From Auanema rhodensis (Eukaryota; Animalia; Nematoda): a stretch of DNA of 64,000 bases. The stretch spans positions 13,268,001 to 13,332,000 of the forward strand of contig OZ059898.1 of assembly GCA_964057225.1 (NCBI GenBank), written 5' to 3'. The position numbers were made by a program, and so were the translations under genes. Under the pieces are notes generated by a model. It did no database searches and was not told the DNA's origin. It was given only the letters and a program-made list of their open reading frames with translations. Shown piece after piece: positions 1-64,000 of the stretch; positions within the stretch are counted from its first letter, which is position 1; each line of letters opens with the position of its first letter.

Positions 1-259
1 AGTCAAATTCAGAAGAGTTCATGCGGGCTGAGCATCAATAGCTTCCCAACGAATACCTATGCATCCACCTTTTCAGAATAATTCATATGAAACCGAACCA
101 TATCCACTATACTATAACAACTCTTCAAGCAAAATCAATAGTGCTTTACTATTGCTAATTGGGTAAAAAAAATATTTTTTTTTGTTTGATCAACGAAAAT
201 ATTGTGGAACGTTTGAGCCTAGAAGGTCAGATTAGATATATATATATATATATACTGGA

Positions 260-260
<1 letters not shown>

Positions 261-345
<85 letters not shown>
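261..345. repeat. (CT)n microsatellite preceded by an (AT)n tract
   Basis: Near-perfect CT dinucleotide run read directly from the sequence. Confidence 0.95.
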
Positions 346-348
<3 letters not shown>

Positions 349-2587
349 ATCTAAACTTATGTATTCCTAGAATTTTCTTCTCGTGTTTGATCTTTTGTGT
401 CTATTTTGAACTGCCATAAGCAGGACAATGAATGCTCATCGTGGTTGAAAAACAATTTGAATATCATTAGCGTGTTTCATCCAAGCTTTGTTCTTCACAA
501 CAGCTTTCATTATTATATTATTTAATTTAATATATTAATATATATTGATTTTACTAGTTTTTAAAAAATAAAATTCGTGATGTAAATGAAATTCAGCTCA
601 TGCTGACAACATGCTCTGGCAAGTCGGAATACAAATATACTTCAAAGGGCTGAAGAAGATAAAGCTAGTGAAAGATAAAATCCTTAAAAGCATATGCGTA
701 TTGCTCATTTCGGAAAAACGATGAAGCTCTTTAATGCCAAACAGACAAAACAAAGTATGAATTCTCATGAACACAGTAATGGTGTTGCTGTTGCAGCAAA
801 CAGCTGATGATGATGTTGATGATGATGAGCTGATGAGAATGAGCATGTACACAACACTGTCATAACGTCCATGTTCGCGTCTCAGAATGATAGTTGCAAA
901 CTTCCATTTCCCCAACAAGACATTAGAAGAGTAACGCTCGTTTTCAATCTTTATAAAAGCCCCCTCAGTTTTCATATGTTGTATAGAAATTTTCAACAAT
1001 GTCGTCATATCGTCAACACGTTTGATGCACTTAGTCACATAATCTTTTTTCATTCATTCTTCCATTTTCACAGCAAAAATAGGAAGATAGAGAGATTCAA
1101 TAGGCTAATGATATGAAATAAGAGAGCATAGCAAGTAAGAAGCGATCGTCGATGGTAATATACGAGTTGTTTCAATCTGATGTCCTTTAGCCATATTGTC
1201 CTGAAAACGGACTACTCTTCCTCTTTTCTTTAGACCCCTCATAGACTCATATTGGTTTCTGAATAGTAGGTCAACTCACTTTCCAACAAAAAAAAGCAGA
1301 AGACGATAGTGGTGATGAAGTAAAATAGAAATTTTATTATTTCTTCCAATTCCAGAGAGAGAGGTTCATGGAAATTGCTTTTCATCGCACGTTCCTTCCA
1401 TTTAAATCAGTCCTTATGCATGTTTTCCTTGTTCTCACCATGCTCATCTCTTTTTAAATAGGTTGCAGGCTCTTGAATCAATGAGACCTTGCATCAATCG
1501 TCTTGTCGCTGATTATCGCCATCAAATTCAATTATGTGCCAAATTGTTTCCAACTTCAATCTGTTAAAGACGTTAGACGATCACGCCAGAAGAACTGCAA
1601 GTCCTCCATGTCCAGCGTACTGCTCACGTGTACGCTAGTCATGACTTCGAGCTTTCTGCTAACCTGCTGTTATATGATACTACACTATGCTGATGATGAC
1701 AAACCACAAACATAAGCCATCGAATGCCACGGCAGACGAAACTTTATTCTGTTTATGATATTCTATTATATCAATAGATCACCTGTTTCATCATCTCTTT
1801 CTCAGCTTTAGTTTAATAAATTTCGTAGCATTTTGCTACATTTCTTCCATCTATCCAAAATAATTCATCTTTCATATTAATAAAGTATTATTTTGGAGTA
1901 GATACATACGAGCTGTTCCAATTTCAACTTTCATATGGCGCTCTTCTTCAGTTACTTCTCATCTGCCTTACTTCTTCTCACTACTGTTCTTCATCATTTA
2001 CGCCTCTTATGACCAATAAGCCAATAGGTTTTATGCAAATAGGAATTTTTACTGAATCTAATCAAATTGTCATGGTTGAAATGGAAATTCAGCTTCACAA
2101 CTATCTCATCATCTAGACACACAGTTGCTTCATCGAGTTTCTTTGACCATGCATAGTCAGAATAAGAGTATTTATCATCTTTCCCATCAATGTTTCTACT
2201 AATTTTCGTCGTTTTTTTCTTTTTTTTTATTTCATTTGATTCAGCATTAGAAGCTTAACAATCAAGATCAATGAGCAAGATAAACGAATTATTTGAAATC
2301 AAATGTTTCACATGTCGTATGCAGTTGTAGAAATGCTTCAAAGTCCGTATTATAATTTACTTTTTCATTTGTAATATTCGAACAAACACAGTTCGATTGC
2401 ATTTAGATTACCCAACTATCAAATAACATTTTTTTCTTTCTCACGTCTTCTATTATATGTCTTCAAGAAATCCACAAAAAAATAAATAAAATGTTCTTGT
2501 TTTCAATAAAAATTTTTTAAAAAATTAAAATAATTCGGATAACGTTATAGTCTGAGATCTATTTTTATTCAAATAATAGCTTTTACT

Positions 2588-2604
2588 ATATATATTATAT
2601 ATTA

Positions 2605-2644
<40 letters not shown>
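2588..2644. repeat. (TA)n microsatellite
   Basis: Interrupted, then perfect, TA run. Confidence 0.9.
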
Positions 2645-2646
<2 letters not shown>

Positions 2647-4936
2647 ATATATACATATCTCTTTGTGAAAAATATTTTTTCAACGAATGAATAGTGTGCT
2701 TCAGCCACCAAGCTTCTATGTTTCTTCATCCACCACAACGGGTCCCTTTTCTCTACTCTCTCTTTCTTCTTTTGCGAAATACCCCCTTCTATCCAATTCG
2801 TTCCTTTTTAGGTTTAAGAAGTAAACATCCAATGTTTCATTTTTATTTTTTCGATCAGAATATCCATATTTCCACTTCGCTATTCAACACATAATTGGCT
2901 TCAAAAAAATTTGCCATATTTCAAGCAAAGAACTACAGCATGTGTATTATCTAGTACATAATCCTATTTATTTTATTTCTCTCTATATATATATTTTTTT
3001 CTCTCTATATATATATATCTATATCTACCTCTGTCTTTCTCTCTCTTTCTCCATCTCTTTATATTTCTATCTCTCTAGCTCACTCTCTCTCTTCCCTTTC
3101 TCTCTCTATCTCAACCAAAATATAACTTAAATACCTCACTATGAATGTTTTTACTATTAGATTAATATGAAGTTCGAGAGAAGTGCGTATTCTAGTTTAA
3201 TTTATTTCTTTTTTTCACTTTCACATTCAGTTAAAAAAAGGATAATAAACCTTGTGCTCTACCGGTTTAACCAACTTCTTTGTTTAATAAGCTTATCCTT
3301 CTTTTCAATTTCTATCTTCACCATCTTCAACAACAAGCGTTTGCAGCAGAGACTTTCTAATTTAAACCTGAAACCAAAAAAATTAAAGTTTGTGTTTTGT
3401 ATTGTGTTGTGTTGAGCTTGCGTTTCTGTCATCAAGCCGAACGAGCGTGTTTCGAGCATTTTTAGCTTTTATGAACTCTCAAACATGCGACTTATATAAT
3501 CTTTGAAGCCTTTTTCAGAACAAACGTCATGAGATCAGAGTTGTATCTGGTCAGTAATCCTGAAAATTTCTTTTTTTCATGTTGTTCTATACATATGTGA
3601 AACTTTCTCTCACCTTTACGTATCGCATAATACTCAATCTCTTTGGCTAGCATACGTGTTCTCAGTCATGCTTCATATACTCCATCTTTAATACCTATCC
3701 TCTCCCTCTTTCTTTTTCTCTCTCTGCCAATCTCCTATTCTCTTTAGAAATCTCGTTGTCCGCTTCAACTCATTTCTTGAATTTCGACCACAAGAGATCC
3801 GTATTAGAGCACAGTTGACTGATCAGCTATAAAATCAGAAATCTGGAGTGAACTTGTGAAAAGTATACATCACATCTTCTATTCAGGCTTACTCTTTGAT
3901 GACTCTTTGACCTGTATCACTTGTTGCATTCGGATTTCCTCTTATTCTACGTCACAAATTGTTATTTCAACGAGAAATTATTTGAATATTCGAGCAATTC
4001 AAAGGACAGGAACTCGTTGCCGGAAATATCAATCTTAATAGGAATCTCTGTTCACATTTTCTGTTTAACTCAAGATGAAGCAGTTTTCTTCTGAACAACT
4101 CTTGCTCACATTACTAGTTAAGTAATTCAATTGAAAAGAAAGAAAAGTTTGCTGTCTTCATCGTCAGCTTCATACACTAAGAACCGTCACGCAGCGATAG
4201 GAATGAAAGAAAGTTGAGGTAAAGATATATAGAGAAAAAGATTACAAAGAGAATATATTCCTATACAGAGATAGAGAGAGAAATGCTCTTTTGATCGAAA
4301 ACGGTGCAGTGTGTTATAGGTGAAGTCCCTGCAAAATATTATGAAAATAAAAGAGTGTGAGATGAGAAAAAGATCGAAAAAAAAGAAAAAAACATGAAAA
4401 GGAATATAAAAAAGATGTGTGTTGTAGATAGACGACAAAGAGAGAGTGGGGGGGGGATTTAAACAAGGATATGAATGAAACGATATATGAATAGTTTGAA
4501 GCTCTAATTAACCCACAAATACATAACATTTTCCAAATTAGTTTTGAAATTTTGTCTTACGTTTCCCAAATTTATGCGTGGGATTTCGAGCTCTAATCGT
4601 GTAATAGATGTACTTGAAATGACTTTCTACTCCAGAAACACATATACACATGTCAAGTAGACTTCATCCTCATCAACCAAATTGTGTTCAAATCACTAAG
4701 TATAAATTCCTATCCTTTAAAAGTTTGGTAACTAACTAACTCAAAGTGATTTTATTGAAATGTTTTCTCAGCTGCCAGTAATGTCATGACTTTTTTAGAT
4801 TTCAATTCTTATTTTCAAAAATAAAACAAAACAGATGGTAGTTATATCCTATTTTCCTTTTTACTAAACACATTTATCTTCTTTTTAAATGAACTTCATT
4901 CTTAATTTCGATATCACTTTAATTCATTATTGTCTC

Positions 4937-4942
<6 letters not shown>

Positions 4943-5006
<64 letters not shown>
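4943..5006. repeat. (CT)n microsatellite
   Basis: Near-perfect CT run. Confidence 0.95.
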
Positions 5007-6747
5007 ATCTTGCTCTCTTTCTCTCTTTCTTCCATTACTCTTCCCTGTCGTTTATTGTTTTTCTCTCACATTCTCTTTGTTTTCTTTGAAAATAAAACAA
5101 AAATTTAAAAAATGGTCTTCTTGTCCACCCCTTTTTTACCTTCTCTCAACCTTCCTTCTTGCACAAAGATCATAAACACAAAAAAAATCTAATACACAAA
5201 CGAGACTTGACGATGCATGTGACACTCGTACACAACATTTTCATCACATCGTGCCAGAGAATTATTGAACAAACTATTTGTCATTACATTCAAAAAGATT
5301 TATCTCCTTAATATCATATGCTTTCAGCATGTAATACAGTGCTTAAGCTGTTTCTCGTATATATCCCGATCTACGTCTATTAATTGCTTTTAATCAGAGA
5401 CGGAGATCGCCTGATCTTCAAAGCTTTCATATTTCATCTCTTTTACGCCTTTCCTTCCTTTTATTAGCACTTTTCGTCTTATATGTATATTTAACGTGTA
5501 CACTTTTATGTTATTAGGATAATAATATCCGGTCTGCTTTTTGACTTCTGGGGCGATTGACTCTTTGGAATCAGAAACCTTTCATTTACCAGCTTATTCT
5601 CATCATTCCCTCATCTAACGACTGATACGAATAACCACAACACTTGACATATGTTCGAACTTTGTTAAAAAAATTCTCTCGGCAACAAGGAATGCCCGAA
5701 TATTGTTTTGGAATGGACAAAGAAATGCAACAGCTTTTGTATGAAACTCGTTTTTACATCTTTTCTCTTTATTCACATTCACTTAAGAGCTCCGCAGATT
5801 TTGAAACTTTTTCGGCTGAAAACATAGATAGAAAGGATATTTTGAATTTTTTTTTATACGACCACACGTTGTACAATTGTGAAAATCTTCATGATGATAT
5901 TTTGGATCACACCGAAGTTGTCTTAAATCTTTTTCCTGCCGATTGATGTTCATTACACAGCTTCTCGTGCTCCTTTTTCGGAATTATTCAAGAGGTTGCG
6001 TGGAAGTGAGAAGTTGATTGCCCATTATGGCAACTATGCTGATTCTCTCTTTTTCCGTACGGCTATCTATCGTCGGCTTATTTTGTCCCTCATCTTTGCT
6101 TTTTCGTCACTTTCTTCAGAACATTACCTAGATTTGAGGCTTTGTGTGACGAATAGCAGTTAGCACAATAAGCCCCTCATATTGTGAATGAGTTTATTAT
6201 CTTATTAAACTTCTTCTAGGTCATGCTTTCTCGTCTCTTGTCCGTTTTACTGCAGTTGAGCAAGTAGGCTAACGTTCTATTTCACCTCACAAGATTCCGC
6301 TTGTACATGCATATCACAATTCATATCTCTCACCTCGAAAAACCTTGCAACTTATTCTGGAACATCGATCTTTGATAAAATAGAAATTGAGAACTTCCCA
6401 CAAGTTTTAATTTCTGAAGGTGGACTTAATGATATTATACGAAAATTATATTTTCCTTAGTTCCACGTAAGCCGGAACCAAAAAAAAGGAATTTAGAGCA
6501 ATTGAAAATAAATATGGCCCACTATTATTATTGTTTATTTATTTTTATCAAAAAAAAAAAAAGAAAGCAATTGGTCTAACTACTTTTCTCTGAAGTATGG
6601 TGAGCATGTTATTGCCATATATAATCTATATTATTTAAGATTTTTGCATTAAGCACGATGATTTTAAATGCAAACTATCACATACACCTTGCTTTGAATA
6701 TATTAAATCGATTAGTTGTATATTTTTATTTTTCAACATATTACAGA

Positions 6748-9700
6748 ATGGAAGATCTAATATGGGATAACATTAACGAAACATTGGATACGTATGAGGT
6801 AAGAGATTAATCAACATTCAAACATACTTCATATTTCAATTATTATTATTATATTTTAATTAATTTAAAATATTATTATTCTTCACTGATGTCTGTATAT
6901 GTAGATGAAGATGTCTATCATCATCGCCTTCCTTAATCATTTCTTTTTTCAGAATTATGATGATGTTCTATTACATGATCCCTTGGTTCAATGGACTACT
7001 GTATTAGTAGCTGCTATATATATTCTGACTATGATTATTGGAATTCCGGCAAACATTTATGTGCTCCATCGTATGCGAAAATTAGCAAAGTACGTTATTT
7101 AAGGAAAAATAACAAAACCCCTAATTCCATTATATAATATATGATACATTTCATTAGATATAGTCGTTGAGAAAAAAATATTCATGAAATTACTTATGCT
7201 ATCGAACTGCTCATTAAGTTTTTTTGTGTTTCTGTTGCGCGGGAATAAAAACGAATTAAACGAAAATTGGGATAGAAAAAAATAAAAATAAATTTTTTTT
7301 TGCTTAAGAATGCAACCGATTTATCTAATTTTACAATTTTAAATGGATGTTTACAATGTCATGTGGATTTATTTGACGTGGGTCTCACGTGCGTGACATA
7401 CAACTACTAAAATTAGCATAATACAAAAGCTCTCGCTATTTGTTTATCAAATTGCTTGCAAATTATACAATAGTATAACAAATTCGAAAATAATGAATAA
7501 ACAGTATAAATAAATTTGATAATTATAGCTTATATATTTATATTTTTATATCAATTTCTAGTCTTATGGTCATTTTTTGCAGAAGTGATATGGAACGATA
7601 TCGCAATGGTACCGGCATAGCTCTGTGCTCTATGTCAGCAGCTGATTTATGTTCACTCCTCTTAATTTTCAGCCAAAATATACATCAATCGTTTGCCGGC
7701 GAGTCAAATAGCCAAATCATGCACGTAACTTGCAAGGTTCTGTTTCCGATTTTCTTTTTTTTTTCGAAAAAAAAAAGAAAGAAAAAAGAATAATTTTTAT
7801 CTCAAATCATATAAATGACGAGAAAGTGGGAAAAGCAGAAAAACGGACTGAACGAATGATAAGTGAGGTACTAGTGGGTGTATGATGCATCTTGTTTTCA
7901 AATAAATGTTGCAACATACATAATTTTCAATGTTTTTCGTCATTAATATCTAGAGAAATCTCTCCACCATTAAGTTTTTAGAATGAAACTAACAATAACA
8001 AAATTTCACGTCACTAACACGTCAAACGGAAAATGACATTTGCATTTAATATTTCGTATTTATTGTACTCTGACAATCTTCGTTAACAGAACGTCAATTT
8101 ATGACAAAAAAAGAGAATAGAGAAGAAACATGAAAAAGATACAACTTAAACTTTGAAACCGAATACCATTAATCTCTAAGATTTTTGATTCTTTCAAAAA
8201 AATTATTTATATCATCAGGTTAATTAGCTGAAATTTTGAAGAAATCAATAAAACTTCTGAAACTATTTTGAATACATCAAAGGTTTGAGGGAGAATCTTC
8301 AATAATACTACTAGTTTTCAGATTATGCTGTTTTTAACTCACACGGTTACTGGCATTTCTATTTGGTCTTGGCTTCTCCTATCTTCCCTCCGATATCTAG
8401 CTATCTGTCATCCTCTTTATCATCTTCGCCTCTGGCAGATGCCATATAGAGCCTTGGCTTTTATTATTGTAAGTTTTTCTTATTCTGAACTTTGCTAACT
8501 ATGTTGAGAAATAAAGTTAAAAGCATTGAACATCTAAAGCACTATATGCTCTTTTTTTGAAAATTCTATAATGTTAGTATACAGTACTGATAGTTTGGAA
8601 CTTTTGATATTAATAAGGAAGTAATGTTCATATTTTCCAGATGATGTCTATTTTGCTCAATCTGTGGCTCCTAGTTGCTGTAGAATCAACTCCTTTCGGT
8701 TGCACTCAGGTAATCTATTTATCTCTGACCTTCTAGCTATCATGCAATCTTAAAATCTTTTTTAGGTTTTGTTGATACGAGATTCAATGACCGCTAATCG
8801 TCTCTTTCATTTGGTTGAAATGATTTGGTCTTTTTGTATTCCACTAGTTGTTATCGTCATTATGGACACAAGCGTTTTAATTAAAAGAAAGTAAGGAAAA
8901 TGCGGTTTATAATAAACTAATGCTTATGATGACAACCTAAAACGTTTGCAAAAACTGAAAATATATTCTCTAAATCTGCCAACATGTCGGTCTCTTTGGT
9001 CCCTTTCTCTCAGAGGGACGTTTTTGGTCTCAACTAAATTCTAGCTGCCGAGATTGCTCTGGTAGTCTAGAGCTTTTCCACATTTTACACCCTCGAGACC
9101 CATCCTCAGACTCATGACCATTTATAGTCATTTTCTAATGATTTATGTTCTCTGTTCAGCATATTTCCACGATGGGTCCGCCAAAAGCAAAGACGAAAGT
9201 CAGCATTAGAAGAAATTATCAAACTTACCCGAAGCTCCAGTATGCGACTCAAGGTAAATCTTGAATAGTTAATTGAATATTGTGAACAAAAACTAAGAAT
9301 TGGCTACTACAGCCGCAGTATATTTAAAAATTTCGTTGAAAATTACAAGTTTTGAAAACTATATTATTGAACCGCTACCTCAGTTCCAGCATCGTCATCA
9401 GAAGGCATTGTGGAAATGGCTCATAATAGCATTTATCTGCATTCTGCTCAATGCCCCAGAGAATATATATCGCCTTGTTATGCTTTTCTCCATCTCAACG
9501 TTCACAGAAGAAGAAGATGCCATACATTATTCAGCCAGAATGGTTGCCCAATCTCTATATTTTAGGTTTGTCTTCCTGCTGCTTTCATATTAACATAGCC
9601 ATTTTTCTGATAAACAACAAACTGAACATGAAAGATCACTCATTCACTATCTTTCACCAACTATTATTTCAGCCAATTTGCCTTTAACGCCATATATCTT

Positions 9701-9923
9701 GCCGTATTCGTGTACGACAAGAGTACAAGATGTAAAACAGACAACAATGTCAACAATCATTCCGGTTCAGGTAGGGTGCCACTTCATCCATGGAATATTA
9801 AGCATATTTTTAGTGGCGATACCAGCAAGAAGTAGACATTCCTCTCATTCAGAAGTTGAAATTGCTTCTGCGGGATCTCTAAAACGTCTCATTCAAGGAG
9901 ATGTCAAAATAGCACGAGTATAA
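6748..9923 (+). CDS. Class A (rhodopsin-like) 7TM GPCR, multi-exon, probably a peptide receptor
   Basis: ATG follows a ttacag acceptor. Exons give MEDLIWDNINETLDTYE / NYDD...IIGIPANIYVL (TM1) / ALCSMSAADL (TM2) / TCK / LRYLAICHPL (DRY-equivalent after TM3) / TPFGCTQ / WSFCIPLVVI (TM5) / FICILLNAPEN (TM6) / FAFNAIYL (TM7). Stop TAA at 9921-9923. Confidence 0.85.
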
Positions 9924-10192
9924 GATAACAGTGTATTTAATAAGCTCAGTGATCTTTCTAAATAACGAGTAATAACTGTGTATATACATAAATATAAATA
10001 TATATACATATATATATATATATTTGTAAAAATTTATTATGAATAAAACGTTGTACCACTTCCTCCCGTAAAGGCAAAAAAGTTCCACAAAATGTTAAAG
10101 TTATGTATGTGTCCCTTATAAACAACAACGAAATCACAATTCATAGACAGGTAATGATGAAAAATAAATAATAAATTAAACATCACATATGT

Positions 10193-11480
10193 TTAAGCTT
10201 CACTTGTAATTCTATCGAAAAGCTCTTCCTTGGCCATTAGATCTTTAGTCCAAGCATGTTCACTATGAGTCTCCTTTAATTGAGAAATATATCTATTGGT
10301 AACCTGAAATTAAACCAATAGTAAATAGCTTACAGTATATTACTAAGTACCTCGTCTCCTTTTCCCAATTGTTGACTAACAACTATGAGATTGATCAGAG
10401 CTTCAGCATTATTGGGATCTCTGGTTTGAGCTTCCTAGAAAAAAATATAACAAGCATCTCAGGGACTTCTTCTGGTTTCTAACCTGGAGCAATTTCTCAG
10501 CGTCTTCATACTTTTCCTGCATAATTAAAACGGAAGCTTGGCCCACGAGCAACAAAACAGTTTGCCCATATTTGTCCATCATTTCTTGGAAAATATAAAA
10601 AGCTTCCTTCAATTTATCTTTACCCTTAAAAGATGACAAATTACAAAAACAATTCCGGAATATACACATACCACGGCGATATTTACCCAAGCTAGAGCTA
10701 ATTGAGTCAGGGTGGCATCCTCATCAATTTCATTCATTTGCTTTAAGTATTGTCTGAAAATAGAACATGGGTATATACATCGAAAAGTGAGAAAATCTTA
10801 CACTGCCTGATCAATTCGGTCCATCTTGAGCAATGTATAAACAATAGCTGATTTAACAAGGAGTGAATCATTAACCTTGAATAAGGCGCGAATAGCATCT
10901 TCAGAGTTCTTAAAATCAAAAAAAATAGTAAAATATGTTTTTAATCTTTATAAAGTAAACAATAATCGAGAAAATACGACTTACGCCTGACTGATTCAGA
11001 ATAGCGGCAGCAACTACAGCATTGATCTCATCAGCAACGAAGCTTCCGTTACTGATTTCTTCCTCAACTTCAGAGACGATTTTAGCTCTGAAAATAAGAA
11101 AATCGCATGTAAACAAAAACTTACAAATAATAGAGTAAATTATTTGCAAAATGTAAATTGTTCAGGAAAACGAAATTACCTCTTGTTAGGGTTCTTAAAC
11201 TCAGCCATTCTTCGAACAGCTTTGTAAGCGACATTAGAAGTACTTTGTGGTACTTCGGAGAGCGGAATAGATCCCTTTCCTTGTTCAATATACGAAAGAT
11301 ACATAAAAACATCTTTTCTAACTTTCTCTTCTTCACTCTTAGTTTGGAATTTCTGAAAATAAACAAGTGATGAGGATTTCATTAGAGCAAAACACAACGT
11401 ACAGTTGCTTCGTTAATGCATTGCTGGTAATTACCCAGGAAATATGAATTAGTTATATCAAACATTCGGTCAACAGACAT
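10193..11480 (-). CDS. COPE: Coatomer subunit epsilon (epsilon-COP), multi-exon
   Basis: MSVDRMFDITNSYFLGNYQQCINEA..., RKDVFMYLSYIEQG, DEDATLTQLALAW, KLKEAFYIFQEMMDKYG, DPNNAEALINLIV and HAWTKDL...EELFDR all match epsilon-COP TPR motifs. Confidence 0.92.
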
Positions 11481-11815
11481 CTAAATTGAAAAATGCTATA
11501 AATATATATACAAATCAACTATAAAATCCTTAAAACGATTGAAGCAAGATCGAAATTGATTACGAGGACACGTATTTCAGGAGATACGTAAGCGCAAATA
11601 TCACCAGCGTAACAACGCGTACATAAACTTCGTGCTCGAAACGAGCTTTATTATTAAGAATTTAAATGTAATAAACAATTTATAAAAACTTTGTGAACAA
11701 TTAGAAATCTGTATAACAATCATATAACAAATTATTAAACTGACATTATGAAAATCAACAAATATATTCTAAAAACCTATTCCTATGACCTGCGAAATTT
11801 TATATTAAAATCTAT

Positions 11816-13022
11816 CTAAGCCCTTTTGCCATTGATTTTCTTGATAGCTTTTTTTGGAATTCTCTCGAAAACTAAAAAGCCTCCATATCTTTCAATTAAT
11901 TCAAGTGGTACGAAGAAAGATTGTAGTGGCACATCATCAGGTATAACCTTCAATTAAATATTATTTTTCACATATTCTCCCTGTTTTTTTTCACCTCGTT
12001 TGGCAAAACATAGCATTCCATCTCAAATTGGCCGACGGAAGTCTCGAAAAGAAGAACTTTGAAGAAATGAGTTGGAACAGCTACATGATTCTTTCCAATA
12101 ACCTAAAATTCAGCACTTTAAAATTTGTTTTGTTTATTGTATCAACCTTATATTTCACATATAAGTTTCCATCGCCCTCTTTCTTTGGAAGATATAAGGG
12201 TCCCGTCAATATATAAGTGTTCAAATTTTTCCGGACTAATTTTCTTAAAAATGAAATTAATTAGATTTGAAAGCAACAATGAAAACCTAGCATATTTTTC
12301 CAATTCATTCCATTTATCTCTATTGAAACCTTTGCCAACCTAATAAAAAATGAGAAATTATTTTCAATAATTAATGAATTACCTGAGGTGACATGTTCGT
12401 CAAAAAGAAAGTTTGATCGATGGAATTCTGGCTTTTCCGATGATTTCCTGCAGCAGCTAAATGTCCCCTGTCATACCCACTTCCCTAAAGAAGAACTTCA
12501 GTATCATTTTGATTATATTTTCTACTTTGTAATCGTCGTTTTGCGATTGGAAATATTTATGTAGGCTTTCATCAGGTTTAAATTGACTATGAGCTCTATC
12601 TACACTCTTGTCATATACAAGACTATCAGGAGTCAGATGTTCGCAGACCTGCAAAAAAATAAAAAAAAATTGTTTTATGAATGTGAAAACGTGCCCAATG
12701 TGCTGTTTTTGTTTTTCTATCATAAGATAATACAAAGTCTTCGAAAGATCTGATGTTATCAAATCCGGGATATCCATATTTCATAATTTCAGATGCTCTA
12801 GATAATCCGACTTGTTTGGAATCAGTTATTGGCACTGTTTCCATATAAGGCAAGTTCTAAATTCCAATTCCGACATATTCATTAAATATTAATGAATACC
12901 GTTAAAGCTGTTGCATCTGCGGAAGCATTTCTAAAAAGATTACCATCCTGCCCATATTTAGAACCTAATAAAAAAGATCCTCCAGCTATAACAGCTGCAC
13001 CTCCTACTTTCACAAAATTCAT
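11816..13022 (-). CDS. cps-6: Mitochondrial endonuclease G (CPS-6 ortholog), multi-exon
   Basis: IMKYGYPG, FVLSYDRKTKTAHWVCEHL, catalytic GSGYDRGHLAAAGNHRK, FFLTNMSPQ, IYTGPLYL, AVPTHFF and ERYGG; C-terminus IKKINGKRA*. Confidence 0.95.
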
Positions 13023-13788
13023 GCTACAAATTTTTATTAATTTAATATGTAAGTGAGAAGTTTAAAATTAATTTAATATTAGAGTATTCTTTAAAAAGGA
13101 AAAAAATAAGTAAAGTTGTTTAAATCGTGCTCAAATGCGTCTTGCAGCGCCTACAGTATACGGTGGCTTTTAAATGAACAGGTGGGGAGGAGGCTGAAGC
13201 GCTTTGCTCTGTTTTTGTTTATCAGCTCAATCTACTTTGCTTTCTGTATTTATTATAAGTTCTTTTAGAAACTACTTTTCGTGATTATATTTCAAAGTTT
13301 TAAATAATTTATTCTTAGTTTGTAAAAATTTTGATTTTGTCAAATAACATATCATTGCAAATAAACTCGACTTATTGATAAGTGAATTATTTAACAATCA
13401 ATAGATTAATCGTGGCTGTTAACGATTGAGCTTTGTTTTCATCTGTAAAGGGTACTGGTTTTACGATGTTAGTTTTTAAAATCGAATTTTCATAGACTTG
13501 TGGCCTTCATGTCAAAATTAGCTAAGCGATGCTAGTCTAGAGCACGTCATCTAATTCCCCTGTGACCATTCTCGTATGCCAGGCGAACCACGCCTTCTCA
13601 TCCATTCCTTGATCAAAACTTTTCCAAAAACAAATGTTCTATCTGCTCAAGATTTCATTTTCTTCGTTATCTGCTTTTTTTCCTCTTTCTTGCTATAAAG
13701 ATATATGCACACTCATATATTAACACTTTTAATCACTAATATATCAGATTTCTGTCTTCCTTGGGGAAACCTTGGTGTATAAGTTGTC
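13023..13788. promoter_or_regulatory. Divergent intergenic region between cps-6 and pkn-1 (candidate bidirectional promoter)
   Basis: Head-to-head starts about 770 bp apart with a GC-richer core near 13130-13210. Function is inferred from position only. Confidence 0.5.
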
Positions 13789-19188
<5,400 letters not shown>

Positions 19189-20065
19189 TCTGCTAATAAT
19201 ATTTCAACTTGACATCACCGTCTGAGTGTGCGTTGATCGCTTCTTTTTGTAGTATACAATAATATCTTATAGTACATTAATATTTTATCTTTTAGTAGAT
19301 TTTTAATTTTTCTTAATATTCTTTTCTTACTATTAGTCATTTAATGGTTGTAATTGTATCTACCTGTAATTACTATCGTCATATGCGTGCAATAGATGAG
19401 ATTTGCAATAACTTACTGGACCGGTAGACTGCCTACGCACAGCCTTGGACCATCTTCTCTTGCTCATTAATATGAATACATATGTTTTTTATTTAGCTTA
19501 CCATGGTATGTGATTAGTAGAGACTCAATCATTGTTCTTTTGTAAATGGGTTTTGTATTCTTAAGGTGCCTGATTAACCAAGCCTTGCAGATAGTCCTTC
19601 TTAAAAAATGTATTTACTCTGGATCGTGTGTGTCTTGCATAGTTGGAGCCTTTAGTTTCAGAGCTTGTTAATGTCTTATTCTACGTACATGTAAACATTT
19701 CTAGCAGAATCTCATTGGCCCAGAAGTTGATTGTGTTTTCCCTACCCTGTAGTTTTAATACGGTTCATGGCTAATGATGGAGCCTAGTACGGTTGTTAGA
19801 TTCGATATTGGTTAAGGATATAAGTCCATTTGGCTGTTAATTGCTTCCTGCTTGACTCCTCTTTAGCAGAGCTCGGTTCCTTTACTCAAGTATTTAGTTT
19901 TTGTATATTATTAAGTAACTAAGGACATCCTCTGCATGTTGATCAAACATTGTAAAATAAAGCTTTTCGATTTTATTTTTTAAATGTTGTTGAAGCGTAT
20001 AAGACGCATAATATTCCAAATAATGTTGGGTAAGGTTATTATATTTCATGGTAATTCATTTCAAG

Positions 20066-20607
20066 ATGTCAGCAGTTGTTGATGATGAAAATCCTCCAAC
20101 CACAGCCTATGCTTTTGGGGTAATTGAGTAAAAGAATTTTAACGACACATGTGTACCCTTTCAGATTTTCAAAGATCCTGAGCCAGGGTTCACTCAAACA
20201 GCAATTTCGGTTGGTGCTAACTTCATAATGACAAATATGGTATTATACGGGTTAACGGGACGAGGCAGAATGTCCTAGTAAGTTCAATGTATCATTTTAA
20301 AACTGTTTACTTTTGGATAAATCCTATGAGTAATAGATAAGCATTGATCCCACTTTTAAGTTTGATGAGTATGGCCACTATTCCTTGTTCAGTATTTTTG
20401 TGTATTAGAGATTCTCAGAAAGATTATGAAAAATGGAAAGAATTAAGAGTTTTACGACTAAGAGGAGTACCTGAAAGGTAACTAAAAATCCCAAACCATT
20501 ATATGAGAAAGCTGTTTTTCAGGTTTTTACCTTACAAATGCAAATATGATTGGACTGATTTCGATAAAAAGAAAACCCAACAAGACTTAGAGCGATTAGA
20601 ACGATAA
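20066..20607 (+). CDS. Small (~120 aa) 4-exon protein with a central hydrophobic hairpin; function unknown
   Basis: Acceptor tttcaag abuts the ATG. Clean GT-AG exons give MSAVVDDENPPTTAYAFG-IFKDPEPGFTQTAISVGANFIMTNMVLYGLTGRGRMS-...-KDYEKWKELRVLRLRGVPERFLPYKCKYDWTDFD...ER*. Confidence 0.8.
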
Positions 20608-21122
20608 CACCTTAGATGATTAAATATTTTTATTATTTTTGTTTTGAAGTTGAAGCTGGAGTTTAGTTATATTAATAAACTTTCATAGAATAGTCTCAAT
20701 TTTTTAAATTTTTTTACACGGATTTTTTGGATTTCAATTATTTACCGCGCCAGAAAAAAATTCATATTTTGTATATCTGCGAATTTGTCATCTAAATTCA
20801 GTTTAACTAGATCTAGATCCTTCTATATACAGGATTTTAGATATGATGTTGCTCTTTGAAGATGGCTGCAACCGCTTCCTTTGTTCACTCAAATGAAAAT
20901 GAACTTATTACACTAAATACACAATATGGTTATATTACAAGTGCATTCGTATCATGAAAGGAATTAAAATACGTTATAAATAATTTCTAATTCTGCAGGA
21001 CTATTACTCATTATGATTATATCTCTTTATTATGAAGACATTTTAAAGTTTATTTACAATTGTCACTTCATCATATCTTCCCCTCTAAACAATAAATAAT
21101 GCTGATAAATAGCTGTACAATT

Positions 21123-21797
21123 TCAAGCAGCAGTATCTTCTGGTGTTTGCTGCTTAATTGGCAGTAAATTCAACTTTAGCATAATATAGCAGTCCTCATC
21201 AAAAATTTTTCCATCCATTGAATAAAATTTTGTGCCTGGCATAATTGAAAACGTGTTGCAACTGGAGATAGAGAACATACCTTTTATGATGTTGTTACAT
21301 TTATTGCATTTCACACATGATTTGTGACAAAGCTGATTTTGCAATAAAACAGTATTTTCATACAAAGTTCCAAGACAAACTGAACAAATGGAGACGCTAA
21401 TAAATGTATTTTATATTTTACTTGTGCATTTAGGGTGCTTAAGAGTCATATAACAATCCAAACATGAGGGACCGCTCTTTTCATACTTATATGATTCATT
21501 TCTTAGTAATACCTATTCTACTGATTGAAACACTCTAAAAACTACATTACCTGACAAAACGTACAAGTTAGATGATTTTCATGATATATTTTTCCATGCG
21601 ATAGCACAACTTTTCCCTATGTTTATGAACAATTGTAAAATCTCTAAGAGAAATGATTTCAAACTTCTTTTAAACAATTTCTAGTAATGTTCTTCGAGCA
21701 TTTGTCACATTTTATGACGTACTTCTGACTACTCCTCTTAAATAGTTTAATAAAAAATTAAAGTTTCATATTTTCTCACAGATGATTCTTGTGACAT
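21123..21797 (-). CDS. Two-LIM-domain zinc-finger protein, multi-exon
   Basis: CDKC...YHENHLTCTFC...CLDCY followed by CTIC...CHKSCVKCNKC...FDEDCY, matching two LIM consensus patterns. The start codon is tentative. Confidence 0.82.
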
Positions 21798-21980
21798 TAG
21801 GAATGCTAGTTCACAACCGATTTCGAAGTAAATGAATATTAAAATAATGAGGATTTATGACATCTTTTCATTTTTGGTCTTTGCAATTGATGAGAATGGT
21901 TGCTACGGTAGCTGAACTAACTTATTGAAAACAATATATTAAAATTAATAAATAAAATTGCTCCTTTCGTCTATAGCGAT

Positions 21981-22703
21981 TTATCCAAAATAATCCCAAT
22001 AGTCGTATCCAAAACGGTTACAGGCACATCCTCCGAAATTCACACATGAAGGCAAACATGCTGGCATACAGCAAGTACAACATGTGTTCCCCTAAATCAT
22101 GAAAGGGTATACTATTTAGCATACCATTAGAAACCTGTACAGCTGCTGCAGTTAAAGGAAGGGCAACTGGGAAGGCGCGTCCACTATTTAATCCGCAACC
22201 AACACATGGTCTTGGCGCCTTAAAAGAACGTTTGAATTATATAATAGATCTTCCCGCTCACGGGATTGTCACAGCAGAGGCGATTGCCGGGGCCACATGG
22301 ATTGTTACAGACTGAAATGGTGGATCATTGAATATGGATGATGCATAAAACATACAATTATTGCCACAACCACGGCCATTACATCCTCCTGCTCCACAAC
22401 CGCGACAGCCTGAACCGCAGCCATTTCCACGACATCCTGCTCCACACCCCATTGCACCTAGATTCTCATATAAAAAATAAAATTATGAGAAAACCAACCA
22501 CATTGCCGTTTAACTCTCCGGCTTCTAACATCGTTAACAGGCTGTGAGAAGTGAGTTAAGGGGGGTAACTGGGGTTCTAATAGAAGGCCATTTTTTTGAT
22601 CTCCAAGAGTATTCTGCAACTTCTCGGAGCTATTATGTTTGCTGACAAGATCAGAAAGAATCGCAGAAGGAAGCAATATCATTAGAATACTGATTAGTTT
22701 CAT
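21981..22703 (-). CDS. Secreted Cys/Gly-rich proprotein with a furin-type site
   Basis: Signal peptide MKLISILMILLPSAILS, then RVKR|Q, GCGAGCRGNGCGSGC repeats, CNNPCGPGNRLCCDN and CCTCCMPACLPSC; ends YDYWDYFG*. Five exons. Confidence 0.85.
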
Positions 22704-23548
22704 GTCGGGATTCGAAGTGAATTCAGCGGAAAATGAACTGAAATCTGGAGAAGTTTTGCGAAATGAAATGCTTAAATAACCATGTCGAAGAAAAGTATTA
22801 TAAAAAAATGGAAACTTTTAAGAGTATAAAAGTCGTGCACATAGACCAGTGTCGTGTCAAAATACATATAATTCAGAATGAATGTCCGAACACTTGGAAA
22901 TTCGATACCTTCTAAGAAGCGATGCTCTTCATACTAGGTCTATTCGCTCCTCCTCTCATTGAAAGTTGTCTTTGGAAATTTAATTGAACACAATAGAGAA
23001 TAGAGCACAAAGGTGAAACAAAATTAATCGGTTTTAGTTTCTTGCTCTTCTCAGAAGAAAGCTGCAGAATATGAGGGACTTATTTTTGACTTCAGAACGA
23101 AAGTCAATGATGAGAAAATCGCTTCGTTAAGCTTGTTACACAAGGAAAGATTTAGAACGTTTAAGATTCAATAGGTTGGACCTTTTTCTATACCACCCCT
23201 TATTGTTCTATTGTTTTCCTAGAAAACTGCTAATTGTTTGTTATTAGACCTGCGGACACTTTAAGGTCTTTATGCGATACTTTTCTAACCTCTGTGAGAA
23301 ATTGGATACGAAAGCTGGAGCACGTATCACAAATTACTTGACACTAAACACTTGGAAGGAAGCTCAATTCGTCTAATAAGAGACGGTAAACGAATGAAAA
23401 CATCTATTTTCGAACAACTTTATAATTGCTTCATCAAACGACAGAAAATTACACACACAAAAAAACGTATTCAACAAGATCATTAAGGATTAAATGATAC
23501 AAGTTATTAACAGGCAAATTCTGAACACAAATGGTTAGACATGTCGAT

Positions 23549-25116
23549 TTAACTATTAAACGAAATACGTTGAATGAGATACTCAATGAGCCCCCAGCTG
23601 TTGCGTTCGTAAGCATCTGAAAACCATTCAGTAGATCTTTAATTCATAATGACTATACCTCGAACGGAAAGAACAGCTTCGTCGACACCCTTTCCCATAA
23701 CGACTTTAATTTCCCCATCGAGCTTAGTCAAGCCAATAATGTGATCTAAAATGACAATTAGGTCTCTAACTTCAGAGGCAGATACTAACTCTCGTCATTG
23801 GTGTCCTCGTTGGTTGGATCAGGAATGATACATACGGGCTCGTCATGTGAAGAGCTTGAAGAAAGAACTTGGGCCATGTCCTGAAAAAAGTCAATATCTC
23901 GAGAAAGATTATATATCGACTTACAGGTGGGCTATTATTCTCCAAAGGATTAGCAGCAAACTCTGGAGAGTTCTGCAAAAGAGGAAATCAAGTCATTGAA
24001 AATAAAATGAATTCGCTGAAATTGATTAAGAATTCAATTAAGCCACTCACAGGAGTACCAAAAGCTTCGAGAATAGCGTCTGTGATCCTGGAAGTAATGA
24101 TAGCTGAACGAAGAGATTTAGCGATTCCGTTTTCAGCTTCGGTAGCTGTTTCAAGTTCTTCGTTCACAGCATCAACAACCGCTGGAGATGGGGTTGCGGT
24201 TTCGCCGGCGTCTGAGTCAGGCAAGGATGGTGGGCGTTGTTCAGGGTCCTGAAACGATGACGTAACTATGATACATGTAGAACTCTAACAGCATCTTTTG
24301 ACTCAGCATGTGGATTTGGGCTACTGACAGGTGAAATAACCGGTGGGACAGAATCCAAGTGAATCGAAAAAGCAGCGACGTTGTTTTTATCATCATTGGG
24401 ACTAACAACATCAATTGGTAGAGCATCGAGATCTTTGAGATCAGCTTGGCCTTCTTCTTCTTCTTCTTCTTCGGGAACATCGTCTTCACCGCGATTTTTT
24501 TCATCTTGGCGTCTAAATGTGCGTTGAGAATTTCTAGTAACAAACAAGATACATACTGTTTTTTCGTTGGGGTTCCTTCGCAATTATTGCAGCTACTGAA
24601 AAAAAAACATCACATAAATCTCTCAATCGAGATTATACCTGCTTCTTCTATTCCGTTTCCCTGGTGATTTAGCCGGATTCTAAATGCGTATGAGTTAACA
24701 AGCCACGATTAGAAAAAAAACAAACGAAATTGGCTTTAACAAGATATTTATTCAATGCTTCTGAAGCATTGGCCAAATTTTCACGGGGTTCCCATGAATC
24801 GGATTTCTCGTCATATCCGCTCCAGCGGATCTTAACAGATAAGAATAATTAAAGTCGTCGCACAGTTTAAAACCTTAAACATAAGTTGTCCGCTGTCAGT
24901 GACAATGTGATCCAAAACATCTTCAATTTCAAATTCTTGGTTATTTTCCGGAACTTAAAAAAAAAGCATTAAAAGAAAAATCTGCATAAATACCTTCCTC
25001 CTTTTTCTTCTTTAAAGCTTCCCGCGTCTTTTTCTGAAGGATGAAATTTGAAATTACTGTAAAAAATCATTAAAACTTACGGCGGCTGTCGATCTACCTC
25101 GAGATCGGCCGGTCAT
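23549..25116 (-). CDS. HP1-like protein: N-terminal chromodomain, long acidic/Pro hinge, divergent chromoshadow domain
   Basis: Chromodomain EFEIEDVLDH...LMFKIRWSGYDEKSDSWEPRENL. The C-terminus HIIGLTKLDGEIKVVMGKGVDEAVLSVRDAYERNSWGLIEYLIQRISF* follows the chromoshadow pattern. Confidence 0.85.
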
Positions 25117-25589
25117 ATTCACCCTAAAGCAAGAACAACTTATATTTTAGAAATATAAAACAAAATATTCAATAAAATAATGAAATAGACAGAGGCATAA
25201 TTGGCTCGGCCATGCAGGCCTAGCATAGCCCATTCAATAAATTTCATGACGTTTTTTATATGAAAGATGCAAATATCACCATTGCGTACTCGACCTTTGT
25301 TAGACAGGCCTAAAAACTAACGGACAGTTATCATAGCTGTGTCATCATCAATGGAATCGAAAATGAATTTTTCCTCCAGCAAAGATCTATTTAATGTTTC
25401 CGTAACTTTAAACCATCCATTATTATTTTGAAAACATTTTCCTGATTTCTTCTATCGAAGAAATAAATTGTATCATTGTGCAAAAGTAATATTTTTGTTC
25501 GGAGGCCTCGAACACTTTCTTTCTGATGGTCCTCTTACATATTCTTTGAAAATAATTATTTATAATTTTTATCAAGGGTACAATCAGTC
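25117..25589. promoter_or_regulatory. Divergent intergenic region between the HP1-like gene and ABCF1
   Basis: Head-to-head ATGs about 470 bp apart. Function is inferred from position. Confidence 0.5.
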
Positions 25590-28226
<2,637 letters not shown>

Positions 28227-28351
28227 GAATATATTTTGTTTTTTTAAACATTTTTCTATTTGTTTTTCTTGAAGTCTTTCTCTAGGCTGTCATACTTTTT
28301 ATTGTTGAAATGTTTTTAGTGTTTCATATCATTATATATTTTAAGGTTATC

Positions 28352-29786
28352 ATGGTTGGGAGAGGAAAACGTGCTGCTCTAGTATGAATATAAATTCGTT
28401 TTCTCTTATTTTGTTTGTTTTATTTCAGAATACGAAAAAAACAAATGTAGCTTTCGCAATAAAAAAGCAGAAGAAACTTTTCAAAAAGAAGGATTCTGTA
28501 TCTATTGTTGATAAAGTTCAAGTTGAGGATATGGAAGTTGATGATCCTTCAGTTAATGTACAGGTAAAGAAACTATTTATTTCTCAAATTATAGAGATCC
28601 AAAGTGTGAGTGAAAATAATATATAATAAGAATAAGAATATAATTCTTTTGTCAAAGTTGTTGGATATGAGTTTCTTTTTATTTGCCCATCATTGCTCCC
28701 ATCATGGCTCCCATAACAGCTCCTCTGAGAAGGCCAGTTCCGGGGTCCATTCTGCCGTGCATTCCATAAGGTCCATGCATTCCTCCGTAAGGTCCGTGCA
28801 TTCCTCCGTAAGGCCCATGCATTCCTCCGTAAGGTCCGTGCATTCCTCCGTAAGGCCCATGCATTCCTCCATAAGGTCCATATCCTCCATAAGGGCCATG
28901 CATTCCTCCGTAAGGACCATGCATTCCTCCGTAAGGACCATGCATTCCTCCGTAAGGGCCATATCCTCCATAATGTCCTCCATACATGCCTGGACCTATA
29001 TATATATATAACATTATTGGAATATTCAAAAGAAAAAAGAAAAACATACCCATTCCGAATTGAGCGAGAGCGCAACTAACTAGCATGAAAACAGTTACAA
29101 TTTGAACGGCGTACTTCATGGCTTAAGTGAAAACGAGGACAATAGTTGGTAGTCTTGAAACAAAATGACGAATGTGTTGTTTCCACTGTCCATCACCTTT
29201 TATAGCAAATGCTTGCTGTAAAGTATTCGACCATTTAGTGCTTCACAATGAACCTTCTATTGGGACATTATTACAACGTGTCTTTATTCTATTGTTCTTA
29301 TTGGGGAAAAAATTGCAAATAAACTTGAAGAAAGTGATGAATAATATGTAAAAATTTGATTTTCAGAAGAAACCCAAGAAAATATCCAAAAAGAAACAAA
29401 AAAAAATCGCCATGAATGCCGGAGATCCTCATAGAGACACACAAGTCAACTCAAATAAAGTCAAAAGACATCAGCTGCCTTTCAAGGAAACGTATGAATA
29501 CCTTATCATATTAATCAATTCAAAATAGATTCATTTTAATATTTAATATTAATATTTTTTTAATATTCGGTATTTTTTTGTTTTTTTTTTAGTTCAATCG
29601 CTGGTGCTGCTGCCCCAAGGCCGTCCTCTAAAGTTGTTAGTGCTCAACACATCTCTAAGAAAAGAGTAAGAAAAACATTGAATCATTTTTGTATTTTAAA
29701 TTTCAATATAGGCCAAGAAAATAGAAAAGGCCAGAAAACGTGCAGCTAAAGAGAAAGAAACTCAAGAGAATGCTATGCAAGATTAG
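28352..29786 (+). CDS. Small Lys-rich protein, C11orf98/Alb1-like (putative 60S biogenesis factor); 5 exons, intron 2 (28564-29365) hosts a nested gene
   Basis: Exons join in frame: MVGRGKRAAL / NTKK...KKQKKLFKKK...VNVQ / KKPKK...PFKET / SIAGA...HISKKR / AKKIEKARKRAAKEKETQENAMQD*. The family call rests on recalled motifs (KKKLFK, SKKRAKKIE). Confidence 0.75.
28679..29119 (-). CDS. Nested secreted Gly/Tyr/Met/His-rich peptide, caenacin/NLP-type antimicrobial-like; 2 exons (29050-29119, 28679-28995)
   Basis: Signal peptide MKYAVQIVTVFMLVSCALA|Q, YGG repeats, and C-terminal GLLRGAVMGAMMGAMMGK* (GK amidation signal), as in C. elegans CNC and NLP-24/29-class peptides. Confidence 0.88.
   Translation of the reverse strand: MKYAVQIVTVFMLVSCALAQFGMGMFFFFLLNIPIMLYIYIGPGMYGGHYGGYGPYGGMHGPYGGMHGPYGGMHGPYGGYGPYGGMHGPYGGMHGPYGGMHGPYGGMHGPYGGMHGPYGMHGRMDPGTGLLRGAVMGAMMGAMMGK
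28757..28960 (-). repeat. 21-bp coding tandem repeat (GPYGGMH)n
   Basis: Plus-strand unit is approximately taaggNccRtgcattcctccg; there are 8 perfect heptapeptides plus the variants GPYGGY and GPYGMH. Confidence 0.95.
29198..29204 (-). promoter_or_regulatory. TATA box of the nested peptide gene
   Basis: Minus-strand TATAAAA about 80 nt upstream of the ATG at 29119. Confidence 0.6.
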
Positions 29787-30198
29787 GATGATTTTTGTTT
29801 TTGTTTTTGTTTTAATTTTGTTATTGTTACATACTCCTTGTTGAACTTTTTTTGTTATGAATCTGCCAGATGTGGTAGATTGTAAATCTAACACGGATTT
29901 CCGGATAATATTTTCTTTGTTGAAACCTCGTTTCTCATTTTTGTCTTGGAGTTTAGGGCTCTAATTGGTAATTGACGTGATTGTGGTGTGGGAACTTGCT
30001 CTCAGCGGTCGCGAATTAGAATAAACAGGTTGAATTATATTAACATTAGGTTGCAATATATAATGCTTGAAAGTATGAAAATGATATTTAAGCTGTCAAT
30101 CAAATATAAATCTGATTTCATTTTTCTTATTACACTTAGTATCGTGCCACTTATTATAACTGGGATTGGTTGTGATAAAGTATAATTTTCCATTTCAG

Positions 30199-33100
30199 AT
30201 GGATAAGAATCTTGGTATAGTTGTGGCATGTCTGTTTGACAACATGCAATTGGCTAACTATGTACTAGCGTTAGAAGATAGAGTATAGGAAAATTAATGT
30301 TAACTCGAAAGAAAATATCAAATTATAGAAAAAAAGTGATTCGAATCCTTCTAGAATTTTTTCTGTTCACAAAAGTGCTTTTACTTTACCTCCAGAATTC
30401 CGCAATGAGGAGCTGACGGTTAGAAAGAATCTACAGTAAAAATGATTATACTTATCATGTTATTACTAAAACATGTTATAGACGTCGCGTTGAAAGACCT
30501 CTCTTATTTGGCGATTGTATCGAATGGAAAAGCGGAAATAGACAAAATGATAATTCTGATTATATAATGTCATTTGATAGAGTTTCAAAACGTTTTGAAA
30601 GTAGATGTAAAGATGGAAAGAGTCAGGTGAACAGTTGCCATTCTGATGGATTTCTAAAAGTGTTTCTAGATCAAAGTAGACGGATGTTTTGACCCCAAAA
30701 ATCCACGTAGATTTTGGTCGCTTTCTTTTCCCAATGTATACGTTGGTTTGTTCTTCATTATTAGCAACCTACGGTATCACACCTATTTCCAGCGCGATCC
30801 AATGAAGCTGTAGCTCTACCCAACGTGTATCTGTCGGCCTGGATTCAAATAGAAGTCATTCAAATTTGATTAAAATGAAGAATAAAGTATACATTACAGA
30901 TCGATGACGATAAAGTATGTCATTTTGACTTGGATGAAATAGAGTGTATTTGTGAACCCTCTGATCAAGGAAATGTGGCTAGTGCTGTAAGCGAAATCAT
31001 ACAGCTTGAAAGATTCATAATTCTAACTTAGCCATGGAATATTTCAACTAACAAATATAATACGGTAACCATGTTTGATCTGGACGATGACGAAGATGAT
31101 TTTGGTTTTACTGATAATAATATCATTAATAACCAGCCGAAGCAGGTTAACATGGAAATGTTTCTGCTTTATCAAAAATTATTTAGGTGCTTTATAATGT
31201 TATTGGCTTTGCTGTTGATAGTAAAAGCTTTTTTGTTGATACTTTACCGCAATATAAGTTTTCTTTCGTTTTCTTCAATGAACCAGCCGTCTCAGGTTGA
31301 TACATATCAATGAAAGCTTGCATTTATAATTTTCCAGGAAGTTATTATAAATTGGAAGCTATCTGGAATCGTTTTGATAATTATTACATGGTCAATAAAG
31401 CGCTTATGAAGAAAGATCTCAATAACTTCAAAATTGATGGAACCGGAAGGGTATGTTTTCTACAGTATACAATAAACACAACCGTTTCGCCTGTCCAACA
31501 TCATTGAAATGACTACACGATGTTGTGGTTGGTTTCGTTATTTGTAATATAATTATATCTATCTGATGAGGTAAGTTTTCAGATCCGAACATCAGTGAAA
31601 ACATATGAACATGCTGGTATTTTCGAAACAGCGAAACTGGGGCTTTTGGACGATCCTTTGAAGAAATTAGCTATGCTTCACCTCTCCCCATATGCATCTT
31701 CTAGCTTTATGGTATTCAAACCTTTACCCATAACCATTAAAAATATTGCATTTGTTACAGGTAGCTGTAGAAGATGGTGATCCATACCATAAATTCCGTT
31801 TCAGAATTATTGATATCATCGACCCAAAAGATCGTTTGAATAACTATCTCCATGCAGAGGAAAAGGTATTTGTCCCGTTTCAGCTTGCAAAACATTTTTT
31901 AGATAACACTCAACGATCTACCTGGTGTGGTAATTTCCGAAAAACAAGTATTTTGTTCGTTACACGGGCCTTTAGTTTTCAAGTACCTAAACCAGATTTT
32001 CAAAGTTACTGGTTTTGTTTCAGAGCTCCTTCAAGCATGACTCTCTCTGCTATTGGATCTCATATAAAATTTGATGCAACCTATAATCCTTTGAAAAATG
32101 CAAGTGAATTTAAGAATTCTGATAAATTATATTCGCGTTTTAGGTGTTTGAACTTGAAGATTGGAGAAAAATTGAAATTACAGAAGATGTAACTCATGTT
32201 AAACGTGGTGAATATCAAGTATATATGTTCACCCGCTTCTGACCTTAGCAAATTCGATTTAAGTGTATTTTCAAAATTAAAGCCAGACGAAACCCCCACA
32301 AAGATTTTATTGGATTTCTTAACAGCGAAGATTTTGGCTTAATTGATGCTCGAGATCTTGTAGATACTACTAGTAAGCCAGTGTATGTTACCTAGTTAAT
32401 AATATAAATTATTAATATATTATTTCAGCTTCGATGTATGGATTTCTTACACCGAATCTAATGAAAATGGTGTTCGTGTTGCTCGAACGCCTTTTAAAGT
32501 TGTATCGATTCAAACGAATCCGGAAGATGTGAGCCAATTTTTGCAATTAATTATGTCATTATTTATTTTTTTTCAATCATAGGCTCTTTCAAAACTTGCA
32601 CCTGTAGAACCACCTGAGCCTGTACACGAAACCCGGTTTGATACAGTTCACATGACGAATAATACAGTATGCATGTAAATTGGGTGATTTAATTTCAAAA
32701 TTGATTTAGAATATTCCTGAAGAAGATCCTGCAGCGTCTGCCGAACCAATAACATCGGTAATTTTTAGTTTTTTTTTTTCATTTAATAATTATTCAAATT
32801 TCTAGACTGTATCAGTTCATTCAAATCTAGATATGTTTCGTTATAATGATCCTTTCTTCCCGTCTTCCTCTATTCCACAACGTAGGTTTGAGAATTCAAC
32901 TGCTTTAATGGTTTGTGGACTTATTTTTTTATATTTTCTTTTATCTATTTCACTTTGCAGAACCAGAGGCTCTTATCTCATCGTATGGCTTATTCTTCTG
33001 TTAGTTTTTTTTTAAGTTTTTGCTTTTCTATTTCCATATTTACTAGTCAATTCAAACGGATGACCAATTATCTTATCGTTCATCTATGTACAACGATGGC

Positions 33101-33468
33101 TTAAGAACTCCAGTCAGCATGGTTCCGTCCAACAACTCGTATTCAACGGAAGCTGAACAGACTTTTGCTGTACGAAGATCAATTTTATGTACTTATCCTT
33201 GATATGTTTTCAGGACTATAAGCAGATCGTGGATAGTCATCCACTTCACGCAGACTGCAAAAATACGTGTGATACTGAATGTAGCTTCATCAATGCTATG
33301 ATTGAACTGATTACCCAGGCAAGAACGTATATTTATAACATTCTTCGAGTTCCAATATTTCAGAATGGCAGATTTTATAAGAAACTGAGACAGCACTTTC
33401 CTGAAATAGCCAAGGATCTTAAGTTCCGAATCACAGCAGTTTGCCAGAGCAATGAATCCGATTCCTAG
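30199..33468 (+). CDS. Uncharacterised multi-exon protein with three repeated beta-rich modules, a Pro/Ser-rich linker and a helical C-terminus
   Basis: Acceptor tttcag abuts the ATG, and many short exons join in frame. Recurring motif FWSLSFPNV / FETAKLGLLDDP / FLNSEDFGLIDA. Stop TAG at 33466-33468. Confidence 0.75.
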
Positions 33469-34683
33469 TTTTTTTTTTTGATTTTTGAGTGAAGTCTTTA
33501 ATCCAAATTTGAATGCCATATTTTCTCTGTGTCAAAGCATAGTGTTGTTATACGTGTTTTAGTATTGGTTGGATTGTTTGTTATAAATCCATATGTTGCA
33601 GATGTCAGTTGTTGTTGGTAATTCTCACCTCAAATGATCAGCATCTCATTGCATATTTATGTGTAGAATCCAATACTTTCTATAATCTATTTTGAAGGTG
33701 AAAACATGGAGACGTTTAAATTGTCTTTAACGTATGCATGAATAAAGTTTCCTGATTTCGTTCGTCATTCTATTCACATGCCTGTCACTTGATAAGTACT
33801 TTTAAGGGACAAAAAACCGAAAATCCATTGACATGAAACCATATGACTATCATCATAATCGTACAATCACGGAGATTACAGATGTTTTTATCTTCCTTGT
33901 TCTAAGCGTATGACCTGGAAATGGTCTTCTCTGTGTATTGGAATCACGGATCAAAAGACTCACCGATTTAGATTTTATGTGAGTTCAGAGAATCAAATGG
34001 ATGTTAATAGAGCAGAAAGCAATTCTTCATAAAAGAAGAAAACTGATTTCATATTTGGTTAAGCCGATTACATTGCTGACGACGACGGGAAGTTGTTAAC
34101 GGCTGACTTCTGAAGCCAGATTGCACTGTTCGTTATGAAAACATTTACGTTAATTCTCTTGTCAGATTATTCAAATCAAGCGAGAGGTCGAATATGACAC
34201 ATGTCGTCTGAATTCTCTTGTATTGATGTACTATATCATTATCGTGTACCACCCCTACCACAACTGTATAAAAGGCAAAGAGAATACTTTAAATTCACAA
34301 AACACTTTCTTTGTTTTAGCTGTCGTCCGCCTTCAGGCTCATCGACACAGGTTCGTTCAATATTTTTCATGTTTAAATCAAATATTTTATAATATTTAAC
34401 GCATTATTGTGTATACCTGTAATACTAAATATTTTATAATATTTCAATGTTTACATTGAATGGAATGCGACCGATCTTCATGATATTGCGATATGAAATG
34501 ATAACGCGATTTGAACAACTCCAATCAATCAAATTTGCATAATATCTGAAAAATAATCTTTTGCCTATTGAATTCTTTACTTTTGCTGCTATTCTCACCA
34601 TTTTTATGAATTTTTAGCATCACAGACAGATCCATGTACTTTGCCCACTTTTTTTTTATTAAAACCAGAATAACTATAGTTCA

Positions 34684-34988
34684 ATGTTTAATAAAATGAA
34701 CATGCGACTGTTTGGTCAAGTTGCGCATGGTCGTTTCCTTTCTTATCAACCTTATGGGTCAGAACTCTGTAGTCATAGTATATAAAGACAATTCCAGTTC
34801 CGCTGCCGTCCTTTATTCCATCGTTCTCCTCTTCGCTTACCATCTTGGCTCCGCTACTCGTTTTCCGCTGCTTCCCCGCCAACTTGGACGACTTTGGATA
34901 GGTAAGCTGCATTATGTTAATTTCTGGCTTTATAATTGGTTTCGATACTTACACTTATACTTATGCTTTTGTAGAAGTGCCGGGATAG
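34684..34988 (+). CDS. Candidate 63-aa single-pass microprotein (3 coding exons) or spliced lncRNA
   Basis: TATA at ~34267, good splice sites (34320-34350, 34798-34901, 34975-) and AATAAA near 35232/35251. The best join reads MFNKMNMRLFGQVAHGRFLSYQPYGSAAVLYSIVLLFAYHLGSATRFPLLPRQLGRLWIEVPG*. Confidence 0.4.
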
Positions 34989-36272
34989 GCCCAGCCTGTC
35001 TGACCGTTCGTTTAGTTTTCACGTTGATATCCTTCGCCGTCTGACGTCACTCGATGACGTCGATCGTAATTGTCCCAACCGTTGCTGTGTGCACGGGTGC
35101 TGTTGCAGCTCTTGCCGTGCCTTTCATCGCGCTCCAGGAAATCCTTGAGAAAAGGTTTGTCCACCCATATGATATACGTTTCACGTTTTGATCGGATCTC
35201 TGTTTTCCTTTGTTCGGCCTACCTTAAAAAGAATAAAACCATCGATGAAGAATAAAGATGACGAGTCATACACATCGTGATGATACCGAGGCATTTGTCA
35301 GATGATGGTTTTTGAAATTATTGGAAAACTAGTTTAAGCATTGTAATTAATGTTTTTGTTTTAGAATGCGCAAGAATATGAGGAAACACCTTAAAAGAAG
35401 AAGTTCTTGTCGTGAGTTTGTTGATAATTTAACCACTTCAACTTCTATAATTAGTATTTGAACTTGTGAACTTGTCAAGTTTGAGAGTTTCAATAAACAA
35501 CTTTACAGGGTTACATTTTGGAGAACTTTCATTGTCGCATGAGATGCAAGATGACAAAAAGAAAATCATCGGATGTGATGCCAGCATTACATCCAACAAG
35601 GTTTAATAATAGTTTAATTATGTGCAACATGAACAACTCAATTACAGTCTAATCCACCAGCATACGAGGACATTTTCCGTCCACCACCACCATACGTTAT
35701 CAATCAGAGTCGGACATAATTCCATCAAAACTTTTGAAAGCTATTCGACGACATACCATCTATCGTCAATCATAATCGATCAGTCAACCACATCGACTGA
35801 TTCGAGTGACGTCATTTTCTAGACTTTTGTATTATTTATGTAGTCCCCACCCCTTTCTATAAAAATTGCTTTGCCAATTTTGTAATTTCGAACTGTTCAG
35901 CCAGGCTTCCCGGAAAATCTGACAGGGCTTCATCCATATATGGGCCGTGGATACTGCCGTCGTCTGTCGTATGTCGTAATTTCTGCCTAAATTTTCCTAG
36001 CAACTGCTTCACATCGCTTAAATCCATTAAAGTATTTAGATTTGCGAACAAATTATTTTTTTTTTCAGTTTTTCTTGCTTCAAAAACAACGCCGAACAAT
36101 TATATTTTAATATATTGTATTTGTTTATTAAATATTCTAAATAGAAAATCTCTTAGAGAAACTTAACGACAGTTTTCAAAAATACCCGTGAATATATACA
36201 AAATAGTTTGAGCAATATGGTTGATACTCTTCACACTTTAAAAACATTGTAAATGATTGAAGAGAAATATTA

Positions 36273-36282
36273 AGAGAGAGAG

Positions 36283-36337
<55 letters not shown>

Positions 36338-36346
36338 TAGAGAGAG
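36273..36346. repeat. (GA)n microsatellite downstream of the kinase gene
   Basis: Interrupted GA run. Confidence 0.93.
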
Positions 36347-36458
36347 AAATAAGGCAAGATTTTTTTGAGAAAACAATAAATGTACAACATACAATGGCTA
36401 AGTAAACTTCAACGATAATTCTAGCGTGACTAGAAGCAATTAAGAGATAAAGCTAGGG

Positions 36459-37827
36459 TCAGAGAAGTATTTTAGATAAGAAGGACTCTACAAAACTATT
36501 CGGTTGATCGACATCCGATGAAGAATCAGATGAATTTGTATCTTCACCAGTACTATCAGACGAATCATCATCCATGCTATTAAGTGATATATTCCTCACG
36601 TCACCAAGCAAGTTATCCTCAACTGATGAAGAATCTGAATTATTACTAGTTCAAGTTGATAACAAGTATCAAAATTCACCTTCTGATAGCATTTCAAAGA
36701 AGTTATAACTAGATAGGTCAACATCAACATTCAGGAGTGGAAGTTTATTTAATTCATTAATACTTATACGAAATGTTGAAGTTGGATGTAAGCAACTTCG
36801 AAGAACATCACTCATTTCTAGAAAAAAACTTTGATGAAACTCAAACTTAATTATAGTTAATACCTTCTGATACATGGCTTCCTATAGTTAGATTAGCATT
36901 AAGAATATCTTGTTGTGTATGAAAAGGATAATCATAATGAAATAAAGTATACAGAAGTATCCCAAGAGCCCAAACTTCTTGTTCAGGACCACGAAATCTT
37001 CAAGAAAAGTCATTGATAAAAGTTTTTTGAAAAGAAATCACACACAATTCCTGTCGAAGAACTTCAGGACTTGCACATTGAGGTGAACCGGAAAACGAAG
37101 AAAAAGCTATTTGAGGTCCGAAATAGGCTGCAGATCCGAAATCAATGAGAACACCTGAAAGAAGTAATTTCATCAAAATTGAAGTTTGAGATTGTTTATG
37201 AGCTAACAATTGAAATCTGAATCAATTACAACATTCTCTTCTTTGATATCGCCATGTAAAATGTTCAACGAATGCATGTATGTTACAGCTGAAGTAACCT
37301 AGATATCAAGTTGTTAGTTGAAAATAGGCTAAATGATCTTTAAACCTGACGGAATATATGAGAAATCAGTTGTTCATTCAATTGAGGTTGACGATTAAGA
37401 AAGTCAAATAGATCCATTCCAGCTTTTCTTCTATCAGTCACAATAATGAAATGAGATGAAGTTTCGAAGAAATCGACCAACTACACAAAGAAAAATGTTA
37501 AACTCAGAAGAAAACATTCAAAACTTACTTTAATAATATTTGGATGACTAAGATGTTCTAAGAGATATATCTCAAGTGGAACCAGATGGCCAGGCTTCCG
37601 TTTGCTACTGACCCATTCACCGTAAATTTCATTGACAGGTATTACCTTGGTGACTGTCTGAAGAGGCAAAAGAAGTAGTTTTCGTATTAGTTCTTGATTC
37701 TTATGAATGAAAGTTTAATTACTTCTTTTCCATCAGATTTTCTTCGGCTTAACGATATTGCACCAAAGTTTCCATTTTGTAAAACAGCTGACGTTTCATA
37801 TTCCTCAGAATAAACATCTACATTCAT
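36459..37827 (-). CDS. PAS-kinase (PASK)-like Ser/Thr kinase domain without a PAS domain, with an acidic Ser-rich tail
   Basis: [75 protein letters not shown] and [10 protein letters not shown] parallel PASK kinase-domain motifs. Possible extra 5' micro-exons at 38330-38352 and 41244-41280. Confidence 0.85.
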
Positions 37828-40184
37828 CTGAAACGAAAAATCACATTATTTTGTTGAAAGTTCAAAAACTTTTTGAAACGAAACACAAAAATAAAGAAAA
37901 CTTGCACAAGAAAAAGAGGGAGATATAAACAAGTTTGATGGCTTAATAAGCTTATAAGGCTTGAAAAGTTTATATAATTTGTTGCCAAATTGCTGATATA
38001 GCAGATATAAGTTTCGATGAAATATTAAAAAAAAAGCGTACATTGAAATAAAAAGAAAAGGTGCTTTTTTCTTGAAAAAATAAAAGATTTTTGCCTTTTT
38101 CTCGTACAGATAGGTGAGCAGACAGGAAATGCTATACAGCATTTACACATGTATACGCACATGCGATCATGAACTAAGATATAATTCTGGCAAATAATAA
38201 CAAAAAATAACAAAATAAACTAAAAATAACACAAATATTTTAGAATTTTCGATATTTTGTATGTGAAACCGCTGCTGCAACTAAGGACAGCAAGCGAGTA
38301 ATGAGAGAGACAAAAAGAACTCTTCTTACATCCGAGCAAGACAAATGAAAGCCTGAACAACTTTTTTTCAAGAAAAAGAAAAGGAAAAAGAAAAAAATGT
38401 CACTAAATAGAAGTTCATGTTCTCTAATAGAATCACTATAAAAACCTCAAGGAGATTAGAAGTATATAAAAGCTTGATGATGAGCATGATGTTGCTCTTG
38501 GTTTTCGTATTGGCTTTTGTGCCCATAGCAACGAGTACGCTAAAAAATACTATGAGAAATAGCTTCGTCTTTTCCAGGATAATTGCAGGTTATGAAGGGT
38601 CAAACGTTGGAAAAAATTGTCAAAAACGGGTGGAATGGATATCCGGTAGGTAGGTCAATCAGCTGCACAGACATGGGCATGACTATTAAAAAGAACAAAG
38701 ACAATAAAAAACAATATTTTGTAAATAAGAGGATTTGAACAACATTCAACTGCTATATGATATAGTAGAGACATATATGGAAGCTTAGATATAAGAAAGA
38801 GAAAGCAAATATATTTGGAAAAGGTTATATAGCAGAAAAGAGAATAATCGTAAAACTTATATTTTATGATTGTTAATTAATTTAATAATTTGGTTGAAAT
38901 GCCCAGAACATGTCCATTGAGGGGTGGGGAGTCCGTATATGCAATAAGAACAGGTGTTATGAAACTAATAGAAGCTAATAAAGCTGTAGGCTTAAGAAGA
39001 GAGAAGATTGAAATAAGTTTTAAGAATACGATGCTACAATAACAAATTGACGAGTGGAAAGTAGGATGGAGAAGAGGAAGTATGAGATACGCATATATGG
39101 GATTGATAATGATATGAGAAAAATAATATTAAAATGACATAATATGAAAAGGAAATCTAGTAGGAAATTAGAGGAAATTGAAAAATTATAAGTTTAAAGA
39201 GAATAGGAATGAGAGGCAAATTATACCAGATCATGAGAGAATTGAAAAGAAAGTTGAATGAAATGCAGCAGGAGAAGTATGATGATTTCTGAAGTAAATA
39301 GCTAATAAATAACTTTTTTTTATTATTTTCTTTCATGACAATTGCAAAGAGCATATGATTAGATAGATTGATAGATTAGTGTGGCACGCGTGATAATAGA
39401 CGAATTATGTCTGATGACGATGAGACGAAGACGACAACGACAACGATGACGATGACGACGATGGTAAGAGAAGAAAGAAGACAAAATCATATTATCAAAC
39501 AAACCAGTCCAGGATCAAATAGAAGGTAATAATCAATTGAACAAGATAATAAACTTTTAATTAGTGAATGATCATAGAATAAGATATATGATCAAAAGGG
39601 AGAAGAAGTAAGAGAGACAACAGAGCAACACGAGAGAAATGAGAACGAGGTGGAGTAGAAAAAGGTGCAAGAGGCCAACAACAAAGAGAAGATGAATAGA
39701 GTAATGATCATACAACATTGGTAAGTTACATACATACTAATGTATTTCAATTGATTCAATCTAAATAAAAATGTTTAAAAAACCGAAAAAGTTAAATGTT
39801 TGATTGGTGATGAAAAACAACCGGTCACCGCGATTAAATGTTAAAAAATGAAAAATGAATGAGATGTTAACACAGTTTGACATGGAATGATATAGGGTTT
39901 CTTTAGAAATTAAAAAATGGAAATACTGCTTTGAGGTGTCAATTAAGAGAAAGAAAGAGAGACAGAGAGAGAGAAAGGGAGGAAGACAAAAAGAAGAAGA
40001 AAGAGACTTAGAGAAATACAGAAAAAAATTCGGGTCAAGCGTTATCTACTCTTTCACATTTCTTCAAATTTTGGTGAATTCAGTTATAATTTAATTTAAT
40101 TATATGCCTCAAAATGCTGTGTGAAGTTAGAAAAAAATATGTTTTTTCTGATTTTTCTTAACTTAAGAACAAATATTAAAATAT

Positions 40185-40186
<2 letters not shown>

Positions 40187-40231
<45 letters not shown>
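40187..40231. repeat. (GA)n microsatellite
   Basis: Perfect GA run. Confidence 0.95.
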
Positions 40232-40234
<3 letters not shown>

Positions 40235-43200
40235 GAGGAACCGACGGATAAGAGCTAGATAAGAAAATACAGATTTATATACTATCAATTAACATTGTTT
40301 ACTATGTATTACAAGAGCAAGAGCTAACAACTTCAATGAAAAAGGTTTTCAAAAGTAAGTTCACAAATAAATGTTTGACACAAGCATTGTAATATTTTAA
40401 AATATTTGAAAAAATTCAAAATTAGTGTAATGAATGGTTTAATTCTAGTGATGTGACAGATATAAGCTTAGCTCACTTCATATTGTGGGAAATCGGCATT
40501 TTCATAGCGAAAGGGCAGAAATATAGAAAAGTATTAGGAAAAAACGATTATCGTTAGTCCAACTAGAGAAAGAGCCACCCAAAATTGCATTACATCTCAT
40601 GAAAAAGATGCTCATTGATTTTTCTATGACCAGTAATATAGAGCGGAACAAAGAGAATGTAAGCATGAGAGTTGTCCAAAGAGGAAGAGAAAAAGAGAGA
40701 AAGAGAAGAAAGAAGAGAATGTACGAGATAAAAAGAATAGTTTCCGACATGAACTGCAGATTTCTATTATGGGAAAGCAAACGGACAAGGGTTTTTCCGA
40801 AATTTCCACATGGAAGAGACAAAACAAATCCTGATTTGAACTCTTTTGAGCTTCTCGTCTGGAATATAAATCAATTTCAACCAATTGTGTTTATTCGTAA
40901 GACAAGGAATATGTTTAGATTATGCTGGATGAGAAAGGGAAATGCCGTTAAGGTATGCATTGGATTGCAACTATTTTTCAGAGATATTGCTATGGAATTC
41001 ATGGGATATGACTAGAAAATCAAGACAAGTTCAGAGTTTTTTCGGATCTTGAGAATGAAGTAGGCCATTCCATTAGGAGACAATAAAGAAATTTGATGAA
41101 TAAAACAAATTATAGCAATGTGTATGTTTGATAATCGATCAGCGATTTATGTTTGAACAAAGTTTTTTTTTCAAAAAAAAAGCGTTTGAAAACTCATTAC
41201 TTTTATAACAACAAGATAAGACAGACAAAGAACTGGGGATTACTTATGATCAAAGATCGAAATGATTTGGAATTTGACATAGCAGTATAACCTCGCTGAA
41301 ATCGGTGGGCATATCTTTGCCGCGAAAGTCTATATCGTTTTCGACCGACAAAGCTTGTCGTCAGAACATCTGGAGTGTTTTAGATAGAAGCAGGGCAGCT
41401 AGTTCCATCTACTTGAGATCCGGAAACAGATAATGGAAATTGACAGCTTTTCATAACATTTTTGATGAAAAGTAGCTAGCTAACTGGGTTGTTGATATTG
41501 GCTGATGTTCAATGAATAGGTACAAAAGAGTGAAGTGTTATATCAAAAAGTAATAGAATTTTCATTAAATAATTTCAACCAAGAAGTCACAGCAGAAGAT
41601 CAGAGGTCATCCAAGTAAGTAGTAGCCGTAGTAGTAGCCTCTCTAGAACTAGTGAAGCCTCAGCATTGGTTTGTTTGTAATTTCAGATGACTTAGACTGC
41701 ATGTGGATTTGAATTGATTGAAAGAGAGCTCCATGAAGTCCACATATATGATGCTGAAATGCAGGTTGTTGCCCATAAGAGCAAGGAAATTAGAGCTAGG
41801 GAGAAGAAGGTTGATGTTCTTTTCTATTTGTTCATATTTCCATTCATGTCTTCCAAATATCCGATTCTGCATGGTGACGGGTGTATTAGATTTCGTATTC
41901 CAAGCGTGAAACCATTAGAAGAACCTATCAAGATCCGAGAGAAAAAATGGGTAAACAATGGAAAAAAAACTGTTGAACATCTGTTGATTGGCCTTAGGAC
42001 ATTCAAAACACTTGAAAACCAATGGGAAACATCAATTGATAGATGGGTAGGAAATGTGCTCTTCAAAGCAATGCAATACTAAAACCTTCTAGCTTCAAAC
42101 AGAAAAATCTGTGATACACGTTGGATTGGAAGCTAAAATTTATTTTATCAACTTACATGTAGACACAACGAAAATGGAATATATGCGAGTGGCAAAGCTG
42201 GAGAAAGTTTGAACAATAACAAAATAAAAAAAAGAAGTTTGATCGTTGTTTGAGATGAAGAAACGACTGACAAGAAAGTGAGACGTTAGAAAATAGTGAA
42301 AAAAAATCATTTGTCCTCCTCTAGAAGGGGTAATAGTTGGAAACATGAGGTTTCTTAACGAATCGTTCCTGAACCGAAGATTTTTTCCAGGACGTCGCAA
42401 CAAAACTGGTTGCCAAATAAAGAAGAAAGATGAGATGAGATAAGATGTATGGTTTAAGAGAAAGACGAGAAAGCAAAACGATGAAACCAAGTCTAAGTAA
42501 TAAGAAGGAAAACCATGGAAGAAGTCGACAAAGAAGAAAACGAAGAAGAGGAGATACATTTATGCTTGCGAAATATTTCAAAGATAAATCATATAAGCTA
42601 AGGATGCAACATTTGCCTAAATCGAATATTGCGAGGATTTTGAAAAAAAAGGAGAAAATTGAAAACTAATGGGAACATGAAAGAAGTGAATTCTTTAAAG
42701 ACGGCGAATATTTCGGAGAATCGAACTAAGAAATATATGTTGGGCAGAACCCAAGAGCAAATATGACTAGATGTTCTGGATGAGTCATCGTCGTTCACAA
42801 TAATATAAAAATAATTAAAATGGCCAGCTCTTATTGGTGATAGAATGAGTAAGAATAGAAGATAAATTCAAAATGTTTCGAAGTATCTAAGCTTACAACT
42901 TAAAGAAATTGGATAATTATAGATACTGATGTTAAACAACAATGCAGCATTCAGGCATGCATTTAACCTTTAAAAATAATTTTCTCTGAATAAGCATAGT
43001 GAACAAAGGAAAAGGAAATAGATTAAGATAAAATAAGTGGGAAAACGGAATTACAAAATAGTGGTCGGTAAAAGTACATGAATGGATCAAGTAGTAATTC
43101 ATTTGAAGCATAAACTTCAATGAACATTATCAAAAGATATTCTGGAAGAGTCAAAACAAATGGAAAACATCAAGCTAGCTCATATCTTTGATTAGGTATT

Positions 43201-44271
43201 CGTGCTTCGAAACCATAATGTTAAAAATGTTTCAATTGAACAGCTAAATAGTCATTTATTTAAACAAGGCTTGCAACAAGAGTTAGCCGTTCTAAGCAAA
43301 CACATAAGGCTGGAAAAGTGAATGAGAAAAGAAATTATTTGTAAATGAATCTGCCGGCAAAACATAGTTCATATTCAGAAAATAAAAACCTCAACCTAAT
43401 ATTGCCGTACCTTAGGACATAGCACAAGTTTTTGTTGCTGGCCAATAGCTAAGGGAAATGCATTGTCGAGACAATGAGAAAGAATTTTTAATTCAAAACA
43501 CCGATATATGGGAATTAGATGTAAAAGGGCAAATTTTTAACAATGTATTACATCAACTCAATATGCTGGAAAAAGTAAGAGAAGTTGCAACTGAAAAATA
43601 AAAAGAAAAGCGAAATCTGGCTACTATTCTCATCAATTTGAAAGCAAGCAGACGACTAATGGGAAGACAATTAAGTAGCCAGTGCAGTCCGATGGTGAAC
43701 TTGCTGTCTAATGGACCTCCCATGAGGACATCCCGAGGATGGATAACTCTTTGTAGTTTACCAAAGTATAACAACATTTTCTTCTCTATATAGCTAGCGA
43801 TGCCAATAGTTTCATTAAATCAGAATGAATTAATTGAAATTTTTCGTTCCGCTGACAGGAAGGTGTAAACTAACGTATTCTTGGCTTTTCTTATTCATTC
43901 ACACATTATTCAACTTGTCGTTATTCGAAACTTTTTACCAATAATTTCTTCTTCAAATCTATAGCTTTGATAGTTTTAATCAAAGCGAAGCTCATTGAAA
44001 CATATTTATGTTTCTTATGTATTCTTATCTTCTTATTTCTGTTAGGTATCTAGCAATGCAAAAATTCTGTGAGTCTTTTGATAAAATTGGAATTATTCAA
44101 GATATAAAAAAATTCTACCTTCATTATAAGCCATCTGTAAAAGGACAGTGAGCAACAACTGAAATAACAACTCTGGTAAAACATACAACAATATCACTGG
44201 GAAGTTGATAACAGTATAGTAACAAACGAGCCAAACATGAAAGTTAAAACAATAAAAATAACATTTTGAAC

Positions 44272-47200
44272 TTAGGATGAAAGAAGTTCATGTAACTTAT
44301 CACGTTTATCTTCAGCAAGACCGGCGGCCTGTAAATTATAGTTTAACAGATATAACTTGAATTCAAATTTACCCCAACAATATTTTCTAACACTCCATTT
44401 TGTTGCATCATTCTCAAAATATTAACCAAACGTCCCTTGATTTCTGTGGATTCCTCGTTGAAAGCATTGAGTGTAAAGGCGGATACAACTGGAAGTATAT
44501 GATAATAAAAAGATTTCAGAAAATTTTCTTACTGATATCTAATATCTGGGGGAGATGAGAATTATCAGGTCCAAGACAAGCAGGATTGTTGCTCTCGACC
44601 AAATCGCACAAATATCCATAAATATGTGGGGATTCCTCCTCATCCTCATAAGTAGGTAACCAAGAGAAGAATGTTGGTATAACCTAGAAAAACCGAAACT
44701 CATGGAAGAAGAGATTACAATATTTACCTGATTCAAATCAATATTTCCCTGAGTATATTTTAAAATTTTAGCGACAGCAGCAATACCATTCTCGGTAGCA
44801 ACTGCATCTTCTTCAGTAGCACGAGCATCAGGTTTGTTAATCATAACAGCCAAAGGCTCTAGAGCTGCAGAAACAGCATCTTGGAAATCGGCACCTCCCT
44901 TCATAGCCATAACTCCGAAACCATAGGCAGCAGCTTGACGAACTTCAGCATATTCATCCCCAAGGCATTTCATAAGGATTGGTACGATTTGTTGTTGAGC
45001 ACCAACAATACTCTTGAAAAAAAAAGAAAATAAGGGTCTAAAATTTCTTTAAAACCTTAGGAGAGAATTCGATAATATCATCGAGCATACAGATACCCCA
45101 TTGGCGGTCAGTGTAATGTCTCTTAGAATCAATCTGAGCAGCAATTTGTGGTAAAAGTGGCTCCACATATGGGAAGAAGACTTCACCAATAGTCTAAACA
45201 TCTTAAGATGGAAAAACAATACAAATCCTTTAGTCTTACTTCAAAAGCTGAATGGATGATGTCGCTCAATCTAGCCATGACGGCAGCTTCTCCCTCCATT
45301 TCTTCATCAAGGATTTCCTTAGCCTCCTCTGGATCCTCATCCTCATCAGCTTCCTCAGCCTCGCGTTCAAGACGTCTGCTTTCATATGCCTTGAACTGAG
45401 ATTGCAGCATAGTTCCAATTTGTTGGATATCTTGAGCAGATAATCCCTTAAAACATCAAAATTATAGAAACAATTCAAGTTTTGTAAATTTACAGCAGCT
45501 CCCAAGATTCCAATACTTTCAGATATAGCATTAAGGAATTCGGAAAGAACATCAGCTTCCTCCTCTTCGCTCTTACTAATAGCTTCCACGAGTGCTGGCA
45601 AGAAGATATTCCAAAGAGTTCTCATAGCTTCGATTCCCTGTCCCTTAACACACTCCATGAGACATGGCATGGTTTCAGCAGCAGAAGCACGGACACCATC
45701 GTGGAACATGAACTTAAGATGATCAACCATCATTCCACTGATCTTCTCAACGTATGGAATAAAGGCTTCTACAATAAAAATAAATATTAAACAAAAACAC
45801 TTTTACAAAAGACTAACCTTTCATGTCACGAGCGTAACAAACAATCATCTCGCAAGCAGTAGCTTTCTCTTCGAGTCCAGAAGTACGGATTCCGAATGCT
45901 TTGTTGTCTCCAACAGAAGTATATTCCCATGCGCCATCATCATCTTGAACCTCGCTTTCTTAAAGAAAAAAATAAGATACATTAAACTTTTTCTTAAGCG
46001 AACCATCAACAATAGCAACTTGTGGGTTGTAGCTGGCAGCTCTGAGAAGTGGATCCATAACAAGAGGAAGGAATGGAGCAAAATCGGGTCCAAGGACCTA
46101 TGTTTATAATGCAACAAAATGAAAACTAAAAGTAGCTTACTCTGCAAATTCTAGTCCATCCACTGATCATGTAACTGCATTGAGGATCATCTGGAGAAAG
46201 TTCAGGCATAGAAGAACTCAAGAGCTGCATAATATTAACAGCATCAGCTCCGAACTTCTCCTTTCCAACAGCAAGACCCATAAGAGAAATGCATTCGATG
46301 GTTTTTCCTCTGAGAGTCTGAATAATGCAAATGAAGATTTTCTATTATTAGCTGGAAAAAATACCTTATAGTTTGGTTGGTCGGAATGTTGGAGAATGTA
46401 CTTCAATGGGGGCATAAGTCGATCATAGAATTGGATAAATACTTCCTTAGCGGCATCGGCAACAGAAGCAATTGTGGTGATAATCTAAAAAATGATTTAA
46501 AACATCAAAATTCTCATAATGTAACAAACCTGCTCCAAAACGACCTTAGTTCCCTTCTCTTGAAGAATTGAGAAGGTCGTCTCAAGGACAAATTCTAACT
46601 TTTCCATGATAACGGGAAGGTAAGGTGTGATAACCTGAAAATATAGTTTAACAAAGAAAGCTAATTTAATTACGTAACCTGTTGAGGACAGTCCTCGCTG
46701 AAATTAACCAAGGCAGCTCCAGCATGAGCACAGACACGGTAGCAAGAAGTATTGTTCAAAGTATTGAGGAGACCACTGATAACTTTCTCGTGGCACTTCT
46801 TTTGAAGAGTAGGGCAGAAATCGGAAGACATTTGTCCCAAAGCATTGCAAGCAGCATAACGGACACGAGGATGGGGATCTTCCAAATAAGGAACGACAAT
46901 ATGAACTACTTTCTCGATTAAAGGTTCCATTGTGCGCTTGCATCCTTCTCCAACAGCAGAAATACCCATAAGAGCAGCATGTCTTTTCCTCCAATCAGCT
47001 AAAACAAAAATAAAATGAAAGGATAAAAAATAAAGAAACTTACAGTCAACCAAGAGCTTCTCAGCAATATCAATGAATGGCTTAAGAATAGCCTTTCCAT
47101 TCAAAGAACAAGAAATACGGTCAAGAGAAGTTTCACCAACAGCAACATTACTACAAAGAAAAAATAGGTAACAAAATTACGGCAAAACTCTCACTCTTCT

Positions 47201-48550
47201 TCGATATCCTCATCCTCAACATCATCAACAGCAAGCCAGTCTTCGATAGCGTCATCGAGCTCAGTCATGAGAAGAAGAGCAGATTGTACTGTAAATATAC
47301 AAATATAAATACTGTAATAGAAAATGAAATCTTACACATTATTGGGATAAGATCGCTAGCTCTCTTTTTAATAGCATTGGGAGCTGATTCACAGAAAGAG
47401 GTGATAACCTCCATAGCGGAGTTGCGGTAGCTCTCTTCAGTTTCAGTGTTGGCAATAATCTTCAAAAATACAAATAAATTGAATCAAAAAAACTATATAT
47501 TACATTAGCGCAAAGTTGAATAACGCTGGCAACATGAGGAACAGCAATCTTGGGCACAGTGCTTACAAGATCAGCAAGAGCTTGAAGTGGTCCGTCATCT
47601 TCTTCCTCTATTTCAACTACATGCTTGCAAACCTTAAAAAAGAGAAATATATTAAAAGTTAGAAAGTTAAATCACGAACCTCGAGAATAGCTGGAACATC
47701 TACTGAAAATCCTTTGATGAGTTTATCTTCATCTTCGTTAAGACTAACGAAGGCAACAAAAGCCTTAGTGGCTGCAGATCTAACAGGAGCAGAAGGATGA
47801 ATAAGGCAAGAATGAATCATTTGCTAAAAAAAAAGATATGGTACAAACAGGAAAAAATGAGCAACCTTAATTTCATTCAAATATTTATCCTGTTCTACAC
47901 CAAAAAGATTAGGAACAGCTCTTAAAAACAGAAATTGATAAAACAAAAAAAAAAGAGAACCCACTCAATGAGAAGCATAGCCGCAAGTTTGAGTTCAGCA
48001 TCATCACTCTTAACACAGTGGTCAACGTATCTAACAATATCAGCCCATTTTTGAGCTCCGGTGTTTTCATCTGAGATTATATTATCATCAAGATCAAATA
48101 GCCTTAATTGTATTACCAATCATTTCACGAGCAACCTCAGCAATAACATCTCCTAATTTCTTACGAAGAAACAAATTACTTTCCTTCATGCTAGCTTCTA
48201 AGACCTTAAACCAAAAACAATATTTTCATTTCTTCGTTTTAGATACCTCGTTGGCAAACTTTAACATTTTATCGTCGCCTACAGCCTGGCCGATTTCTTG
48301 GAAACTATTGGATAAAAGACGACGCAAAAGAACAAGACACATAGATCGAACCTAATAGCAAAAGTATAATTCAAAGCAATTTTTAACCACAAACCTCTAA
48401 GTTAGCTTCGGATTGCTTGTATAATTCAAAAAGAAAATGTGCCTTTACATCATTAGAAAGTTCATCATATACTTTTTCGGCTTGTGTTCTCTTTTGGTTA
48501 TCTTCTGATGAGATTTCAGCAATGATGGTATGAAAATGAACGAGATCCAT
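44272..48550 (-). CDS. imb-3: Importin-5 / karyopherin beta-3 (HEAT repeats), multi-exon
   Basis: [95 protein letters not shown] and [12 protein letters not shown]. Confidence 0.96.
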
Positions 48551-50801
48551 GACTGATCTATAAAAAATTATCACTCATTTTGAAAAAGAAAGAAATATTT
48601 TTTTAGTAAATATATAGTTAAGAGTTGATGTAATGTAGATATAAATTAAGCATATATTCCATATACAAACTTAATAATAACAATATGAAAAATTATGCGA
48701 TGTTGAGAAGCATGAATGGTCTTCAAAAATGCGGCAAAAGAAGAAATATACTGCAAATCGACATGTTGAAAGAGCTGATGCGCAGTAAGAATGCGTCTGA
48801 TATTTTCAATCTAACGGTAGAACATGAATGAGCCAAAAACCAAAAGTTCAATAGAAGTGCGTAAAATTGAAAACGAGTTTTTAAACGGCTTGTGGTTATA
48901 GTAAGTTGGACCTACAAGCTTTGCAGTTCATGAACTGGACGCGAGAATTATTAACCATGTGAGAAAAAAATGGTATATCTGAATGACAGCTAATTGAATA
49001 ATCTCAATTTCAGAAGTAAACTCATGAGATAAGATGTACTTTTGAAATTGCACTTTACATAACGCAAAACTTCGCTCTTTGAACCTTTTTTAAGTGATAT
49101 CGAACTCAATGATCGGGAATACTTTTCAAAAATCAAAATCAATGTTCTAGAATAATTGTTACAATTATACAAACGTGTAATGCGAATGAAATGATATTAT
49201 GAATACCAAATTGTTACAGTATTCGAAAAAATTTAGTTTTTTCGTTGCCTTCACATTACGTTTGCCTAATGATAATCCTTCTAGATAAGATCATTACTAA
49301 TTGGATCCATTTTCATATAAACGATTAATAAAATCATTATATCATGTACATAGCTGTCATTCATATTTTTATCTTTTCAGCAGGATTTTTTTCTGTAATG
49401 ATAATGCATAAACCAAGACTCATACTGATAACCCCCTTATTACCATGACCAGAAATATAAGTGAGCATTGCCCACAGCCATTATTTCCTATCGTTTAACT
49501 TGAAAAGGCATCACTGATATATTTTTTTCACTTATCATTGCAAAAACGAAAATTCGAAAAATATTACTTACTCCTGATATTTTTAAAGACTATGAGATGA
49601 ATTGATCTATTTTTCTCTCCTGGATTTAAACATTTAATAATCGATAATTCGGGGAAAATCTACCGTCTGAATTGATCACGATCACAGTAAACCATGAACA
49701 ACCCGTTGCATTTGAAAAAAATTCAAAATGATAAATTTTGAAAATTCAAAATGATATTACAATTTATTCTTATCCATGCCACGTACAAATATGAAATAAA
49801 TATTAAAGTTTTTCCTGAGATTGATAATTTAAATGTATAAAAATTGAAATGGAAATAAATTTCCATAAAGTAAAGATGAATATACAATAAAACAGCTTGA
49901 TAATAGTGTAAGCTCAGATTTAAAAGTTGTTAAAAAATAAGACAATTATCAGTAAACAAAGTGAATTTGAACTAAAATTTTAATTTTTTTCACAAAAAAT
50001 AGTACAAATACTAATACTTTACGATATGAGAAATAAGGTTTTGAATAATTTGTTTGATGTTACTATGAATTTGTTCACTTTTTTCTAAAAGCTTGTGTCC
50101 ATGGATCAGAATATCAGTTATAATTATGAACTCATCGTCAGATAAAACTTTGTAACTTCTAAACGAATAATTTGAAGTAAGAACAACAATAGAAACAATC
50201 GTCATCACCGCTTCACAAGTTCAAAATAGTAATATGAAACACGTTTGTCATGAACATTCATGATCATACTCATAAAATTATTTTTCAAATTCCATTCTGA
50301 TTAATATTAGCTTGTAGGTTCCATGTTATTTCCTCTTTATTAAAATAAGGAAGAGGAACGGAAAATATAGGAGTTTAACAACAAAAACCTGAAAATAATA
50401 AAAATGAAAAAACAAAATTATTATAATCTGTCTAAAATTTTTTTAGAAACAAATTTATGCACATTCCAATTTTATACAAATATTATTTTTTTAAATTCTA
50501 AAATCACTTATTTCAAAACTTTCATTTTCAAGACAACTGCAGAATCATCGGGTATATCTGAAAATGTTTTCAGGTATAATTTGTTTCTTAACTGAAAATT
50601 CCAAAAATTATTCTCATCCTTTTTTACGTAGTCCAAATTCGCAATAAAAAAAAACATTGGAAAGGCTACATGTTACACAAATATTATGATATGCACGTTT
50701 GTTAAACATTGCGCGTGTTCTCATTTGCAGAGCTTGATACCGAAGAAAAAATATTAAAGGGGTTATTAATTTGGATATGCATACAGCTGTCAATGTGTTA
50801 A

Positions 50802-50901
50802 CAAAGCTGCATACAACCGCCTGCATGTCTTTACAAGTTGAAAATGATAATATCAACTACGTATATCACGTACATTCATAATCATATTCATAAAATATCT
50901 T
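50802..50901 (+). repeat. 100-bp direct repeat, copy 1
   Basis: caaagctgcatacaaccgcc...cataaaatatctt matches 52796-52895 with 2 mismatches. Confidence 0.92.
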
Positions 50902-51271
50902 GCCCGTGTACTGAAGATTACAAGAATCATATAGTAGATAACAGTTAAAACCATTACTACTATTTTAAACTTGATATACTGTGTTTTTCATTCAAAAACA
51001 AATTGTTCCTGTAATTTATTACTCTTGTTCTTTCAAAAACTAATAATAATTTTTTTGGCAAATGTCACCTGCCATGAGGAATGTTCGAAAGAATTTTTCA
51101 TTAGAATAATTTATTATGGACTCTATAATATTTAAATATACAACTAATATTATATAATCAATCTTGGAACCCAACAATTTGATATATCAGTCCTGTGCGA
51201 TGAAAATCGGATACTCACCTCTTAGACGTCTCAAAGAACCCTTCAAACTACAACAAAAAACCAGATTTATT

Positions 51272-52479
51272 TCATCTATTTTGGTTTGATTGCTCAGAGT
51301 TAGCACTGGGCTCGGAGGATGTGATTCTTCCGAAATATTTCTGGTATTGTCTCACTCCCAAAGATATTAAAATTATATTTCTATACGATGGTACTGTATA
51401 CAGGGTTAGCAGAACTCCACAAACAAAATGTACGGAAACCATGGCTATCACTAAAGCTTGAACTTCTAAAAAAAACAAAAATAATATTTATAATTAATTA
51501 TATAATTACCATTTATAAAAATTCCAAGATATGGAAGCATAGTAGAAAGAACGGTAAAATTAGTTATTCCAGCTATAACAAAGCCCTTAATATTGACAAG
51601 AAATCAGAAAAAAAATTAAAAATCAATAAAACCTGCATAAAATTAATTTTCATAAACATTTTGTGTGTATTCTGAGTTTGTTGAGACATACTTTGCTTGA
51701 GTTCGTTAAATCGAACCAATATAAGTCCTGTTAATATACAAATTTCAGTGAAAAACACTAAGATATTGGGTGATGTAACGTAAAGATACACCTGGAAACT
51801 AGTTCCTGACTTTGAGAATGATACAACTGTAGTTTCTTCCTGCATGATATCCATAGGATCACCCTTATATATCTGAGAATAAGTACGATGTGAGAGAACA
51901 CATCTGAAGCTGAAGCCAAACCTTTAGACAATCTCTCTTAACTTCCTCAATATTTTCAAGATGAGTTGTCAAGTTTACAGTTATTGGAATAAGAACATAT
52001 TGTACTATTACCCAACCATAAACAATATAATTCTGTCTAGGACGTGTATGTACTTGAAAAGCTCGAAATCGAAGATAAAACATGAGGACGGTTACTGCCC
52101 CAAGACCTTAACATGGCCAAGTTTGTATTTATTTTGTAATTTACTTACAATACATTTCAAGAGAAAAAGTTAGTACTTGTCGAAAAAATGAAATTCCTGA
52201 ATATCTCATGAATCCTGTCATGTATCCTCCGTAACAAGGAGCTACGAATACAGGTAATCCTCCACAAGATACACCAAATGAAGCAAATAATCCACTTTAA
52301 AACATAATATTTAATATAAAATATATAATTAAAACTTACAGAGTACATTGTATACATAAATAAGTTTTAAATTCGTTATCTATGTTTTTTGGTGAATGAA
52401 ATATAATAGCATAACATGCCATACATAAGAAACCCAAAGCAATAAATCCCCAAATATAAGAACTGATCATGTAAAACAT
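51272..52479 (-). CDS. Nematode serpentine chemoreceptor, Str superfamily (Srh/Sri-like)
   Basis: TM1 followed by FHSPKNIDNEFKTYL, a PVFVAPCYGG segment, SMSQQTQNTHKMF before TM6, and HFVCGVLLTLYTVPSYRN at TM7. Confidence 0.8.
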
Positions 52480-52795
52480 CGTTGAAGATCGTTGAAATTA
52501 GAACTTTTAGATTATAGATGAGCTACACTCTATGCGAATTCAAAGTGAAGTATGCCAAGATAACAAACTAAATATATCTTGGGAAACAGGTGATTGTTTT
52601 CATATGACGAAAGGTGTTACTACTAACAGAAAAATTAATTCTGTTCTGAATGATATTTGGTTGAACCGCATAGATTAACATCTTTCTAAAAAAATTAAAT
52701 ATAAAGATTTCAATATGTGTTAACACCAAATAATAAACAAAAAAATTGTAGTAGTACTAGAGTTCAAAACTTCAGAACAGGTCGTTTGCAATTAC

Positions 52796-52895
52796 CAAAG
52801 CTGCATACAACCGCCTGCATGTCTTTACAAGTTGAAAATGATAATATCAACCACGTTTATCACGTACATTCATAATCATATTCATAAAATATCTT
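52796..52895 (+). repeat. 100-bp direct repeat, copy 2
   Basis: 98/100 identical to 50802-50901. Confidence 0.92.
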
Positions 52896-53131
52896 AACCG
52901 GGAAAATTCAATATAATGAATTATCAAAATAAAAATAATTGTTTATTATTGATTGATATGATTATTTTTATGATTTTATGAATATTACAATGCATTAAAG
53001 TTATTCGTAAACAGTTCAAATTATTTATTAACAGCAGTATTACATATAATATTGAACAAGTTGTTCAGCTGATTCATTTGGAGAATGAACTAAAGTATTT
53101 AATTTAATATTTTTCTGAATAACTAAGTTAC

Positions 53132-53831
53132 CTTTATTACAAACTTTGCAAGTCTTTGGGCACATTGATTCAACGAGAGATACAATCGATTCTCGAAGTT
53201 TTGGACATTCACGACAGCCTAGAGATCACAGAAGAAATGGATATCATTCTTATATTTTATATCTTACTTTTACATATAGCCTTTTTCTGGCATGTTGATT
53301 TATCTCCTTGATTGAAAAGGGGATCCACAAATTGACGGATAAGTGGCAGAGATTCACGAATGAGAGGAAGAGACTCACGAATAATTGGTAAGGATTCCTT
53401 GAGGAATGGTAAAGAGCTCTATATAAACACATGTTTATTTGAGAATATTTTCAGAACTTCTAGACCTGAAGAACATCTCCTGATTCCTTTGATTCGCCTG
53501 TTGTTCCAACTAATGGTAATCCACTTTCAACTTTTGGCAGCTGTTTTTCCAATGATGGTATAGCAGATCTGTAAAAGAAGGGTAAGAGTAGTAATGTATA
53601 CGTGTGTGTGTGTGTGGTGTGTATGATTGTGTGTAACTGTAAGACTAATTCTTACTTGTTTTCAATTTGATTAGCAACAGCTGCGAGTTGCTCGATATGA
53701 TATTGGATGATGGAACCAGCACAAATCGGTGATAAGCTATCACAGAAGTTAACCAAGTCCTGACATTCCTGTACCGTATATGGAACAAATAAAATAGAAA
53801 TTCCGATCAAAATAAGTGGACGAGCTGACAT
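53132..53831 (-). CDS. Secreted protein with an ShK-like cysteine frame split by a long insert (3' end uncertain)
   Basis: Signal peptide MSARPLILIGISILFVPYTVQ, then ECQDLVNFCDSLSPIC, (ESLPxIR)n repeats and MCPKTCKVC. Four exons join in frame; the final exon and stop are not resolved. Confidence 0.75.
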
Positions 53832-54549
53832 TATAAAGGCAGGTCTTTCTTGAACTTAACTAGTTTAAATTCAAAAAAAGGCTGCTTGATAGTGTTAATG
53901 CTGGAATAGGAATTAATGAAATAATTCGTCTGATGTGAAACAGATATTTCACAAAATTCGCTTCGAATTACACAGCCGCCTGTTAAGCTGAGTGTTTGAA
54001 CAGACCTCCATCTTTTATCTTTGTTAAATGTATTAATATTTAGGGAAAAAAACCTTTAACCAATTTGGGAATGTAGCACTTGCTTCCCACTTAACCATGT
54101 TTAACCGACTTATCCAATTTCAACCAAAACTGATTTTAATTTGTTGTTGGTGCGAAAGGCTCTGTTTAACATAGTAGTAGCAGTAGCAGTGGTAGTAGCT
54201 GTAGTAGTAGTAGTTGCTTCATTTATCAAACTTGAAACTTGCTGAATATTTCATAAAATGCATTTATATATACGAAAAAATTTTTATTAAGGGAATTTTG
54301 AATAGTAGAGCAATATCACAATCCGGGAAACTCGTGTTTCGTGTATGGAAAAAGGTATAATTTCCAAAATTGTTTTGATGCAAGATGAAGAAATCAAGCA
54401 AAAAATGATAGAAAACAAATAAAATATCTAAAAGAATACTATGAGATCAGATTGATACTGTTTTTTGAGATTTTTTAAATGAAAAAGCTGAATATGAATG
54501 AGATCAGACACTCTTTTTCGGATTATATGGATTGTATTCCTACAACAGC

Positions 54550-57500
54550 TCAGGGTTCTTCCAATGAATACCATCTTGCTTGTGATTTTTCTTCACGTAT
54601 GATCGCCCTCCACAAGTCTTTACATCTGAAATTGTTTAGTTAAATGTTTATAATATTTAAGATATTTGTTCTTAAATAATTGAAAAATAATAGTTCAGAT
54701 TACTATGCTAAACTCTCAACTAATTTTACTTAAAAAGTTTTATTTTTAAAAATAATTAAAATTATTGCTTGCCTGTGTAACGGCAATGTCATTCGACCGA
54801 CAGCTTCTGTCGTCATTCCAAACGTACCTGTCTCATGCATAGCCTATAAAGTTCGATATAAATAAAGATAAATTAAACTTTTCAAAATAAACTCTTGTTA
54901 TTTCCAAGTTTCAAAATATTAGTTTGAGAGTGAAAGAATGGCTCTTCTATGATTTTTTATTTTGAAACAGTTGTACCCAACAAGTTCAATATCAGTTGAA
55001 ACCAACCTCTACTTCTAAAACAATATCGCAGAGTGAATGTTTAGGAACATTGAATGTGAGTGACTCATTGAATTGAAGATTTCGAACATTTCGTTTGGAA
55101 GCTGTTTTCTTCCTTTTTAACTTTTTCTCATTCGTTCCCAACAAGGTGACACGCATTGCAACTGCTGAAATTTGATTTAATTAAGTAAATTAGATTTATT
55201 ATTAATAATTTTTAACATTTGAAACATGTAATCATTAAGTTCGTTCAGTTTTTTGAAATGGCTGAATAAACGGACATGAAGGGCTACTTAAGAGATAGAA
55301 AACAGAATTTAATGAAGCTTTTGACCATGTGATCGTTCAAAATAGCTTTAAACAAGTCGTCAACAAATAAAATATTCCCAATTAAGGACAAATTTTGATG
55401 GTTATATTTGATATTTAATCTTTTTCTTTTTGTAATTAAAATATTGCTCACCTCCATTTGTTTCTGGTCGACATGGCAGATTTCGAGCTTTGAAGACGTT
55501 CATGGTTAATCGTTGAGCATGCGATAAATAAGACAAAGAGAAGAGAATTTCACCGAAACCTTTCTAAAATCACAAGAGAAAGCCTTTCCTTTTCTATGTA
55601 ATAATCACATACGCCTCCGTTTTCATCATATGGTAATACTTCAGCCCAAAAAACTGTTGGATTATCTTTTCTCAACGACACGCTCAGTCGTCCCAATGTG
55701 AGCCAGCAATAGCCAACGCATTCATCAACACTTAAATTTAGATTTGAGCACTTTTCAGAACCAAGGAGAGAGGTGAAATTTCATCTTTTAGCTTGAGAAT
55801 TAGAGAAAAAAAATGGAAAGAGAGAGAGAGAAGTCAGTTTTTGAGTCAATTTTGAAATTTTTAACGAAACCTGAACTGGTCATAGTCGTAGACCATAATT
55901 TCCAATCTACATGAAGCAATTTGAGCTGCCGGAACCTAATAGAGAATAACGAATACATAAAATATATTTTTTCGAACCTGGAAGCAATATTCTTCGTCAA
56001 TGGTAGGACAGGCAGTTTCCTTATACGTTTTCGTTTGATATTCCATTTTCTGTCCTTCTGGAACGTCAAGAGCGACACGGAAATACGGATTCGGACTATC
56101 ATCCTGTTAAAAGAATGAGAATTGAAGATTTTTATTAAACATGCTAGCTTTCTTACTTGTCGCTTTGATGGTAAATCTATTGCTTGCTTCAACAGCACTG
56201 TCAAAATTCCCAAATTGGCATCCAAGCTCAAGCTGAGTTGCATTGAGCCCGCTGCTCCCATCTCTTCGGTACATACTGATTCATCTTGAGCCTACAAATG
56301 AGTAGATGTTTCATATATATCCCATTTAATTATAAAAGAGAACTAACTTGACACTGATACAATCCACGATCAAATTCTTTATGATTAATGTTTGTGAACA
56401 TACTGCGACTGTTCTTATTCATACGAGGAATCGTGAAGAAATCTCCCGATGGCGGAGCAGCTGTTAAGCCGGCTGATACCTGTAGTATTTTCATGTACTT
56501 TTCACATTACTTAGAAGTATTAATTGAGAATTTTAGGTTTAAAATCAGTTGTGAACTGATGACTCTTTTCAACTTTTTAAATTAAGTTTCAATAACTACC
56601 GGCATAATTCGACTCTGTTTACGAACTACTTTGGCATGAAAATGGCGCCTGCAAACAATCTCCATAATAATTCAATTTTAAAAATATTTCAACATACCCA
56701 TCTACACTTCTGGCATCTTCTTCCGTGTCAGTTCGATTAAAAGCTTTACAGCGTACATGTTGTGGAGCTTGTCCAATATCAAGAATGTTCTGATCGTACC
56801 TAAAATACGTTTGAATTTGAATAATTTAAATTTCTAAATTGGCAAGGAAAAGCTTGATTAGTACTTGAATAGCCATTCAGAATTTGAAACATTTAATGCA
56901 ATTTCCAAAAAAATTCATAGCCCATTTCAAAGTTCAGAATATATTCAATTAGTACTAACTCATTTAATTCACAGTTTATAAATTTAAATTCTTTGTGAAA
57001 AATTGGTGAAATCTCATTCAATTAGCAGCTTTTCCCAACATTTTTAGTTACTTCTTTTGCTCTAACTTGTTCTTCTTACTTTATTGTTTTTCAATTTCAG
57101 TTCTAATATCTCTCAATTAATCGTTAAACTTTCTTTGATCAAAAGAAAAAAAAAAGGAGATGGAAAAAAAAGGAGAACCGGACTAATATAATAGGCATTT
57201 TCATCGCTCATCAGAACAAAAACATCTATTTTAAAAAGTCCCTTCATTCTCTTTATTCAAAAATATGTACATAGATATATGTATATAGATGTCTATATAT
57301 ATTATATATTATATATAATGTATTATATATATAATATATATATAATTTATATTGAAAAATATATAATTTATACTAACCAATTAAGCTTAACTTGTCGTGT
57401 CTTTACCAAATATATTGTTACAGCTACGAGTACAACAAGGACTGTTCCAGCCATTATAATCATAACAATCTCAGGATTATCATCTATTTCTATTGGTATT

Positions 57501-57596
57501 GAAGGAATATACATCTTTATGACTGAAAAATAATTGAATAAGATGAAAATAATACAGAGAAACTAAAGAGAAATAGACATACATACGAGCATTCAT
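54550..57596 (-). CDS. Synaptotagmin-family protein (N-terminal TM plus tandem C2A/C2B), atypical Ca2+ ligands
   Basis: TM IVMIIMAGTVLVVLVAVTIYLV; C2A GSMQLSLSLD...NPYFRV...MVYDYDQFSVDECVG; C2B GEILFSLSYL...RLTMNV...KKLKRKKT...FNESLTF...ARWYSL*. Confidence 0.9.
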
Positions 57597-58045
57597 TTCA
57601 ATAAATTCATAGAAAATAAAAAATTAAAGATAGACGTTGTAGTTATATAACCTGGCTAAATGGCTACTATACTACATATGAGTACATGAGCAACAATTTT
57701 AAATAAGTTAAGAAGAAGGACAAAAGAATGAAATAGCAGAGGAAGATGAAGACAAAAATTAGGGGAGGAGTTGTTAGTTGAAGCTTCTTAGAAATAGTAA
57801 TAGAAAAAGAAGAAGAAGAAGAAGAAGAAGAAGTAGTAGTAGTAGTATATCTGATTCTAAGCTTTTATATACTATATGTATATAGTATATAGTAAATATA
57901 TGCATTTGTGTATTGTTTTATTTTGCTGTTTCACCCAAATAAGTACATCTTTCTGTTTGTAAATAAATGAAATGAAAATTTGTCATAACATGCCTACAAG
58001 CTGCATAGTTAGAGAAAGATGAATTGTTTTATGAGAGAGAGAGAA

Positions 58046-58081
<36 letters not shown>

Positions 58082-64000: not shown

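Follow-up and report, generated by a model that had tools for sequence, protein, structure and literature searches.

PASK has been studied as a nutrient-sensing kinase that is gated by its own PAS domains, and the PIM/PRK kinases are naturally kinase-only, constitutively active without activation-loop phosphorylation, with a proline-containing hinge in the PIM type (ERPxPxxDLFDF). For PASK, full activity has been argued to need an assembly of PAS-C with the PAC motif as well as tethering of the activation loop by PAS-A, and all metazoan PASK are stated to have a PAC motif that precedes the kinase domain by 63-69 aa (PMC11962487). PASK was reported as not found in C. elegans (PMC3247726), and no other statement came up when the literature was searched for published accounts of a nematode PASK or of a kinome. 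For C. elegans the literature thus agrees with the initial annotation, but other nematodes do have the gene: conventional PASKs with HRD are present in species of clades III/IV, and the one of Loa loa is already named CAMK/CAMKL/PASK.

The window (the whole stretch of 64,000 nt of Auanema rhodensis DNA that was analysed) carries on its minus strand, from 37827 to 36459, a protein-kinase gene with eight exons and a product of 338 aa (Table 1). Its seven introns, all GT..AG, are spliced out in the transcript contigs of four runs, which confirms them; the RNA evidence consists of assembled contigs of one single study whose run type is presumed to be RNA. The transcribed feature is about 36354-37834, and not 36459-41280 as the initial annotation had it. 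The contigs continue ~40 nt past the 3′ UTR, into an AG microsatellite at 36273-36347. At the end of exon 7, the donor used in the RNA is GAAG/gtgaat and not the in-frame TGA at 36669-36671, so that a protein end at this stop was ruled out: the RNA removes 36635-36679 and adds the tail of exon 8.

Table 1. Parts of the kinase gene and its upstream region (positions in the window).
Feature	Position	Strand	Content and support
TTTCAG acceptor abutting ATG	37828..37834	-	gtttcag/ATG; 5′ end in 4/4 contigs; probable SL1 trans-splice site
Exon 1	37723..37827	-	35 codons from ATG; joint 37657/37723 in contigs
Exon 2	37529..37657	-	43 codons; contigs and sequence comparison
Exon 3	37346..37480	-	45 codons, hinge region; contigs and sequence comparison
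Exon 4	37208..37298	-	Catalytic loop; Pkinase 29 bits; contigs
Exon 5	37046..37154	-	DFG and activation segment; Pkinase search and contigs
Exon 6	36864..36997	-	Sequence, PDB search, contigs
Exon 7	36680..36817	-	Kinase domain end; joint 36634/36680 in contigs
Exon 8, coding part	36459..36634	-	57-aa acidic Ser/Asp-rich tail, stop codon 36459-36461; confirmed by contigs
3′ UTR	36354..36458	-	Transcript contigs
Upstream spacer, 6.7 kb	37835..44538	.	Ends at 3′ end of HEAT-repeat (importin-like) gene

In each of the four contigs the 5′ end lies at 37834, with 7 nt ahead of the ATG, and these 7 nt match the genomic GTTTCAG except for one mismatch, which fits SL1 (...GTTTGAG); exact SL1 is present 3451 times in the genome. 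The kinase mRNA is probably trans-spliced to SL1 at this acceptor. Two upstream exons had been proposed in the initial annotation (41203-41280 and about 38330), which together would add 20 aa. Both are absent from the transcript contigs, and the second ends in CTCGGAT/GTAAGA, which cannot yield the 5′-most 7 nt of the contigs; on these two grounds the extension was rejected. As a contig may be interrupted at a splice junction, there may also be a longer, alternative isoform that starts from a promoter farther away. In the upstream spacer, AG repeats occur and purines predominate on the + strand, and no exon, PAS or PASK N-terminal coding was detected; the transcript mapping covered the spacer up to 42300 and showed no contig from 37900 to there.

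As the mRNA begins at a kinase exon, an N-terminal PAS-A domain is absent, and the PAC motif is absent as well, with only about 12 residues before the kinase domain. In agreement with the initial annotation, which had seen no PAS-coding exons, five separate searches of the window or the genome, made with Pfam, tblastn or custom profiles, found no PAS or PASK N-terminal coding in or near the window. When the whole genome was searched with the Pfam PAS_9 and PAS profiles, matches were restricted to contigs C1 and C3; the N-terminal regions of nine PASKs gave chance-level matches only against the window; and neither of two custom profiles, one of PAS-A and one of filarial N-terminal regions, had a match in the window. 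As a positive control, the filarial profile recovered the upstream exons of Loa loa with E down to 5e-29, and it detected no N-terminal exons in Heterodera either. The PAS-A profile, made from six PASKs, was also blank in the Loa loa and Heterodera loci, and because it found nothing in any locus, Loa loa included, it is too weak as a lone negative test.

These searches bear on the explanation that PAS exons were missed, being located far upstream or in an unsampled isoform or life stage, and that the short mRNA is only one isoform. PAS domains are poorly conserved, and the filarial PASKs themselves have an N-terminal region that matches PAS_9/PAS weakly, with sub-threshold Pfam scores; moreover, the contigs come from one study and were mapped over the spacer up to 42300. 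We nevertheless consider this explanation most improbable, since none of the five independent searches was positive although the control profile performed as it should, the gene that follows upstream, at a distance of 6.7 kb, is the HEAT-repeat gene, and a kinase domain that starts ~12 aa after the Met leaves no room for a PAC motif. The same architecture is also found in the orthologues of Auanema (P0001, 289 aa) and Mesorhabditis (P0095, 325 aa), both of which are Pkinase-only from residue 13 and have HGD, and the Mesorhabditis gene has an acceptor, TTTCCAG/ATG, directly before its start codon.

The Mesorhabditis gene has six of seven intron positions in common with the window gene, and none of the genes annotated next to it codes for a PAS domain. 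Compared with Auanema P0001, window exons 1-7 keep their order and show 60, 51, 51, 77, 80, 66 and 29% identity, respectively, the value for exon 1 being against residues 1-35. The best identity of exon 3 to the representative protein library was 52-59%, from which it follows that neither the window protein nor a close relative is in this library; an exact look-up of P0001 gave no record. The genome (181 Mb) has one PASK-like locus, with other PIM-like candidate loci elsewhere, and no orthologue was found in Caenorhabditis or in other well-sampled clade V groups.

To place the kinase, window exons were compared singly, and P0001 and P0095 stood in for the window protein as proxies in the tree. 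In comparisons with full-length sets, PASK gives a higher score than PIM or nematode PRK for each of the seven kinase exons, and when the top bit score of every exon is added up over exons 1-7, the sums are 293 for nematode III/IV PASK, 280 for other PASK, 196 for PIM and 178 for PRK; in exon 3, PASK (3DLS) scores 33 bits and PIM1 21. In the maximum-likelihood tree, the clade V pair of proxies groups with nematode PASK (support 99/94) inside metazoan PASK (98/95), and PIM kinases and nematode PRK form a separate clade (100/99). The window kinase shares the motif SWV.S.KR...VP.E..LLE.L.HPNI.K with nematode PASK, and its hinge in exon 3 is without the prolines of PIM/PRK (ERPFPS in P0123, with the hinge ERPFPSIDLFEF).

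An alternative would be that the gene is a divergent member of PIM/PRK and not a derivative of PASK, which would account for its kinase-only form, as PIM-type kinases are kinase-only too. In the PDB search, exon 6 scored slightly higher for PIM-2 (26.3 bits) than for PASK (23.9 bits), and the AU test did not reject a sister relation between the clade V pair and the PIM clade as a whole (delta lnL 20.9, p=0.108), the branches of both proxies being very long. However, grouping of the pair with nematode PRK was rejected (delta lnL 71, p=0.0011), and the exon scores, the tree position, the nematode-PASK motifs with the missing hinge prolines, and the presence of other PIM-like candidate loci in the genome all speak against this alternative, which we hold to be very unlikely. 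The PASK affinity claimed in the initial annotation is thus borne out by both exon scores and tree, and the phylogeny that it had called for separates the proxies from PRK more firmly than from the whole PIM clade.

The individual motifs that had been read from the sequence (HGD, QNGNFG, GS and the intact K, D, N and DFG) are all present in the translation. In exon 1 the Gly-rich loop is LQNGNFGA (37762-37779), with Gln in place of the first Gly; exon 2 has the catalytic Lys in TVTK (37646-37648) and the alphaC Glu in PLEIYLLE; exon 4 has HGD for HRD (CAT GGC GAT, 37248-37256) together with IKEEN; DFG (37135-37143) and the GS of the P+1 loop (37084-37089) are in exon 5; and exon 7 carries VDLSSYNF and the Arg of subdomain XI. 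The VAIK Lys, alphaC Glu, HxD Asp, Asn, DFG, APE Glu and subdomain XI Arg are kept in the window exons, P0001 and P0095, at an overall identity among the three of only 30-58%. The HRD arginine is missing in the window kinase and likewise, as HGD, in both orthologues; HGD is also seen elsewhere in the PASK/PIM group. The Gly-rich loop of the Mesorhabditis kinase additionally lacks its third Gly.

Since every phosphotransfer residue is kept in the window kinase and in those of Auanema and Mesorhabditis, we infer that the kinase is catalytically competent and would need neither a read-out of activation-loop phosphate nor a PAS tether, and that it may behave constitutively. In PASK, phosphorylation of T1161 is dispensable for basal activity (PMC11962487), and this, like the recurrence of HGD in the PASK/PIM group, makes activity without the RD arginine plausible. 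A fragment of human PASK without PAS domains, however, is only weakly active (PMC11962487). By analogy with this fragment, a kinase that has no PAS domains and whose Gly-rich loop is weakened might catalyse poorly or serve as a scaffold.

Going further, the gene could be a relict en route to loss, with a weak or dead, pseudokinase-like product in a non-catalytic role or under relaxed constraint, and with Caenorhabditis as the final step. The proxy branches (1.33 and 1.44, versus a median of 0.33) are four times longer than those of other PASKs, and the loss of the RD arginine and of Gly-loop glycines, the weak activity of human PASK without PAS domains and the failure to find orthologues in Caenorhabditis and other well-sampled clade V groups point the same way. 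However, catalytic residues that stay constant across three such diverged proteins, an intact open reading frame with intact intron positions, and expression of the gene as seen in the transcript contigs argue against decay, and we consider a relict rather unlikely, though less so than the two explanations above.

The explanation that we favour, and regard as probable, is that the window holds an expressed gene for a stand-alone kinase of 338 aa which is a rhabditid (clade V) descendant of PASK that lost the sensor half and then evolved fast. In this scenario, the lineage of the window gene, Auanema and Mesorhabditis would have lost everything N-terminal to the kinase, i.e. PAS-A, PAS-B, PAS-C and the PAC motif, and the start of the mRNA would have moved to a trans-splice acceptor abutting the start codon. 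The kinase domain would next have changed at about four times the rate of other PASKs; HRD turned into HGD, the Gly-rich loop was deprived of its first glycine, and the P+1 loop took on a different form. Output may then be set by the amount of protein, or by the variable C-terminal tail or partner proteins. A move of control to the transcriptional level, as the initial annotation had suggested, would be a candidate mode of regulation.

With confidence and doubt in about equal parts, we further propose that a 'minimal PASK' occurs naturally in some rhabditids. It would be the first PASK lineage among metazoans to be seen without PAS-A/B/C and PAC, with the catalytic loop and the activation segment so rewired (HGD, GSPQC) that it works without a PAS tether. 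This kinase would be an intermediate between the conventional PASK of filarial, tylenchid and panagrolaimid nematodes and the loss in Caenorhabditis, and an exception to the statement that PAC is found in all metazoan PASK. A conserved and expressed PASK descendant without the parts argued to be needed for full activity would be a natural experiment on what the kinase core needs alone, and its changes fall exactly in the catalytic loop and the activation segment. The textbook view of C. elegans as a worm without PASK is also refined, as the gene appears in three states among nematodes, which are conventional (clades III and IV), truncated and fast-evolving (some Rhabditidae) and absent (Caenorhabditis). 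The finding is a modest one in evolution and annotation, a fast-evolving variant of a known kinase and not a new type of system.

Compared with known systems, the window kinase is like PASK (yeast Psk1/2, human PASK, PDB 3DLS) in its kinase domain and, via the orthologue proxies, in tree position, and the motifs GxDLFxF(I/L)xxxPxLxExLxSxIFRQ, LIDFGSAAY, RGPExExW and the C-terminal V(D/N)LxxY are common to both. Unlike PASK, it is without PAS-A/B/C and the PAC motif, has HGD for HRD, has lost the first Gly of the Gly-rich loop and reads GSPQC where PASK has GT.EYC; it is 338 aa long, versus 700-1300 aa for PASK, and its proxies stand on very long branches. The nearest tree relatives of the proxies are the clade III/IV PASKs (Loa loa, Wuchereria P0256, Panagrolaimus P0168 and Heterodera P0170), which share with clade V the NC(K/V)-led motif and the SWV..KR..VP.E.HLLE block, but unlike the window kinase retain HRD, GNGAFG and GTxEYCSPE, and have an N-terminal region of 130-450 aa with PASK-specific segments. 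PIM and the nematode PRK-1 and PRK-2 are like the window kinase in being kinase-only, of similar size and from a related CAMK-type clade, whereas the nematode PRKs, unlike it, have kept both HRD and the PIM hinge prolines.

Translating the minus strand of 36400-37960 in three frames and reading its DNA, we built a gene model of eight exons (see the table), with introns of 45-65 nt that are all GT..AG and a predicted product of 338 aa. Pfam gave Pkinase pieces in exons 3 to 6 in the correct order, and all motifs quoted in the initial annotation were found in the translation. The catalytic-loop HRD is replaced by HGD, and the Gly-rich loop reads LQNGNFGA, in which the first Gly is gone and the second and third are retained. 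The VAIK Lys, the alphaC Glu, the catalytic Asp and Asn, DFG, the APE Glu and the subdomain XI Arg are also retained.

Features of the window, with the exons of the PASK-like kinase gene in order
Feature	Position	Strand	Remark
Exon 1	37827-37723	-	begins at ATG
Exon 2	37657-37529	-	
Exon 3	37480-37346	-	
Exon 4	37298-37208	-	
HGD codons	37248-37256		CAT GGC GAT
Exon 5	37154-37046	-	
Exon 6	36997-36864	-	
Exon 7	36817-36680	-	
Exon 8	36634-36459	-	stop included
80-aa open frame	35857-36099	-	~250 nt downstream of the kinase 3' UTR
Purine-skewed stretch	38500-43000	+	strong; GC skew up to +0.43, AT skew up to +0.32; AG and AGAGAAAG-type microsatellites
HEAT-repeat, importin-beta-like gene	44539-48100	-	HEAT_EZ 52 bits, ORF 46673-47104
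AGC-type protein-kinase gene	18090-18610	+	unrelated to the PASK-like kinase; exons include TFCGTPEF

Four runs from one study contain 42% of the sampled words of a 2-kb stretch, approximately its exon share, and each gave one contig of 1160-1169 nt when mapped to 36301-42300. All seven introns are spliced out exactly as modelled. The run type was only guessed as RNA, yet the contigs are spliced, which leaves RNA as their sole possible source; thus, by assembled contigs of one study, the kinase is expressed. A TGA at 36669-36671 was ruled out as the protein end, because it lies within intron 36635-36679, which is removed in the contigs, and the C-terminus is a 57-aa Ser/Asp-rich tail.

In all four contigs the 5' end is at 37834, 7 nt before the ATG (gtttcag-ATG), and the terminal piece differs from the genome by one letter. 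The SL1 leader end GTTTGAG likewise has one mismatch to the genomic GTTTCAG, as expected of a trans-spliced mRNA, and the genome has 3451 copies of the 22-nt SL1 (≤1 mismatch), mostly in tandem arrays, confirming that this nematode has canonical SL1; the kinase mRNA is thus likely to be trans-spliced at 37827. For comparison, C. elegans has roughly 100 SL1 copies, far fewer than here. Long tandem SL1 arrays outside the window stand at G000:C3:6741531-6766485 and from C3:14134320 onward (L008, L009), and array periods are ~252 nt and ~341 nt. The two upstream exons proposed initially (41203-41280 and ~38330) are absent from the transcript contigs, none of which lies between 37900 and 42300; moreover, the second ends in CTCGGAT before GTAAGA and cannot provide the 7 nt seen.

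The proposal that the gene is PAS-less is supported by the searches for PAS coding near the locus. The 181-Mb assembly has one PASK-like locus. When all of it was searched in six frames with Pfam PAS_9 and PAS, matches fell on contigs C1 and C3 only and none near the locus on C6. In the window, tblastn gave only chance matches (E > 0.4), whether the queries were N-terminal regions of four PAS-bearing PASKs or those of five nematode PASK-like proteins. A profile of six PAS-A domains matched no locus, those of Loa loa and Heterodera included, and is hence a weak test. The profile of the filarial PASK N-terminus recovered seven exons upstream at the Loa loa locus (E 7e-14 to 5e-29) and had no match in the window, the Mesorhabditis locus or the Heterodera locus. 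The Loa loa model in JH712199.1 (L011:7493-11144), ‘CAMK/CAMKL/PASK protein kinase, partial’, is short at its 5' end, and two of the seven extra exons have been annotated on their own as a 70-aa gene, 7493-7786, corresponding to the PAS-A region. Upstream of the window kinase, the next gene on the same strand, 6.7 kb off, encodes HEAT repeats, and the spacer showed no feature besides purine skew and AG microsatellites. The open frame downstream has no Pfam match and by its spacing would fit a candidate operon partner; the AGC-type gene looks PKN/PKC-like from its sequence.

No close copy of the window kinase turned up when the whole library was searched with exon 3; the best match, P0001 (289 aa, Auanema sp. 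JU1783), begins MNEDVYS (MNVDVYS in the window), has HGD and GSPQC, and in Pfam is Pkinase alone from residue 13. Identities of exons 1-7 to P0001, in exon order, are 60, 51, 51, 77, 80, 66 and 29%. The Mesorhabditis spiculigera protein P0095 (325 aa) likewise has HGD and no domain but the kinase; six of the seven window intron positions recur in its gene, the first three at the same codons, TTTCCAG stands immediately before the ATG, and the annotated neighbour genes carry no PAS domain. Both genera are Rhabditidae, and both orthologues are labelled ‘unnamed protein product’.

The window kinase was placed by exon-by-exon scores and by these two clade V proxies, which stood in for it on the tree. 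For each of the seven kinase exons the PASK score exceeds those for PIM and nematode PRK, and the best exon scores, taken separately and added per labelled set, give 374 bits for clade V orthologues, 293 for nematode III/IV PASK, 280 for other PASK, 232 for fungal PSK-like, 196 for PIM and 178 for PRK. Among PDB chains, exon 3 scores better with PASK (33 against 21 bits) and exon 6 is ambiguous (PIM-2 26.3, PASK 23.9). In a careful ML tree of 55 kinase domains (LG+C20+F+G4) the proxies pair (95/86) and are sister to clade III/IV nematode PASK (99/94), together within metazoan PASK (98/95) and within the PASK and fungal PSK clade (99/95), and the PIM clade, nematode PRKs included, is separate (100/99). 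The clade V branches are long, 1.33 and 1.44 substitutions per site where the median is 0.33. By AU test a clade V grouping with PRK was rejected (delta lnL 71, p=0.0011), whereas one with the whole PIM clade was not (delta lnL 20.9, p=0.108). Thus the initial PASK-like assignment is upheld by exon scores and tree, and PASK descent of the clade V form is well supported by these sequences, though not formally exclusive.

Profile search gathered further PASK-like proteins from Panagrolaimus, Heterodera, Ditylenchus and many filariae. Unlike the window kinase, they retain HRD, GNGAFG and GTxEYCSPE and are extended at the N-terminus, with full-length filarial proteins measuring 700-772 aa. PAS_9 and PAS matches below threshold cover residues 75-156 of Wuchereria P0256, and the Panagrolaimus N-terminus aligns weakly and colinearly to PAS-B/C and PAC segments of a conventional PASK. 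No Caenorhabditis PASK-like protein was found by this search, the C. remanei match being PIM-like, in agreement with PMC3247726, by which PASK ‘is not found in C. elegans’, and with the initial annotation; for other clade V genera, absence is no more than suggested, as length filters and word sharing limited the searches. P0172, which bears the name Sphagnum compactum, clusters closely with Heterodera PASK within nematode PASK and is probably nematode contamination of the moss assembly.

Basal PASK activity does not require T1161 phosphorylation, stabilisation of the activation loop has been proposed for PAS-A, a PAC motif 63-69 aa ahead of the kinase domain is described ‘in all metazoan PASK’, and a human fragment without PAS domains is only weakly active (PMC11962487). 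In our model the PAS/PAC region would have been lost first, and the catalytic loop and activation segment altered afterwards (HGD; S-F-S-G-S for T-F-C-G-T; PQC for EYC), which would have left a non-RD kinase that is self-sufficient or else weakened. A kinase-only protein with the complete catalytic residue set and without RD is conserved in three genera, and a pseudokinase-like protein instead of an active kinase seems unlikely to us. A chytrid (Polychytrium) PSK-like protein and a clade of unnamed PIM-like proteins have HGD as well, and Anaeromyces-type proteins have HMD (HGD/HMD variants: P0135, P0106, P0164, P0137, P0139, P0153, P0128, P0144, P0141, P0155; also P0133, P0125, P0129, P0131, P0132). 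Loss of the RD arginine thus recurs in the PASK/PIM group, where this residue seems dispensable. We favour a basal or constitutive kinase, its activity being predicted, whose output would be set by abundance, partner proteins or the variable C-terminal tail; the putative shift of control to transcription proposed in the initial annotation is compatible with this reading.

Nematode PASK itself is not new, since a Loa loa protein is already named ‘CAMK/CAMKL/PASK protein kinase’ and a Dirofilaria protein ‘PAS domain-containing serine/threonine-protein kinase’; for a PAS-less HGD form we found no description in the literature. The window kinase is judged not to be a member of PIM/PRK (whole-PIM placement of the proxies was not rejected at the AU value given), and counts as a PASK by descent, without three features that define PASK: PAS-A, the PAC motif and HRD.
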